Shown: positions 1 to 23,814 of the stretch, one piece after another | Position numbering within the stretch: position 1 is the stretch's first letter | Layout of the letters: every line of letters starts with the position of its first letter | Sequence record: NC_009452.1 | Reading direction: 5' to 3' (one strand) | Length of the DNA stretch: 23,814 bases | Program-made: the position numbers and the translations under genes | The notes under the pieces: generated by a model | Seen by the model: the letters and a program-made list of their open reading frames with translations, nothing else | What the model was told of the DNA's origin: nothing | Database searches by the model: none

Positions 1-15
1 TCCCCCCTTGGGGGA
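1..15 (+). other. Terminal mini-hairpin TCCCCC-CTT-GGGGGA
   Basis: 1-6 is the reverse complement of 10-15. An equivalent motif sits at 23800-23814. Confidence 0.85.
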
Positions 16-127
16 GTCAGTGGAGCATTAGATTTCTATTAATTAGATTATCCCTAACTAATTATTATTTATTCTCTCTTATTATTTTTATGTCTCGCCC
101 CTTTTCTTTCGGGGCATTTCTTTTTTC

Positions 128-301
128 TCAAGTAATGTATGTGCAAATCAAGTATAAAAATCTTTCTGAACTGTTGTTGTAACCTGCTTGAGTATGTGAG
201 TGAGAGTTGATAGCGTTATTACCGTCTGTTTGTGTTGTTCTAAGGGTAGTGGAAAAAATGTAAGGTGAAGCGGTGAAGGGTTTCTGTGTAACTGTTGTCA
301 T
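128..301 (-). CDS. Possible 57-aa ITR-encoded ORF (MTTVTQKPF...), duplicated at the right end
   Basis: ATG lies 32 nt downstream of AAAAAG-CTTAAATA, the same spacing seen for ORF150 and ORF158. No recognisable domain. Confidence 0.3.
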   Translation of the reverse strand: MTTVTQKPFTASPYIFSTTLRTTQTDGNNAINSHSHTQAGYNNSSERFLYLICTYIT

Positions 302-332
302 GATTCTCTGTGAATGTATTGTGTGAAACTGG

Positions 333-346
333 TATTTAAGCTTTTT
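333..346 (-). promoter_or_regulatory. BRE/TATA-like element in ITR, facing the terminus
   Basis: AAAAAG-CTTAAATA on the - strand; same core as at 6062 and 20681. Confidence 0.5.
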
Positions 347-744
347 GGTATTTGTGTCATGAGTTGTTGTCATGTGTCTCTGGTTATAATGTGTGTGGTA
401 AAGGTTTAAAAAACTTTCGGTTTGTGAGTGGGTATTATTGTTGAGTGTTTGTGTTTGAGCTAGGTTTTGTGTTTGTGCTTGTTGTGTTATTGGATTGTTG
501 GATTGTTGTATCATTGTTTGTCTGTTTTGTTCTTATCTTACTGGGATTATTTAAAGCTTTCTGTGACCTGGAAGGTGAATAGGATTTAATAGAGAGAAAA
601 TTTGGAATGTGAAAAGTATGTATGATTTCTAGTGACGTGGGGGGTTCGGATACCGGGGTGTCCCCTCCCCCCCGGGTACCCTCTTGCCTAGCTAGCGTAG
701 TTTGTATTTTTCTAAGGGGGTATTCTGACCGGGTCTAGGGTAAA

Positions 745-796
745 TTTCATGTAATACGCAACGGTGACTCCATTTTTTTCATGTAATACGCAACGG
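745..796 (+). repeat. Perfect 20-bp direct repeat TTTCATGTAATACGCAACGG, two copies
   Basis: Copies at 745-764 and 777-796, period 32 bp. Confidence 0.95.
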
Positions 797-825
797 AGTA
801 CCCTTTTGTTTTCAGTCACTATTCA

Positions 826-892
826 TCAAATTGTTATGAACTGTAACAAAGTTACCTATTTATTTTCGCTTTATTAAGTCAAATTGTTATGA
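826..892 (+). repeat. Perfect 14-bp direct repeat TCAAATTGTTATGA, two copies
   Basis: Copies at 826-839 and 879-892, period 53 bp. The palindrome GTAAC-AAA-GTTAC (843-855) lies between them. Confidence 0.9.
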
Positions 893-996
893 TAGGTTTT
901 GCGAACGCCTTGGGTTAAGGCTTTGAAATTATTGAAATTCAATACGCCTTTTTAGTATACCGGTTTAAATAAATGAAAAGTGTTTATGTACAATTA

Positions 997-1329
997 TTAG
1001 TCTGACTTGAAGTAGTCTTTGAATAAGTCACTGAAGATTTCGAATGCTTTTTGAACTGCCCACTTTGCTTGGAATACGGCAAATGGGTCATGTTCTGGAT
1101 TCATGTAGTCCAAATTATCTAAGGCGGAGTCAACATACATTAAGGCGTAGAAGATGTACATTTTCTTTTTCTCATCTGTCTCTTGTTTGTATAACTCTCT
1201 AAGTAAGGAATCTAATCCTAGTAGTCTTGATCTTAGGTTTTGTTTGAGATCAGTAGAAGTTTGTTCTAAATAACTCCAAGTTGAAGAGAACTTTTCATGG
1301 GTTTTCTCAACTATGTTTTGGGTATTCAT
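997..1329 (-). CDS. ORF110, small helical protein, paralog of ORF99
   Basis: GGTGA SD and TTTAAATA (1362-1369) upstream. 21/48 identical to ORF99 in a gapless block. Confidence 0.85.
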   Translation of the reverse strand: MNTQNIVEKTHEKFSSTWSYLEQTSTDLKQNLRSRLLGLDSLLRELYKQETDEKKKMYIFYALMYVDSALDNLDYMNPEHDPFAVFQAKWAVQKAFEIFSDLFKDYFKSD

Positions 1330-1361
1330 TTTATCACCAAGATAAGAATTATGAGAAGTGG

Positions 1362-1376
1362 TATTTAAATCTTTTG
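1362..1376 (-). promoter_or_regulatory. TATA/BRE for ORF110
   Basis: AAAAGA-TTTAAATA on the - strand, 33 nt before the ATG. Confidence 0.6.
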
Positions 1377-1386
1377 GGGGTATTCT

Positions 1387-1686
1387 TTAAGTATAATAAA
1401 GGTTAAATCGATAAACGGCATACTTGAGTTGTTCTTTGGCGAATGGGATAAGTGTTTCAGGAATGACATAATCAATTTGATTATAAACTGAATCTACGAA
1501 TTCCAAAGCATACTTTACTTCCACTTTTCTATTAATGTCATACTCAAGTTCAAATAACTGGAGTAATAAGTTGTGTAGCTTTCGTAGTCTTATTCTCAGT
1601 TCTTCAAGAGTAAACTTGTGAGGTTTTTTTAGAAGGGAGAAGATACTAATGAATTCTTCTCTTATGGCTTTGATAAGTGATTCCAT
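1387..1686 (-). CDS. ORF99, small helical protein, paralog of ORF110
   Basis: Shares LRxRLxxL...YALxxVDS...DYxxPE with ORF110. Confidence 0.85.
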   Translation of the reverse strand: MESLIKAIREEFISIFSLLKKPHKFTLEELRIRLRKLHNLLLQLFELEYDINRKVEVKYALEFVDSVYNQIDYVIPETLIPFAKEQLKYAVYRFNLYYT

Positions 1687-1740
1687 GTTAGAAGAAGTAA
1701 AGGAAAGAAAACCTAAATTTTTTAATTAAGGAAAAAAGAC

Positions 1741-2481
1741 TTAGCTTTCAATTTCATCATACTCATCTTCTATTGTTTCGTCAAGAATTCTTCTGGTAAT
1801 TTCTTCCTCTATTTCCTCTGGAGTTAACTTAATCTCAACTGGGGCTTTTTCTTGGTATTCGTTAATCATTTGTCTGTAAGTTGGTTCATTATTAGACTTT
1901 GGTCTTTCTTCTGGGACAACTGGGTTTTCTTCATCCATTTCTTTGATTATGGGAACTTTATAGTTATTCCTTATTCTATCTAATAGAGTGTTAATGGGTA
2001 TGCTTAAGTTGAGTTGTAATGCTTTGTCAAGTGACATGTGATAAATTCCAAGTTGTTCTCTAACGTAATCGGAAACTACGGCGTCTATTGCGATTTTAGT
2101 CAATCCCACTAGAGAACCATAATACTCAGTTAAACCGATTAAAAAGTCTCTGTTATGTCTATACTTGCGGGAGAAGACTATCCTATCAATGTAATACTGT
2201 TCGAAATGCTCAACATACACATCAGAATTCCATGTTGGCAATGGATAAATACCATCATCAGAAGTGAGATAAATCTTGTAAATTTTAGGCTGTTTGGTAA
2301 CGGCGTTTATAACAAGTTTGTTAAATTCTTCATTATCAATTGCCTTATCGGGACCTTCTTCACTGACAATTTCAAGTAAGGTTAAGAAGTTTTTGTACTC
2401 TGGGTATAACTTAAGGTATTCATCATACCATTCTTTTAATCCGTTTATTACATCACTGAACTTTGTTTCCATACAGTTCAC
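1741..2481 (-). CDS. ORF246, unknown function, acidic C-terminus (candidate terminal or virion protein)
   Basis: Long ORF directly after the polymerase. The more likely start is the ATG at 2472, because the GTG at 2481 overlaps a GGTGA SD. TATA at 2506-2513. Confidence 0.85.
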   Translation of the reverse strand: MNCMETKFSDVINGLKEWYDEYLKLYPEYKNFLTLLEIVSEEGPDKAIDNEEFNKLVINAVTKQPKIYKIYLTSDDGIYPLPTWNSDVYVEHFEQYYIDRIVFSRKYRHNRDFLIGLTEYYGSLVGLTKIAIDAVVSDYVREQLGIYHMSLDKALQLNLSIPINTLLDRIRNNYKVPIIKEMDEENPVVPEERPKSNNEPTYRQMINEYQEKAPVEIKLTPEEIEEEITRRILDETIEDEYDEIES

Positions 2482-2491
2482 CGTATAAATG

Positions 2492-4453
2492 TTATGAGAG
2501 AATACTATTTAAGTCTATTGGTTCAATTGTTTCTATGTATTTTTCCCATGTCTTTCTGTATTCTTTATGTTCTTGTTCGTCTCTGAACATGCTTCCGAAC
2601 CAGTGTACGTTGTAAGTATACCTTTGTTTAGTATTAAGTGGTGTGAAGATTTTGATCTGATTTGAAAGCATTCCCATTAACACATTGCTATCTTTTTCGG
2701 CTAAAATCTTGTATTGTTGTAAGTTTCTTATCATTATCTTTGTTGGAATTTGTACTCTAACAATTTTACCCTTGGCTAAATAGTTTCCTACGTATTCAAT
2801 AATTTTTTCGGCAATTGACTCATCAACATTGAATCCTCTTAGCTTTATCATTTTTTCTTGTGGGTCGTTCAAAATGTACTGACCATTACCAATTACAATT
2901 GCTTCTCCTACACCTTCTTGTTTTAATTGTCCTAATTGGTCTCCTACTAGTTCAGACTTTATGGGAGCTTTGCTTATTACACTGTCAGTTAAATAACTTA
3001 TAGCGTTAGGGTCTACGTTTTGGATAAAGGTTCTTCCTAAAGCGGTAATCATTGAAGCGTAAATTACATTCTGGAACTTTGCATTGAATCCTATTCTTTC
3101 GCCGAATTTCCCGTATGAACTGTTTAGAATTAACTTGTAAACTTTCTCTAGTGGGTTTTTCTCTTTCTTTAGTTGTAATCTCTTGTTGTATAGGTTATAG
3201 ATAACATCTTTGAAGATTCTATGTTTTGTTATTTTGAATTTCATTGTGTAGTATTGTCCCACTATTTTAATGTCTGGTATTAGTTCATGCTTTTCGTCTG
3301 CAAGTTCGAAATCAAAGAATGAGCCTCTGTTGTACATCATTCTGAGAAGCATCCCATTAGCTTTTGAAGCGACATACTTTCTGTCTTGTTTCAATGTGAT
3401 TTTGTAAATGTAAACATACTTTGCATCTTCATTGAATTGTGTGCCCTTAAGTAGTGGTTCTTCGTTTACTTCAAAACCTTTTTGTGTTTCAACTAATTCT
3501 AATTCTGGCAACCAACTCATCATGAATGGATACATTGAATTGACGTCATACTTGTAAACTTTTTTGAATTTACCTAATTCGTTTGAGTCGAATAACCCGC
3601 CCTTATAAAGTCTCTTTAATGTTAGCTCTATCTCAGTGTATGATCTTAATCCTTTGACAAACTCTGACTGAACTTGTGAAATAATGTAAGTTATAGCGGT
3701 TCTTGGAAGCGTGGACTTTACTTTTATTCCAAAGAGACTGTTCTTTAGAAGCGCTAATTGGTAAGTGGCAATTACATCAAGTTTGTTATACCTAGCTATT
3801 TCTTGTATTGTCTTGGGATCATTGAAATCTAATTTGTCAAAATTAGCCCTTTTTTCTTTGTCTTCCTTCCACTCTTTCATTGTTTGTTCATCAAAGACTT
3901 GAAATCCCATTTCTTGTAGTTTGGTATAATACCTACTGTAGGCTTCATACAAACTCTCACTGTAGAATTGGAGTAGGTTTATTGAGTTTATTGATCTTCC
4001 ATTATAGAGAATTTTGTAGAAGTTCTTGTATCTTTTTATTCTAAGGTTTTTAGTTGTGAAGTAGTTTTCTCCAGTGATTTTCTTTGCGAATTTTGAGTGT
4101 TTGCCTAGAAGAACATAATTAGCTAAACTTACTGGTAAATCATAATCTCCATAGAAGTATGTTTCTTCTGTTAAAAGATCAAGGGCATTTTTAACATCTT
4201 CTGGTTTTCTAATTATTACGTATTTGTATTCAGAACCATCATAAACTCCGAAAAAGATTTCTCTTCCGTTTGTCTCTATGTCGAATGCGCTAATTTGTCT
4301 TGGTTTTTCCTCTTCATTTTCCTCTAGTTTTTCATAATTGATTCTGTGTATAGTAAAGAATCCGCTTTTGATTTTGAATGAAGGGGTTAAGTCTGAAAAA
4401 TCGTTTAACTTGTATTGGATCTTATCGTTTGCGTTATTGAGGATTTGTAGCAT
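2492..4453 (-). CDS. polB: Family B DNA polymerase, protein-primed type
   Basis: ExoI AFDIET, ExoII YGDYDL, ExoIII YNKLDV, motif A YDVNSMYP, motif B KLILNSSYGKFG, ITALGR, motif C variant YLTDS. A long A-to-B insertion is compatible with TPR1. The genome is linear with ITRs. Confidence 0.93.
   Translation of the reverse strand: MLQILNNANDKIQYKLNDFSDLTPSFKIKSGFFTIHRINYEKLEENEEEKPRQISAFDIETNGREIFFGVYDGSEYKYVIIRKPEDVKNALDLLTEETYFYGDYDLPVSLANYVLLGKHSKFAKKITGENYFTTKNLRIKRYKNFYKILYNGRSINSINLLQFYSESLYEAYSRYYTKLQEMGFQVFDEQTMKEWKEDKEKRANFDKLDFNDPKTIQEIARYNKLDVIATYQLALLKNSLFGIKVKSTLPRTAITYIISQVQSEFVKGLRSYTEIELTLKRLYKGGLFDSNELGKFKKVYKYDVNSMYPFMMSWLPELELVETQKGFEVNEEPLLKGTQFNEDAKYVYIYKITLKQDRKYVASKANGMLLRMMYNRGSFFDFELADEKHELIPDIKIVGQYYTMKFKITKHRIFKDVIYNLYNKRLQLKKEKNPLEKVYKLILNSSYGKFGERIGFNAKFQNVIYASMITALGRTFIQNVDPNAISYLTDSVISKAPIKSELVGDQLGQLKQEGVGEAIVIGNGQYILNDPQEKMIKLRGFNVDESIAEKIIEYVGNYLAKGKIVRVQIPTKIMIRNLQQYKILAEKDSNVLMGMLSNQIKIFTPLNTKQRYTYNVHWFGSMFRDEQEHKEYRKTWEKYIETIEPIDLNSILS
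2506..2513 (-). promoter_or_regulatory. TATA box for ORF246, embedded in the 3' end of the polymerase gene
   Basis: CTTAAATA 34 nt upstream of the ATG at 2472. Confidence 0.45.
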
Positions 4454-4466
4454 GTGTAAAAATAGT

Positions 4467-4958
4467 CTATTTAGGTTTAAAAAGATTTTGGTCTAATCGG
4501 GAGTTTAGGTATGAGTTTAAGAGTTGTTGTCCGTAATTACTATCGCATTGAAGGGGGAATACTTTCAAGTCGCCGGTTATCATTATACATTGGTCAACTG
4601 ATACGCCTTTTCTTTCTAGAAGATAACGGTAAATGGAAGTTTGTTTTGTGGCATAAGCCAGGCTTCTGTCAGAGGATTTAATCTCTATTAAGAGTTTCTT
4701 GGAAGGTACATAAACGTCTGGTGTATAACAAATCTCTTTATTACCTATGTTGTCTCTATGGGACTGTTCTATAATAGCGTCTTTGAAAACTTGTTGAATT
4801 AGGTTCTCTATTGCTAAATGGTAAAGTTTTCCTCTAACTAACATTTCTTGTGTTGGAGGATCTCCGTAAGAGATCATGTTGGTAACGTGTACGCAATTGC
4901 TATCGAGATTGCTTGAAACAAGATTTTTGAGGGTTAATTCTAGATCTTTTATCATCAC
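4467..4958 (-). CDS. PD-(D/E)XK nuclease, Cas4/RecB-like
   Basis: RGKLYH (G...H), YTPDV (PD), IEIKS (ExK) and KQTSIY (QxxxY) appear in the expected order. No canonical Cas4 Fe-S cysteine cluster. Confidence 0.8.
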
Positions 4959-4978
4959 GATTTTTATTCATGAGTAAG

Positions 4979-4995
4979 AATTAAAAGTTTTACTT
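4979..4995. promoter_or_regulatory. Overlapping divergent promoters for ORF163 (-) and ORF247 (+)
   Basis: TTTTAATT (-) and TTTTACTT (+) each lie 24 nt from their ATG and share the palindrome TAAAA-G-TTTTA (4982-4992). Confidence 0.5.
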
Positions 4996-5018
4996 TTTGC
5001 TAAGATTGTTGGGCGAGT

Positions 5019-5762
5019 ATGGGTTATTTGAAGGAGTTAATAAAAAGAGTACCAGAATTACCAGTTTGTGATGTGATTTCTTATGTTTATTACGGTATTG
5101 TTCCTTATGACCTAAGAATTAAAAACTTCTACTTTAGGGATTATTTACGCTCATTAACGGGAATCTACATAAATAAATACCAATACACAACTTTTGCTCA
5201 AAAGATAACTGGGGGGAATCATCCTAAAATAACATACAAAGGAGTAACTATAGGGTATGATAATGTTGAGCATTATGTTCATGTCCCAGATCTAATAGCT
5301 TCACTGATTCTTATTAATTACTCAATTAATGCTTATGTGGGGGGAAGTAAGGTATTGTTCTGGGCGGACAGTATGAGATCCGCTTCTATCTTTTATTCAC
5401 TTGCTGATAGGGTTAGAACTCCATTCTATACTTGGGAGAAGAATCCAGAGTTTAGTGATAACTTGGAGACAATTCTTTACCTAATTGGTTATTCAGATGT
5501 TATTAAAAGGAACGGGGGAGTAAAAGTTACACCGGCGGAAATTGAGAGGAATAAGAAGTTTAAGACTTACTATTTCTTGCCTACGTTTTACACTGCCTAT
5601 TATCTTCGAAATAAACATACATTTATTGAATCGCCAAACGTTATCCTTAAGGTTTACAAAGAAATTGAGCCAGAGTTGAAAGTACCAGACATACCTTTTA
5701 GTAAATTAGTGAAGAAGGCTAATGAACTAATTAAGGATAATGCGGAAGCGCTTTTCGATTAA
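5019..5762 (+). CDS. ORF247, hypothetical Tyr-rich soluble protein
   Basis: Long ORF followed by a T-rich tract. No motif recognised. Confidence 0.85.
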   Translation: MGYLKELIKRVPELPVCDVISYVYYGIVPYDLRIKNFYFRDYLRSLTGIYINKYQYTTFAQKITGGNHPKITYKGVTIGYDNVEHYVHVPDLIASLILINYSINAYVGGSKVLFWADSMRSASIFYSLADRVRTPFYTWEKNPEFSDNLETILYLIGYSDVIKRNGGVKVTPAEIERNKKFKTYYFLPTFYTAYYLRNKHTFIESPNVILKVYKEIEPELKVPDIPFSKLVKKANELIKDNAEALFD

Positions 5763-5788
5763 CTTTTACTTTTTTATAACCAAGTAAG

Positions 5789-5920
5789 ATGATGACTCTC
5801 CCTCCAGTTGTTAGATACATACTAATCTTTGCTGTACTGATAGTATCATTATACGTAGGCTATAAGGTAATGAGGAAGTATTTTTCGGGGATAGTTAATG
5901 AGCCTACTCCTACTGACTGA
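5789..5920 (+). CDS. ORF43, single-TM protein (not in ORF track)
   Basis: MMTLPPVVRYILIFAVLIVSLYVGYKVMRKYFSGIVNEPTPTD: hydrophobic segment followed by basic residues. Confidence 0.55.
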   Translation: MMTLPPVVRYILIFAVLIVSLYVGYKVMRKYFSGIVNEPTPTD

Positions 5921-6059
5921 TGTTGACTTATTAATTAACTTAATTCTTCTCTTTCAAAAGAAGTTATCATTAAAGGAAGCTATAGTCTTTTCACTTGCGG
6001 TATTCGGTATTGTTGAAGCTTATTACTACTGGAAGAATCGGAGTAGTGAGTCTGAATAA
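5898..6059 (+). CDS. ORF53a, small membrane protein (not in ORF track)
   Basis: MSLLLLTDVDLLINLILLFQKKLSLKEAIVFSLAVFGIVEAYYYWKNRSSESE; overlaps ORF43 and ends just before the tmk promoter. Confidence 0.6.
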   Translation: MSLLLLTDVDLLINLILLFQKKLSLKEAIVFSLAVFGIVEAYYYWKNRSSESE

Positions 6060-6069
6060 AGCTTAAATA
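6056..6069 (+). promoter_or_regulatory. BRE/TATA for tmk
   Basis: ATAAAG-CTTAAATA, 24 nt before the ATG at 6093, consistent with leaderless spacing. Confidence 0.65.
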
Positions 6070-6092
6070 CTTTTTTCTTCAACTATTTATCT

Positions 6093-6563
6093 ATGATCTA
6101 CATTTTAGAAGGGCTTGATGGGACTGGAAAAACGTCTTTTGCGAGTGAATTAATTAAGTCACAAGTTTTTTCTAGACCCATGTACGTATACTTTTCAAAG
6201 GAAGACAGTTACGAGAACACAAAATTAGCATGGGTTTCTCTAATAAAAGAACTAAGTAAGCTAAACTTCAACATTATTATGGATAGGTCAATTATCTCAA
6301 CAATAGCTTATCACTTTACTTACCGCCCAAGTAAGGAGTATGAGAACTTCATAAGGAGTGAGTTAGAAAGTGTGCTTAATTTAGATCCTTCTAAGGCGGT
6401 TTTCATTCATTTTGTTAAGGTTCACGATTCAAAGAAGTTGTTGGAGTATGCTAATAGGGTGAAGAGTATAAGGGACAATTACCACTTACTCATGAGAATT
6501 TTGAGAGAAAAAGGGTTTAATGTTATTGTGAATGGGGGACAAAAAGACTTTAATCTATTTTAG
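6093..6563 (+). CDS. tmk: Thymidylate kinase-like P-loop kinase
   Basis: N-terminal ILEGLDGTGKT P-loop and IIMDRSIISTIAY (DR motif), typical of dTMP kinases. Confidence 0.88.
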   Translation: MIYILEGLDGTGKTSFASELIKSQVFSRPMYVYFSKEDSYENTKLAWVSLIKELSKLNFNIIMDRSIISTIAYHFTYRPSKEYENFIRSELESVLNLDPSKAVFIHFVKVHDSKKLLEYANRVKSIRDNYHLLMRILREKGFNVIVNGGQKDFNLF

Positions 6564-6835
6564 ATCTTCTCTTCAAACTTCATAAGGCAATCGGTTATTT
6601 TTTCGAAAGTGTATGACTCTTTATAGCATTCTTCTTTTATTAGGCTAAAAATAAAATCAACTAATTCTTTATCGTGGTCTGAGATTTGTGCTGTCACTTT
6701 CTTAGCAAATAGTGGACCATGCTCAATCAGTTCTATTTCCCTGTCAAGTTTTTGGAGTAAGTAATCGTCTGCTTTTTCTGGTTCTCTTATTAATTTGTGT
6801 TTCTTCATTAGCGCATAAATTTTTAAGGTATTCAA
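6560..6835 (-). CDS. ORF91a, hypothetical protein
   Basis: TTG start with GGCGGTGA SD. Its stop overlaps the convergent tmk stop. Confidence 0.7.
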   Translation of the reverse strand: MNTLKIYALMKKHKLIREPEKADDYLLQKLDREIELIEHGPLFAKKVTAQISDHDKELVDFIFSLIKEECYKESYTFEKITDCLMKFEEKI

Positions 6836-7070
6836 TCTTTTTCACCGCCTTCATTTTTAGTTGAATAAACGCTTCTTTTCCTTTTAACCATTTGTTATAC
6901 TCCTTCATTTTTTCTTTATACTTCTCTGGTACATAGGGTACTGGTGGGGTTACCGAGTAATGTTCTAATTCTTTATCCTGAACCATTTCGTTATTCTCAT
7001 AACAATAGTCTATTACTTCACCGTTTTCTTCATTTATTAGGAATCCGTCTTTGCAAATCATTCTTCTCAA
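6744..7070 (-). CDS. ORF108 (ATG at 7061 likely), hypothetical basic protein
   Basis: Part of the leftward gene cluster. Overlaps ORF56 and ORF91a. Confidence 0.65.
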   Translation of the reverse strand: MRRMICKDGFLINEENGEVIDYCYENNEMVQDKELEHYSVTPPVPYVPEKYKEKMKEYNKWLKGKEAFIQLKMKAVKKIEYLKNLCANEETQINKRTRKSRRLLTPKT

Positions 7071-7200
7071 CCTTTGTGAGAGTTGCTTTGGCTATCATGG
7101 TAACCAATAAGAGTTGGAAATCTTCATCATTTAGGCATTCCATGGCTTTGTCTAGAATCTTTTTAAGTTCTAGATAAACTTGATAGCATTCATCTCTCAT
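7030..7200 (-). CDS. ORF56, small helical protein (not in ORF track)
   Basis: MRDECYQVYLELKKILDKAMECLNDEDFQLLLVTMIAKATLTKVEKNDLQRRIPNK; its ATG directly follows the ORF76 stop (TAAATG). Confidence 0.7.
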   Translation of the reverse strand: MRDECYQVYLELKKILDKAMECLNDEDFQLLLVTMIAKATLTKVEKNDLQRRIPNK

Positions 7201-7431
7201 TTAAACCACCTTATCCATTACTAGTTTGAAATCATTCAATTGGTTAATAAAATGACAGAATAGCCATTCGCCTTCTTTTGGTTTGCATGAGGGACAAATA
7301 ATTTCAACCGCCACTGGTTTTCCCATTTTATTGGGGCATAATGATCTACAACCTTCTAATTTACTACTTTCTAGTTCTTGTTGGTTTTCATACACTTTTA
7401 TGATCACGTCTCCAAGGCGGTACATTTTCAT
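7201..7431 (-). CDS. ORF76, Cys-rich possible Zn-binding protein
   Basis: CRSLC, CPSC and CH motifs; coupled to neighbouring genes. Confidence 0.7.
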
Positions 7432-7886
7432 AAGAATTCTCCCCCATTGTCTCCAGAGTATTTGCTTTGCCCCTGGTTTTCATTTTCTCCGACTGAAAAT
7501 CCTTTTCCAAACATTCCTAATAGTGGTAGTAATTGGTTAAATAGATTAGCAATTTCTGGACTTCTTAATAACTGTATTATCTTATCAAGCGCTGATGGTT
7601 CTGCAAGAGATGCTAATTGTTTTGATAATGAGGTTACTTGTAGAGAGGACTGACCAATTAGATTCAATTGTAATGCGAACCATTGTGGTAACTTCATTGC
7701 AAGAAGATCTAACATTGCCAATACTTGTTGACCTGAGACATAACGTAGTTGGTAAGTTTGAATCATTTCTCTGGCTAATGCGAATACTACATCCGTTTCT
7801 TTCATTCCCTTTTGCTTTGCTAGATTCTCTATAAATTGAAGTTCTTCATCAGTGAAAAACTTCTTAAGTCTTTCACTCATTTTCAC
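7428..7886 (-). CDS. ORF152, N-terminal ribbon-helix-helix-like DNA-binding domain plus C-terminal extension
   Basis: [36 protein letters not shown] fits the CopG/RHH strand-helix-G-helix pattern by eye. ATG at 7880 is the likely start. Confidence 0.65.
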
Positions 7887-8067
7887 TCTCCTCTTTCTTT
7901 TGGGTTAATTCAGTGAGGTCAGTTAATAACTTGATTAAGAAGGGAGCTAATTCGTTAATTATTTGATTTAAATCTTCTCTGCTTAATTCAACCTCTTCTT
8001 CAAAATCTTCATTATCGTTCTCTTCTTCATAAAAACAGATGGAGATACACTTACGCACTTGATTCAC
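7873..8067 (-). CDS. ORF64a, small acidic protein
   Basis: Acidic stretch [13 protein letters not shown]; overlaps both neighbours in operon fashion. Confidence 0.65.
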
Positions 8068-8380
8068 CCTCTTGAATAAATTGTGCTAGAAATTCGTTTC
8101 TATTAACGCCTAATCTATCAAGTGCCTTTAACACAACTTCCATTATAATTTTCAAATCGTCAAGATCAAACGCTATTGTAGACCTTATCGGTGAATCGGT
8201 AACTATTCCGACAATCAAGACATAGTCTCCGTTAATTTTAGCCGGTAGGGAGAATGATCTCTTCATGTTTTCAATTGTTTTGATTTGTTGTTTTACTTCC
8301 GCCGGTAGAAAACTAGATAGTTGTTTTGCCTTTTTAATCATTTCTTCCGGAACCAAAACGTTTCCACTAGGCATGGTCAA
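8051..8380 (-). CDS. ORF109, hypothetical alpha/beta protein, first gene of the leftward cluster
   Basis: TTTATGAA box (8398-8405) 24 nt before the ATG at 8374. Confidence 0.75.
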   Translation of the reverse strand: MTMPSGNVLVPEEMIKKAKQLSSFLPAEVKQQIKTIENMKRSFSLPAKINGDYVLIVGIVTDSPIRSTIAFDLDDLKIIMEVVLKALDRLGVNRNEFLAQFIQEGESSA

Positions 8381-8382
8381 AT

Positions 8383-8458
8383 AGAAGTTATTTTTACTTC
8401 ATAAATCATTTCCTGGAACCCTCTTTCAGTAACATTTTTCTTATTGGTAATAACTTCT
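8383..8458. promoter_or_regulatory. Divergent promoter region bounded by a perfect 10-bp inverted repeat
   Basis: AGAAGTTATT (8383-8392) and AATAACTTCT (8449-8458). Confidence 0.6.
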
Positions 8459-8462
8459 TTAC

Positions 8463-8762
8463 TTGATGATAGCTCATAAAGAAGAAGTTCTAAAATTTTT
8501 AGATAAAATGAACTATAATTTCGCATTGTTAATCAAAAAAGGTGACAAGATAATAGACGCAATACTGTTTGATGTGGCTCAACCAAGACTGTTTGATCTA
8601 GTGTTAAAGTACAAAGAGTTTGTTAAACTGTTCGGAGAGGAAGTGTCTTTCGAAATTCTAAATAAGAAAGGTGAAACAATTAACGTATTAGATGTGCCTA
8701 TCATTTTCAATGAAGAATCGACACATAATAGGAGTGAACCTATGTATAGGGGTTATCAATGA
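8463..8762 (+). CDS. ORF99b, hypothetical protein
   Basis: ATGA overlap with the glycosyltransferase start. Confidence 0.75.
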
Positions 8763-9706
8763 CTATGATAACATTTCTCACAACTACTCAGAATGGAAGT
8801 TATGATAGACTTGCGACAAGACAAGCTGTATTTCTTAAACAAAATCTGAATGTGGATTCTCAAATCATACGAATGGCGCAAACGCAGTTAGTACCAGTAA
8901 AGGGTTCTCATGTAATCATTTACACTACTTTCAACATTTATCCAGTTTTAATTAATAAGTATAGACAACAGTTGGAAGGTAAGAAATGTGTGGCTTTATT
9001 AGATTCCGCATTAATGACAATACCTTATAGGAACCCAGTTTTCAAAGATCCTATTTGTACTGTTTATACAACTTCAAGATTTAATCAAGAGAATTTTGCT
9101 ACACTGGGCGTTAGTATACCCTACATTCCACATTTTATACCAGATCCTAACCCAGAAGGTAAACTAAAGTCTCTCTCAGAACGACAATACGATTTTATAA
9201 CAGTAGGCATTAATGAAATGGATTTTGATAGGAAAGGGCATTTTTGGAACTTTTTAGTTCAGAGATGGGGATTTAAGGCAATCTCTGTATGCAAGTTTTA
9301 CTGTTTTGGTGATCATAAACAAGACTTACCAGATGAAGAATTATGGTCACTTTATGCAAACACGAAATGGTACTTGGGTACGTCACATGCGGAGACTCCG
9401 CATTTGCCATTATTAGAAGCTTATGCTTTTGGAACCCCGGCGGTATACATTAGCGCCCATGAGTTTAGGTACATAGGATTTGGTATTCCAATTTCACCGG
9501 CATACATTAATGTTAAAGGCACTAAGAACTTTTATTTTGCCGAGATAAATACGGAGTCTTTCATTCAAGCTGTAGGTAAGGCAATGAGAATGAGTGAAGG
9601 TGATTATAACTCACTCTCTAAGCAAGCTAGGCGCTTTTTCGAAAACAATTATTCCCTTAATAATAGAGTAGATGAGTTTAGGGCGCTTTTTGATGACTCA
9701 ATGTAA
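8759..9706 (+). CDS. GT-B fold (GT4-like) glycosyltransferase
   Basis: [18 protein letters not shown] matches the E-x7-E (EGFGLPxLEA...G.PV) signature. Size fits a GT-B enzyme. Confidence 0.88.
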
Positions 9707-9881
9707 ACCACTTTCATTTTTTCTACGAAATGGAAGGATTATAAAAAAGACTGACTATGGTAATTACATTCGTTACGAGATCATTATAAGAAACCAGAAA
9801 TTAGCTATTCTTGATTGTAAGGATAATCAATGTATCGAAATTGCTTCTTTTGATCTTACGAAGATTAATAAGAAGAAATAA
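9693..9881 (+). CDS. ORF62, small beta-rich protein
   Basis: ATG at 9693 overlapping the GT end is preferred over 9672. Confidence 0.6.
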   Translation: MTQCKPLSFFLRNGRIIKKTDYGNYIRYEIIIRNQKLAILDCKDNQCIEIASFDLTKINKKK

Positions 9882-9884
9882 GGT

Positions 9885-10046
9885 ATGGAGAATTTCATTT
9901 TGCTTATTGTTGGTTTCATTTATGGCGCTGGTGGAGTGTTATTATACAGTGTTTACAAGGAAGTTAGGGAGATGAAACAGATCTTTGAACAAATTCTTTC
10001 TCAAATGCAAACTAAAGATTATGAAGAAACTAATGATTTTATGTAG
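9885..10046 (+). CDS. ORF53b, TM plus coiled-coil small protein (not in ORF track)
   Basis: MENFILLIVGFIYGAGGVLLYSVYKEVREMKQIFEQILSQMQTKDYEETNDFM; starts 3 nt after the ORF62 stop. Confidence 0.65.
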   Translation: MENFILLIVGFIYGAGGVLLYSVYKEVREMKQIFEQILSQMQTKDYEETNDFM

Positions 10047-10095
10047 TCTTCTTTTAGACCACTCTTTTCGTTAATCTGGTCTCTATCAGACTACT

Positions 10096-10281
10096 CTATC
10101 TCTTTGCCAATCTGGTTATCCATACGGTGAAGTCATTTAGATACCTAAACGTATCCATTATCCAATGCCCAAACCCTCTGATTACATACTTTGCTAAGGT
10201 AAAGAGAACATCAAATGTAATTCGGGTTAATGCTTTCAAGATCTGACCAAGAAGATCAGAGATTCCTAGGAAATTCGCCAT
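10096..10281 (-). CDS. ORF61a, amphipathic or membrane protein, paralog of ORF61b
   Basis: 18/61 identical to ORF61b without gaps. Confidence 0.8.
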   Translation of the reverse strand: MANFLGISDLLGQILKALTRITFDVLFTLAKYVIRGFGHWIMDTFRYLNDFTVWITRLAKR

Positions 10282-10328
10282 GCTATCTTATTACTGATTA
10301 TAAGGTGAGAATAAGTAAGTGATTATTC

Positions 10329-10514
10329 ATGGCTCAGTTTCTTGGTCTTGGTGACATTGGCGGTAATCTTGTTTATGAGCTTATTATGATTCTTTACAAG
10401 ATCTTCAAGTTCATTTCACTCAAGATTTTAGATGGACTTGGTAACTTCATGGAAATTGCTTTGGAGTATCTAGTGAAGTTTGTTTATCAGATCACAAGGT
10501 TCATACATAGGTAA
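10329..10514 (+). CDS. ORF61b, amphipathic or membrane protein, paralog of ORF61a
   Basis: Same length as ORF61a; shared MAxFLG start and ITRxxxR end. Confidence 0.8.
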   Translation: MAQFLGLGDIGGNLVYELIMILYKIFKFISLKILDGLGNFMEIALEYLVKFVYQITRFIHR

Positions 10515-10545
10515 CCATTTTATGCGGTTATAAGAGTGAGAAGAA

Positions 10546-11319
10546 ATGGGTGAACAAGTACTTGACTTTAGAGGTTTATTTGATGAGAGAGGAAATCCTA
10601 TTACAAAGCGAAAAAAGGCGGTAGAACAAGTGGAAGAAGTGGTAACTCCTGAGGAGAAAACTAAAGTTGTTACTGTAGAGAAACCTGTTTACATTCCTGT
10701 TGAAAAGAGAAAGTTAAAACGTAAGATAACTTTTGCTCCTGAAGATAGTTTATCTACTGATGATGTTTTTGCTCCCAGGGTTTACTATGATTATAACTTC
10801 TCTCCTTTTGACTTTCTTTCGAGAAGTAGAACATTTGCTCCCAGAATGTCTTACGATTACGAATACGCCCCAGAGGACTTTAGTTCTTATTCAGAGGTTT
10901 ACTCTCCTTCAGAAAGTTATGACGATACATTTGCTCCTAAGTATAGGAACTTTAGGAAGTCTGTTTACTCTCCATCCACAGTTATTAAAAACAAATTTGC
11001 TCCAAAAGTTACACAAAGAATTAAATTCAAACCTAGACTATTTGATAAGTTGTTAGCTATCTTTGCTCCCGAATCTATACTTAAAACTAAGGAGAATGTT
11101 AAGTATAAGCCATACAATTATCAGTACCAAGAAACGGCTATTATAGATACTTATAATCCAGAACAGATAACAACTGTTGAGAAGTTTTCCCCTAAAGATG
11201 AGAGTAACTTTAACTTGAGAATTGCTCCAGAGACTGACTTTTCGATTAAATTAAGTCCTCCTCCAATCTCATTTACAAGTGTTGACTACTATGGTATTTT
11301 AAAAAAGATCATAAGATGA
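10546..11319 (+). CDS. ORF257, [FY][AS]P repeat protein
   Basis: About 16 aromatic/aliphatic-x-Pro motifs spaced roughly 10-16 aa apart. Confidence 0.88.
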   Translation: MGEQVLDFRGLFDERGNPITKRKKAVEQVEEVVTPEEKTKVVTVEKPVYIPVEKRKLKRKITFAPEDSLSTDDVFAPRVYYDYNFSPFDFLSRSRTFAPRMSYDYEYAPEDFSSYSEVYSPSESYDDTFAPKYRNFRKSVYSPSTVIKNKFAPKVTQRIKFKPRLFDKLLAIFAPESILKTKENVKYKPYNYQYQETAIIDTYNPEQITTVEKFSPKDESNFNLRIAPETDFSIKLSPPPISFTSVDYYGILKKIIR

Positions 11320-11324
11320 TGTAG

Positions 11325-11837
11325 ATGTCTAACACTTCATTTGCTTTACGATTTTCACCTAGAATTGCTAGATTTCTAGGAAATGCTTACGCTCCATCAT
11401 ACTCTGCTAAGAATACTTTTGCCCCTGCTAACAGTAGATTAACAAATTCTGTTTATGCTCCAGGCGTTGCTATTGGTAATACATACGCCCCAGCGACTGG
11501 TAGAGTGAGCTTTAATGCTTATTCACCATCATACTCTTCAAGATCTAATTACTCACCATCAACAGATTTAGCTACTGATACAAAGTATAGTCCATTCTAT
11601 GAAGGTAAGTTAAATTACTCTCCTAGACTATGGTACAGTAATGATTATAATCCATTTGCTTACATTAGCAAAAGAAGAGTGTATGCGCCATTTGATTACT
11701 ACGACTTTGCGAGAAAGATAGATTATGCCCCTACTGACATCTACGTGAAAATGCCCAAAATAAAAATAGATGATAGTGCATTAAGGTACTTGGCTGATTA
11801 TAATAGATTTATAGTTAATCTTCTGAGGGTGTTGTGA
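11325..11837 (+). CDS. ORF170, [FY][AS]P repeat protein
   Basis: 12 F/Y-[ASN]-P motifs, mostly 10 or 12 aa apart. Confidence 0.88.
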   Translation: MSNTSFALRFSPRIARFLGNAYAPSYSAKNTFAPANSRLTNSVYAPGVAIGNTYAPATGRVSFNAYSPSYSSRSNYSPSTDLATDTKYSPFYEGKLNYSPRLWYSNDYNPFAYISKRRVYAPFDYYDFARKIDYAPTDIYVKMPKIKIDDSALRYLADYNRFIVNLLRVL

Positions 11838-11838
11838 C

Positions 11839-12117
11839 ATGAGCTTAATCGGACTTGATTTATTTGACTTTGTTAAAGGAATAGTCTTACTAGCATTAAC
11901 CAGTGGCGCTACGTATGCTATTGGTAAGCAATTCTTCTCCAGTAATTATTGTGCTATTGCAAGAATTATTCAAGCGTTATTACTGTTTGCTTCTTCATTC
12001 CTCTTTGATAGTGCCGGTGCTTTGATTTTAGGAGTTATAGTACTAATAATTGGTGTAGGTAATTATCTGGCTGAGACTAATAGTAAATTCGCTTTCCTGG
12101 ATCCCAATTTAGCTTAA
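11839..12117 (+). CDS. ORF92, small multi-TM protein
   Basis: Three hydrophobic segments; first segment resembles those of ORF119 and ORF85. Confidence 0.8.
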   Translation: MSLIGLDLFDFVKGIVLLALTSGATYAIGKQFFSSNYCAIARIIQALLLFASSFLFDSAGALILGVIVLIIGVGNYLAETNSKFAFLDPNLA

Positions 12118-12118
12118 G

Positions 12119-12478
12119 GTGATCAAAATGGAGTATGTGGAACCTTTAGCCCCCTTATACGGGGGAGAATACTCAACAACTGGAATTGTAACACTAAGTG
12201 TAGGAATAGCTTTACTAGTGTTAGCTAACGCTTTTGCTTATGCCCTAGTAAAAGCTTTCGGAATACAGTCATACTATGGAAGACTGTTAGGCGGAATAGT
12301 ATTACTAGTACTATCCATGTTACTGACACTGTCAACTAACTCAATTAATAAATTCAGAGGAGCCTTTACATTTGCTATCGGAGAAATTATCATAGGCGGA
12401 CTTGACGTAATTAATGACAAGTCCGGCTGGTCTCAACCAGTAGTATCTCCAACAGTTGGATGTCAAGGAGGCGCATAA
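12119..12478 (+). CDS. ORF119, small multi-TM protein (ATG at 12128 likely)
   Basis: AAGGTGA SD; three hydrophobic segments. Confidence 0.8.
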   Translation: MIKMEYVEPLAPLYGGEYSTTGIVTLSVGIALLVLANAFAYALVKAFGIQSYYGRLLGGIVLLVLSMLLTLSTNSINKFRGAFTFAIGEIIIGGLDVINDKSGWSQPVVSPTVGCQGGA

Positions 12479-12483
12479 TCTAA

Positions 12484-12594
12484 ATGAACCCTTATCTCTT
12501 CTCACTAGTACTACTGATAGGTTTAGGACTTGAAGTATTCCTCTACATTAAGTTATACACTAATAGTTCATACAACATCTTCAACCAATTGTAA
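12484..12594 (+). CDS. ORF36, single-TM peptide (not in ORF track)
   Basis: MNPYLFSLVLLIGLGLEVFLYIKLYTNSSYNIFNQL fills the gap after ORF119. Confidence 0.5.
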   Translation: MNPYLFSLVLLIGLGLEVFLYIKLYTNSSYNIFNQL

Positions 12595-12625
12595 AGAGTA
12601 TTTAAATTATTGTAAGGTGACCAGT

Positions 12626-12841
12626 ATGGATCCCTTCGTAAGTATGTTTCAAACATTCCTAGAAGTGCTAACGGCTACTGTATTAGCATTTACAGCTTAT
12701 GAAGCCTATGAGCGTAGAATGGAAAGGCAAGAAAAAGGAGAAGCAATGAGAGATCTAATTGACTTGCATAGAATGAGGACTATTGGAGACGTTATAGAGA
12801 AGCAAGAAGAGACAAAAGAGAAGCAAGCTCAAGGTAAATAA
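12626..12841 (+). CDS. ORF71, TM plus charged helical tail
   Basis: AAGGTGA SD supports the ATG at 12626 rather than the TTG at 12530. Confidence 0.75.
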   Translation: MDPFVSMFQTFLEVLTATVLAFTAYEAYERRMERQEKGEAMRDLIDLHRMRTIGDVIEKQEETKEKQAQGK

Positions 12842-12854
12842 GATCTCATAAGGT

Positions 12855-13118
12855 ATGGAACCAATTCACTTCAAGTGTGAGAAGGTAATTAGGCTTTTTT
12901 ATCCAGATCTTTTTCTATGTTTGGATGATTACCCAGGGGCAGGTTACGCATTTACAAGACCTCCTCTTGAGGTTATCATTGATAAGAAATGTCCAGAAGG
13001 ATGGGAGAAGAAATCAATTTACTTCTCTCCTTACGTTTTGTGTACAAAATTAATTAACCGCCCAGTTGAGCTTACCTATGAAAGAAATGGAAAATTTTAT
13101 CATGTTCTTCTCCAGTGA
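12855..13118 (+). CDS. ORF87, hypothetical Cys-containing protein
   Basis: In-operon ORF with four cysteines. Confidence 0.7.
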   Translation: MEPIHFKCEKVIRLFYPDLFLCLDDYPGAGYAFTRPPLEVIIDKKCPEGWEKKSIYFSPYVLCTKLINRPVELTYERNGKFYHVLLQ

Positions 13119-13162
13119 GCAAAGATTTATTTGTTTTGACACAACTCTGATAATGATGAATC

Positions 13163-13423
13163 ATGAATTATGAAAACTTAGATAAATTCATGAATTTCTT
13201 AAAAGAGAATGTAAAGATTGTGAGAGTTGGAGTAGTGTTTGATGCGTTAAAACATGATAAAAGATTCAAAGAATTCGTTGGAGTGAAGAAGTTAAGAAAA
13301 TCTGCAATTTATAATTACTCACAAAGAGGGATAATTCTAGGAAAAGGATCATTAGTGGTTTATGATCCTGATGAAGTGAGGAGAATAGCGGATAACTTCT
13401 TTAAAGATTCTATAAGATCATGA
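13163..13423 (+). CDS. ORF86, basic protein, possible winged-helix-like DNA binder
   Basis: Basic helices followed by a GKGSLVVYD hairpin. Fold assignment is by eye only. Confidence 0.65.
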   Translation: MNYENLDKFMNFLKENVKIVRVGVVFDALKHDKRFKEFVGVKKLRKSAIYNYSQRGIILGKGSLVVYDPDEVRRIADNFFKDSIRS

Positions 13424-13545
13424 TAGACGAGATCCTAAATGCGATAACAATACGACTTCTGACCCAGATAGTTACTTTTACCCCAGAAGTGAAAAGAAGT
13501 GTTAGTATAGACATTAGTCCTAAAACTAGGTTTAGAATAGAATAA
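13420..13545 (+). CDS. ORF41, mini protein with two x-x-P repeats (not in ORF track)
   Basis: MIDEILNAITIRLLTQIVTFTPEVKRSVSIDISPKTRFRIE; ATGA overlap with ORF86. Confidence 0.55.
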   Translation: MIDEILNAITIRLLTQIVTFTPEVKRSVSIDISPKTRFRIE

Positions 13546-13560
13546 AAGGTGATTTAAGTT

Positions 13561-13740
13561 ATGTATCTTTTTTATGTTCTCCTTTCTTCTCTTTTTCTTT
13601 CCGCTTTGATTTACGTTATTGGTAAAAGTCACCCTAATCTATTCATGTTCATAAGTTTATTTGTGAACGTTGTTACAATTCTCTACTTAGTCTTCAAAGA
13701 CTATGGTCAATACATCATTGCTAAACCAATTAACACTTAA
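13561..13740 (+). CDS. ORF59, two-TM protein (not in ORF track)
   Basis: AAGGTGA SD; [59 protein letters not shown]. Confidence 0.7.
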
Positions 13741-13762
13741 ATACCCCAATAAGGTGAGTACT

Positions 13763-13981
13763 ATGGCGAATGAAAAGACCCTATTTTACGCCCTATTAGG
13801 TGTAGGAGCAATTATCGTAGTCCTATCGACAACTGGCTATCTAAATAACGCTAGTAATCTATCAATAGCAATTTTATTTGCCGTCTTTGCTATAGCAATT
13901 GCAAGTGTTTATGAATTCAGAGAACCTGAGATAGTTGTCAAACCCGCTAAACCAACATTTGAGGAGAAAGTTATAGGGTGA
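13763..13981 (+). CDS. ORF72, two-TM protein
   Basis: AAGGTGA SD supports the ATG at 13763. The inter-TM loop NNASNLS has two N-x-S sequons. Confidence 0.75.
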
Positions 13982-14013
13982 TCTATTTTTAAACTCTATT
14001 AAGGTGATAACGC

Positions 14014-14517
14014 ATGAGTCATAAGCAAGGTGGACACAAGACTAAAGGCTTAGTTTTTCCAAGTAACTGGACTGGCAAATGGTTATACAGGGCTATTATT
14101 AACACTCCTAAGTGGCAATTAAATTCAGTGCTAAATAGCTATAAGTTCAATCAATGGATAGCTTTCGAGTCTATGCAATTAAACGGATTACAATTAAGCC
14201 CCAGAGTTTCTCCCGAGACTAACTTCATAAGATCAGTTGAAGTTGGTATCGCTGTGAGTGAGGCTGGTAAACAGTATGAATCAGTACCCCATAAGGTACC
14301 ACTAGAAGATAAGGTTAGGTTATTGAAGGAAGAACTAGAGGTTCCAATAATCGGTGACATGGTAAGATCAATGACCCAAGCCGTGTTACCTGGTCCCATG
14401 CCAGTTATGTATCCTAACACGGCTGAAGTTGAAACTCCAGTTGAGATAAAAGGTAAAGAAATACCTATAGAATTTAAAGAAGAAGGTAAAGAAATACCCG
14501 TTATGGCTGTAGGGTGA
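14014..14517 (+). CDS. ORF167, hypothetical protein with basic N-terminus and Pro/Glu-rich tail
   Basis: AAGGTGA SD; C-terminal KGKEIP / EGKEIP duplication. Confidence 0.82.
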   Translation: MSHKQGGHKTKGLVFPSNWTGKWLYRAIINTPKWQLNSVLNSYKFNQWIAFESMQLNGLQLSPRVSPETNFIRSVEVGIAVSEAGKQYESVPHKVPLEDKVRLLKEELEVPIIGDMVRSMTQAVLPGPMPVMYPNTAEVETPVEIKGKEIPIEFKEEGKEIPVMAVG

Positions 14518-14522
14518 GGTAA

Positions 14523-15047
14523 ATGGCTAGGAGACATAAGAAGTCTAAAAGTGATGTAGTTCAAATTAACCCAGACGCCACTATAAATTACGTTATGGGC
14601 ATACTAACTGGCGCTAACGCATACATTGACGGGTTATTATCTGGAGCAAACATGTATAATGCATGGGTAATGCAAGAGATGAGCTTAGAAGGTAAACCAA
14701 TAGGTACCTATAAGCCAGACTCACTTAGAGACTACATAGATAATCTAAAGAATACCAATCCAAGATTATACTCTCTAATGAAGACTGATCCTAAGGTATT
14801 TATTGATGAACTTCAGAAGACTGGACAACTTGACGCATTCCTAGGCGCAACTAACTATGCCAGACTTGCAAAGACTGACAAATACATGATAGAAGCCGGA
14901 AGAAAGTATCGTGACACTGTACCATCATTAGTAAAGAGCAAATCTCCTGACACTGGATTAGCATTTTTACAACAATACGCACCTTATGGCGGAATGACCA
15001 TGGCAAGATTAGGCAACATCTTAAAAACCGGTGTTAAGGTAGAATGA
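14523..15047 (+). CDS. ORF174, helical protein with basic N-terminal tail (candidate nucleoprotein)
   Basis: Starts MARRHKKSK; GGTGAGG SD; frequent TAC/GAC/AAC codons. Confidence 0.85.
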   Translation: MARRHKKSKSDVVQINPDATINYVMGILTGANAYIDGLLSGANMYNAWVMQEMSLEGKPIGTYKPDSLRDYIDNLKNTNPRLYSLMKTDPKVFIDELQKTGQLDAFLGATNYARLAKTDKYMIEAGRKYRDTVPSLVKSKSPDTGLAFLQQYAPYGGMTMARLGNILKTGVKVE

Positions 15048-15059
15048 AGGTGATCTAAA

Positions 15060-15317
15060 GTGGTAGAAATAGTTGGATCAAATTATTTTAACTTCCCCCC
15101 AACAACTCTAATTGTTCTAGCCTTAGGCTCCGCTATTGCGTATAAATTCCTATCAAACATAAGTACTAATCCTTACGTACCTGCAGTATTAGGTATTATA
15201 CTAGTCTTCCTAGGACATGGAGGTGTTATAAGTACCATAGGTGCTGGAATAACTGGATTAGCAATCTCAAGAGCTATAGGTAAAGACGTATTTAACTTCT
15301 TAAGTAAGGTGAGTTAA
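15060..15317 (+). CDS. ORF85, small Gly-rich multi-TM protein
   Basis: AAGGTGA SD; three hydrophobic segments with GxxxG motifs. Confidence 0.8.
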   Translation: MVEIVGSNYFNFPPTTLIVLALGSAIAYKFLSNISTNPYVPAVLGIILVFLGHGGVISTIGAGITGLAISRAIGKDVFNFLSKVS

Positions 15318-15318
15318 A

Positions 15319-15594
15319 ATGGCGCTAGTTGAAGCCGTAGAACCAATTATTTATGGAAACACAAAAACTGGAATCTCATTTGATTCTATTACCGGCGCTA
15401 TTATCGCTGGAGTTGTAGTGGGGCTTGCTAAAACCGCATTCTTAGGTAAATTCCCAGATTACGTTGAGGTTTTAATAGGTGTAGGATTACTATTCATGTA
15501 CGGACAATACGATTTACTAAGAGGTATTGGATTCGTATTAACCGCTGACGGAATCTATGGCTTAATAAAGAATTACATAAGCACATCAAGCTAA
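15319..15594 (+). CDS. ORF91b, small multi-TM protein, paralog of the ORF188 N-terminus
   Basis: Shares FP..IE/VE..IG and GFVLTADG with ORF188. Confidence 0.85.
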   Translation: MALVEAVEPIIYGNTKTGISFDSITGAIIAGVVVGLAKTAFLGKFPDYVEVLIGVGLLFMYGQYDLLRGIGFVLTADGIYGLIKNYISTSS

Positions 15595-15596
15595 AC

Positions 15597-15640
15597 TCTT
15601 TTTTCACCCCTATTTCTACTTCTTTTTTTAGATGATTATA
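15597..15640 (+). terminator. Pyrimidine/T-rich archaeal-type terminator
   Basis: CTCTTTTTTC and CTTCTTTTTTT tracts directly after ORF91b. Confidence 0.55.
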
Positions 15641-15652
15641 AGATGATAGATT

Positions 15653-16219
15653 ATGTCCCTAGTCGAGAGTATCAATAAATTTCTATCCTTTGCTGATCAT
15701 GATTTAATTGTATACGACATTATTCTTGGATCTATTTTAGGTGGAATTGGAGTAAGTTTTAATCAAGCTTCNCTTATAGATGATTTTCCGAACATTATTG
15801 AACTTATTATAGGATCTATGATGTTATTAAATAAAGGATTTGAACCATTTTTAAGAAGTCTAGGATTTGTACTCACCGCTGACGGTTTTAGTTCACTTGT
15901 TAATAAGGTATTTACATCAGAAGAATGTAAGAATTGTATACCTTTTGATTGCTTAATTGCGCCACTTCCAGCAGATGTTGTTTATGCTAATTCCGAATCT
16001 AATGATCCTCCATTAATTGCAATAGGTCCTAGAGTTTTCTTTAATTTGCAAAAACCAGAATGTAGAGAGTACTTTGAGAGACTTCAGAAATACAATGAAC
16101 AAAACTTTTATAAACGGTTCATTCATCACAGGTATTTAGGTGAATCTATTGCAATTGATCCAAATCAAAACCAAACAATTAGTGAGTCCGAATTTTCCGA
16201 ATCCACATCCTCTGAATGA
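15653..16219 (+). CDS. ORF188, ORF91b-like TM domain fused to a soluble Cys-containing domain and SE-rich tail
   Basis: Contains GFVLTADG, then CKNCIPFDC, and ends ISESEFSESTSSE. One ambiguous base at 15772. Confidence 0.82.
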   Translation: MSLVESINKFLSFADHDLIVYDIILGSILGGIGVSFNQAXLIDDFPNIIELIIGSMMLLNKGFEPFLRSLGFVLTADGFSSLVNKVFTSEECKNCIPFDCLIAPLPADVVYANSESNDPPLIAIGPRVFFNLQKPECREYFERLQKYNEQNFYKRFIHHRYLGESIAIDPNQNQTISESEFSESTSSE

Positions 16220-16252
16220 TGAATTTCCCGATTTTTTATTATTCAGTAAGAC

Positions 16253-16417
16253 ATGAACTGGAAGACAATTCTCATTTATCTACTTATCTTTGTGGCAGGT
16301 ATTGTAATAGGTAAAATAAGAATTAATGTTAAAATGAACAAAGGTTCTTGCCCAAGAGATCTTATTGATAAATACAAACAACAGTTAAATGACTCCGAGA
16401 GTAGTGATTATCTATGA
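16253..16417 (+). CDS. ORF54, single-TM protein (not in ORF track)
   Basis: MNWKTILIYLLIFVAGIVIGKIRINVKMNKGSCPRDLIDKYKQQLNDSESSDYL. Confidence 0.65.
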   Translation: MNWKTILIYLLIFVAGIVIGKIRINVKMNKGSCPRDLIDKYKQQLNDSESSDYL

Positions 16418-16527
16418 CAGTTGAAGGACTTACTATCCTTAGATCTCCTACATTCCTTACGATTATTGTTCTCTTAATGATAGTATTCGGTATTGCGATA
16501 GTGGCTTTGCTAACGCAATACGTATAA
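16414..16527 (+). CDS. ORF37, single-TM peptide (not in ORF track)
   Basis: ATGA overlap with ORF54; MTVEGLTILRSPTFLTIIVLLMIVFGIAIVALLTQYV. Confidence 0.55.
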   Translation: MTVEGLTILRSPTFLTIIVLLMIVFGIAIVALLTQYV

Positions 16528-16538
16528 GGCGATAATAC

Positions 16539-16685
16539 ATGAGCCTAAAGGAGAAGATTCTTGACAAAGTAGAGGATTTTCTGAAGACAATAATCATTAA
16601 GTACTGGTACATTGACCTAACTATCACAATCTTTGCCTTCTTGATTCTTTACCTAATCGAAAAATTTAGGAAGAATAAGGTATGA
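16539..16685 (+). CDS. ORF48a, single-TM protein (not in ORF track)
   Basis: AAGGCGA SD; ATGA overlap with ORF112; MSLKEKILDKVEDFLKTIIIKYWYIDLTITIFAFLILYLIEKFRKNKV. Confidence 0.65.
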   Translation: MSLKEKILDKVEDFLKTIIIKYWYIDLTITIFAFLILYLIEKFRKNKV

Positions 16686-17020
16686 GTTGTCAGATTTACC
16701 CAAGCCAGATGTGCCCAGGGAAAGCTTACAAGAATTGTAAACTTAACATAATGAATTTCTGGGAAGTCATTTGCATTTACTATTTTGCTTTACAAGGCTC
16801 ATTTTTAGGAATTCTAGTTAACTTACCCATCTTAGTTACCACTTTACCTTTGTTACCCCCCGCATTATTCTTTTACCTAATGTACCTCTTTGCATTGCCT
16901 CTAAAGGACATTTTCAACATTTTCTTCCCATCATTAGATCCTATCCTAATACCAATACTAATCTTCTTTCTAGTAGGAGTCTCCAGGGCAAGACTTAGCA
17001 AAGTATTCAAATGGAGATGA
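16682..17020 (+). CDS. ORF112, Cys-containing hydrophobic membrane protein
   Basis: N-terminal cysteines; LVNLPIL and DPIL motifs resemble ORF166 and ORF346. Confidence 0.78.
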   Translation: MSCQIYPSQMCPGKAYKNCKLNIMNFWEVICIYYFALQGSFLGILVNLPILVTTLPLLPPALFFYLMYLFALPLKDIFNIFFPSLDPILIPILIFFLVGVSRARLSKVFKWR

Positions 17021-17026
17021 TGAATA

Positions 17027-17527
17027 GTGGCGGAGATAGGAGAGTTTTTAAAGAAGTATGCGGGTTTTTGCGGACTTCTACCCCCCTCAGTTGATAACAG
17101 TTTACTTGATTTTCTTGCTAATTTACCTATCATACTAGTATTCCTAATAACCATGCCAGTGAGATTCTTCATTTGTATTTTTGCGGGCTTAGCAAAGGTT
17201 AACCCAATTTGTGTTTTGATTAATCTCTTACCGCCATTGGCAATTGCTATTCCATTTGTTACTGCACAAACTCCGCCAGTTTGTTCAACACAGTGTCAAT
17301 ACTGCCAGTCCGGAAAAGGTGAGTGTTTAAACTATAACCCCACAATTGCAAAGTACTTCACACAGTGTGAAAAACAACTTTCTGTATTGAATAAGATCTT
17401 TTGCCTAGTAGGTATTATTATTGCTGATGTATTGAACCCTATACTAGCTTTCATTAACCCACTTATCTACTTAGCAATACACAAAGTCATTTGCTTAAAC
17501 ACGAACCCATGTATTTGTGGACTGTAA
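17027..17527 (+). CDS. ORF166, Cys-rich membrane protein, paralog of ORF346
   Basis: GTG start; shares DFLANLPIIL and NPILxF..PLxYLA with ORF346. Confidence 0.85.
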   Translation: MAEIGEFLKKYAGFCGLLPPSVDNSLLDFLANLPIILVFLITMPVRFFICIFAGLAKVNPICVLINLLPPLAIAIPFVTAQTPPVCSTQCQYCQSGKGECLNYNPTIAKYFTQCEKQLSVLNKIFCLVGIIIADVLNPILAFINPLIYLAIHKVICLNTNPCICGL

Positions 17528-17537
17528 GGTGATGTAA

Positions 17538-18578
17538 ATGAGTTGTGTTTCACAATCCGCCGGAAGTTTACCCCCATTATGTCAATGGTCAGGTCTTGAA
17601 CCTATTTGTAAGATCCCTCCTAGTCAACAGTTTCAACAAATTCACTGTCCACTAATTACAAAACATAGATCATCAAAACTTTGTGATTTATTACCCCCTG
17701 GAGTAACCGATTCCATCTATGATTTTCTTGCAAACTTACCCATAATACTTTTATTCGTAGCTAGTGTACCCGCCAGATTCATTTACTGTATTGTGTATAA
17801 CTTTCTCTTGAATTTTGATCAGTTTATACTAGGTATTGAATACTCTATCATTAATCCCATTCTAGATTTTTTTACCGCCCCACTCGTTTATTTAGCTGTA
17901 GGACTAACTGATGGTGAAAATAATTCCGCCTTTTCACCTCCCTATTTGATAGGCGTATTAACTGATGCATGCTTACCTGGTATAGTAAGTGGAATCTATC
18001 AAGCAATAGGCGACATCTTCTACACTATTGGTTATGGTATTGGATTTATACTAGGGCTCTTTATTGATCTGTATGACATTATCCTATACTCTATTTGTAC
18101 ATTAGTAACATTTGGATTAACTTTTGGTTTATGCTTATCATACGACATTGTAGGTATCTTCAAAGGTGCCGGAGGATTAAAGTTTACAATCTATCCATTC
18201 TCATTCCTTGCCGGATTATTACAGAATTACATTAATTGTGGATGTGTATTAGGTAGTTATCCAACGGCATACATAATCCTTTGCTTAAACTTTGGCGGTT
18301 CATGTCCAAGTTGTTGTCCATGCGGTGTTGGTTTTACTCCTCCTGCATGCCCAGCAATACCTAATGGCACACCTCCATCACCAGTTAATCTATCAGTTAC
18401 TGGTCAAGGATGCGTAAGTGAGTATCCACACAGCGAAAATGGTTCTGGAGGTAGTGGAGGATCGGGTAGTGGAAGTGGAAGCGGGGGTTCAGGCAGTGGA
18501 GGAAACTCAGGAAGTGGAGGATCAGGTAGTGGAAGTTCAGGTAGTGGAGGAAACTCAGGAAGTGGAAATAATGGTTAA
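17538..18578 (+). CDS. ORF346, Cys-rich multi-TM protein with Gly/Ser-rich tail
   Basis: AAGGTGA SD; many cysteines, hydrophobic segments and a GSGG-type C-terminal repeat. Confidence 0.88.
   Translation: MSCVSQSAGSLPPLCQWSGLEPICKIPPSQQFQQIHCPLITKHRSSKLCDLLPPGVTDSIYDFLANLPIILLFVASVPARFIYCIVYNFLLNFDQFILGIEYSIINPILDFFTAPLVYLAVGLTDGENNSAFSPPYLIGVLTDACLPGIVSGIYQAIGDIFYTIGYGIGFILGLFIDLYDIILYSICTLVTFGLTFGLCLSYDIVGIFKGAGGLKFTIYPFSFLAGLLQNYINCGCVLGSYPTAYIILCLNFGGSCPSCCPCGVGFTPPACPAIPNGTPPSPVNLSVTGQGCVSEYPHSENGSGGSGGSGSGSGSGGSGSGGNSGSGGSGSGSSGSGGNSGSGNNG
18495..18566 (+). repeat. 24-bp direct repeat within the Gly/Ser tail
   Basis: AGTGGAGGAAACTCAGGAAGTGGA at 18495-18518 and 18543-18566. Confidence 0.9.
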
Positions 18579-18661
18579 CAATGTGTCAAACTATCGAATG
18601 GAAGTATTGTATGTAGTAACGTGAACCAGTAAACGAAGTTATTTTAAAATACGGTAAGATA

Positions 18662-20074
18662 ATGAGCTACGCTAACAATAATGGTTCTCTTTCAGTCCCC
18701 CAATACATTTCAACAATTGATCTTACTACAGAAACTAAACCAAAGTTTGTAAAGTACTTCTACTACACAGTCTTCAATTTTGCCAAACAATACACTAACC
18801 CACTTATCTTACCTTTCCCTATAACACTAGAGATAATTTATCATGGAGACATAGACATTGGGGCAAACCTATTCAGTTCAAAAACATTCGCTGTAGAAGA
18901 AGTTAGTGGAAGTAAATTCCACATTAGCGGACAAGGAACCGCTTACTTTTGGTATAGGTATGGTCACATTGACCCCGCTTCATTTGATCTAATAGCTCAG
19001 ACGGCGATTAGTAATAAAGACTGGTTAGTATTAGATGCTATCCTACACACTAGATCATTCATAGAAGCAATTGATTTCCTAGTTAACAATCCACAAACCT
19101 GGACAATTATAGCTGAAGGTTTAGACTGGCAATTGAACGAAATTGGCGCCCGTGACTTATTCGCTTACCTAACAAACAATTCTTACGATACCAGAAAATT
19201 AGCCCAATTCTTGACCATCTTAGCTTACATTGACCCAGACGTTTTAGTTAAAGTAGGAATACCAGTTTACACATGTGATAACCCTAATAAAACCTTTGAG
19301 AAGTACCTAAACTACTTACCCGCCTCTCCATTAGTTCCAATCTACTCTGAATTAAGTGAACAATCCTCTGAGATAAGTGAACTATTCATACAAACTTCTG
19401 AACTTAGTGATGATGTACTTGCCCTAATGGCTCAAATAGTAAAAATCTACTATCAACTCTCAGAACAACAGAGTGAAATTAGTGAACTTAACATTGAGTC
19501 ATTAATACACTCCTCTGAGATAACACAATTATTCTTTATCACTTCAGAACAGAGTTTTCAAATCAGTGATCTCTTTACCGAGACTAGTGAGATAATCTTT
19601 AATCTAGATCAGTTATCCGAAAATCTAATCCTATTTACCAATGCAGGGCAGATAATCAATAATTTTCTAAAAATGGTACACTTATTTAAAGCTGTTCTTA
19701 TAATCCTTAAAATCTTACAACATGCAGTGAAAACTATTGCCCCTGTTAGTGAATTAGGTATACTGACTGATTTAGGACAATTATTAGATAACATTTTAGG
19801 AATGACTAGTGAATCTATCTTTTACTACACTAGTGAACTTGACATTAGAGGAATAATACAAACATTAGTGAATTTGATAAATCAATTGTTAGGAATTAAC
19901 ATAACTTTATCATCAGAATGTTGTGAAGAACAAGAAGAAAAAGAGAAGAAGAAAGAGAAGGAAAAGGAGAAGAAGAAAGAAAAAGATGATGATGATGATC
20001 AACAAAACAATAACAACAATGATCAAAACGGACTAGGATTAGGTCTAGGACTAAATTTTGGACTTAACTTATAA
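18662..20074 (+). CDS. ORF470, large probable virion protein (beta-rich N-terminus, SE-repeat helical middle, low-complexity tail)
   Basis: Repeated LSEQxSEISEL; tail has an E/K run, D run, N run and GLGLGLGLNFGLNL. Confidence 0.9.
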   Translation: MSYANNNGSLSVPQYISTIDLTTETKPKFVKYFYYTVFNFAKQYTNPLILPFPITLEIIYHGDIDIGANLFSSKTFAVEEVSGSKFHISGQGTAYFWYRYGHIDPASFDLIAQTAISNKDWLVLDAILHTRSFIEAIDFLVNNPQTWTIIAEGLDWQLNEIGARDLFAYLTNNSYDTRKLAQFLTILAYIDPDVLVKVGIPVYTCDNPNKTFEKYLNYLPASPLVPIYSELSEQSSEISELFIQTSELSDDVLALMAQIVKIYYQLSEQQSEISELNIESLIHSSEITQLFFITSEQSFQISDLFTETSEIIFNLDQLSENLILFTNAGQIINNFLKMVHLFKAVLIILKILQHAVKTIAPVSELGILTDLGQLLDNILGMTSESIFYYTSELDIRGIIQTLVNLINQLLGINITLSSECCEEQEEKEKKKEKEKEKKKEKDDDDDQQNNNNNDQNGLGLGLGLNFGLNL

Positions 20075-20095
20075 CCAATAATAAGGTGAGTTACC

Positions 20096-20242
20096 ATGGA
20101 AGTTCTCATCTTGATTATAATCTTTCTATTAATTCTCACTTACACAACCTTCAACTTCAAGATTAATTTCGTAATTAATAACAAAGAAGTAACCTTCAGT
20201 GTAAGAGAACATACAACCAGTGAATCCAGTGAATCTTCATGA
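20096..20242 (+). CDS. ORF48b, single-TM protein with SESSESS tail (not in ORF track)
   Basis: AAGGTGA SD; ATGA overlap with ORF88. Confidence 0.7.
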   Translation: MEVLILIIIFLLILTYTTFNFKINFVINNKEVTFSVREHTTSESSESS

Positions 20243-20505
20243 GCAAAAGAACTGTTCACAATTTTGAGAGAGCCGTACATTTAGTTATGGAAGGTGATCC
20301 CTTAGGCTGTGATCTCATTCACCTCTATTACAGTAAAAGTCCTTCACTTAATGCTTTCATAAATTATCTTCTTTGTTTTTATTGCCCATGTAAACCCCCA
20401 CTAGAAGTTTGTTACAAAAGCGTGAAATACTTATACGACACTGAAAAACTTTCTCCAAGTGAATACGCATTCCTTATCGAGAGGTTAAGAAAATGGAACC
20501 ATTAA
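20239..20505 (+). CDS. ORF88, small Cys-containing protein
   Basis: CFYCPC cluster; coupled to ORF48b. Confidence 0.72.
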   Translation: MSKRTVHNFERAVHLVMEGDPLGCDLIHLYYSKSPSLNAFINYLLCFYCPCKPPLEVCYKSVKYLYDTEKLSPSEYAFLIERLRKWNH

Positions 20506-20666
20506 CCCTCCTTATAATTATAGGAGGCGTAATACTTGGAAATGAACTCATTATTAGCCTATCTAGGTCTTACCGTCTACATAATCATAAGATGGCTTAT
20601 CGAAAGCATAAACATAAAACTCAAGAAAATTATGAGACTTTTGCGTCAGATAAAAAGAGAACTTAG
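20493..20666 (+). CDS. ORF57, TM plus basic/His-rich tail (not in ORF track)
   Basis: MEPLTLLIIIGGVILGNELIISLSRSYRLHNHKMAYRKHKHKTQENYETFASDKKRT; overlaps the ORF88 end. Confidence 0.5.
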   Translation: MEPLTLLIIIGGVILGNELIISLSRSYRLHNHKMAYRKHKHKTQENYETFASDKKRT

Positions 20667-20685
20667 AAGTTGTAGAAAAGCTTAA
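20542..20685 (+). CDS. ORF47, TM plus basic tail, overlapping ORF57 in another frame
   Basis: AGGAGG at 20522-20527 upstream; MNSLLAYLGLTVYIIIRWLIESINIKLKKIMRLLRQIKRELRSCRKA. Confidence 0.45.
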   Translation: MNSLLAYLGLTVYIIIRWLIESINIKLKKIMRLLRQIKRELRSCRKA

Positions 20686-20688
20686 ATA
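20675..20688 (+). promoter_or_regulatory. BRE/TATA for ORF150
   Basis: GAAAAG-CTTAAATA, 31 nt before the ATG. Confidence 0.65.
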
Positions 20689-20718
20689 GGATTTTAACAA
20701 TTTATTATTTGAGCAAAC

Positions 20719-21171
20719 ATGGCACAAGTTGAAGAAAAAATCCAGGTAAAAGAAGCATTAGATTTAATAGAAGAAGTTTTTGATAATCTTGAAGATTTAG
20801 TTTTTAACGTTGAAGAAAAAGTAAGGCATAACCCAAACATACCATACCTTTATGATTTTATTGATTCCTTATACAAAGTCGTAGGTACCACTAAGAGTAT
20901 AATCGAATACATAATGGACAACATACAACCCCAAGACATTTACTCCACTTTAGATTTCTATAGGTCATGGTTAGCATACATTCAAAGGTTACTATACGCA
21001 AATCTTAAGGATCTCAACATGACTGAGAATGTAATGGGTACTGTGACTTACATTATCGCTAACTTATACAAATCTTTTAGAGAATTCAAGAAAAATAACG
21101 AGAACAGACAAAACAAAGTTGAAGGTATAGTTCTTAACCCTAATACTCCCATACCCACACGTGAATTATAA
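20719..21171 (+). CDS. ORF150, helical acidic protein
   Basis: Own promoter and downstream pyrimidine tract; amphipathic helices. Confidence 0.85.
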   Translation: MAQVEEKIQVKEALDLIEEVFDNLEDLVFNVEEKVRHNPNIPYLYDFIDSLYKVVGTTKSIIEYIMDNIQPQDIYSTLDFYRSWLAYIQRLLYANLKDLNMTENVMGTVTYIIANLYKSFREFKKNNENRQNKVEGIVLNPNTPIPTREL

Positions 21172-21200
21172 CCTTTTTTCTTTCTTCTCTCCTTCTTCTT
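21172..21200 (+). terminator. Pyrimidine-rich terminator after ORF150
   Basis: CCTTTTTTCTTTCTTCTCTCCTTCTTCTT immediately after the stop. Confidence 0.55.
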
Positions 21201-21204
21201 AACC

Positions 21205-21218
21205 AAAAACTTTAAATA
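21205..21218 (+). promoter_or_regulatory. BRE/TATA for ORF158
   Basis: AAAAAC-TTTAAATA, 33 nt before the ATG. Confidence 0.65.
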
Positions 21219-21250
21219 CTTTTTCTGACTAATTTTTACTCAGACCCAAA

Positions 21251-21727
21251 ATGAATAAAACCCTAATTGGTCATTTAGATGTAAGTTCTTCAAACCTAAA
21301 CAACTTGGCATACAAGATCTACAGTACTATAAAAGGTATGATAGAGAATTTCGACATGGTAGATAAAAGGGCTATTGTTTACATGCTCAAGACATACAAA
21401 GAGGCATTCGAAATAACACTTTCCGATTTCGAGTTTGTACTAAATGAGTTACCCACAGAGGATAAACTGTATCCATACATTGATTACCTGGTAGAGAACT
21501 TAAAATACGGATTTGACGCCTTAGACGAATTAATCTACATTGTTGATAGAGAATTTGATGAAAGGAATGATAACTTCAAGAACTTGATAAAGGAGACATT
21601 GAGTTTCTTGCAAGACATTACCTATTGTGTACATAACTGGATTAAAGAACTTAGAGACATGTTAACAAACACAAACCAGACTGAAGAAGAAGAAAACTCC
21701 AACGATTCCGAATCAGAGGAAGATTAA
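21251..21727 (+). CDS. ORF158, helical acidic protein, paralog of ORF83+ORF64b
   Basis: Aligns with ORF83 (VDKRAIVYMLKTY vs VDKGILINMLRTF) and ORF64b (FDERNDNFKNL vs [11 protein letters not shown]). Confidence 0.87.
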   Translation: MNKTLIGHLDVSSSNLNNLAYKIYSTIKGMIENFDMVDKRAIVYMLKTYKEAFEITLSDFEFVLNELPTEDKLYPYIDYLVENLKYGFDALDELIYIVDREFDERNDNFKNLIKETLSFLQDITYCVHNWIKELRDMLTNTNQTEEEENSNDSESEED

Positions 21728-21767
21728 AATTTTTTCTTTTTATTACTTCTTTTCTTGGTGATCTTGG

Positions 21768-22207
21768 ATGAATGATACGTTTTATTATGAATTAAAAGAG
21801 AATGTCTCTAACCTTAAGAGTCTATCAAAAAAGTTGTACGATTATGTAGATACCTTACTAACTCCCAATTTATCAGTTGATAAAGGTATACTAATCAACA
21901 TGTTAAGAACATTCGCTAATCAAGTTGACATAACTTATTATTATTTCGAATTAGTAGAAACCAAAATCGATTCTGATGATCCCCTTAGCCCAGTTATTAG
22001 TACTTTGAGGGAGTGTTAATGGTTATTGGTAACTCAGTAGATCTTTTAATTGATTTGATAAATGAGAACTTTGATGGTAATGATAACGCTTATAAAAACC
22101 TGGTCAGATACATTCTTAGGTTAATTGATTGTTCGGTCACTGACATACAAGATAGTGTATTCATGTTCAAACAACAATCTGATACTGATGATAGTGAAGA
22201 TAATTGA
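21768..22207 (+). pseudogene. ORF158 paralog split into ORF83 (21768-22019) and ORF64b (22013-22207) by a 1-nt frameshift
   Basis: Adding one T at TGT-TAA (22014-22019) gives a 146-aa ORF that aligns to ORF158 without gaps across the junction. It could be a true split gene or a sequencing error. Confidence 0.7.
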
Positions 22208-22227
22208 TTTTTATAGGTGATTAAGAC

Positions 22228-22581
22228 ATGAGCGAATCTAAAAGAAAGTATTATCTTCCTTATGAAGTTAGACAANACTTTGATGCGGTTGCCGGAAGAA
22301 TAAAATACATGATTTGCCAATTTGAACATGAACATGTAACTGGTCCTTATGACGCCGTTATTTTATTTGATGGATTATTGCTACGATTAAAAGACTTAGC
22401 CGAGAATGATTTCATTGATGAGAGAATTGAGCAAGTAAAGAATGTTTATTACCAAGTAGGAAAGTTCAGTGATAACATTGTATGGAATTATGAAGTACAC
22501 AGATACTATCACCCTGATGAAATTGTTGACTTTATAGAAGTTATTTATGACTCTCTCAAAAAGATTTATGAAATCGAGTAA
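22228..22581 (+). CDS. ORF117, helical acidic protein
   Basis: AGGTGA SD; one ambiguous base at 22276. Confidence 0.8.
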   Translation: MSESKRKYYLPYEVRQXFDAVAGRIKYMICQFEHEHVTGPYDAVILFDGLLLRLKDLAENDFIDERIEQVKNVYYQVGKFSDNIVWNYEVHRYYHPDEIVDFIEVIYDSLKKIYEIE

Positions 22582-22589
22582 GATAAAAG

Positions 22590-22922
22590 GTGATCCGCAT
22601 GATAGAGGAAAACGTAAAAAAATTTAACCAGATTATTGATGATCTACTTGAAAGGTCAAAAAACACCTATGTTTATGATCCTGACATTTACAAAGACATA
22701 CGAAACGCTCAGATCTTTCTTGTAAAGTTTGCTCAGTCTGACATTAATCCGGAGTGTATAGACATTCTACATAAAGCTTTCCAAACGCTTTCTGACGCTT
22801 ATTATGTTGTGAGATGGTATGTCAAACAAGACAAAAGACATGTAGTTAGAGTATTAAAGGAGAAATTCAATACGGCTAAAGACCTAGTCTCCGGTATTAA
22901 CTCTGAGATTTGTGGTGAATGA
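22590..22922 (+). CDS. ORF110b, helical protein (ATG at 22599 likely)
   Basis: AAGGTGA SD overlaps the GTG at 22590. Confidence 0.8.
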   Translation: MIRMIEENVKKFNQIIDDLLERSKNTYVYDPDIYKDIRNAQIFLVKFAQSDINPECIDILHKAFQTLSDAYYVVRWYVKQDKRHVVRVLKEKFNTAKDLVSGINSEICGE

Positions 22923-22978
22923 TCTTAAGATACCAAAAACTTTTTTAACCTCTTTTTCTATTTATTTACTTGATCAAC

Positions 22979-23380
22979 ATGTCCATGAAAGAATTCGTTC
23001 AAAAGTTAGACGAAATTCAAGCCAGTTTTTCTTCCCACTTCCCATTAGTTATCATAAACTCAAACTACAAAATAGACAATGGAATTGTTATTTTCGGTAA
23101 GAAAGGTTGGTTAAGGATTAATGAATCAGTACCGATAATGATTAACTACGGTTCACTCATTTTATTAGACACTCCAAAGAATTACATGGTAGGAGTTTAC
23201 AAAAACGTTAACGGCGGGAGAAAAATTAAATCCTATTCACCTTCCAGGTCACAGAAAGCTTTAAATAATCCCAGTAAGATAAGAACAAAACAGACAAACA
23301 ATGATACAACAATCCAACAATCCAATAACACAACAAGCACAAACACAAAACCTAGCTCAAACACAAACACTCAACAATAA
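22979..23380 (+). CDS. ORF133, hypothetical protein whose last ~51 aa are encoded by the ITR
   Basis: Alpha/beta N-terminus; crosses the ITR boundary at 23225 and ends in an N/T/Q-rich tail. Confidence 0.75.
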   Translation: MSMKEFVQKLDEIQASFSSHFPLVIINSNYKIDNGIVIFGKKGWLRINESVPIMINYGSLILLDTPKNYMVGVYKNVNGGRKIKSYSPSRSQKALNNPSKIRTKQTNNDTTIQQSNNTTSTNTKPSSNTNTQQ

Positions 23381-23513
23381 TACCCACTCACAAACCGAAA
23401 GTTTTTTAAACCTTTACCACACACATTATAACCAGAGACACATGACAACAACTCATGACACAAATACCAAAAAGCTTAAATACCAGTTTCACACAATACA
23501 TTCACAGAGAATC

Positions 23514-23687
23514 ATGACAACAGTTACACAGAAACCCTTCACCGCTTCACCTTACATTTTTTCCACTACCCTTAGAACAACACAAACAGACGGTAATAAC
23601 GCTATCAACTCTCACTCACATACTCAAGCAGGTTACAACAACAGTTCAGAAAGATTTTTATACTTGATTTGCACATACATTACTTGA
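23514..23687 (+). CDS. Possible 57-aa ITR-encoded ORF (right copy)
   Basis: AAAAAG-CTTAAATA at 23469-23482, 32 nt upstream. A GCCCC/GGGGC stem follows the stop. Confidence 0.3.
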   Translation: MTTVTQKPFTASPYIFSTTLRTTQTDGNNAINSHSHTQAGYNNSSERFLYLICTYIT

Positions 23688-23799
23688 GAAAAAAGAAATG
23701 CCCCGAAAGAAAAGGGGCGAGACATAAAAATAATAAGAGAGAATAAATAATAATTAGTTAGGGATAATCTAATTAATAGAAATCTAATGCTCTACTGTC

Positions 23800-23814
23800 T
23801 CCCCCTTGGGGGGA
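23800..23814 (+). other. Terminal mini-hairpin TCCCCC-TTG-GGGGGA
   Basis: Self-complementary. The loop reads TT on the same strand as at the left end. Confidence 0.85.

Follow-up and report, generated by a model that had tools for sequence, protein, structure and literature searches.

In the known protein-primed replication systems, synthesis starts internally on a terminal reiteration and the product then slides or jumps back to the end (PMC5175343). Phage phi29 starts at the second base of 3'-TTT and phage PRD1 at the fourth base of 3'-CCCC, sliding-back following in both cases, and adenovirus initiates on 3'-GTAGTA (PMC5175343). At the telomeres of Streptomyces, Palindrome I forms a 13-nt terminal hairpin on which the terminal protein primes at the third G and slides back, and the fold-back of the same palindrome templates the repair of truncated 3' ends (PMC5449611). 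There, Tap/Tpg together with a translesion polymerase patch the ends after replication from an internal origin, and six more palindromes are present. An inverted terminal repeat (ITR) is a feature of protein-primed linear double-stranded DNA replicons, and it is found in Acidianus bottle-shaped virus (ABV; 590 bp) as well as in ABV2 (446 bp). Replication of ABV, which is the type ampullavirus, is only presumed to be protein-primed, and we know of no protein-primed system from an archaeal hyperthermophile that has been characterised biochemically.

The DNA analysed here (the window, 23 814 bp) is the complete linear ABV genome as published (EF432053): its positions 1–1500 are 100% identical to EF432053/NC_009452, the record has the same length of 23 814 bp, and the annotation agrees. 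The GenBank record is flagged circular while the genome is linear, which gives a hint on how the ends may have been defined. Another such hint is that joining the deposited ends (23814 to 1) creates GGGGGGA/TCCCCCC and with it a BamHI (GGATCC) and a Sau3AI (GATC) site.

On the + strand, the left end (1–26) reads 5'-TCCCCCCTTGGGGGAGTCAGTGGAGC and the right end (23789–23814) reads ...GCTCTACTGTCTCCCCCTTGGGGGGA-3', which as a reverse complement becomes TCCCCCCAAGGGGGAGACAGTAGAGC. The left ITR (1–590) equals the reverse complement of the right ITR (23225–23814) at 586 of 590 positions (99.3%), the exceptions being positions 8, 9, 17 and 22, and from position 23 to 590 the two are identical throughout (568/568). 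The initial annotation was right that TT occurs on the same strand at both ends: it stands at 8–9 and at 23806–23807, where a perfect ITR would need AA, and the 12-mer CCCCCTTGGGGG is also a direct repeat, with copies at 3–14 and 23801–23812, both on the + strand. The 12-mer occurs exactly twice in the genome, compared with 0.02 matches expected from shuffling and at least two copies in none of 100 shuffles. What had been overlooked is that four columns of the ITR are mismatched, not two, the others being 17 (T versus A) and 22 (G versus A). All four fall within the first 22 of the 590 positions (P = 1.5e-6, or 5e-5 if they are counted as three events). The + strand has T at the left as well as the right end in three of these columns (8/23807, 9/23806 and 17/23798; the fourth is 22/23793), and at one end or more in every mismatched column. 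When ABV2, which has A at column 17 and G at column 22, is used as the outgroup, ABV deviates from it at columns 8, 17 and 22, and each time the deviating state is T on the + strand; column 9 is uninformative. This bias suggests a systematic cause.

For comparison, metagenome contigs were scanned with a polymerase profile, which yielded 23 ampullavirus-like loci, and ABV2 and ABV3 were added from GenBank. In each ampullavirus-like locus, the closest end of the genome is found downstream of the polymerase gene. Four lineages, namely ABV2, L020 (OGCG01000388.1, the longest contig with a true terminus), L018 and L015, reach 2.4–2.8 kb past the polymerase stop codon and each ends in a C-run; all four termini stem from shotgun metagenome assemblies, that of ABV2 from Illumina data. 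The contig ends of L009, L048, L006 and L022 are truncations rather than termini, and ABV3 is truncated within its ITR. The G-rich end of L019 was rejected as a terminus, as it aligns about 600 nt inside, and for two lineages the contigs from JGI and ENA are interrupted on the right in a variable large gene or fail to reach the left end by 13–550 nt. When IMG/VR was scanned for exact copies of the L020 and L018 termini, no match was returned, and the proteins encoded in the ITRs of ABV, ABV2 and L018 led to GenBank records, to the short contig L057 or to nothing. A second ABV data set was not found, and a recent review of ampullaviruses makes no mention of genome ends.

The comparison of ends across ampullavirus assemblies, which had been proposed in the initial annotation, centres on the C-run. 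In ABV it is a C6 run at positions 2–7 (+ strand), and runs of at least five C number only 12 in the whole genome, the GC content of which is 35%. The ABV2 terminus, CCCCCCTGAGGGGAG, has the structure CCCCCC-TGA-GGGGAG; L020 begins with CCCCCCCAGACGGGGAGG (CCCCCCC-AGAC-GGGGAGG) and L015 with CCCCCCCAGG (CCCCCCC-AGGCCC..., without a G-run partner), so the run is C6 in the first and C7 in the other two. L018 begins with CCTCCCATGGGGGGAGG, that is, CCTCCC-AT-GGGGGGAGG, which starts with CC alone, is not a pure run and counts against sliding-back on the C-run. The outer 320–450 nt of the repeats cannot be aligned between ampullavirus lineages, and because the C-run is shared at the termini in spite of this divergence, it is regarded as selectively kept. 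The initial annotation had entertained the possibility that the outer C6 and the terminal T and A are products of tailing or cloning. For C6 the suggestion fails, since independent shotgun assemblies from four lineages end in the same way and the run must accordingly be real. An origin of the run in a pUC SmaI/BamHI polylinker was likewise rejected, the C6 of ABV2 being derived from Illumina shotgun data.

For the outermost base pair the same suggestion is plausible. The terminal T (position 1, + strand; its partner is A at 23814) is absent from the termini of ABV2, L020, L018 and L015, and the alignment of ABV with ABV2 is collinear from ABV position 2. Judging from these alignments, T1/A23814 probably lies outside the native replicated end, and a non-templated base introduced by run-off sequencing or cloning would be a plausible explanation; we consider it fairly probable that the leading T and trailing A are not copied in vivo. 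This bears on the objection, correct for the sequence as written, that a 3'-AGGGGGG template is unable to regenerate its last base by sliding-back. The deposited T before the C-run does count against sliding-back on the run, but the difficulty with the last base would be removed if the T/A pair is not native.

Behind the C-run, a TT spacer (8–9, + strand; AA at the right end in the ITR sense, and TGA, AGAC or AT(GG) in the relatives) is followed by the inner arm GGGGGAG (10–16, + strand), which is conserved and represents a candidate origin core or GC clamp. The motif GGGGAG is invariant in the left and right ends of ABV and in ABV2 and is present also in L020 and L018; a G-run/GGGGAG after a spacer of 2–5 nt is found in ABV2, L020 and L018, and thus in four of five lineages when ABV is counted. 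The GC content is 0.75–0.81 in nt 1–16 versus 0.30–0.55 in nt 17–116, and in ABV it falls to about 0.3 in the adjoining sequence. ABV positions 1–15 can be folded as T-CCCCC-[CTT]-GGGGG-A, a flush stem of 6 bp closed by a 3-nt loop (-5.3 kcal/mol with DNA parameters at 37 °C), and the 3' strand of the right terminus, CTCCCCC-TT-GGGGGG-A (23799–23814, + strand), folds into a hairpin that is likewise flush, has 6 bp and is assigned the same energy. Flush terminal pairing amounts to 6/6 in ABV and L018, 6/7 in L020 and 4/4 or 5/6 in ABV2, and there is none in L015, so the terminal hairpin is not universal in ampullaviruses. Its stability is no higher than that of shuffled sequences (z = -1 to -2.2) and becomes marginal at 75 °C (-0.7 to -1.8 kcal/mol; energies computed with the ViennaRNA DNA parameters above about 75 °C were discarded, as the structures were physically absurd), and a C.A mismatch between the arms is uncompensated in three lineages. 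For these reasons the pairing is not under strong selection; the features that are maintained are the GGGGAG sequence and the GC richness. Open ends carrying a real mini-hairpin, one of the models put forward initially, are compatible with all this, and Streptomyces Palindrome I provides a worked precedent.

Several further elements lie close to the ends. The TATTAATTAGA block (37–47, + strand) is conserved between ABV and ABV2, where it is equally far from the end, and forms an arm of a 10-nt inverted repeat (37–46/58–67). A hairpin with the structure GCCCC-TTTTCTTTC-GGGGC (N9 between the arms; 97–115, + strand, mirrored at 23700–23718) is conserved at a distance of about 100 nt from the terminus, as it recurs in ABV2 (L001 97–114) and L018 (112–128), with a T-rich stretch following it. 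A terminator scan did not call this hairpin, and terminator and promoter scans of positions 1–1000 stayed at chance level. The 623-nt contig L057 (ERZ27249342 k141_125980), which comes from another sample and is nearly identical to L018, starts exactly at the internal C-run/spacer/G-run hairpin located 112 nt from the L018 end (L018 112–128), and the two differ at the second base of L057, which has C instead of the A of L018 (CCCCCC versus CACCCC). The start of L057 may be a healed, shortened and rewritten terminus, or else an assembly break.

A GC-rich element at 633–690, with the core GGGGTGTCCCC at 655–665 and the pattern ...ACGT...CCGGGGTGTCCCC(T)CCCCCC..., is situated 64–65 nt inward of the ITR boundary. 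It occurs only at the end on the side of the polymerase and is kept in all lineages checked (L001, at 510, and L020, L018, L015, L007, L009 and L011). A pRNA-like non-coding RNA was reportedly proposed in the ABV genome paper, and the GC-rich element presumably corresponds to it; a search against Rfam gave no match anywhere in the genome, this element included. Between the RNA-like element and ORF110 there are a 32-nt tandem direct repeat (TTTCATGTAATACGCAACGG..., 745–808) and a 14-nt repeat, TCAAATTGTTATGA, with copies 53 nt apart (826–892). ORF110 (997–1329, - strand) and ORF99b (1387–1686, - strand) are paralogues, each matching phrog_16101. Outside the ITRs, the only element of the form C(4+)-N(10 or fewer)-G(4+) is CCCCCTTATACGGGGG at 12150–12165, within ORF116. 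The ends of AFV1 (AJ567472; L058 and L059), an Acidianus virus without a protein-primed polymerase, read CGGGGGGGAG... and CGGGGGGGAA...; given these G/C-run ends, termini of this kind recur among linear viruses of hyperthermophiles.

The polymerase of ABV is encoded by ORF653 (2492–4453, - strand) and belongs to family B, organellar/viral (protein-primed) type. It matches PF03175 (DNA_pol_B_2) with an E-value of 2.5e-16 and 60.1 bits (cut-off 25.8) as well as PHROG DNA polymerase families, and these matches group it with organellar and viral polymerases. The Exo and Pol motifs are invariant across 12 ampullavirus polymerases; motif C (residues 487–491) reads YLTDS in all of them and YCDTDS in phi29. 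Searches against PDB sequences, with the single sequence and with a profile, gave no match, and an AlphaFold model (pLDDT 66) retrieved generic archaeal PolB and Pol II as top Foldseek matches with TM scores of about 0.3. An hhalign comparison with the phi29 polymerase covers only the surroundings of motifs B and C, with a probability of 3.7%, and in this weak alignment the segment between these motifs (residues ~450–468), the site of TPR2 in phi29, looks about 18 residues shorter. A homologue of a terminal protein was not detected with Pfam and PHROGs among the ORFs flanking the polymerase gene (ORF163, ORF243 and ORF247). The lack of a recognised terminal protein and of a structural tie to phi29, together with the TPR2 region that appears short in the weak alignment, was counted against protein priming.

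Among the described systems, the comparison with PRD1 drawn in the initial annotation is borne out. PRD1 begins with GGGGATACGTGCCCC and, like ABV, combines a terminal homopolymer and a complementary run behind it (GGGG-ATACGTG-CCCC versus CCCCCC-TT-GGGGG) with a long ITR and a PF03175-type family B polymerase, its terminal pairing being flush at 4/4 (G4-N7-C4). ABV differs in having a C-run and not a G-run, with dCMP accordingly expected as the linked nucleotide, and also in the length of the run (6–7 versus 4), the shorter spacer and the hyperthermophilic archaeal host. With phi29 it shares the location of a gene for a family B polymerase of the protein-primed type near the left end, with a small ORF ahead of it and a structured RNA-like element at the far left, and a terminal reiteration (3'-TTT in phi29), whereas the ITR of phi29 measures 6 bp and has no terminal palindrome. 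Palindrome I of Streptomyces resembles the ABV terminus in being a terminal palindrome of about 13–15 nt that starts with C's on the strand linked to the protein and has a loop of 3 nt, and the C-rich arm on the 5' strand and the short loop are indeed found in ABV. Unlike Streptomyces, ABV has only one further hairpin (97–115), and its 30 ORFs contain no match of the Tap/Tpg type in Pfam, the virus having its own family B polymerase instead. The likeness to the Streptomyces telomere would thus concern a possible mechanism, not membership in a family.

How the same-strand TT came about can be explained in several ways. Covalently closed hairpin termini or fold-back ends, with the deposited sequence representing reads through a TT loop, were invoked in the initial annotation. 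Closed termini are known from rudiviruses, poxviruses and N15, and they would account both for TT on the same strand at the two ends and for the GC-rich palindrome at the tip. Reading through such a loop predicts a continuing palindrome, ...CTCCCCC-TT-GGGGGAG..., but the deposit reads TCCCCCC: the palindrome is over after 5–6 bp, and position 2 holds C although read-through demands T. In ABV2 and L020, too, a C faces the A of GGGGAG. Terminal self-complementarity spans only 4–7 bp in every lineage, with no long palindrome about an apex, and the four independent shotgun assemblies terminate directly behind the C-run and do not turn back along the other strand. Pfam searches of the 30 ORFs revealed no protelomerase, Holliday-junction resolvase or nicking Rep, a weak test given that most of the ORFs match nothing, and the polymerase encoded is of the protein-primed type. 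Closed ends are thus highly improbable, and closed hairpins and C-tailing are both rejected. Parvoviruses and poxviruses offer a related parallel in their flip/flop ends, which, as in ABV, differ by the inverted unpaired centre of a terminal palindrome. Their hairpins are tens to hundreds of nucleotides long, constitute actual closed or self-priming ends and require a nickase or a resolvase, whereas the ABV palindrome comprises 5–6 bp, the ends look open and neither enzyme was found. A functional fold-back telomere with both spacer orientations coexisting, in which the 3' strand folds, templates the repair of nibbled ends and sometimes primes itself, is nevertheless suggested by the flush 6-bp terminal hairpins of the deposited ABV ends and of L018, by the fold-back repair at Palindrome I in Streptomyces (PMC5449611) and by L057, which looks like a healed truncated end rewritten by sliding-back. 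We regard it as unlikely: the C.A mismatch in the arms of ABV2 and L020 is uncompensated, L015 lacks the hairpin, stability is marginal at the growth temperature, columns 17 and 22 are left unaccounted for, and L057 is a single 623-nt contig that possibly reflects a mere assembly break. Somewhat more doubtful still is the bolder idea, suggested by the CCCCCC of L057 in place of CACCCC, that ampullavirus ends are self-healing fold-back telomeres in which the C-run/spacer/G-run module on the 3' strand serves as the template for its own repair, the spacer flips through a template switch so that the two orientations coexist, and the internal copy (97–115) can be promoted to a terminus and rewritten to a pure C-run by stepwise sliding-back.

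A more serious competitor is a finishing artefact, according to which the true ITR is perfect, the TT/AA difference and columns 17 and 22 are miscalls in the terminal Sanger reads of a 2007 project, and T1/A23814 is non-templated or derived from cloning. No part of the ITR is more distant from an end-specific primer site than the 22 nt that hold the four mismatches, unique sequence beginning 590 nt in, and the T bias in the mismatched columns looks systematic. The leading T, seen in no relative, and the restriction site at the joined ends of a record flagged circular fit as well, and differences between the ends of close genomes may, according to the Bam35 paper, reflect the difficulty of sequencing ends capped by a terminal protein (PMC5175343). 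The two ends of ABV2 are identical, spacer included, which favours an artefact and counts against the explanation that we prefer, although this identity may merely reflect the finishing of the assembly. On the other hand, replacing TT by AA exchanges exactly two bases for their complements on the axis of the palindrome, which is unlikely as a random miscall, and end-specific differences in the deposit imply end-specific data. An artefact of this kind is a sizeable possibility that falls somewhat short of an even chance, and the same weight may be given specifically to a miscall of TT versus AA in the outermost 22 nt on either side, which are hard to read; a real inversion of the spacer by template switching comes close to an even chance.

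On balance, and with restrained confidence, we favour the interpretation of the ABV ends as open, protein-capped, protein-primed origins with a C-run serving for sliding-back, a conserved near-palindrome and an inverted spacer. The native 5' end of each strand would be a run of six C. By analogy with PRD1 and phi29, ORF653 and a terminal protein would start within the 3'-GGGGGG template, dCMP being linked opposite one of the internal G residues, and stepwise sliding back would then recover the end, as it does in PRD1 on 3'-CCCC. The G-run/GGGGAG behind the spacer of 2–5 nt would be a conserved part of the origin, and the first 15–18 nt would act as a near-palindrome and GC clamp within an AT-rich repeat. 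Because stepwise sliding-back recopies one internal template base, it could maintain a pure-C 5' arm in spite of the A in the 3' arm. As for the spacer, the arms are self-complementary, so inverting the 12-mer changes only its 2-nt centre and TT versus AA amounts to a single event. Such an inversion may have occurred if the template was switched from one arm to the other in the course of strand-displacement synthesis, as a strand-displacing polymerase would have the displaced strand within reach; spacer inversion is known to arise when the template is switched between short inverted repeats (PMC8604942).

The sequence C6–7, a short spacer and GGGGAG here define the probable ampullavirus origin. 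This definition provides template oligonucleotides, 3'-GGGGGGAACCCCCTC..., for assaying ORF653 and candidate terminal proteins, with dCMP as the predicted protein-linked nucleotide. For the reference genome it means that the first and last base are doubtful, perhaps along with four further positions. Should both the inversion of the spacer and the internal back-up terminus prove real, the termini of these viruses would be linked to telomere repair of the Streptomyces type.

What the first reader, a model, noticed from the sequence alone, without database searches (positions are those of the whole stretch)
2981..3143. Polymerase with a degenerate motif C and almost no room for TPR2
Seen: motif C reads SYLTDS instead of YxDTDS (first Asp replaced by Leu), the KxY motif appears as GNGQY, and only 18 aa separate YGKF from ITALGR. 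Established: in phi29 polymerase this interval holds the TPR2 insertion, roughly twice this length, which is needed for processivity and strand displacement; the second Asp of DTD is the key metal ligand. Inference: the enzyme is probably active but may need an accessory factor or use a non-phi29 elongation mode. No helicase or clamp is recognisable in the genome.
Basis: partly seen in the sequence, partly recalled or inferred. Interest (0 to 1): 0.6.

Follow-up and report, generated by a model that had tools for sequence, protein, structure and literature searches.

The report
Bottle-virus DNA polymerase lacking TPR2
The DNA-copying enzyme of the archaeal bottle-shaped virus ABV is a known, probably active relative of the phage phi29 polymerase, but it lacks the built-in clamp-and-wedge loop (TPR2) that lets phi29 copy DNA alone, and modelling suggests it works with the protein encoded by the gene next to it.

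Summary
The window is the complete genome of Acidianus bottle-shaped virus (EF432053). The finding lies in ORF653, the annotated putative protein-primed family B polymerase.

- Motif C reads YLTDS.
- The KxY site reads GNGQY.
- Only 18 residues separate YGKF from ITALGR, against 39 in phi29.

None of this is decay. All 34 ampullavirus-type relatives keep the xLTDS motif C (YLTDS in 32), GxY (GNGxY in 33) and the short spacing. The exonuclease motifs, motifs A and B and the second Asp are also conserved. The motif C variant in archaeal enzymes of this type is already in the literature, and enzymes without the first Asp are active.

The absence of TPR2 is real. The AlphaFold model shows helix, short loop, helix and no hairpin. 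The spacing is even shorter than in clamp-dependent T4 gp43. I found no paper in the held library that says this.

The three traits also occur together in actinophage tectivirus polymerases and in a metagenomic family of more than 1000 proteins.

No helicase or clamp was found. The conserved downstream gene ORF246 encodes an acidic, all-helical protein. It is predicted to bind the polymerase (ipSAE 0.73, best control 0.00), touching the exonuclease domain and the thumb. It is most likely the terminal protein or an accessory subunit.

Verdict: a known enzyme with a new architectural variant, of moderate interest.

The parts
2492..4453 (-). ORF653, a family B DNA polymerase of the protein-primed type (P0001, 653 aa)
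   Evidence: 100% identical to EF432053 ORF653. PF03175 scores 60.1 bits against a cut-off of 25.8. The best solved match is the phi29 polymerase, Z 21.6, rmsd 4.1 over 476 residues.
4265..4285 (-). ExoI motif FDIETNG (residues 57-63). ExoII YGDYD is at nt 4139-4153 and ExoIII YNKLD at nt 3776-3790.
   Evidence: Positions. D58, E60, D105 and D226 are conserved in at least 90% of the alignment, and Y222 is invariant.
3527..3547 (-). Motif A DVNSMYP (residues 303-309), which carries the catalytic Asp303
   Evidence: D303, N305, S306, Y308 and P309 are invariant in 35 sequences.
3224..3526 (-). Beta-rich insertion between motif A and the fingers (about residues 310-410), in the position of phi29 TPR1
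   Evidence: The model has strands at 317-325, 346-356, 363-380 and 395-410 with high pLDDT. The whole model aligns to phi29 residues 3-575. The superposition itself could not be inspected.
3104..3136 (-). Motif B, K440 to F450 (KLILNSSYGKF)
   Evidence: K440, N444, Y447, G448 and K449 are invariant.
3050..3103 (-). Fingers-to-palm connection, residues 451-468. This is the site where TPR2 would be; here it is only 18 aa.
   Evidence: It is 18-19 aa in all ampullavirus-type polymerases. The model shows a short helix at 450-453, a loop at 454-458 (pLDDT under 50), then a helix at 459-480, with no hairpin.
2981..2998 (-). Motif C variant SYLTDS (residues 486-491). Leu488 replaces the first Asp. 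Asp490 is the metal ligand.
   Evidence: T489 and D490 are invariant. Y487, L488 and S491 are conserved in at least 90%.
2876..2890 (-). GNGQY (residues 522-526) in place of the KxY motif
   Evidence: G524 and Y526 are invariant, and N523 is conserved in at least 90%. It aligns with phi29 KTY. K537, aligned with phi29 K529, is kept.
2495..2641 (-). C-terminal extension (residues 605-653) beyond the end of the phi29 thumb. It has two strands and two helices and ends in a conserved IEPIDL tail.
   Evidence: The structural alignment to phi29 ends at model residue 604, which matches phi29 residue 575. pLDDT here is 90-95.
4304..4453 (-). N-terminal extension (residues 1-50). It is disordered in the model of the polymerase alone.
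   Evidence: pLDDT is under 50 for residues 1-50. Residues 1-33 lie in the predicted interface with ORF246.
1741..2481 (-). ORF246 (ATG at 2472; P0037, 243 aa). It is an acidic, all-helical protein encoded directly downstream of the polymerase gene, and is the candidate terminal protein or polymerase partner.
   Evidence: The gene keeps this position in ABV2, ABV3 and six metagenomic ampullavirus contigs. The family alignment is A2. The model is all-alpha with pLDDT 81.6. The complex with the polymerase scores ipSAE 0.73 against 0.00 for the best control.
1..590 (.). Left inverted terminal repeat. Its partner is at 23225-23814.
   Evidence: The arms are 590 nt long and 99% complementary.

Best explanation
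ORF653 is the replicative family B DNA polymerase of Acidianus bottle-shaped virus. It belongs to the protein-primed lineage that includes phi29 and PRD1.

It most likely has both catalytic activities:
- Polymerase: Asp303 of motif A and Asp490 of motif C bind the two metals, and motif B binds the dNTP.
- Proofreading: the three exonuclease motifs are intact.

Leu in place of the first Asp of DTD, and Gly in place of the Lys of KxY, are fixed signatures of its clade. They are not damage.

The enzyme lacks the TPR2 hairpin. The fingers helix runs into the palm helix through 18 residues, a connection as short as in clamp-dependent polymerases. It therefore cannot close the phi29-type ring around the product duplex. 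It also cannot form the narrow template tunnel that acts as a wedge.

Inferred: the enzyme works as a heterodimer with the product of the adjacent gene ORF246. This acidic helical protein is predicted to clamp onto the polymerase's N-terminal tail, the exonuclease-domain loops and the thumb. ORF246 is most likely the terminal protein that primes synthesis at the 590-bp inverted terminal repeats. It may in addition, or instead, supply in trans the bridge between thumb and exonuclease domain that TPR2 supplies in cis.

Shown here: the identity of the gene, the motif pattern and its conservation, the missing insertion, and the conserved gene order.

Inferred only: catalytic activity, protein priming, and the role of ORF246.

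The confidence of 0.65 is for the whole statement. I put about 0.9 on an active enzyme of this type without TPR2, about 0.6 on ORF246 being a true partner, and about 0.5 on ORF246 being the terminal protein.
For: Identity and fold:
- The window is 100% identical to EF432053.
- PF03175 scores above its cut-off.
- phi29 polymerase is the best solved match (Z 21.6), well above the RNA-primed family B enzymes (Z 13 or less).

Conservation across 35 sequences, down to 21% identity:
- D303, K440, N444, Y447, T489, D490 and Y526 are invariant.
- The exonuclease residues are conserved in at least 90%.
- xLTDS, GxY and the 18-19 aa interval are present in all 34 ampullavirus-type relatives; YLTDS in 32 and GNGxY in 33.

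The first Asp is dispensable:
- piPolB, with SxTTDG, is an active polymerase.
- Mavirus, mitochondrial plasmid and some archaeal enzymes also lack it (PMC5695915; PMC11161782).

No TPR2:
- The model (pLDDT 83, pTM 0.81) has helix 436-446, helix 450-453, loop 454-458 and helix 459-480.
- The Tyr(B)-to-Asp(C) distance is 43, against 68-95 in canonical protein-primed enzymes and 56 in T4 gp43.

Role of TPR2 in phi29 and in the Entamoeba enzyme:
- PMC2615600, PMC4974454 and PMC3511435 describe it.
- The Entamoeba TPR2 deletion mutant is distributive.

Partner ORF246:
- A 237-259 aa gene follows the polymerase gene in every ampullavirus contig examined, including one whose polymerase is only 42% identical.
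- The family is acidic (pI 4.6-5.5), with the charge concentrated in the C-terminal third. It has an almost invariant tail ending ..YDEIES. Tyr86 and Ser243 are invariant, position 217 is Thr or Ser, and Tyr238 is nearly invariant.
- The complex model scores ipSAE 0.73 (three runs, 0.72-0.79), with a best control of 0.00. The tool's calibration is 58 of 80 solved complexes against 2 of 110 mismatched pairs. The tool warns that these counts hold only roughly, because my own alignments were used. The runs share at least 84% of contacts, and the partner's pLDDT is at least 81.
- The interface uses the polymerase N-terminus, the loop after ExoII and the thumb. By rough alignment, the last two fall in the regions where phi29 contacts the priming domain of its terminal protein (R96; K557 and K575; PMC4974454).

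Genome:
- No helicase or clamp among the 20 largest other ORFs.
Against: No biochemistry exists for this enzyme or any close relative. PMC5695915 says none of the archaeal variants had been characterised.

The complex is a model only:
- Its interface contains no residue of the TPR1-like region (310-410), where phi29 binds the intermediate domain of its terminal protein.
- It contains no active-site residue.
- The acidic tail of ORF246 is not placed with confidence.
- Nothing therefore shows a priming residue reaching the active site.

Other weaknesses:
- ORF246 has no detectable fold relative, including the phi29 terminal protein.
- I could not inspect 3D coordinates. Whether the long thumb or the C-terminal extension closes a ring on its own is untested.
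- The alignment for ORF246 has only 10 rows.
Confidence: 0.65

Rival explanations
1. The polymerase is self-sufficient. Its thumb is more than twice as long as in phi29, and a folded 50-residue C-terminal extension follows it. Perhaps with the TPR1-like insertion, these close around the DNA and replace TPR2, so no partner is needed for processivity or strand displacement.
For: From Asp490 to the C-terminus is 163 residues, against 117 in phi29. The structural alignment to phi29 ends at residue 604, and residues 605-653 are modelled with pLDDT 90-95. Conserved basic and aromatic residues in this part (K601, K609, Y612) suggest DNA contact.
Against: Long C-terminal parts are not specific to the TPR2-less enzymes. 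Bam35 and His1 also have them. Nothing shows that the extension reaches across the cleft. In the complex model, thumb residues 578-593 touch ORF246.
Confidence: 0.2
2. Elongation relies on host factors: the Acidianus PCNA ring for processivity and the host MCM or single-strand-binding protein for unwinding. This is how RNA-primed family B polymerases work.
For: The fingers-to-palm connection is as short as in clamp-dependent T4 gp43. The virus encodes no recognisable helicase or clamp. The C-terminal tail IEPIDL.. is conserved, as partner-binding tails often are.
Against: No canonical PIP box (Qxx[LIMV]xx followed by two aromatic residues) occurs in any of the 12 polymerases of this group that were scanned. 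The C-terminal tail is modelled as packed onto the body of the protein. Mesophilic tectivirus-like phages of bacteria carry the same short-connection polymerase type, so a dependence specific to archaeal PCNA cannot be the general answer.
Confidence: 0.12
3. ORF246 is not the primer. It is a stable accessory subunit, a processivity or strand-separation factor that bridges the thumb and the exonuclease domain where TPR2 would sit. The terminal protein would be another ORF.
For: The predicted interface joins the exonuclease-domain loops (63-66, 81-85, 111-135) and the thumb (578-593). It misses the TPR1-like region and the active site. Acidic C-terminal tails are typical of single-strand-binding and accessory proteins that dock on polymerases; this last point rests on my own knowledge.
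Against: The gene's position, its size (243 aa, against 259 for PRD1 and 245 for Bam35), its all-helical fold, its acidic C-terminal third and its conserved hydroxyl residues all fit a terminal protein equally well. A protein sitting in the duplex-exit cleft would block DNA unless it moves.
Confidence: 0.2
4. The enzyme starts DNA chains without a protein primer, as primer-independent piPolB does. The altered motif C and KxY would reflect that.
For: piPolB also lacks the first Asp (TTD) and the KxY motif (KTRG).
Against: The piPolB signature KH-X8-KTRG is absent. ABV has GNGxY, with no Lys or Arg at those positions. piPolBs retain TPR2. The genome is linear with long inverted terminal repeats.
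Confidence: 0.05
5. The polymerase domain is catalytically dead, or the gene is decaying.
For: There are two departures from canonical motifs, at DTD and at KxY.
Against: The same residues are fixed in 34 relatives over deep divergence. All other catalytic residues are invariant, and the frame is open. Enzymes lacking the first Asp are active.
Confidence: 0.03

Closest known systems
Bacillus phage phi29 DNA polymerase (PDB 2PYJ, 1XHX, 2EX3)
   Same: It is the best structural match, Z 21.6 over 476 residues. It shares the exonuclease motifs, motifs A and B, the catalytic second Asp, an insertion at the TPR1 position and the Lys529 equivalent (K537). Its polymerase gene also lies in an end-proximal gene cluster of a linear genome.
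   Different: phi29 has DTD and KxY. It has a 39-residue fingers-to-palm interval that contains the TPR2 hairpin; ABV has LTD, GxY and 18 residues. ABV adds 46-50 residues at each end. The phi29 terminal-protein gene lies upstream of the polymerase gene, whereas ORF246 lies downstream.
Polymerases of actinophage tectiviruses (Rhodococcus phages Toil and P19, Streptomyces phages Forthebois and WheeHeim) and their metagenomic kin (the P0036 family)
   Same: These are the nearest non-ampullavirus relatives by tblastn. They share a short motif B-to-C spacing (49-57), loss of the first Asp (ETDG, ATDG, ETDA) and GxY. In a quick tree they fall on the same side of a branch as the ampullavirus clade, with SH-aLRT support of 86. 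They come from small linear genomes without a recognised helicase.
   Different: Their hosts are bacteria, and their virions are PRD1-like icosahedral particles with a membrane. The connection is 6-10 residues longer in most of them, enough for a mini-loop. No ORF246 homologue was seen.
His1 (Salterprovirus) polymerase
   Same: It comes from an archaeal virus. It has ATD in motif C and GxY, and it groups with the xTD side of the tree.
   Different: It has a long insertion after motif B, with a spacing of 88.
Primer-independent PolB (piPolB) of pipolins
   Same: It falls in the same cluster of protein-primed and primer-independent PolBs (PMC7544198). The first Asp of motif C is replaced, and the enzyme is active.
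   Different: piPolB has KTRG with an upstream KH, and it keeps both TPR1 and TPR2.
RNA-primed family B polymerases such as T4 gp43
   Same: The fingers-to-palm connection is minimal, with 15 residues between YGAL and ITIFGQ. These enzymes depend on a separate clamp.
   Different: The overall fold match is weaker, with Z 13 or less for archaeal and eukaryotic enzymes of this kind. PF00136 finds nothing in the ABV genome. They have DTD and KxY.

Membership tests
[quoted passage not shown] | Match to the family profile above the curated cut-off | tested here: met
   60.1 bits against a cut-off of 25.8, E 2.5e-16. All homologues carry PF03175.
[quoted passage not shown] | 3'-5' exonuclease motifs ExoI (DxE), ExoII and ExoIII (Yx3D) | tested here: met
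   The motifs are FDIETNG, YGDYD and YNKLD. They are conserved in at least 90% of the family.
[quoted passage not shown] | Polymerase motifs A (DxxSLYP) and B (Kx3NSxYG) | tested here: met
   DVNSMYP at 303-309 and KLILNSSYG at 440-448, with invariant key residues.
[quoted passage not shown] | Motif C YxDTDS with both Asp residues | tested here: not met
   The motif is YLTDS. The first Asp is Leu in all 34 ampullavirus-type relatives, and the second Asp is invariant. Active family members without the first Asp are known.
[quoted passage not shown] | KxY motif | tested here: not met
   The site reads GNGQY. Gly524 and Tyr526 are invariant.
[quoted passage not shown] | TPR1 insertion between motif A and the fingers | tested here: inconclusive
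   A beta-rich segment of about 100 residues (317-410) lies at the right place, and the model aligns globally to phi29. I could not inspect the superposition. No TPR1-region residue appears in the predicted ORF246 interface.
[quoted passage not shown] | TPR2 insertion (beta-hairpin) between the fingers and the palm | tested here: not met
   The interval is 18 residues, against 39 in phi29. The model has no hairpin. The Tyr(B)-to-Asp(C) spacing is 43, against 68-95 in canonical members.
[quoted passage not shown] | Linear genome with inverted terminal repeats and a covalently bound terminal protein | not testable with these tools
   The 590-bp inverted terminal repeats are confirmed. Covalent attachment of a protein cannot be tested here. 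ORF246 is only a candidate.
Primer-independent PolB (piPolB) | KH-X8-KTRG motif in place of KxY, with SxTTDG as motif C | tested here: not met
   ABV has GNGQY and SYLTDS. The motif definition comes from PMC5695915.
RNA/DNA-primed family B polymerase (Pfam PF00136) | Match to the PF00136 profile | tested here: not met
   No match anywhere in the 23.8-kb genome, while 5 control genomes matched.
Sliding clamp (PCNA), tested as a candidate identity for ORF246 | Beta-rich PCNA fold or a Pfam PCNA match | tested here: not met
   ORF246 has no Pfam hit. Its model is all-alpha and has no PDB match at E <= 0.001.

The most novel reading that the evidence does not exclude
The ampullavirus replicase may be a two-subunit machine. 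A polymerase of the protein-primed lineage that never had, or has lost, TPR2 would be completed in trans by the product of the adjacent gene ORF246. That protein would bridge the exonuclease domain and the thumb. It would serve as primer, as the missing arch, or as both.

More broadly, polymerases with xTD, GxY and a short connection would form a large, old branch of the protein-primed family. This branch includes ampullaviruses, actinophage tectiviruses and more than 1000 metagenomic relatives. If so, TPR2 is not a universal hallmark of protein-primed replication, and phi29-style intrinsic processivity is only one of several solutions.
Probability: 0.3. Interest if true: 0.7.

Novelty: new variant of a known kind. 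Interest (0 to 1): 0.52.

Why it matters
Reviews and comparative papers treat TPR1 and TPR2 as the signature of protein-primed polymerases. They use TPR2 to explain why these viruses need no helicase or clamp.

A whole branch of such polymerases lacks TPR2, and the small linear viruses that carry them still encode no helicase. This means the textbook explanation does not cover these viruses.

The finding makes a concrete question testable with two small genes: how does a TPR2-less enzyme of this type achieve processive, strand-displacing replication at about 80 C?

It also has a practical side. If the ORF653-ORF246 pair is processive, it would be a route to the thermostable phi29-like amplification enzyme that has long been sought.

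The motif C part of the finding adds nothing new.

Tried and rejected
- **Sequence search of the polymerase against solved structures:** no hit at E <= 10. The link to phi29 needed a fold search.
- **The original genome paper** (Peng 2007, PMID 17412384) and **the phi29 TPR2-deletion paper** (PMC1088371) are not held. I therefore could not check what Peng et al. wrote about TPR2. The deletion result is cited through later papers.
- **'ORF246 or ORF247 is a hidden PCNA'**, an idea prompted by their PCNA-like lengths: rejected for ORF246, which has an all-alpha model and no fold match. ORF247 was scanned by Pfam and PHROGs only.
- **'ORF156 is a helicase':** it is a 156-aa P-loop protein of the thymidylate-kinase type. 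Its VapE-like match covers only residues 2-58, its N-terminal P-loop end. It is too small for a helicase.
- **PIP-box search:** no canonical motif.
- **ESM Atlas look-up of ORF246:** only chance-level rows.
- **'The 830-aa relative P0035 carries a fused ORF246':** a profile of the ORF246 family finds nothing in it.
- **Thermal melting as a substitute for the wedge:** considered, but weakened because phages of mesophilic actinobacteria carry the same polymerase type.
- **PF00136 search of the genome:** nothing found, and it gave no control loci. T4 gp43 was fetched instead.
- **The large profile search** (search of protein representatives) was not used, because the word searches answered the question.
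Full report
**What the window is.** The 23,814-base window is 100% identical to the complete genome of Acidianus bottle-shaped virus (ABV; EF432053 / NC_009452). It has 590-nt inverted terminal repeats. The finding lies in the ORF at 2492..4453 on the minus strand. This ORF encodes the 653-residue ORF653, annotated as a putative protein-primed DNA polymerase. It matches Pfam PF03175 at 60.1 bits, against a cut-off of 25.8.

**The observation.** All the sequence statements are right.
- YGKF is residues 447-450 (nt 3104-3115).
- ITALGR is residues 469-474 (nt 3032-3049).
- SYLTDS is residues 486-491 (nt 2981-2998).
- GNGQY is residues 522-526 (nt 2876-2890), just outside the stated span.
- Eighteen residues separate YGKF from ITALGR. 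phi29 has 39 in the same interval.

The other catalytic motifs are canonical:
- ExoI FDIETNG
- ExoII YGDYD
- ExoIII YNKLD
- motif A DVNSMYP
- motif B KLILNSSYG

**This is conserved, not degenerate.** A word search found 34 ampullavirus-type relatives, including ABV2, ABV3 and many hot-spring metagenome contigs. Their identity to ABV ranges from 85% down to 28%. One more distant protein, P0036, was also found.
- D303, K440, N444, Y447, G448, T489, D490, G524 and Y526 are invariant in the alignment.
- The exonuclease residues D58, E60, D105 and D226 are conserved in at least 90%.
- Every ampullavirus-type sequence reads xLTDS (YLTDS in 32) and GxY (GNGxY in 33), and has an 18-19 residue interval.
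- K537 aligns with phi29 K529, a primer-terminus ligand, and is kept. The adjacent R539 is invariant.

This pattern is what purifying selection on a working enzyme produces.

**What is already known.**
- PMC5695915 states that some archaeal protein-primed polymerases vary in motif C, citing Peng 2007 (the ABV genome paper) among others. It adds that none of them had been characterised.
- The same paper shows that piPolB, with SxTTDG, is a proficient polymerase. Only the second carboxylate is therefore needed.
- PMC11161782 lists mavirus, mitochondrial plasmids, pipolins and certain archaeal polymerases as active enzymes that lack this Asp.

The motif C part of the finding is therefore known and unsurprising. 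I could not read Peng 2007 itself.

**TPR2 is missing.** The AlphaFold2 model was built on the 35-sequence alignment (mean pLDDT 83, pTM 0.81). Its elements around the site are:
- the motif B helix at 436-446
- a one-turn helix at 450-453
- a five-residue low-confidence loop at 454-458
- the palm helix at 459-480

There is no beta-hairpin.

The phi29 polymerase is the best solved match, with Foldseek E 2e-16. The second aligner gives Z 21.6 and rmsd 4.1 A over 476 residues, matching model residues 49-604 to phi29 residues 3-575. RNA-primed family B enzymes reach Z 13 at most.

The distance from the motif B Tyr to the catalytic Asp of motif C compares as follows:

| Polymerase | Distance (residues) |
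|---|---|
| 35 ampullavirus-type sequences | 43-45 |
| phi29 | 68 |
| PRD1 | 83 |
| Bam35 | 89 |
| His1 | 88 |
| 14 measurable canonical DTDS polymerases from IMG/VR | 76-95 |
| T4 gp43 (clamp-dependent) | 56 |

The ABV connection is as short as, or shorter than, that of a polymerase that needs a separate clamp.

In phi29, TPR2 together with the thumb closes the ring around the duplex. It also forms the narrow template tunnel that acts as a wedge (PMC2615600; PMC4974454). Deleting TPR2 from the Entamoeba enzyme makes it distributive (PMC3511435).

Comparative papers call TPR1 and TPR2 the signature of the group. They use TPR2 to explain why these viruses need no helicase. I found no paper in the held library that says the ABV enzyme lacks TPR2.

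**The traits mark a larger clade.**
- The nearest relatives outside the ampullaviruses are the polymerases of the actinophage tectiviruses P19, Toil, Forthebois and WheeHeim.
- Three of them (P19, Toil and Forthebois) were fetched and aligned. They have spacings of 49-53, motif C reading VETDG or VATDG, and GxY.
- The papers describing these phages do not mention TPR regions.
- The distant hit P0036 belongs to a family of at least 1068 proteins. Of the 118 listed members that could be measured, 117 read ETDA and all of those have a spacing of 55-57. GxY was found in 107.
- The contigs of this family are at most about 17 kb. One carries a PRD1 DNA-delivery domain, so it is tectivirus-like.
- His1 has ATD and GxY but a long insertion.

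I built a quick maximum-likelihood tree from which the insertion columns had been dropped.
- The canonical DTD polymerases fall on one side of a branch (SH-aLRT 93).
- The ampullavirus clade (99) sits on the other side, together with His1 plus the tectivirus-like clade (97). That side has support of 86.
- The T4 outgroup is on a very long branch, so the root, and therefore whether TPR2 was gained or lost, is unsettled.

**Accessory factors.** Pfam scans of the 20 largest other ORFs, and PHROGs scans of 10 of them, found no helicase, clamp or OB-fold single-strand-binding protein.
- ORF156 is a thymidylate-kinase-like P-loop protein.
- ORF163 has weak Cas4-like hits.
- ORF315 is a glycosyltransferase.

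This agrees with the ICTV profile of the family. None of the 12 family polymerases scanned, ABV's included, has a canonical PIP box.

**A candidate partner, ORF246.** The gene directly downstream of the polymerase gene is ORF246 (1741-2481, minus strand; 243 aa from its ATG).
- A gene of 237-259 aa follows the polymerase gene in ABV2, ABV3 and six metagenomic contigs. One of these contigs has a polymerase only 42% identical to ABV's.
- These genes form one fast-evolving family, 21-31% identical to ABV beyond its closest relatives.
- The proteins are acidic (pI 4.6-5.5). The negative charge sits in the C-terminal third, and the tail is almost invariant, ending ..YDEIES.
- Tyr86 and Ser243 are invariant, position 217 is Thr or Ser, and Tyr238 is nearly invariant.
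- The model is all-helical, with pLDDT 81.6 and pTM 0.80. It has no PDB fold match. It is therefore not a PCNA-like clamp and not an OB-fold protein.

The complex prediction of the polymerase with ORF246 passed.
- The ipSAE is 0.73 (median of three runs; 0.72, 0.73 and 0.79). The best of three controls scored 0.00.
- In the tool's calibration, 58 of 80 solved complexes and 2 of 110 mismatched pairs reached the mark. The tool notes that these counts hold only roughly when one's own alignments are used.
- The runs share at least 84% of their contacts, and the partner's pLDDT is at least 81.
- On the polymerase, the interface comprises residues 1-33 (disordered when the polymerase is modelled alone), 63-66, 81-85, 111-135, 273-280 and thumb residues 578-593.
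- The near-invariant ORF246 residues D84, E116 and K126 lie in the interface, and invariant Y86 adjoins it.
- By rough alignment, polymerase residues 111-135 correspond to phi29 residues 73-93, next to R96. In phi29, R96 and the thumb lysines contact the DNA-mimicking priming domain of the terminal protein (PMC4974454).
- The interface contains no residue of the TPR1-like region and none of the active site. The acidic tail is not placed with confidence.

The model supports binding. It does not show priming.

**How it most likely works.**
- Shown: the enzyme's identity, its conserved catalytic set, the missing TPR2, the conserved pairing of the polymerase gene with ORF246, and a passing complex model.
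- Inferred: the enzyme is active. It starts at the inverted terminal repeats from a protein primer, which is most likely ORF246 (about 50%). Without the cis clamp and wedge, it depends on a partner for processive, strand-displacing synthesis.
- I put about 60% on ORF246 being a true partner of the polymerase. Roughly half of the total goes to the terminal-protein role, and about 20% to an accessory role only.

The rivals are a self-sufficient enzyme that uses its long thumb and 50-residue C-terminal extension (0.2), host PCNA or MCM (0.12), primer-independent initiation (0.05) and an inactive enzyme (0.03).

**Verdict.** The motif C point is already known. The lack of TPR2, its spread across a large clade, and the predicted ORF653-ORF246 pair are new as far as the held literature shows. 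All of it awaits biochemistry.

Noticed in passing
window 1741-2481 (-); also L028:7981-8724, L029:7978-8703, L030:7993-8706, L031:6061-6786, L033:5993-6706, L034:5980-6720, L011:11883-12662: A fast-evolving family of 237-259 aa acidic helical proteins always follows the polymerase gene. Its tail is almost invariant, ending ..(D/E)YDEIES. It has no annotation and no fold relative.
   Followed up: yes
L007:1898-3655, L008:1844-3634, L009:1595-3697; proteins P0036 and P0040-P0158; L036: Actinophage tectivirus polymerases, and a metagenomic family of at least 1068 proteins, share ETD or ATD in motif C, GxY and a short motif B-to-C spacing (49-57). The family's contigs are at most 17 kb, and one carries a PRD1 DNA-delivery domain. 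In a quick tree these polymerases group with the ampullavirus enzymes and His1, apart from the canonical DTD polymerases.
   Followed up: partly
L032:4001-6493 (P0035, 830 aa): The most distant YLTDS polymerase has about 136 extra C-terminal residues that end in a long acidic tail. No ORF246-like gene lies downstream; a thymidylate-kinase-like gene follows instead. A profile of the ORF246 family does not match the extension, so a fusion is not shown.
   Followed up: partly
window 2495-2560 (-), polymerase residues about 632-653: The polymerases end in a conserved helix followed by the tail IEPIDL(K/N)(T/S)(V/I)(L/I). This tail is not a canonical PIP box, and its role is unknown.
   Followed up: partly
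window 6093-6563 (+), ORF156: This P-loop protein is annotated as thymidylate kinase (PF02223 35 bits; phrog_761). Its N-terminal P-loop end (residues 2-58) also passes the cut-off of the VapE-like domain (27.6 bits against 25). Homologues lie near the polymerase gene in several relatives.
   Followed up: no
window 4467-4958 (-), ORF163: The gene directly upstream of the polymerase gene has only weak, sub-threshold Cas4, TnsA-like and DUF7487 hits. A gene of 173-180 aa keeps this position in the relatives.
   Followed up: no
window 2492-3880 (-), the annotated internal ORF462: GenBank annotates an internal start at Met192 of the polymerase. That product would lack ExoI and ExoII. Whether it is made is unknown.
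   Followed up: no
window 997-1329 and 1387-1686 (-): ORF110 and ORF99 both match the same PHROG (phrog_16101), so they are tandem paralogues.
   Followed up: no

What the first reader, a model, noticed from the sequence alone, without database searches (positions are those of the whole stretch)
10546..11837. Unrecognised [FY][AS]P repeat proteins, candidate fibre or solenoid system
Seen: adjacent ORF257 (about 16 units) and ORF170 (12 units) consist of strand-like 10-16 aa units ending in aromatic-small-Pro (TFAP, VYSP, NYSP, DYAP). Both end in a similar amphipathic helix (DYYGILKKIIR and DYNRFIVNLLRVL). ORF257 is acidic-to-mixed and ORF170 is small-residue/Tyr-rich. I do not recognise this repeat family. 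Inference: beta-solenoid, beta-spiral or amyloid-like filament subunits that may co-assemble, and candidates for the thin filaments at the broad end of bottle-shaped virions or for the tip.
Basis: partly seen in the sequence, partly recalled or inferred. Interest (0 to 1): 0.7.

Follow-up and report, generated by a model that had tools for sequence, protein, structure and literature searches.

The report
Paired repeat proteins of bottle-shaped virus

Summary
The window is the complete Acidianus bottle-shaped virus (ABV) genome. ORF257 (10546-11319) and ORF170 (11325-11837) are annotated as hypothetical proteins.

Both proteins carry [FY][AS]P motifs spaced 12,10,12,10,12,10,12,10,(10,12,14), which makes a 22-residue super-repeat. 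None of 20,000 shuffles came close.

The two are ancient paralogues (hhalign E 6.5e-10, gapless over 129 columns; the tree splits them 99/99).

New finding: eight ampullavirus genomes or contigs show five different unit-length patterns. In each virus the two paralogues carry the same pattern, although they are only 3-15% identical outside the motif. This fits in-register pairing, or binding to one shared template.

The repeat has no Pfam, NCBIfam or PDB match. A profile search does link it to a very large, unannotated class of about 22-residue repeats (consensus TVSTPRLVTPGTASLTLTTFAP). These occur in long proteins of tailed phages, some annotated as minor tail proteins, and are often fused to lectin or hydrolase domains.

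AlphaFold2 monomer models were uninformative (pLDDT about 40).

Best reading: a heteromeric, in-register, fibre-like virion component. Assigning it to the 20 terminal filaments remains untested. Rivals are a heterodimeric nucleocapsid pair and an extended ruler or scaffold.

The parts
10546..11319 (+). ORF257 CDS (257 aa, 30.2 kDa, pI 9.0), the longer paralogue
   Evidence: homologues in ABV2, ABV3 and 6 metagenomic contigs
10546..10731 (+). ORF257 N-terminal Lys/Glu/Val/Pro-rich region (aa 1-62). Its length varies between homologues and ORF170 lacks it.
   Evidence: alignment (large indels, e.g. P0006)
10732..11112 (+). ORF257 shared repeat array (aa 63-189): the first FAP motif plus 11 units of 12,10,12,10,12,10,12,10,10,12,14 aa, each ending in aromatic-small/Lys-Pro
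   Evidence: gapless hhalign to ORF170 aa 10-138
11113..11259 (+). ORF257-specific extra Pro-terminated units (aa 190-238; lengths 16, 11, 12, 10). This is the best-conserved part of the family (TAIID, LRIAPETDF).
11278..11316 (+). ORF257 C-terminal amphipathic helix (aa 245-257, ..DYYGILKKIIR)
   Evidence: AF2 helix 245-256, pLDDT about 54; helical moment; conserved
11325..11837 (+). ORF170 CDS (170 aa, 19.4 kDa, pI 9.7), the shorter paralogue. It starts 5 nt after the ORF257 stop.
   Evidence: homologues
11352..11732 (+). ORF170 shared repeat array (aa 10-136): the first FSP motif plus 11 units with the same lengths as in ORF257
11775..11831 (+). ORF170 C-terminal amphipathic helix (aa 151-169, ..LRYLADYNRFIVNLLRV)
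   Evidence: AF2 helix 151-169, pLDDT 76-78
11839..12117 (+). ORF92, a small polytopic membrane protein that starts 1 nt after the ORF170 stop. It always follows the pair.
   Evidence: hydrophobic segments; synteny in ABV2, ABV3, L005, L006, L019, L020
12128..12478 (+). ORF116, a second small membrane protein of the same co-oriented gene string
   Evidence: synteny

Best explanation
ORF257 and ORF170 come from one old gene duplication. Each carries an array of even-length units, mostly 12+10, giving a 22-residue super-repeat. Every unit is closed by aromatic-small-Pro, and each protein ends in an amphipathic C-terminal helix.

They are made from adjacent, tightly spaced or overlapping genes. 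I propose that they assemble side by side, parallel and in register, unit against unit, into a heteromeric beta-rich fibre or ribbon. In this model the Pro-containing motifs mark the turns, the aromatic residues form a ladder, and the C-terminal helices set the register or anchor the assembly.

The complex is most likely a virion structural part of the bottle-shaped virus, associated with the envelope. [quoted passage not shown]

Shown: the repeat, the paralogy, the co-varying unit lengths and the profile-level kinship with phage repeat arrays. Inferred: physical pairing, beta structure, presence in the virion and position in it.
For: (1) Periodicity is far beyond chance.

(2) Paralogy. hhalign of the two families gives 96.6% probability, E 6.5e-10, gapless over 129 columns. 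Eleven Pro columns are invariant across both families. The PHROG families cross-hit.

(3) Co-variation. In 8 ampullavirus genomes or contigs with 5 different unit-length patterns, the two paralogues of each virus match:
- ABV, L008 (as far as its contig reaches), L009, L010 and L013: 12 10 12 10 12 10 12 10 10 12 14.
- ABV2: the same with one 12+10 fewer, in both proteins.
- ABV3: 12 12 6 12 12 12 10 12 16 in both.
- L019: 6 12 12 12 10 12 16 in both.
- L020: 24 12 10 12 10 12 8 12 in both, followed by 22 in one and 12+10 in the other.

(4) This is neither gene conversion nor repeated duplication. Paralogues within a virus are 3-15% identical outside the motif, against 25-71% for orthologues with the same pattern. 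The tree puts all ORF257-type and all ORF170-type proteins on opposite sides of a branch with 99/99 support.

(5) All 110 unit lengths in the matched arrays are even (6, 8, 10, 12, 14, 16, 24). A two-residue (beta-strand) geometry would predict this.

(6) Net charge per unit is anticorrelated in register (r = -0.67, permutation p = 0.013, strongest at shift 0).

(7) Gene arrangement. The gap is 5 nt in ABV and ABV2, and the genes overlap by 4-11 nt in L013, ABV3, L019 and L020. Two small membrane proteins always follow.

(8) Kinship with phage arrays.
- A profile of both families finds 235 proteins (E <= 1e-3) among 1.84 billion representatives.
- Of the 144 listed hits outside ampullaviruses, 117 have 3 or more successive motifs at 20-25 spacing, and 122 have lag 12 among their four strongest Pro-Pro spacings.
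- A profile of these phage repeats aligns in register to the ABV families (hhalign 93%, E 2.8e-7).
- The carriers sit in tailed-phage contigs.
- Weak BLAST relatives are annotated as actinophage minor tail proteins with the same G[YF]AP repeats.
- Many carriers are fused to Laminin_G_3 or other accessory domains.
Against: - Nothing shows directly that either protein is in the virion or that the two bind each other.
- AF2 monomer models are unstructured in the array (pLDDT 30-45). With only 13-15 sequences this is weak evidence, but it also fits intrinsic disorder.
- Two-residue hydrophobic alternation is significant in only 4 of 12 arrays.
- ABV units are polar and charged, whereas the phage units have a clear LxLxG[FY]AP hydrophobic strand. 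The fold therefore need not be the same.
- When Pro and the motif are held fixed and the rest is shuffled, 41% of the profile score remains. Much of the similarity to phage arrays is thus motif plus spacing.
- Charge complementarity is absent in the L013 lineage.
- The matched patterns come from few independent lineages (about 4-5).
- In L019 the match does not extend upstream of the last 7 units.
Confidence: 0.45

Rival explanations
1. Heterodimeric nucleocapsid pair. The two basic, Tyr/Arg/Ser-rich paralogues pair and coat the dsDNA, forming the 7-nm nucleoprotein filament of the virion core. This would be analogous in logic, though not in fold, to the two paralogous major capsid proteins of enveloped filamentous archaeal viruses.
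For: Both proteins are basic (pI 9.0 and 9.7). They are adjacent paralogues with matched arrays. The ABV virion contains a nucleoprotein filament whose proteins are unidentified. The motif followed by variable residues resembles S/T-P-x-x turns known from DNA-binding proteins (own knowledge, a lead only).
Against: A uniform DNA template does not explain why irregular unit lengths (6, 8, 16, 24) must match between the two proteins. The first half of the ORF257 array is acidic. There is no helical fold like that of known archaeal filamentous-virus capsid proteins. The nearest relatives of the repeat are in phage fibre-like proteins.
Confidence: 0.17
2. Extended, largely disordered multivalent scaffolds or rulers. 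Each aromatic-small-Pro unit is a short docking motif that binds one subunit of a third, periodic partner, such as a ring, lattice or filament of another viral or host protein. Both paralogues match in spacing because they read the same partner, not because they touch each other.
For: AF2 gives no structure (pLDDT 30-45) for the arrays. Only the three motif residues are strongly conserved between units. The spacing is exactly conserved while the sequence drifts.
Against: Each unit keeps its own sequence between orthologues (25-71% identity outside the motif), which is more than expected for mere linkers. All unit lengths are even. The in-register charge anticorrelation points to direct contact. 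The related phage arrays are long, hydrophobic-patterned and look folded.
Confidence: 0.2
3. Each protein independently forms a homo-oligomeric fibre (for example a homotrimer, like phage fibres), and the two act at different places in the virion. In this case the matched lengths reflect a shared length requirement rather than mixed assembly.
For: The related phage proteins are single genes, so they are presumably homo-oligomers.
Against: A shared overall-length requirement would not force the order of individual unit lengths to be identical in five patterns. The opposite per-unit charges would be repulsive in homo-oligomers of the acidic half of ORF257.
Confidence: 0.1

Closest known systems
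Undescribed ~22-residue Pro/[FY]AP tandem repeats of long tailed-phage proteins (consensus TVSTPRLVTPGTASLTLTTFAP; e.g. P0155, P0020, P0096; weak relatives include Gordonia phage Gibbles gp37 'minor tail protein')
   Same: The period is 22, built as 12+10 between prolines, and the 12-unit ends in aromatic-small-Pro. The profile-profile alignment is in register (hhalign 93%, E 2.8e-7). hmmsearch E-values reach 3e-26. The context is viral and structural.
   Different: In the phage arrays only one of the two half-units ends in [FY]AP, and the strands are hydrophobic (LxLxG). The carriers are 250-1600 aa with globular lectin or enzyme domains, they are single genes, and repeat lengths of 23-24 are also common. 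ABV has two small paralogues, polar units and no globular domain. The class has no Pfam or NCBIfam entry and no solved structure found by sequence.
Triple beta-spiral fibre shafts of adenovirus and reovirus (own knowledge)
   Same: Short pseudo-repeats with a conserved turn residue (Pro/Gly) and conserved hydrophobic positions. Parallel in-register chains. A thin fibre on a virus that, like ABV, uses a protein-primed DNA polymerase.
   Different: The period there is about 15 residues, not 10-12 or 22, and the fibre is a homotrimer. There is no sequence match: Pfam returned only one sub-threshold, unrelated hit for ORF257 and none for ORF170, and the PDB profile search found nothing.
Curli CsgA/CsgB-type functional amyloid (own knowledge)
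   Same: Two adjacent paralogous genes. Repeats of about 19-23 residues, read as strand-turn-strand. One paralogue could template the other.
   Different: The curli Ser/Gln/Asn/Gly motif is absent. There is no signal peptide and no hydrophobic segment, and no Pfam hit. Curli subunits do not need matched indels.
Paired paralogous major capsid proteins of enveloped filamentous archaeal viruses (Lipothrixviridae, Tristromaviridae; e.g. SFV1, PMC6105669 abstract)
   Same: Two structural proteins of an enveloped archaeal virus that act as a pair.
   Different: Those proteins are helical and wrap DNA. The ABV pair shows no helical core in the models and consists of Pro-punctuated repeats.

Membership tests
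Phage-type ~22-residue Pro/[FY]AP repeat class (no database entry) | 22-residue period with prolines 12 and 10 apart | tested here: met
   ABV. Phage proteins.
Phage-type ~22-residue Pro/[FY]AP repeat class (no database entry) | Aromatic-small-Pro closing the 12-residue half-unit, aligned in register by profile methods | tested here: met
   hmmsearch hits down to E 3e-26. hhalign A6 vs A5 gives 93%, E 2.8e-7, gapless over 61 columns.
Phage-type ~22-residue Pro/[FY]AP repeat class (no database entry) | Similarity beyond motif and spacing (hydrophobic LxLxG strand before the motif, T-V after it) | tested here: inconclusive
   The shuffle control keeps 41% of the score with the motif and Pro fixed. 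ABV units are polar at those positions whereas the phage consensus is hydrophobic.
Phage-type ~22-residue Pro/[FY]AP repeat class (no database entry) | Architecture: long single protein with an accessory globular domain | tested here: not met
   The ABV proteins are 170 and 257 aa with no other domain. The listed phage carriers are 244-1864 aa (apart from one unrelated low-complexity hit of 7764 aa), and some carry Laminin_G_3 and other Pfam domains.
Adenovirus/reovirus triple beta-spiral shaft | About 15-residue pseudo-repeat; match to the shaft repeat models | tested here: not met
   Period 22 (12+10). No Pfam or PDB sequence match.
Adenovirus/reovirus triple beta-spiral shaft | Trimeric intertwined fold | not testable with these tools
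   Only monomer prediction was available, and it was low-confidence.
Curli-type functional amyloid (CsgA/CsgB) | Curlin repeat motif and secretion signal | tested here: not met
   No Pfam hit at E <= 1. No N-terminal hydrophobic segment.
Heterodimeric helical capsid proteins of filamentous archaeal viruses | Helical fold wrapping DNA | tested here: inconclusive
   The AF2 models show only a short C-terminal helix, but their confidence is too low to exclude anything. No sequence match in PDB.
Ampullavirus ORF257/ORF170 families (phrog_21304, phrog_21761) | Full-length match to the family profile | tested here: met
   E 9.7e-133 and 2e-84. Both families are of unknown function.

The most novel reading that the evidence does not exclude
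The two paralogues form an obligate hetero-oligomeric, in-register beta-fibre whose repeat lengths co-evolve unit by unit. This fibre builds a signature structure of the bottle-shaped virion, either the 20 thin filaments with their basal ring or the pointed end. It would be the archaeal-virus representative of a vast, structurally unsolved fibre-shaft repeat class of tailed phages, which would be the first structural-gene link between Ampullaviridae and other viruses.
Probability: 0.22. Interest if true: 0.8.

Novelty: new variant of a known kind. Interest (0 to 1): 0.66.

Why it matters
None of the papers I could search or read identifies a virion protein of the Ampullaviridae, and the ICTV profile lists almost all ABV proteins as having no known homologues.

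The matched unit lengths in two very diverged paralogues give a concrete, testable prediction: a heteromeric complex held in register.

The same analysis nominates two candidate structural proteins for a virion shape not seen outside archaeal viruses.

It also exposes a large repeat class in tailed-phage proteins that has no family entry and no solved structure. At least 606 clusters at 90% identity are related to a single array. One structure could therefore explain both.

Tried and rejected
- **Family and structure libraries.** Pfam, NCBIfam and PDB (single sequences and profiles) gave nothing above noise. PHROGs gave only the two ampullavirus families, both of unknown function.
- **AlphaFold2 monomers.** With family alignments both models reached only pLDDT 40-42, so I did not run fold search, since its matches would be meaningless.
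- **Looking for more ampullavirus loci.**
  - IMG/VR holds only ABV itself.
  - Two JGI metagenome scans found nothing.
- **Looking for the phage-type repeat.** Two scans of representative genomes found nothing.
- **DNA-level tandem repeat.** Absent, so recent slippage is rejected as the source of the periodicity.
- **Gene conversion or independent duplications** as the cause of matched patterns. Rejected on identities and the tree.
- **Two-residue hydrophobic alternation** as proof of beta strands. Weak, significant in only 4 of 12 arrays.
- **Resemblance of YSPS strings to the RNA polymerase II CTD heptad.** Rejected: the period is 10/12/22, not 7.
- **Literature.** Searches by ORF name, by family name and by repeat strings found nothing on these proteins. 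The 2005 virion paper and a 2018 review were not held.

Full report
**Identity of the window.** The 23,814-base window is 100% identical to the complete genome of Acidianus bottle-shaped virus (ABV, EF432053; Ampullaviridae). Its ends form a 590-nt inverted repeat with 4 mismatches. The finding covers ORF257 (10546..11319, +) and ORF170 (11325..11837, +), both annotated 'hypothetical protein'. The ICTV profile says that, apart from a handful of enzymes and DNA-binding proteins, ABV proteins have no known homologues. It describes a virion with an envelope, a 7-nm nucleoprotein filament and 20 thin filaments (20 x 3 nm) on a basal ring at the broad end. I found no paper that mentions ORF257 or ORF170, or that identifies any ABV virion protein.

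**Check of the observation.**
- Each protein has 11 strict [FYW][AS]P motifs. In 20,000 shuffles of each protein the maximum was 5-6.
- The spacing of successive motifs is 12,10,12,10,12,10,12,10,22 in both proteins. The '22' splits into 10+12 once YNP and FKP are counted.
- No shuffle gave more than one 10/12 gap or more than one pair at distance 22, against 8 and 8 observed.
- Pro autocorrelation peaks at lags 22 and 44.
- No other reading frame of the genome has more than one such motif.
- The counts of 16 units (ORF257) and 12 units (ORF170) are right.
- There is no DNA-level tandem repeat.
- Across 15 family members and 12 aligned motif columns, the position before Pro is A/S in 84% and the one before that is Y/F in 98%. 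The other positions vary.
- The C-terminal helices are predicted and are amphipathic.

**The two proteins are paralogues.** BLASTP finds several in-register segments (E 4e-8). A profile-profile comparison of the two families gives 96.6% probability, E 6.5e-10, over 129 gapless columns (ORF257 63-191 against ORF170 10-138). A joint alignment keeps 11 invariant prolines. Each protein also hits the other's PHROG family weakly.

**Relatives and synteny.**
- ORF257 homologues: ABV2 (P0008), ABV3 (P0161) and several short metagenomic contigs.
- ORF170 homologues.
- The gene order ORF257h-ORF170h-ORF92h-ORF116h is kept everywhere it can be seen. ORF92 and ORF116 are small polytopic membrane proteins.
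- The pair is separated by 5 nt in ABV and ABV2, and overlaps by 4-11 nt in L013, ABV3, L019 and L020.

**Main new result: co-varying unit lengths.** I cut each protein at every proline. The two paralogues of one virus share the same series of unit lengths, while the series differs between lineages:

| Virus or contig | Series in both paralogues |
|---|---|
| ABV, L009, L010, L013 | 12 10 12 10 12 10 12 10 10 12 14 (L008 matches as far as its contig reaches) |
| ABV2 | 12 10 12 10 12 10 10 12 14, exactly one 22-residue unit fewer in both |
| ABV3 | 12 12 6 12 12 12 10 12 16 |
| L019 | 6 12 12 12 10 12 16, the last seven units; upstream the match is lost |
| L020 | 24 12 10 12 10 12 8 12, then 22 in one protein and 12+10 in the other |

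L011 (P0009, short form) is followed by the start of an ORF170 homologue identical to the short-form P0002, but the contig ends too early to be sure.

Within a virus the paralogues are only 3-15% identical outside the motif. Orthologues with the same pattern are 25-71% identical. A maximum-likelihood tree puts all eight ORF257-type and all eight ORF170-type proteins on opposite sides of one branch with 99/99 support.

The duplication therefore predates the sampled ampullaviruses. Gene conversion is excluded, and the matching indels arose in parallel in both genes. The simplest cause is a physical constraint that couples the two arrays unit by unit. That could be direct in-register pairing, or both proteins reading the same irregular template.

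**Further hints.**
- All 110 unit lengths inside the matched arrays are even (6, 8, 10, 12, 14, 16, 24). Odd lengths (9, 11) occur only in the ORF257-specific tail. Even steps are what a two-residue beta geometry predicts.
- The hydrophobic alternation itself is weak, however (p<0.05 in 4 of 12 arrays on one scale).
- Mean net charge per unit is anticorrelated between the families in register (r = -0.67, permutation p = 0.013). The sum of products is most negative at shift 0. Five of the first six ORF257 units are acidic or neutral (one is +1) where ORF170 is basic, and the pattern reverses later. This does not hold in the L013 lineage.

**Structure prediction.** AF2 monomer models built with the family alignments were poor (mean pLDDT 42.3 and 40.0). 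The arrays scored 30-45, and only the ORF170 C-terminal helix scored well. This fits either an obligate oligomer modelled with a shallow alignment or intrinsic disorder. It supports no solenoid model. No multimer prediction was available.

**Wider kinship.**
- *The hits.* A profile of both families, searched against 1.84 billion representative proteins, gave 235 hits at E <= 1e-3 and 28 at E <= 1e-10. A few are divergent ampullavirus homologues (P0022; P0028, which matches ABV3; P0138). Nearly all the rest are long proteins (median 697 aa) with tandem arrays of 20-24-residue repeats.
- *Their periodicity.* Of the 144 listed hits outside ampullaviruses, 117 have 3 or more successive [FYW][AST]P motifs at 20-25 spacing. 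In 135 the Pro autocorrelation peaks at lag 20-24, and in 122 lag 12 is among the four strongest.
- *Consensus and register.* The consensus of 72 three-repeat windows from 57 proteins is TVSTPRLVTPGTASLTLTTFAP, with prolines 12 and 10 apart. A profile of these repeats aligns in register to the ABV families: the 12-unit on the 12-unit, hhalign 93%, E 2.8e-7.
- *Control.* A full shuffle, or a shuffle that fixes only the prolines, abolishes the score. Fixing the prolines plus the motif keeps 41%. The similarity is thus largely, but not only, motif plus spacing. A few hits are plain low-complexity false positives (P0048, P0129).

**What the phage-type proteins are.**
- No Pfam, NCBIfam or PDB family covers the repeat.
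- The contexts are those of tailed phages. P0020 lies downstream of a gene matching 'internal virion protein' (phrog_511) and next to a 1660-aa protein. The L021 protein lies upstream of a major head protein and a tape-measure gene. P0012 sits on a 171-kb contig full of small unannotated ORFs.
- tblastn of the P0155 array hits actinophage genes annotated 'minor tail protein'. Gordonia phage Gibbles gp37 shows PRA.L.I.GYAPTV repeats of about 24 residues.
- A word-indexed search with the P0155 array returned 606 clusters at E <= 1e-5 (capped), almost all named 'hypothetical protein'. They lie on contigs of up to about 100 kb, and a few carry accessory Pfam domains. PF13385 Laminin_G_3 is confirmed. 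PF13472, PF14099 and PF00041 I recall as SGNH hydrolase, polysaccharide lyase and fn3.
- This is the usual make-up of phage fibres and spikes: a repetitive shaft plus a binding or enzymatic head.

**Interpretation.**
- Most likely (0.45): ORF257 and ORF170 form a heteromeric, parallel, in-register, beta-rich fibre or ribbon that belongs to the virion and is associated with the envelope.
- The thin terminal filaments are a natural candidate. A triple-beta-spiral-like rise of about 1.3 nm per unit would give 14-21 nm for 11-16 units, whereas a cross-beta rise of 0.48 nm per unit would give only 5-8 nm (own knowledge of these folds). This is arithmetic, not evidence.
- Rivals: a heterodimeric nucleocapsid pair (0.17), extended rulers or scaffolds reading a third periodic partner (0.20), and two separate homo-oligomeric fibres (0.10).

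**Novelty.** The repeat is not in any family library I could search, and the unit-by-unit co-variation between two ancient paralogues has not, to my knowledge, been described for viral fibre proteins. The general kind, tandem-repeat fibrous virion proteins, is known. I therefore rate it a new variant of a known kind.

Noticed in passing
window 10096-10281 (-) and 10329-10514 (+): ORF61b and ORF61a are divergently transcribed paralogues: 18/61 identical, with the same N-terminus MA.FLG..D and the same C-terminus ITR...R. They look helical, have no TM segment, and lie directly upstream of ORF257. The pair is also present in ABV2 and in contig L011.
   Followed up: partly
window 10298-10309 and 10528-10540: A similar short motif, TTATAAGGTGAG / TTATAAGAGTGAG, precedes both ORF61a (20 nt before the ATG) and ORF257 (6 nt before the ATG). 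It may be a TATA-like box plus a GGTGA-type ribosome-binding site. An ATTTTAT lies at 10517-10523.
   Followed up: no
window 10733-11056 (+), annotated 'ORF9(in)' 10769-11056: An open frame of 107 aa lies inside the ORF257 repeat region in another reading frame. The longest open stretch in that frame varies from 45 to 108 codons among homologues, so it is probably a by-product of the repeat's codon make-up rather than a gene.
   Followed up: partly
window 11839-12478 (+): ORF92 and ORF116 are small polytopic membrane proteins that always follow the repeat pair (ABV2, ABV3, L005, L006, L019, L020). ORF92 homologues share an invariant C-terminal LDP (FLDPN in six of seven). They are candidate envelope proteins of the same module.
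   Followed up: partly
loci L014, L015, L021, L023; proteins P0011-P0157, P0162-P0276: A very large, unannotated class of ~22-residue repeats (consensus TVSTPRLVTPGTASLTLTTFAP) occurs in long proteins of tailed phages. It has no Pfam or NCBIfam family and no PDB match by sequence. It is rare among cultured phage genomes (only some actinophage minor tail proteins), and a consensus DNA pattern found no match in 185,579 representative prokaryotic genomes.
   Followed up: partly
window 1-590 and 23225-23814: The terminal inverted repeat of 590 nt has 4 mismatches between its arms, and only the first 7 bases are a perfect inverted repeat. The 'phages' copy of the record is flagged circular although the genome is linear.
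   Followed up: partly
window 10624-10642: A 9-bp direct repeat (GAACAAGTG x2.1) lies in the Lys/Glu/Val-rich N-terminal region of ORF257. The length of this region varies greatly between homologues; P0006 is 56 residues longer overall, nearly all of it in this region.
   Followed up: no

Follow-up and report, generated by a model that had tools for sequence, protein, structure and literature searches.

Two modules of small helical proteins at the right genome end in Acidianus bottle-shaped virus

Rudiviridae and Lipothrixviridae carry variable terminal gene clusters with multi-copy accessory and anti-CRISPR genes. In Acidianus bottle-shaped virus (ABV), a gene block at the right genome end resembles these end clusters in adjoining an ITR, in its fast divergence and paralogue turnover, and in encoding small proteins that lack matches elsewhere. 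A further parallel is found in ATV (Bicaudaviridae), which, like ABV, is a virus of Acidianus convivator from Pozzuoli. Small four-helix bundles are the major coat proteins in both ATV and ATSV, and ATV ORF145/RIP, a coat-protein duplicate of ~145 aa that is built around a four-helix bundle and needs its C-terminal tail for binding, inhibits the host RNA polymerase (PMC5123050). ATV ORF145 and ORF131 share with the ABV proteins a length of ~130-160 aa, a four-helix-bundle core and a C-terminal tail, as well as family growth driven by duplication, after which the ATV functions diverged (PMC5123050). However, an alignment of ATV ORF145 and ORF131 shows no sequence relationship to any of the ABV families (hhalign best P 0.025, probability at most 2%), the top Foldseek matches in the PDB include neither 3FAJ nor the RIP structures, and the ABV tails differ from those of ATV in being strongly acidic and predicted disordered.

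The window analysed here, a stretch of 23,814 nucleotides (NC_009452.1), is the complete ABV genome. Its right-end block (20719-22922) consists of two modules of small soluble helical proteins that are confined to ampullaviruses and are fast-diverging yet selectively kept. Module 1 comprises ORF158, ORF83/62 and, as a probable remote member, ORF150, tandem paralogues with the architecture of FAT-domain-like up-down four-helix bundles. Module 2 is the two-gene ORF117-ORF107 operon, and an obligate heterodimer joined through invariant motifs is predicted for its products. The open reading frames correspond to ORF150, ORF158, ORF83, ORF62, ORF117 and ORF107 of the GenBank ABV record, and their coordinates are correct. 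The block, with its signals and its boundary, is laid out as follows.

20674..20688, + strand: BRE/TATA-like box (AGAAAA-GC-TTAAATA) 5' of ORF150, read from the sequence
20719..21171, + strand: ORF150, 150 aa, pI 4.77, predicted helical bundle
21172..21200, + strand: pyrimidine/T-rich tract 3' of ORF150, read from the sequence
21203..21218, + strand: BRE/TATA box of ORF158 (CCAAAAA-CTTTAAATA), exact motif match
21251..21727, + strand: ORF158, 158 aa, pI 4.31
21730..21761, + strand: T-rich tract 3' of ORF158, then the GGTGA Shine-Dalgarno site of ORF83, read from the sequence
21768..22207, + strand: ORF83 and ORF62/64b, ~146 aa, read as one diverged ORF158 paralogue
22228..22581, + strand: ORF117, 117 aa, pI 4.95; position 22277 is an N
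22589..22922, + strand: GGTGA Shine-Dalgarno site (22589-22593) and ORF107 (22599-22922), 107 aa, pI 6.1
22933..23380, + strand: boundary, BRE/TATA box (CCAAAAACTTTTTTAA) and ORF133

A first-pass annotation had presented the block as five helical-looking and mostly acidic orphans that all face the terminus. Acidity holds for pI values between 4.05 (ORF62) and 4.95, including ORF83 at 4.43, while ORF107 is near neutral (6.12). The helical character is borne out by bundle models of ORF158, ORF107 and the ORF150 orthologue of ABV2, and by the helical ORF117 of the complex model described below. The five are not independent of one another, ORF158 and ORF83/62 being related to each other and probably to ORF150, and ORF117 forming an operon with ORF107. 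The shared orientation is uninformative: from 10329 onwards, all annotated genes up to the right terminus lie on the + strand. ORF133, which follows the block, is basic (pI 10.0) and belongs to none of the helical families; its tail enters the 590-nt ITR, whose start lies near 23225.

ORF150 and ORF158 are each equipped with a separate BRE/TATA box and a T-rich stop signal. Both boxes, and the pyrimidine tract behind ORF150, had been noted before and were found again at the positions listed. The ORF150 box lies 37-40 nt upstream of its gene, spanning about 31-45 nt before the ATG, the upstream sequence lacks a Shine-Dalgarno site, and the tract behind the gene, a likely archaeal terminator, is kept in contigs L004 and L010. 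The ORF158 box, 37-40 nt upstream of its gene, is kept 5' of the ORF158 homologues in L004, L009 and L010. ORF117 and ORF107 have no individual promoters of this kind and form a Shine-Dalgarno-coupled operon. Boxes of the CCAAAA-N-TTTAAA type are common to ORF158, ORF133, the polymerase gene and ORF110, whereas most central ABV genes are Shine-Dalgarno-coupled. This common promoter type does no more than hint at the early expression that had been proposed, and the likeness between the ORF158 and polymerase promoters may reflect a generic Sulfolobales consensus and nothing more. A scan for bacterial sigma-70 promoters and hairpin terminators, which is unsuited to archaea, returned nothing above shuffled controls.

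Within module 1, AlphaFold2 models ORF158 as an up-down four-helix bundle (pLDDT 88, pTM 0.79) with helices at residues 3-33, 39-66, 74-101 and 107-149, followed by an acidic, Ser/Thr-rich C-terminal tail that is predicted disordered; flexible acidic Ser/Thr-rich tails are carried by ORF158-type members in general. The family (PHROG 25667/32595/35366) is restricted to ampullavirus sequences in a profile search of 1.84 billion protein representatives. The search gave one match beyond these, P0011, a zinc-finger repeat protein of 980 aa (five stretches, E 1e-4), which was rejected as repeat-driven. ORF150 has orthologues in ABV2 gp48 (35%), P0006 (69%) and P0007 (44%), and is best read as a remote ORF158 paralogue, each single test falling below conventional significance. 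Two lines of evidence point to this relationship. Firstly, hhalign aligns the ORF150 and ORF158 families over 120 collinear columns (P 9e-4, probability 22%), while other pairings of either family with further helical families give P of at least 0.027. Secondly, in BFVD, a library of predicted viral protein structures, the best match of the ORF158 model outside its own family is ABV2 gp48 (Foldseek E 1.3e-3, TM 0.70/0.77), itself modelled there as a bundle. The ESM Atlas model of ABV ORF150 itself is of low confidence (pLDDT 0.58).

On sequence grounds, ORF83 and ORF62 are a single ORF158 paralogue that is frameshifted in the reference, rather than the two small ORFs (ORF83 and ORF64b) described at first. 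Each part matches ORF158 by blastp (5e-11 for ORF83, 8e-4 for ORF62), the joined reading matches the ORF158 family at 98% in hhalign, and in PHROGs ORF158 and ORF83/ORF62 cross-match each other's families. The split results from a run of A at 21998/21999 that is one base shorter in the ABV reference. An extra A behind 21998 occurs in contigs of runs X2, X3 and X5, not X1; with it, the frame is open for 146 aa, as checked by translation, and the intact-allele reading matches ORF158 family members at 5e-13 to 2e-17. Among the 12 variants listed for the ORF62 frame, 7 hit the third codon position (P 0.07). A programmed -1 frameshift at the junction was considered and rejected, since a slippery heptamer is lacking and the one-A difference of the intact allele lies ~15 nt upstream. 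Hot-spring metagenome contigs hold intact, apparently split and gene-deleted alleles, the last seen in X2 as a 537-nt skip from 21670 to 22208, and both the frameshift polymorphism and the deletion allele were found in two independent metagenome studies. Most related metagenomic contigs keep an intact third copy; the gene is missing from ABV2, L004, L005 and L006.

Module 2 begins with ORF117, which carries the invariant motif GK-x2-DNIVWNYEV and has orthologues in ABV2, L004, L006 and L011. ORF117 and ORF107 form an operon, given their Shine-Dalgarno sites (GGTGA at 22217-22221 for ORF117) and the spacer of 17 nt between them. ORF107 had been taken as a longer "ORF110b", whose GTG at 22590 falls inside the GGTGA ribosome-binding site; all orthologues start at the ATG, here at 22599, which yields 107 aa. 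Several observations suggest that the two proteins probably pair as a heterodimer. In L011, a loss of 57 nt that includes the stop codon and the Shine-Dalgarno site creates a natural in-frame ORF117-ORF107 fusion of 212 aa, known from this one 1.2-kb contig. The predicted complex, run on shallow five-row alignments, reaches an ipSAE of 0.91, against 0.05 for the best of three controls; among solved complexes 58 of 80 come up to that mark, among mismatched pairs 2 of 110. Partner pLDDT is put at 93 or higher, with 90 for helical ORF117 in the complex model, and contacts are at least 97% alike between runs. Finally, invariant residues are over-represented at the predicted interface (P 1e-5 and 0.02), with 10 of 12 interface residues invariant on the ORF117 side (P 1e-5). 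ORF107 is modelled as four helices in the AlphaFold2 fusion model (pLDDT about 80-90), and its ESM Atlas model has a pTM of 0.80; no fold is claimed for ORF117 from the fusion model because pLDDT is 35-55 in that half. The idea of one helical-bundle superfamily spanning the block fits ORF158, ORF83/62 and probably ORF150. ORF117 and ORF107 are not tied to it by any sequence signal, though ORF107 is a four-helix bundle: hhalign gives no significant match (P at least 0.02) of ORF117 or ORF107 to ORF150/158, ORF110/99b, ABV2 gp49 or a minus-strand orphan of L012.

Across relatives, the block is at once recurrent and variable. Among the ampullavirus sequences found, most of them fragments of 1-1.4 kb that each span part of the block, ORF150, ORF158, ORF117 and ORF107 recur, usually with their order kept. 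Purifying selection acts on the block over several lineages (dN/dS about 0.1-0.2 in round terms, 0.07-0.3 in full; 0.14-0.28 for ORF150 and 0.07-0.18 for ORF158). Between ABV and ABV2, the block genes are 35-63% identical, the lowest values among shared genes, most of which are 60-90% identical (polymerase 82%, ORF243 81%). Copy number and gene order vary among relatives: ABV2 lacks ORF83/62 and has an extra gene, gp49, and the order differs in L012. In natural hot-spring populations, copies of block genes are gained, broken and lost. In place of six "hypothetical proteins", the block now has two defined modules, one a four-helix-bundle family in three copies and the other a predicted two-subunit complex, with gene models corrected at ORF83/62 and at the ORF107 start.

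Searches for block proteins outside the Ampullaviridae returned no matches. A Pfam scan gave nothing above threshold, and in PHROGs, if the cross-matches between ORF158 and ORF83/ORF62 are set aside, every significant match was of a protein to its own family; no block protein matched the PHROG families of rudiviruses or lipothrixviruses. Judged through the Pfam scan and PHROGs alone, none belongs to AcrID1, AcrIIIB1 or AcrIII-1/DUF1874, and no similarity to known inhibitor families was found by Pfam, PHROGs, PDB profile searches or hhalign against ATV. PDB profile matches (alignments A4 and A5) had best E values of 0.05-0.14 and were judged chance, and ESM Atlas look-alikes of ORF150 and ORF107 scored below 0.85 and were set aside as generic bundles. 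IMG/VR scans returned nothing with ORF158 alone or ORF107 alone and only ABV2 with the ORF133 alignment; scans of JGI metagenomes (A2, A6) and of GTDB with one genome per species (A7) returned nothing. Foldseek matches in the PDB include the FAT domains of FAK/Pyk2, the p130Cas C-terminal domain, talin VBS, the TIP47/perilipin C-terminus and de novo bundles, all of them matches that any up-down bundle would draw, with E of at least 0.05 and identity of 5-17%, mostly about 10%. Such likeness is common architecture, evidence of neither homology nor function.

Block proteins show no recognisable catalytic or membrane feature and would therefore act by stoichiometric binding. Our best guess, which we put at slightly below an even chance, is that they bind in an accessory role during host takeover or counter-defence. 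Such non-structural factors would be produced alongside the replication genes, and a rigid bundle, whether or not it carries an acidic tail, would dock on a host or viral macromolecule, for instance on a basic nucleic-acid-binding surface. Adaptation to variable host targets would then lie behind the duplication, decay and reshuffling of the genes. The earlier description of the region as an accessory island gains indirect support from divergence, from variable copy number and order, and from the tolerated frameshifted copy. A bolder proposal, and an improbable one, is that the ORF150, ORF158 and ORF83/62 bundles, perhaps with the ORF117-ORF107 dimer, constitute a new, sequence-unrelated class of archaeal-virus inhibitors in which a bundle with an acidic DNA-mimicking tail plugs a host nucleic-acid-binding machine. 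Candidate targets would be RNA polymerase, CRISPR effectors and other defence complexes, in functional convergence with ATV RIP; if so, the natural gain, decay and loss of paralogues would be a record of an ongoing arms race. The block has so far revealed no new mechanism. For viruses that are among the least understood, it yields a short list of candidates for assays against host transcription and defence machinery.

The recurrence of the block genes and the strong purifying selection on them are no less compatible with a core role, for example in virion assembly. The main rival explanation, somewhat unlikely in our estimate, is that these are late structural or assembly proteins, serving as matrix, scaffold or nucleoprotein-associated parts of the enveloped bottle-shaped virion. 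The crenarchaeal coat proteins offer a precedent, small four-helix bundles being the major coat proteins in both ATV and ATSV (PMC5123050). The block also closes a long unidirectional run that includes the large putative structural/membrane genes ORF346 and ORF470, its acidic products could pair with basic proteins of the nucleoprotein core, and the ICTV profile leaves the virion proteins unmapped to ORFs. However, ABV structural genes are 60-90% identical between relatives, whereas the block holds the most divergent shared genes, and its copy number varies, with a frameshifted copy tolerated and deletion alleles present. The separate promoters and terminators of ORF150 and ORF158 are likewise unlike the Shine-Dalgarno-coupled central block, and sequence similarity to the ATV ORF131/ORF145 family is absent.

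An accessory role in replication is a weaker contender, which we regard as distinctly unlikely. Here the proteins would assist protein-primed replication or protect the genome ends, as acidic DNA mimics or by partnering the terminal protein or the polymerase, much like the small early proteins that phi29-like genomes encode near their ends. ABV uses a protein-primed family B polymerase, the block adjoins the ITR, and ORF158 and ORF133 have the promoter type of the polymerase gene. DNA mimics typically carry acidic tails, and acidity is likewise typical of tails that recruit single-stranded-DNA-binding proteins. Yet Pfam, PHROGs and PDB profile searches show no similarity to any replication protein, block divergence is high next to the conserved polymerase and ORF243, and a variable number of paralogues is unusual for core replication factors. 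That the frames are chance or decaying, functionless remnants, as orphans without Pfam or PDB match and one frameshifted copy might suggest, is very improbable given the low dN/dS in several lineages, the confident structure models, the conserved promoters and Shine-Dalgarno sites, and the 7 of 12 third-position variants in the ORF62 frame.

The right-end array had also been described as mirroring ORF110 and ORF99 at the left end. By hhalign, ORF110 and ORF99b have no significant link to the right-end families. The two left-end genes are a genuine paralogous pair (E 2e-15, hhalign 98%), and ABV2 gp49 gives a match to them that is suggestive only (hhalign P 0.003-0.006).

The window is 100% identical to the genome of Acidianus bottle-shaped virus (ABV; EF432053/NC_009452, 23,814 bp), and the right-end block at 20719-22922 corresponds to the GenBank genes ORF150, ORF158, ORF83, ORF62, ORF117 and ORF107, all genuine open frames. 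According to the ICTV profile, functions are assigned to only a handful of ABV proteins, the remainder lacking known homologues. Isoelectric points are 4.77 for ORF150, 4.31 for ORF158, 4.43 for ORF83, 4.05 for ORF62, 4.95 for ORF117 and 6.12 for ORF107, and the next gene, ORF133, encodes a basic protein (pI 10.0). The ABV ITR spans ~590 nt with 4-5 mismatches, its right copy beginning near 23225 within the ORF133 tail. The first-pass annotation described individual expression signals, and its promoter boxes for ORF150 and ORF158 and pyrimidine tract after ORF150 are borne out, with both boxes 37-40 nt upstream of their genes:

20674-20688, + strand, BRE/TATA-like box AGAAAA-GC-TTAAATA 5' of ORF150
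21172-21200, + strand, pyrimidine tract directly 3' of ORF150
21203-21218, + strand, BRE/TATA-like box CCAAAAACTTTAAATA 5' of ORF158
21730-21756, + strand, T-rich tract 3' of ORF158

No Shine-Dalgarno site lies upstream of either ORF150 or ORF158, and GGTGA Shine-Dalgarno sites precede ORF83, ORF117 and ORF107. The GTG at 22590 previously taken as the ORF107 start sits within the last of these sites; the true start is the ATG at 22599, used in all orthologues, which leaves a 17-nt gap after the ORF117 stop. That all these genes face the terminus is uninformative: from 10329 to the right end, the annotated genes are without exception on the + strand.

Orthologues were recovered from the related ampullavirus ABV2 and from seven metagenomic contigs (L004-L006 and L009-L012), all of the latter only 1-1.4 kb long. 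In pairs with dS below saturation, dN/dS is 0.07-0.18 (ORF158), 0.14-0.28 (ORF150), about 0.13-0.3 (ORF117) and about 0.17-0.3 (ORF107); judged from sequence, the block ORFs are true genes. The ORF158 box is kept in L004, L009 and L010 though the surrounding intergenic DNA has diverged. A MAG labelled 'Firmicutes bacterium' includes L004 (GCA_026627085.1, contig JAPNUL010000611.1), a 1.4-kb ampullavirus fragment that encodes homologues of ORF158, ORF117 and ORF107; its placement there is probably a binning error.

In the confident AlphaFold2 model (pLDDT 88, pTM 0.79), ORF158 is an up-down bundle of four helices followed by a disordered tail that is acidic and rich in Ser and Thr, and similar tails occur in most family members. 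When 1.84 billion protein representatives were searched with a profile, the ORF158 family was matched by ampullavirus sequences only. ORF150 probably shares ancestry with ORF158, as suggested by two weak but concordant lines of evidence. Firstly, hhalign aligns ORF150 with the ORF158 family over 120 collinear columns that take in all four helices (P 9e-4), whereas all other pairings of either family with other helical families give P 0.027 or worse. Secondly, when the ORF158 model is compared with BFVD, a library of viral structures, the top match outside the family is the ABV2 ORF150 orthologue (E 1.3e-3, 10x better than the next match; TM 0.70/0.77, rmsd 3.4).

ORF83 and ORF62, earlier listed as separate small ORFs, are one ORF158 paralogue split by a frameshift. 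ORF83 corresponds to the N-terminal half of ORF158 (E 5e-11), ORF62 to the C-terminal half (E 8e-4), and their joined reading aligns with the ORF158 family at an hhalign probability of 98%. Contigs from four public hot-spring runs (two studies) were placed on 20600-23400. In one contig each from runs X2, X3 and X5, an extra A follows 21998 (reference TTATTAGT, variant TTATTAAGT), shifting the ORF83 frame into that of ORF62 and opening a single 146-aa protein that matches each ORF158-family member (E 2e-6 to 2e-17); the reference therefore carries the frameshift allele. The extra A accounts for 122/150 of summed depth in X2, 3236/4055 in X3, 27/62 in X5 and 0/3669 in X1, these being sums over assembled contigs rather than allele frequencies. 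By contig depth, most copies in X2 and X3 are intact, and the frameshift allele appears to exist in nature too. In a tree, the paralogue forms a long branch within the ORF158 clade; it is absent from ABV2, L004, L005 and L006, and one X2 contig omits it wholly, joining 21670 to 22208. Codon 17 of ORF117 reads NAC, with an ambiguous base, N, at 22277; this and the frameshift at 21998/21999 suggest that the right-end reference merits resequencing.

ABV, ABV2, L004 and L006 all carry ORF117 and ORF107 side by side with Shine-Dalgarno coupling. A single contig, L011, encodes them as one 212-aa protein, the ORF117 tail, stop codon and Shine-Dalgarno site having been lost in an in-frame deletion of 57 nt. 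The ABV2 pair was used for complex prediction, with five-row alignments, because ABV ORF117 contains the N. The predicted heterodimer scored ipSAE 0.91, 0.90 and 0.91, whereas the best of three controls scored 0.05; partner pLDDT was 93 or higher, and 97% or more of the contacts agreed between runs. In calibration, which is only rough for our own alignments, 58 of 80 solved complexes attained the ipSAE mark, as did 2 of 110 mismatched pairs. Invariant residues make up 10 of 12 interface positions in the ORF117-type chain (P 1e-5), within a K55 ... Y74 ... GK-x2-DN-x-VW-x2-EV motif, and 6 of 14 in the ORF107-type chain (P 0.02), evidence that is partly dependent since the same alignments fed the complex model. 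The AlphaFold2 model of the fusion shows a four-helix bundle for ORF107 (pLDDT about 80-90) and a helical, poorly modelled ORF117 part; the ESM Atlas model for ORF107 has pTM 0.80. ORF107 C53, H58 and C105 (window 22751-22922) are invariant across the family, H58 lying in the predicted interface, and may form a disulfide staple or metal site. Sequence comparison found no signal linking this pair to ORF150, ORF158 and ORF83/62 or to the left-end paralogues ORF110/99b; the possible helical superfamily proposed earlier contracts to ORF158, ORF83/62 and, by a weak link, ORF150.

Genes common to ABV and ABV2 are mostly 60-90% identical (polymerase 82%, ORF243 81%, ORF92 91%), and the right-end block is, at sequence level, far more diverged than most of them: ORF57 44%, ORF150 35%, ORF158 43%, ORF117 51%, ORF107 63% and ORF133 55%. 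At the left end, ORF99b is 45% and ORF110 62% identical. Gene content and order also vary. ABV2 carries an additional 101-aa gene, gp49 (L002:20198-20503), between its ORF150 and ORF158 orthologues, and the divergent ampullavirus contig L012 places an ORF107-type gene directly 5' of an ORF158-type gene. gp49 bears a weak resemblance to the ORF110/99b family (hhalign P 0.003-0.006, blastp 1e-3), perhaps a vestige of exchange between genome ends. After its ORF158-type gene, L012 encodes on the opposite strand a 121-aa helical orphan with no detectable relative (778-1143, -).

Pfam, PHROG and PDB sequence searches with the block proteins were blank, and across the searches made the block is confined to ampullaviruses. 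In function, the closest precedent is ATV ORF145/RIP, whose virus infects the same host. RIP, which originated as a duplicate of a coat protein, has a four-helix bundle and a C-terminal tail and inhibits host RNA polymerase (PMC5123050); no sequence relationship connects the ABV families with it. The block proteins would be non-enzymatic binding proteins, and we tentatively view them as putative accessory proteins for host takeover or counter-defence, a reading a little short of even. A role for the block proteins as virion or assembly components is less probable than one as accessory factors, and replication or end-protection accessories are the least probable of the three. The BRE/TATA type of ORF158 recurs at ORF110, ORF133 and the polymerase gene, which hints at co-expression with replication genes but may reflect only the generic consensus.

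The ITRs themselves contain further BRE/TATA-like boxes CCAAAAAGCTTAAA at 335-348 (-) and 23467-23480 (+), within annotated ORF81a/b and directed outward to the genome ends, and a second box CCGAAAGTTTTTTAAA occurs ~40 nt upstream of ORF81a/b. The RefSeq record NC_009452.1 (window 1-23814) is marked circular; the genome is actually linear with 590-nt ITRs. Directly downstream of the protein-primed DNA polymerase, ORF243 (1741-2472, -) encodes an acidic protein (pI 4.56), 81% identical to its ABV2 orthologue and of terminal-protein-like size, and is a candidate for the ABV terminal protein.
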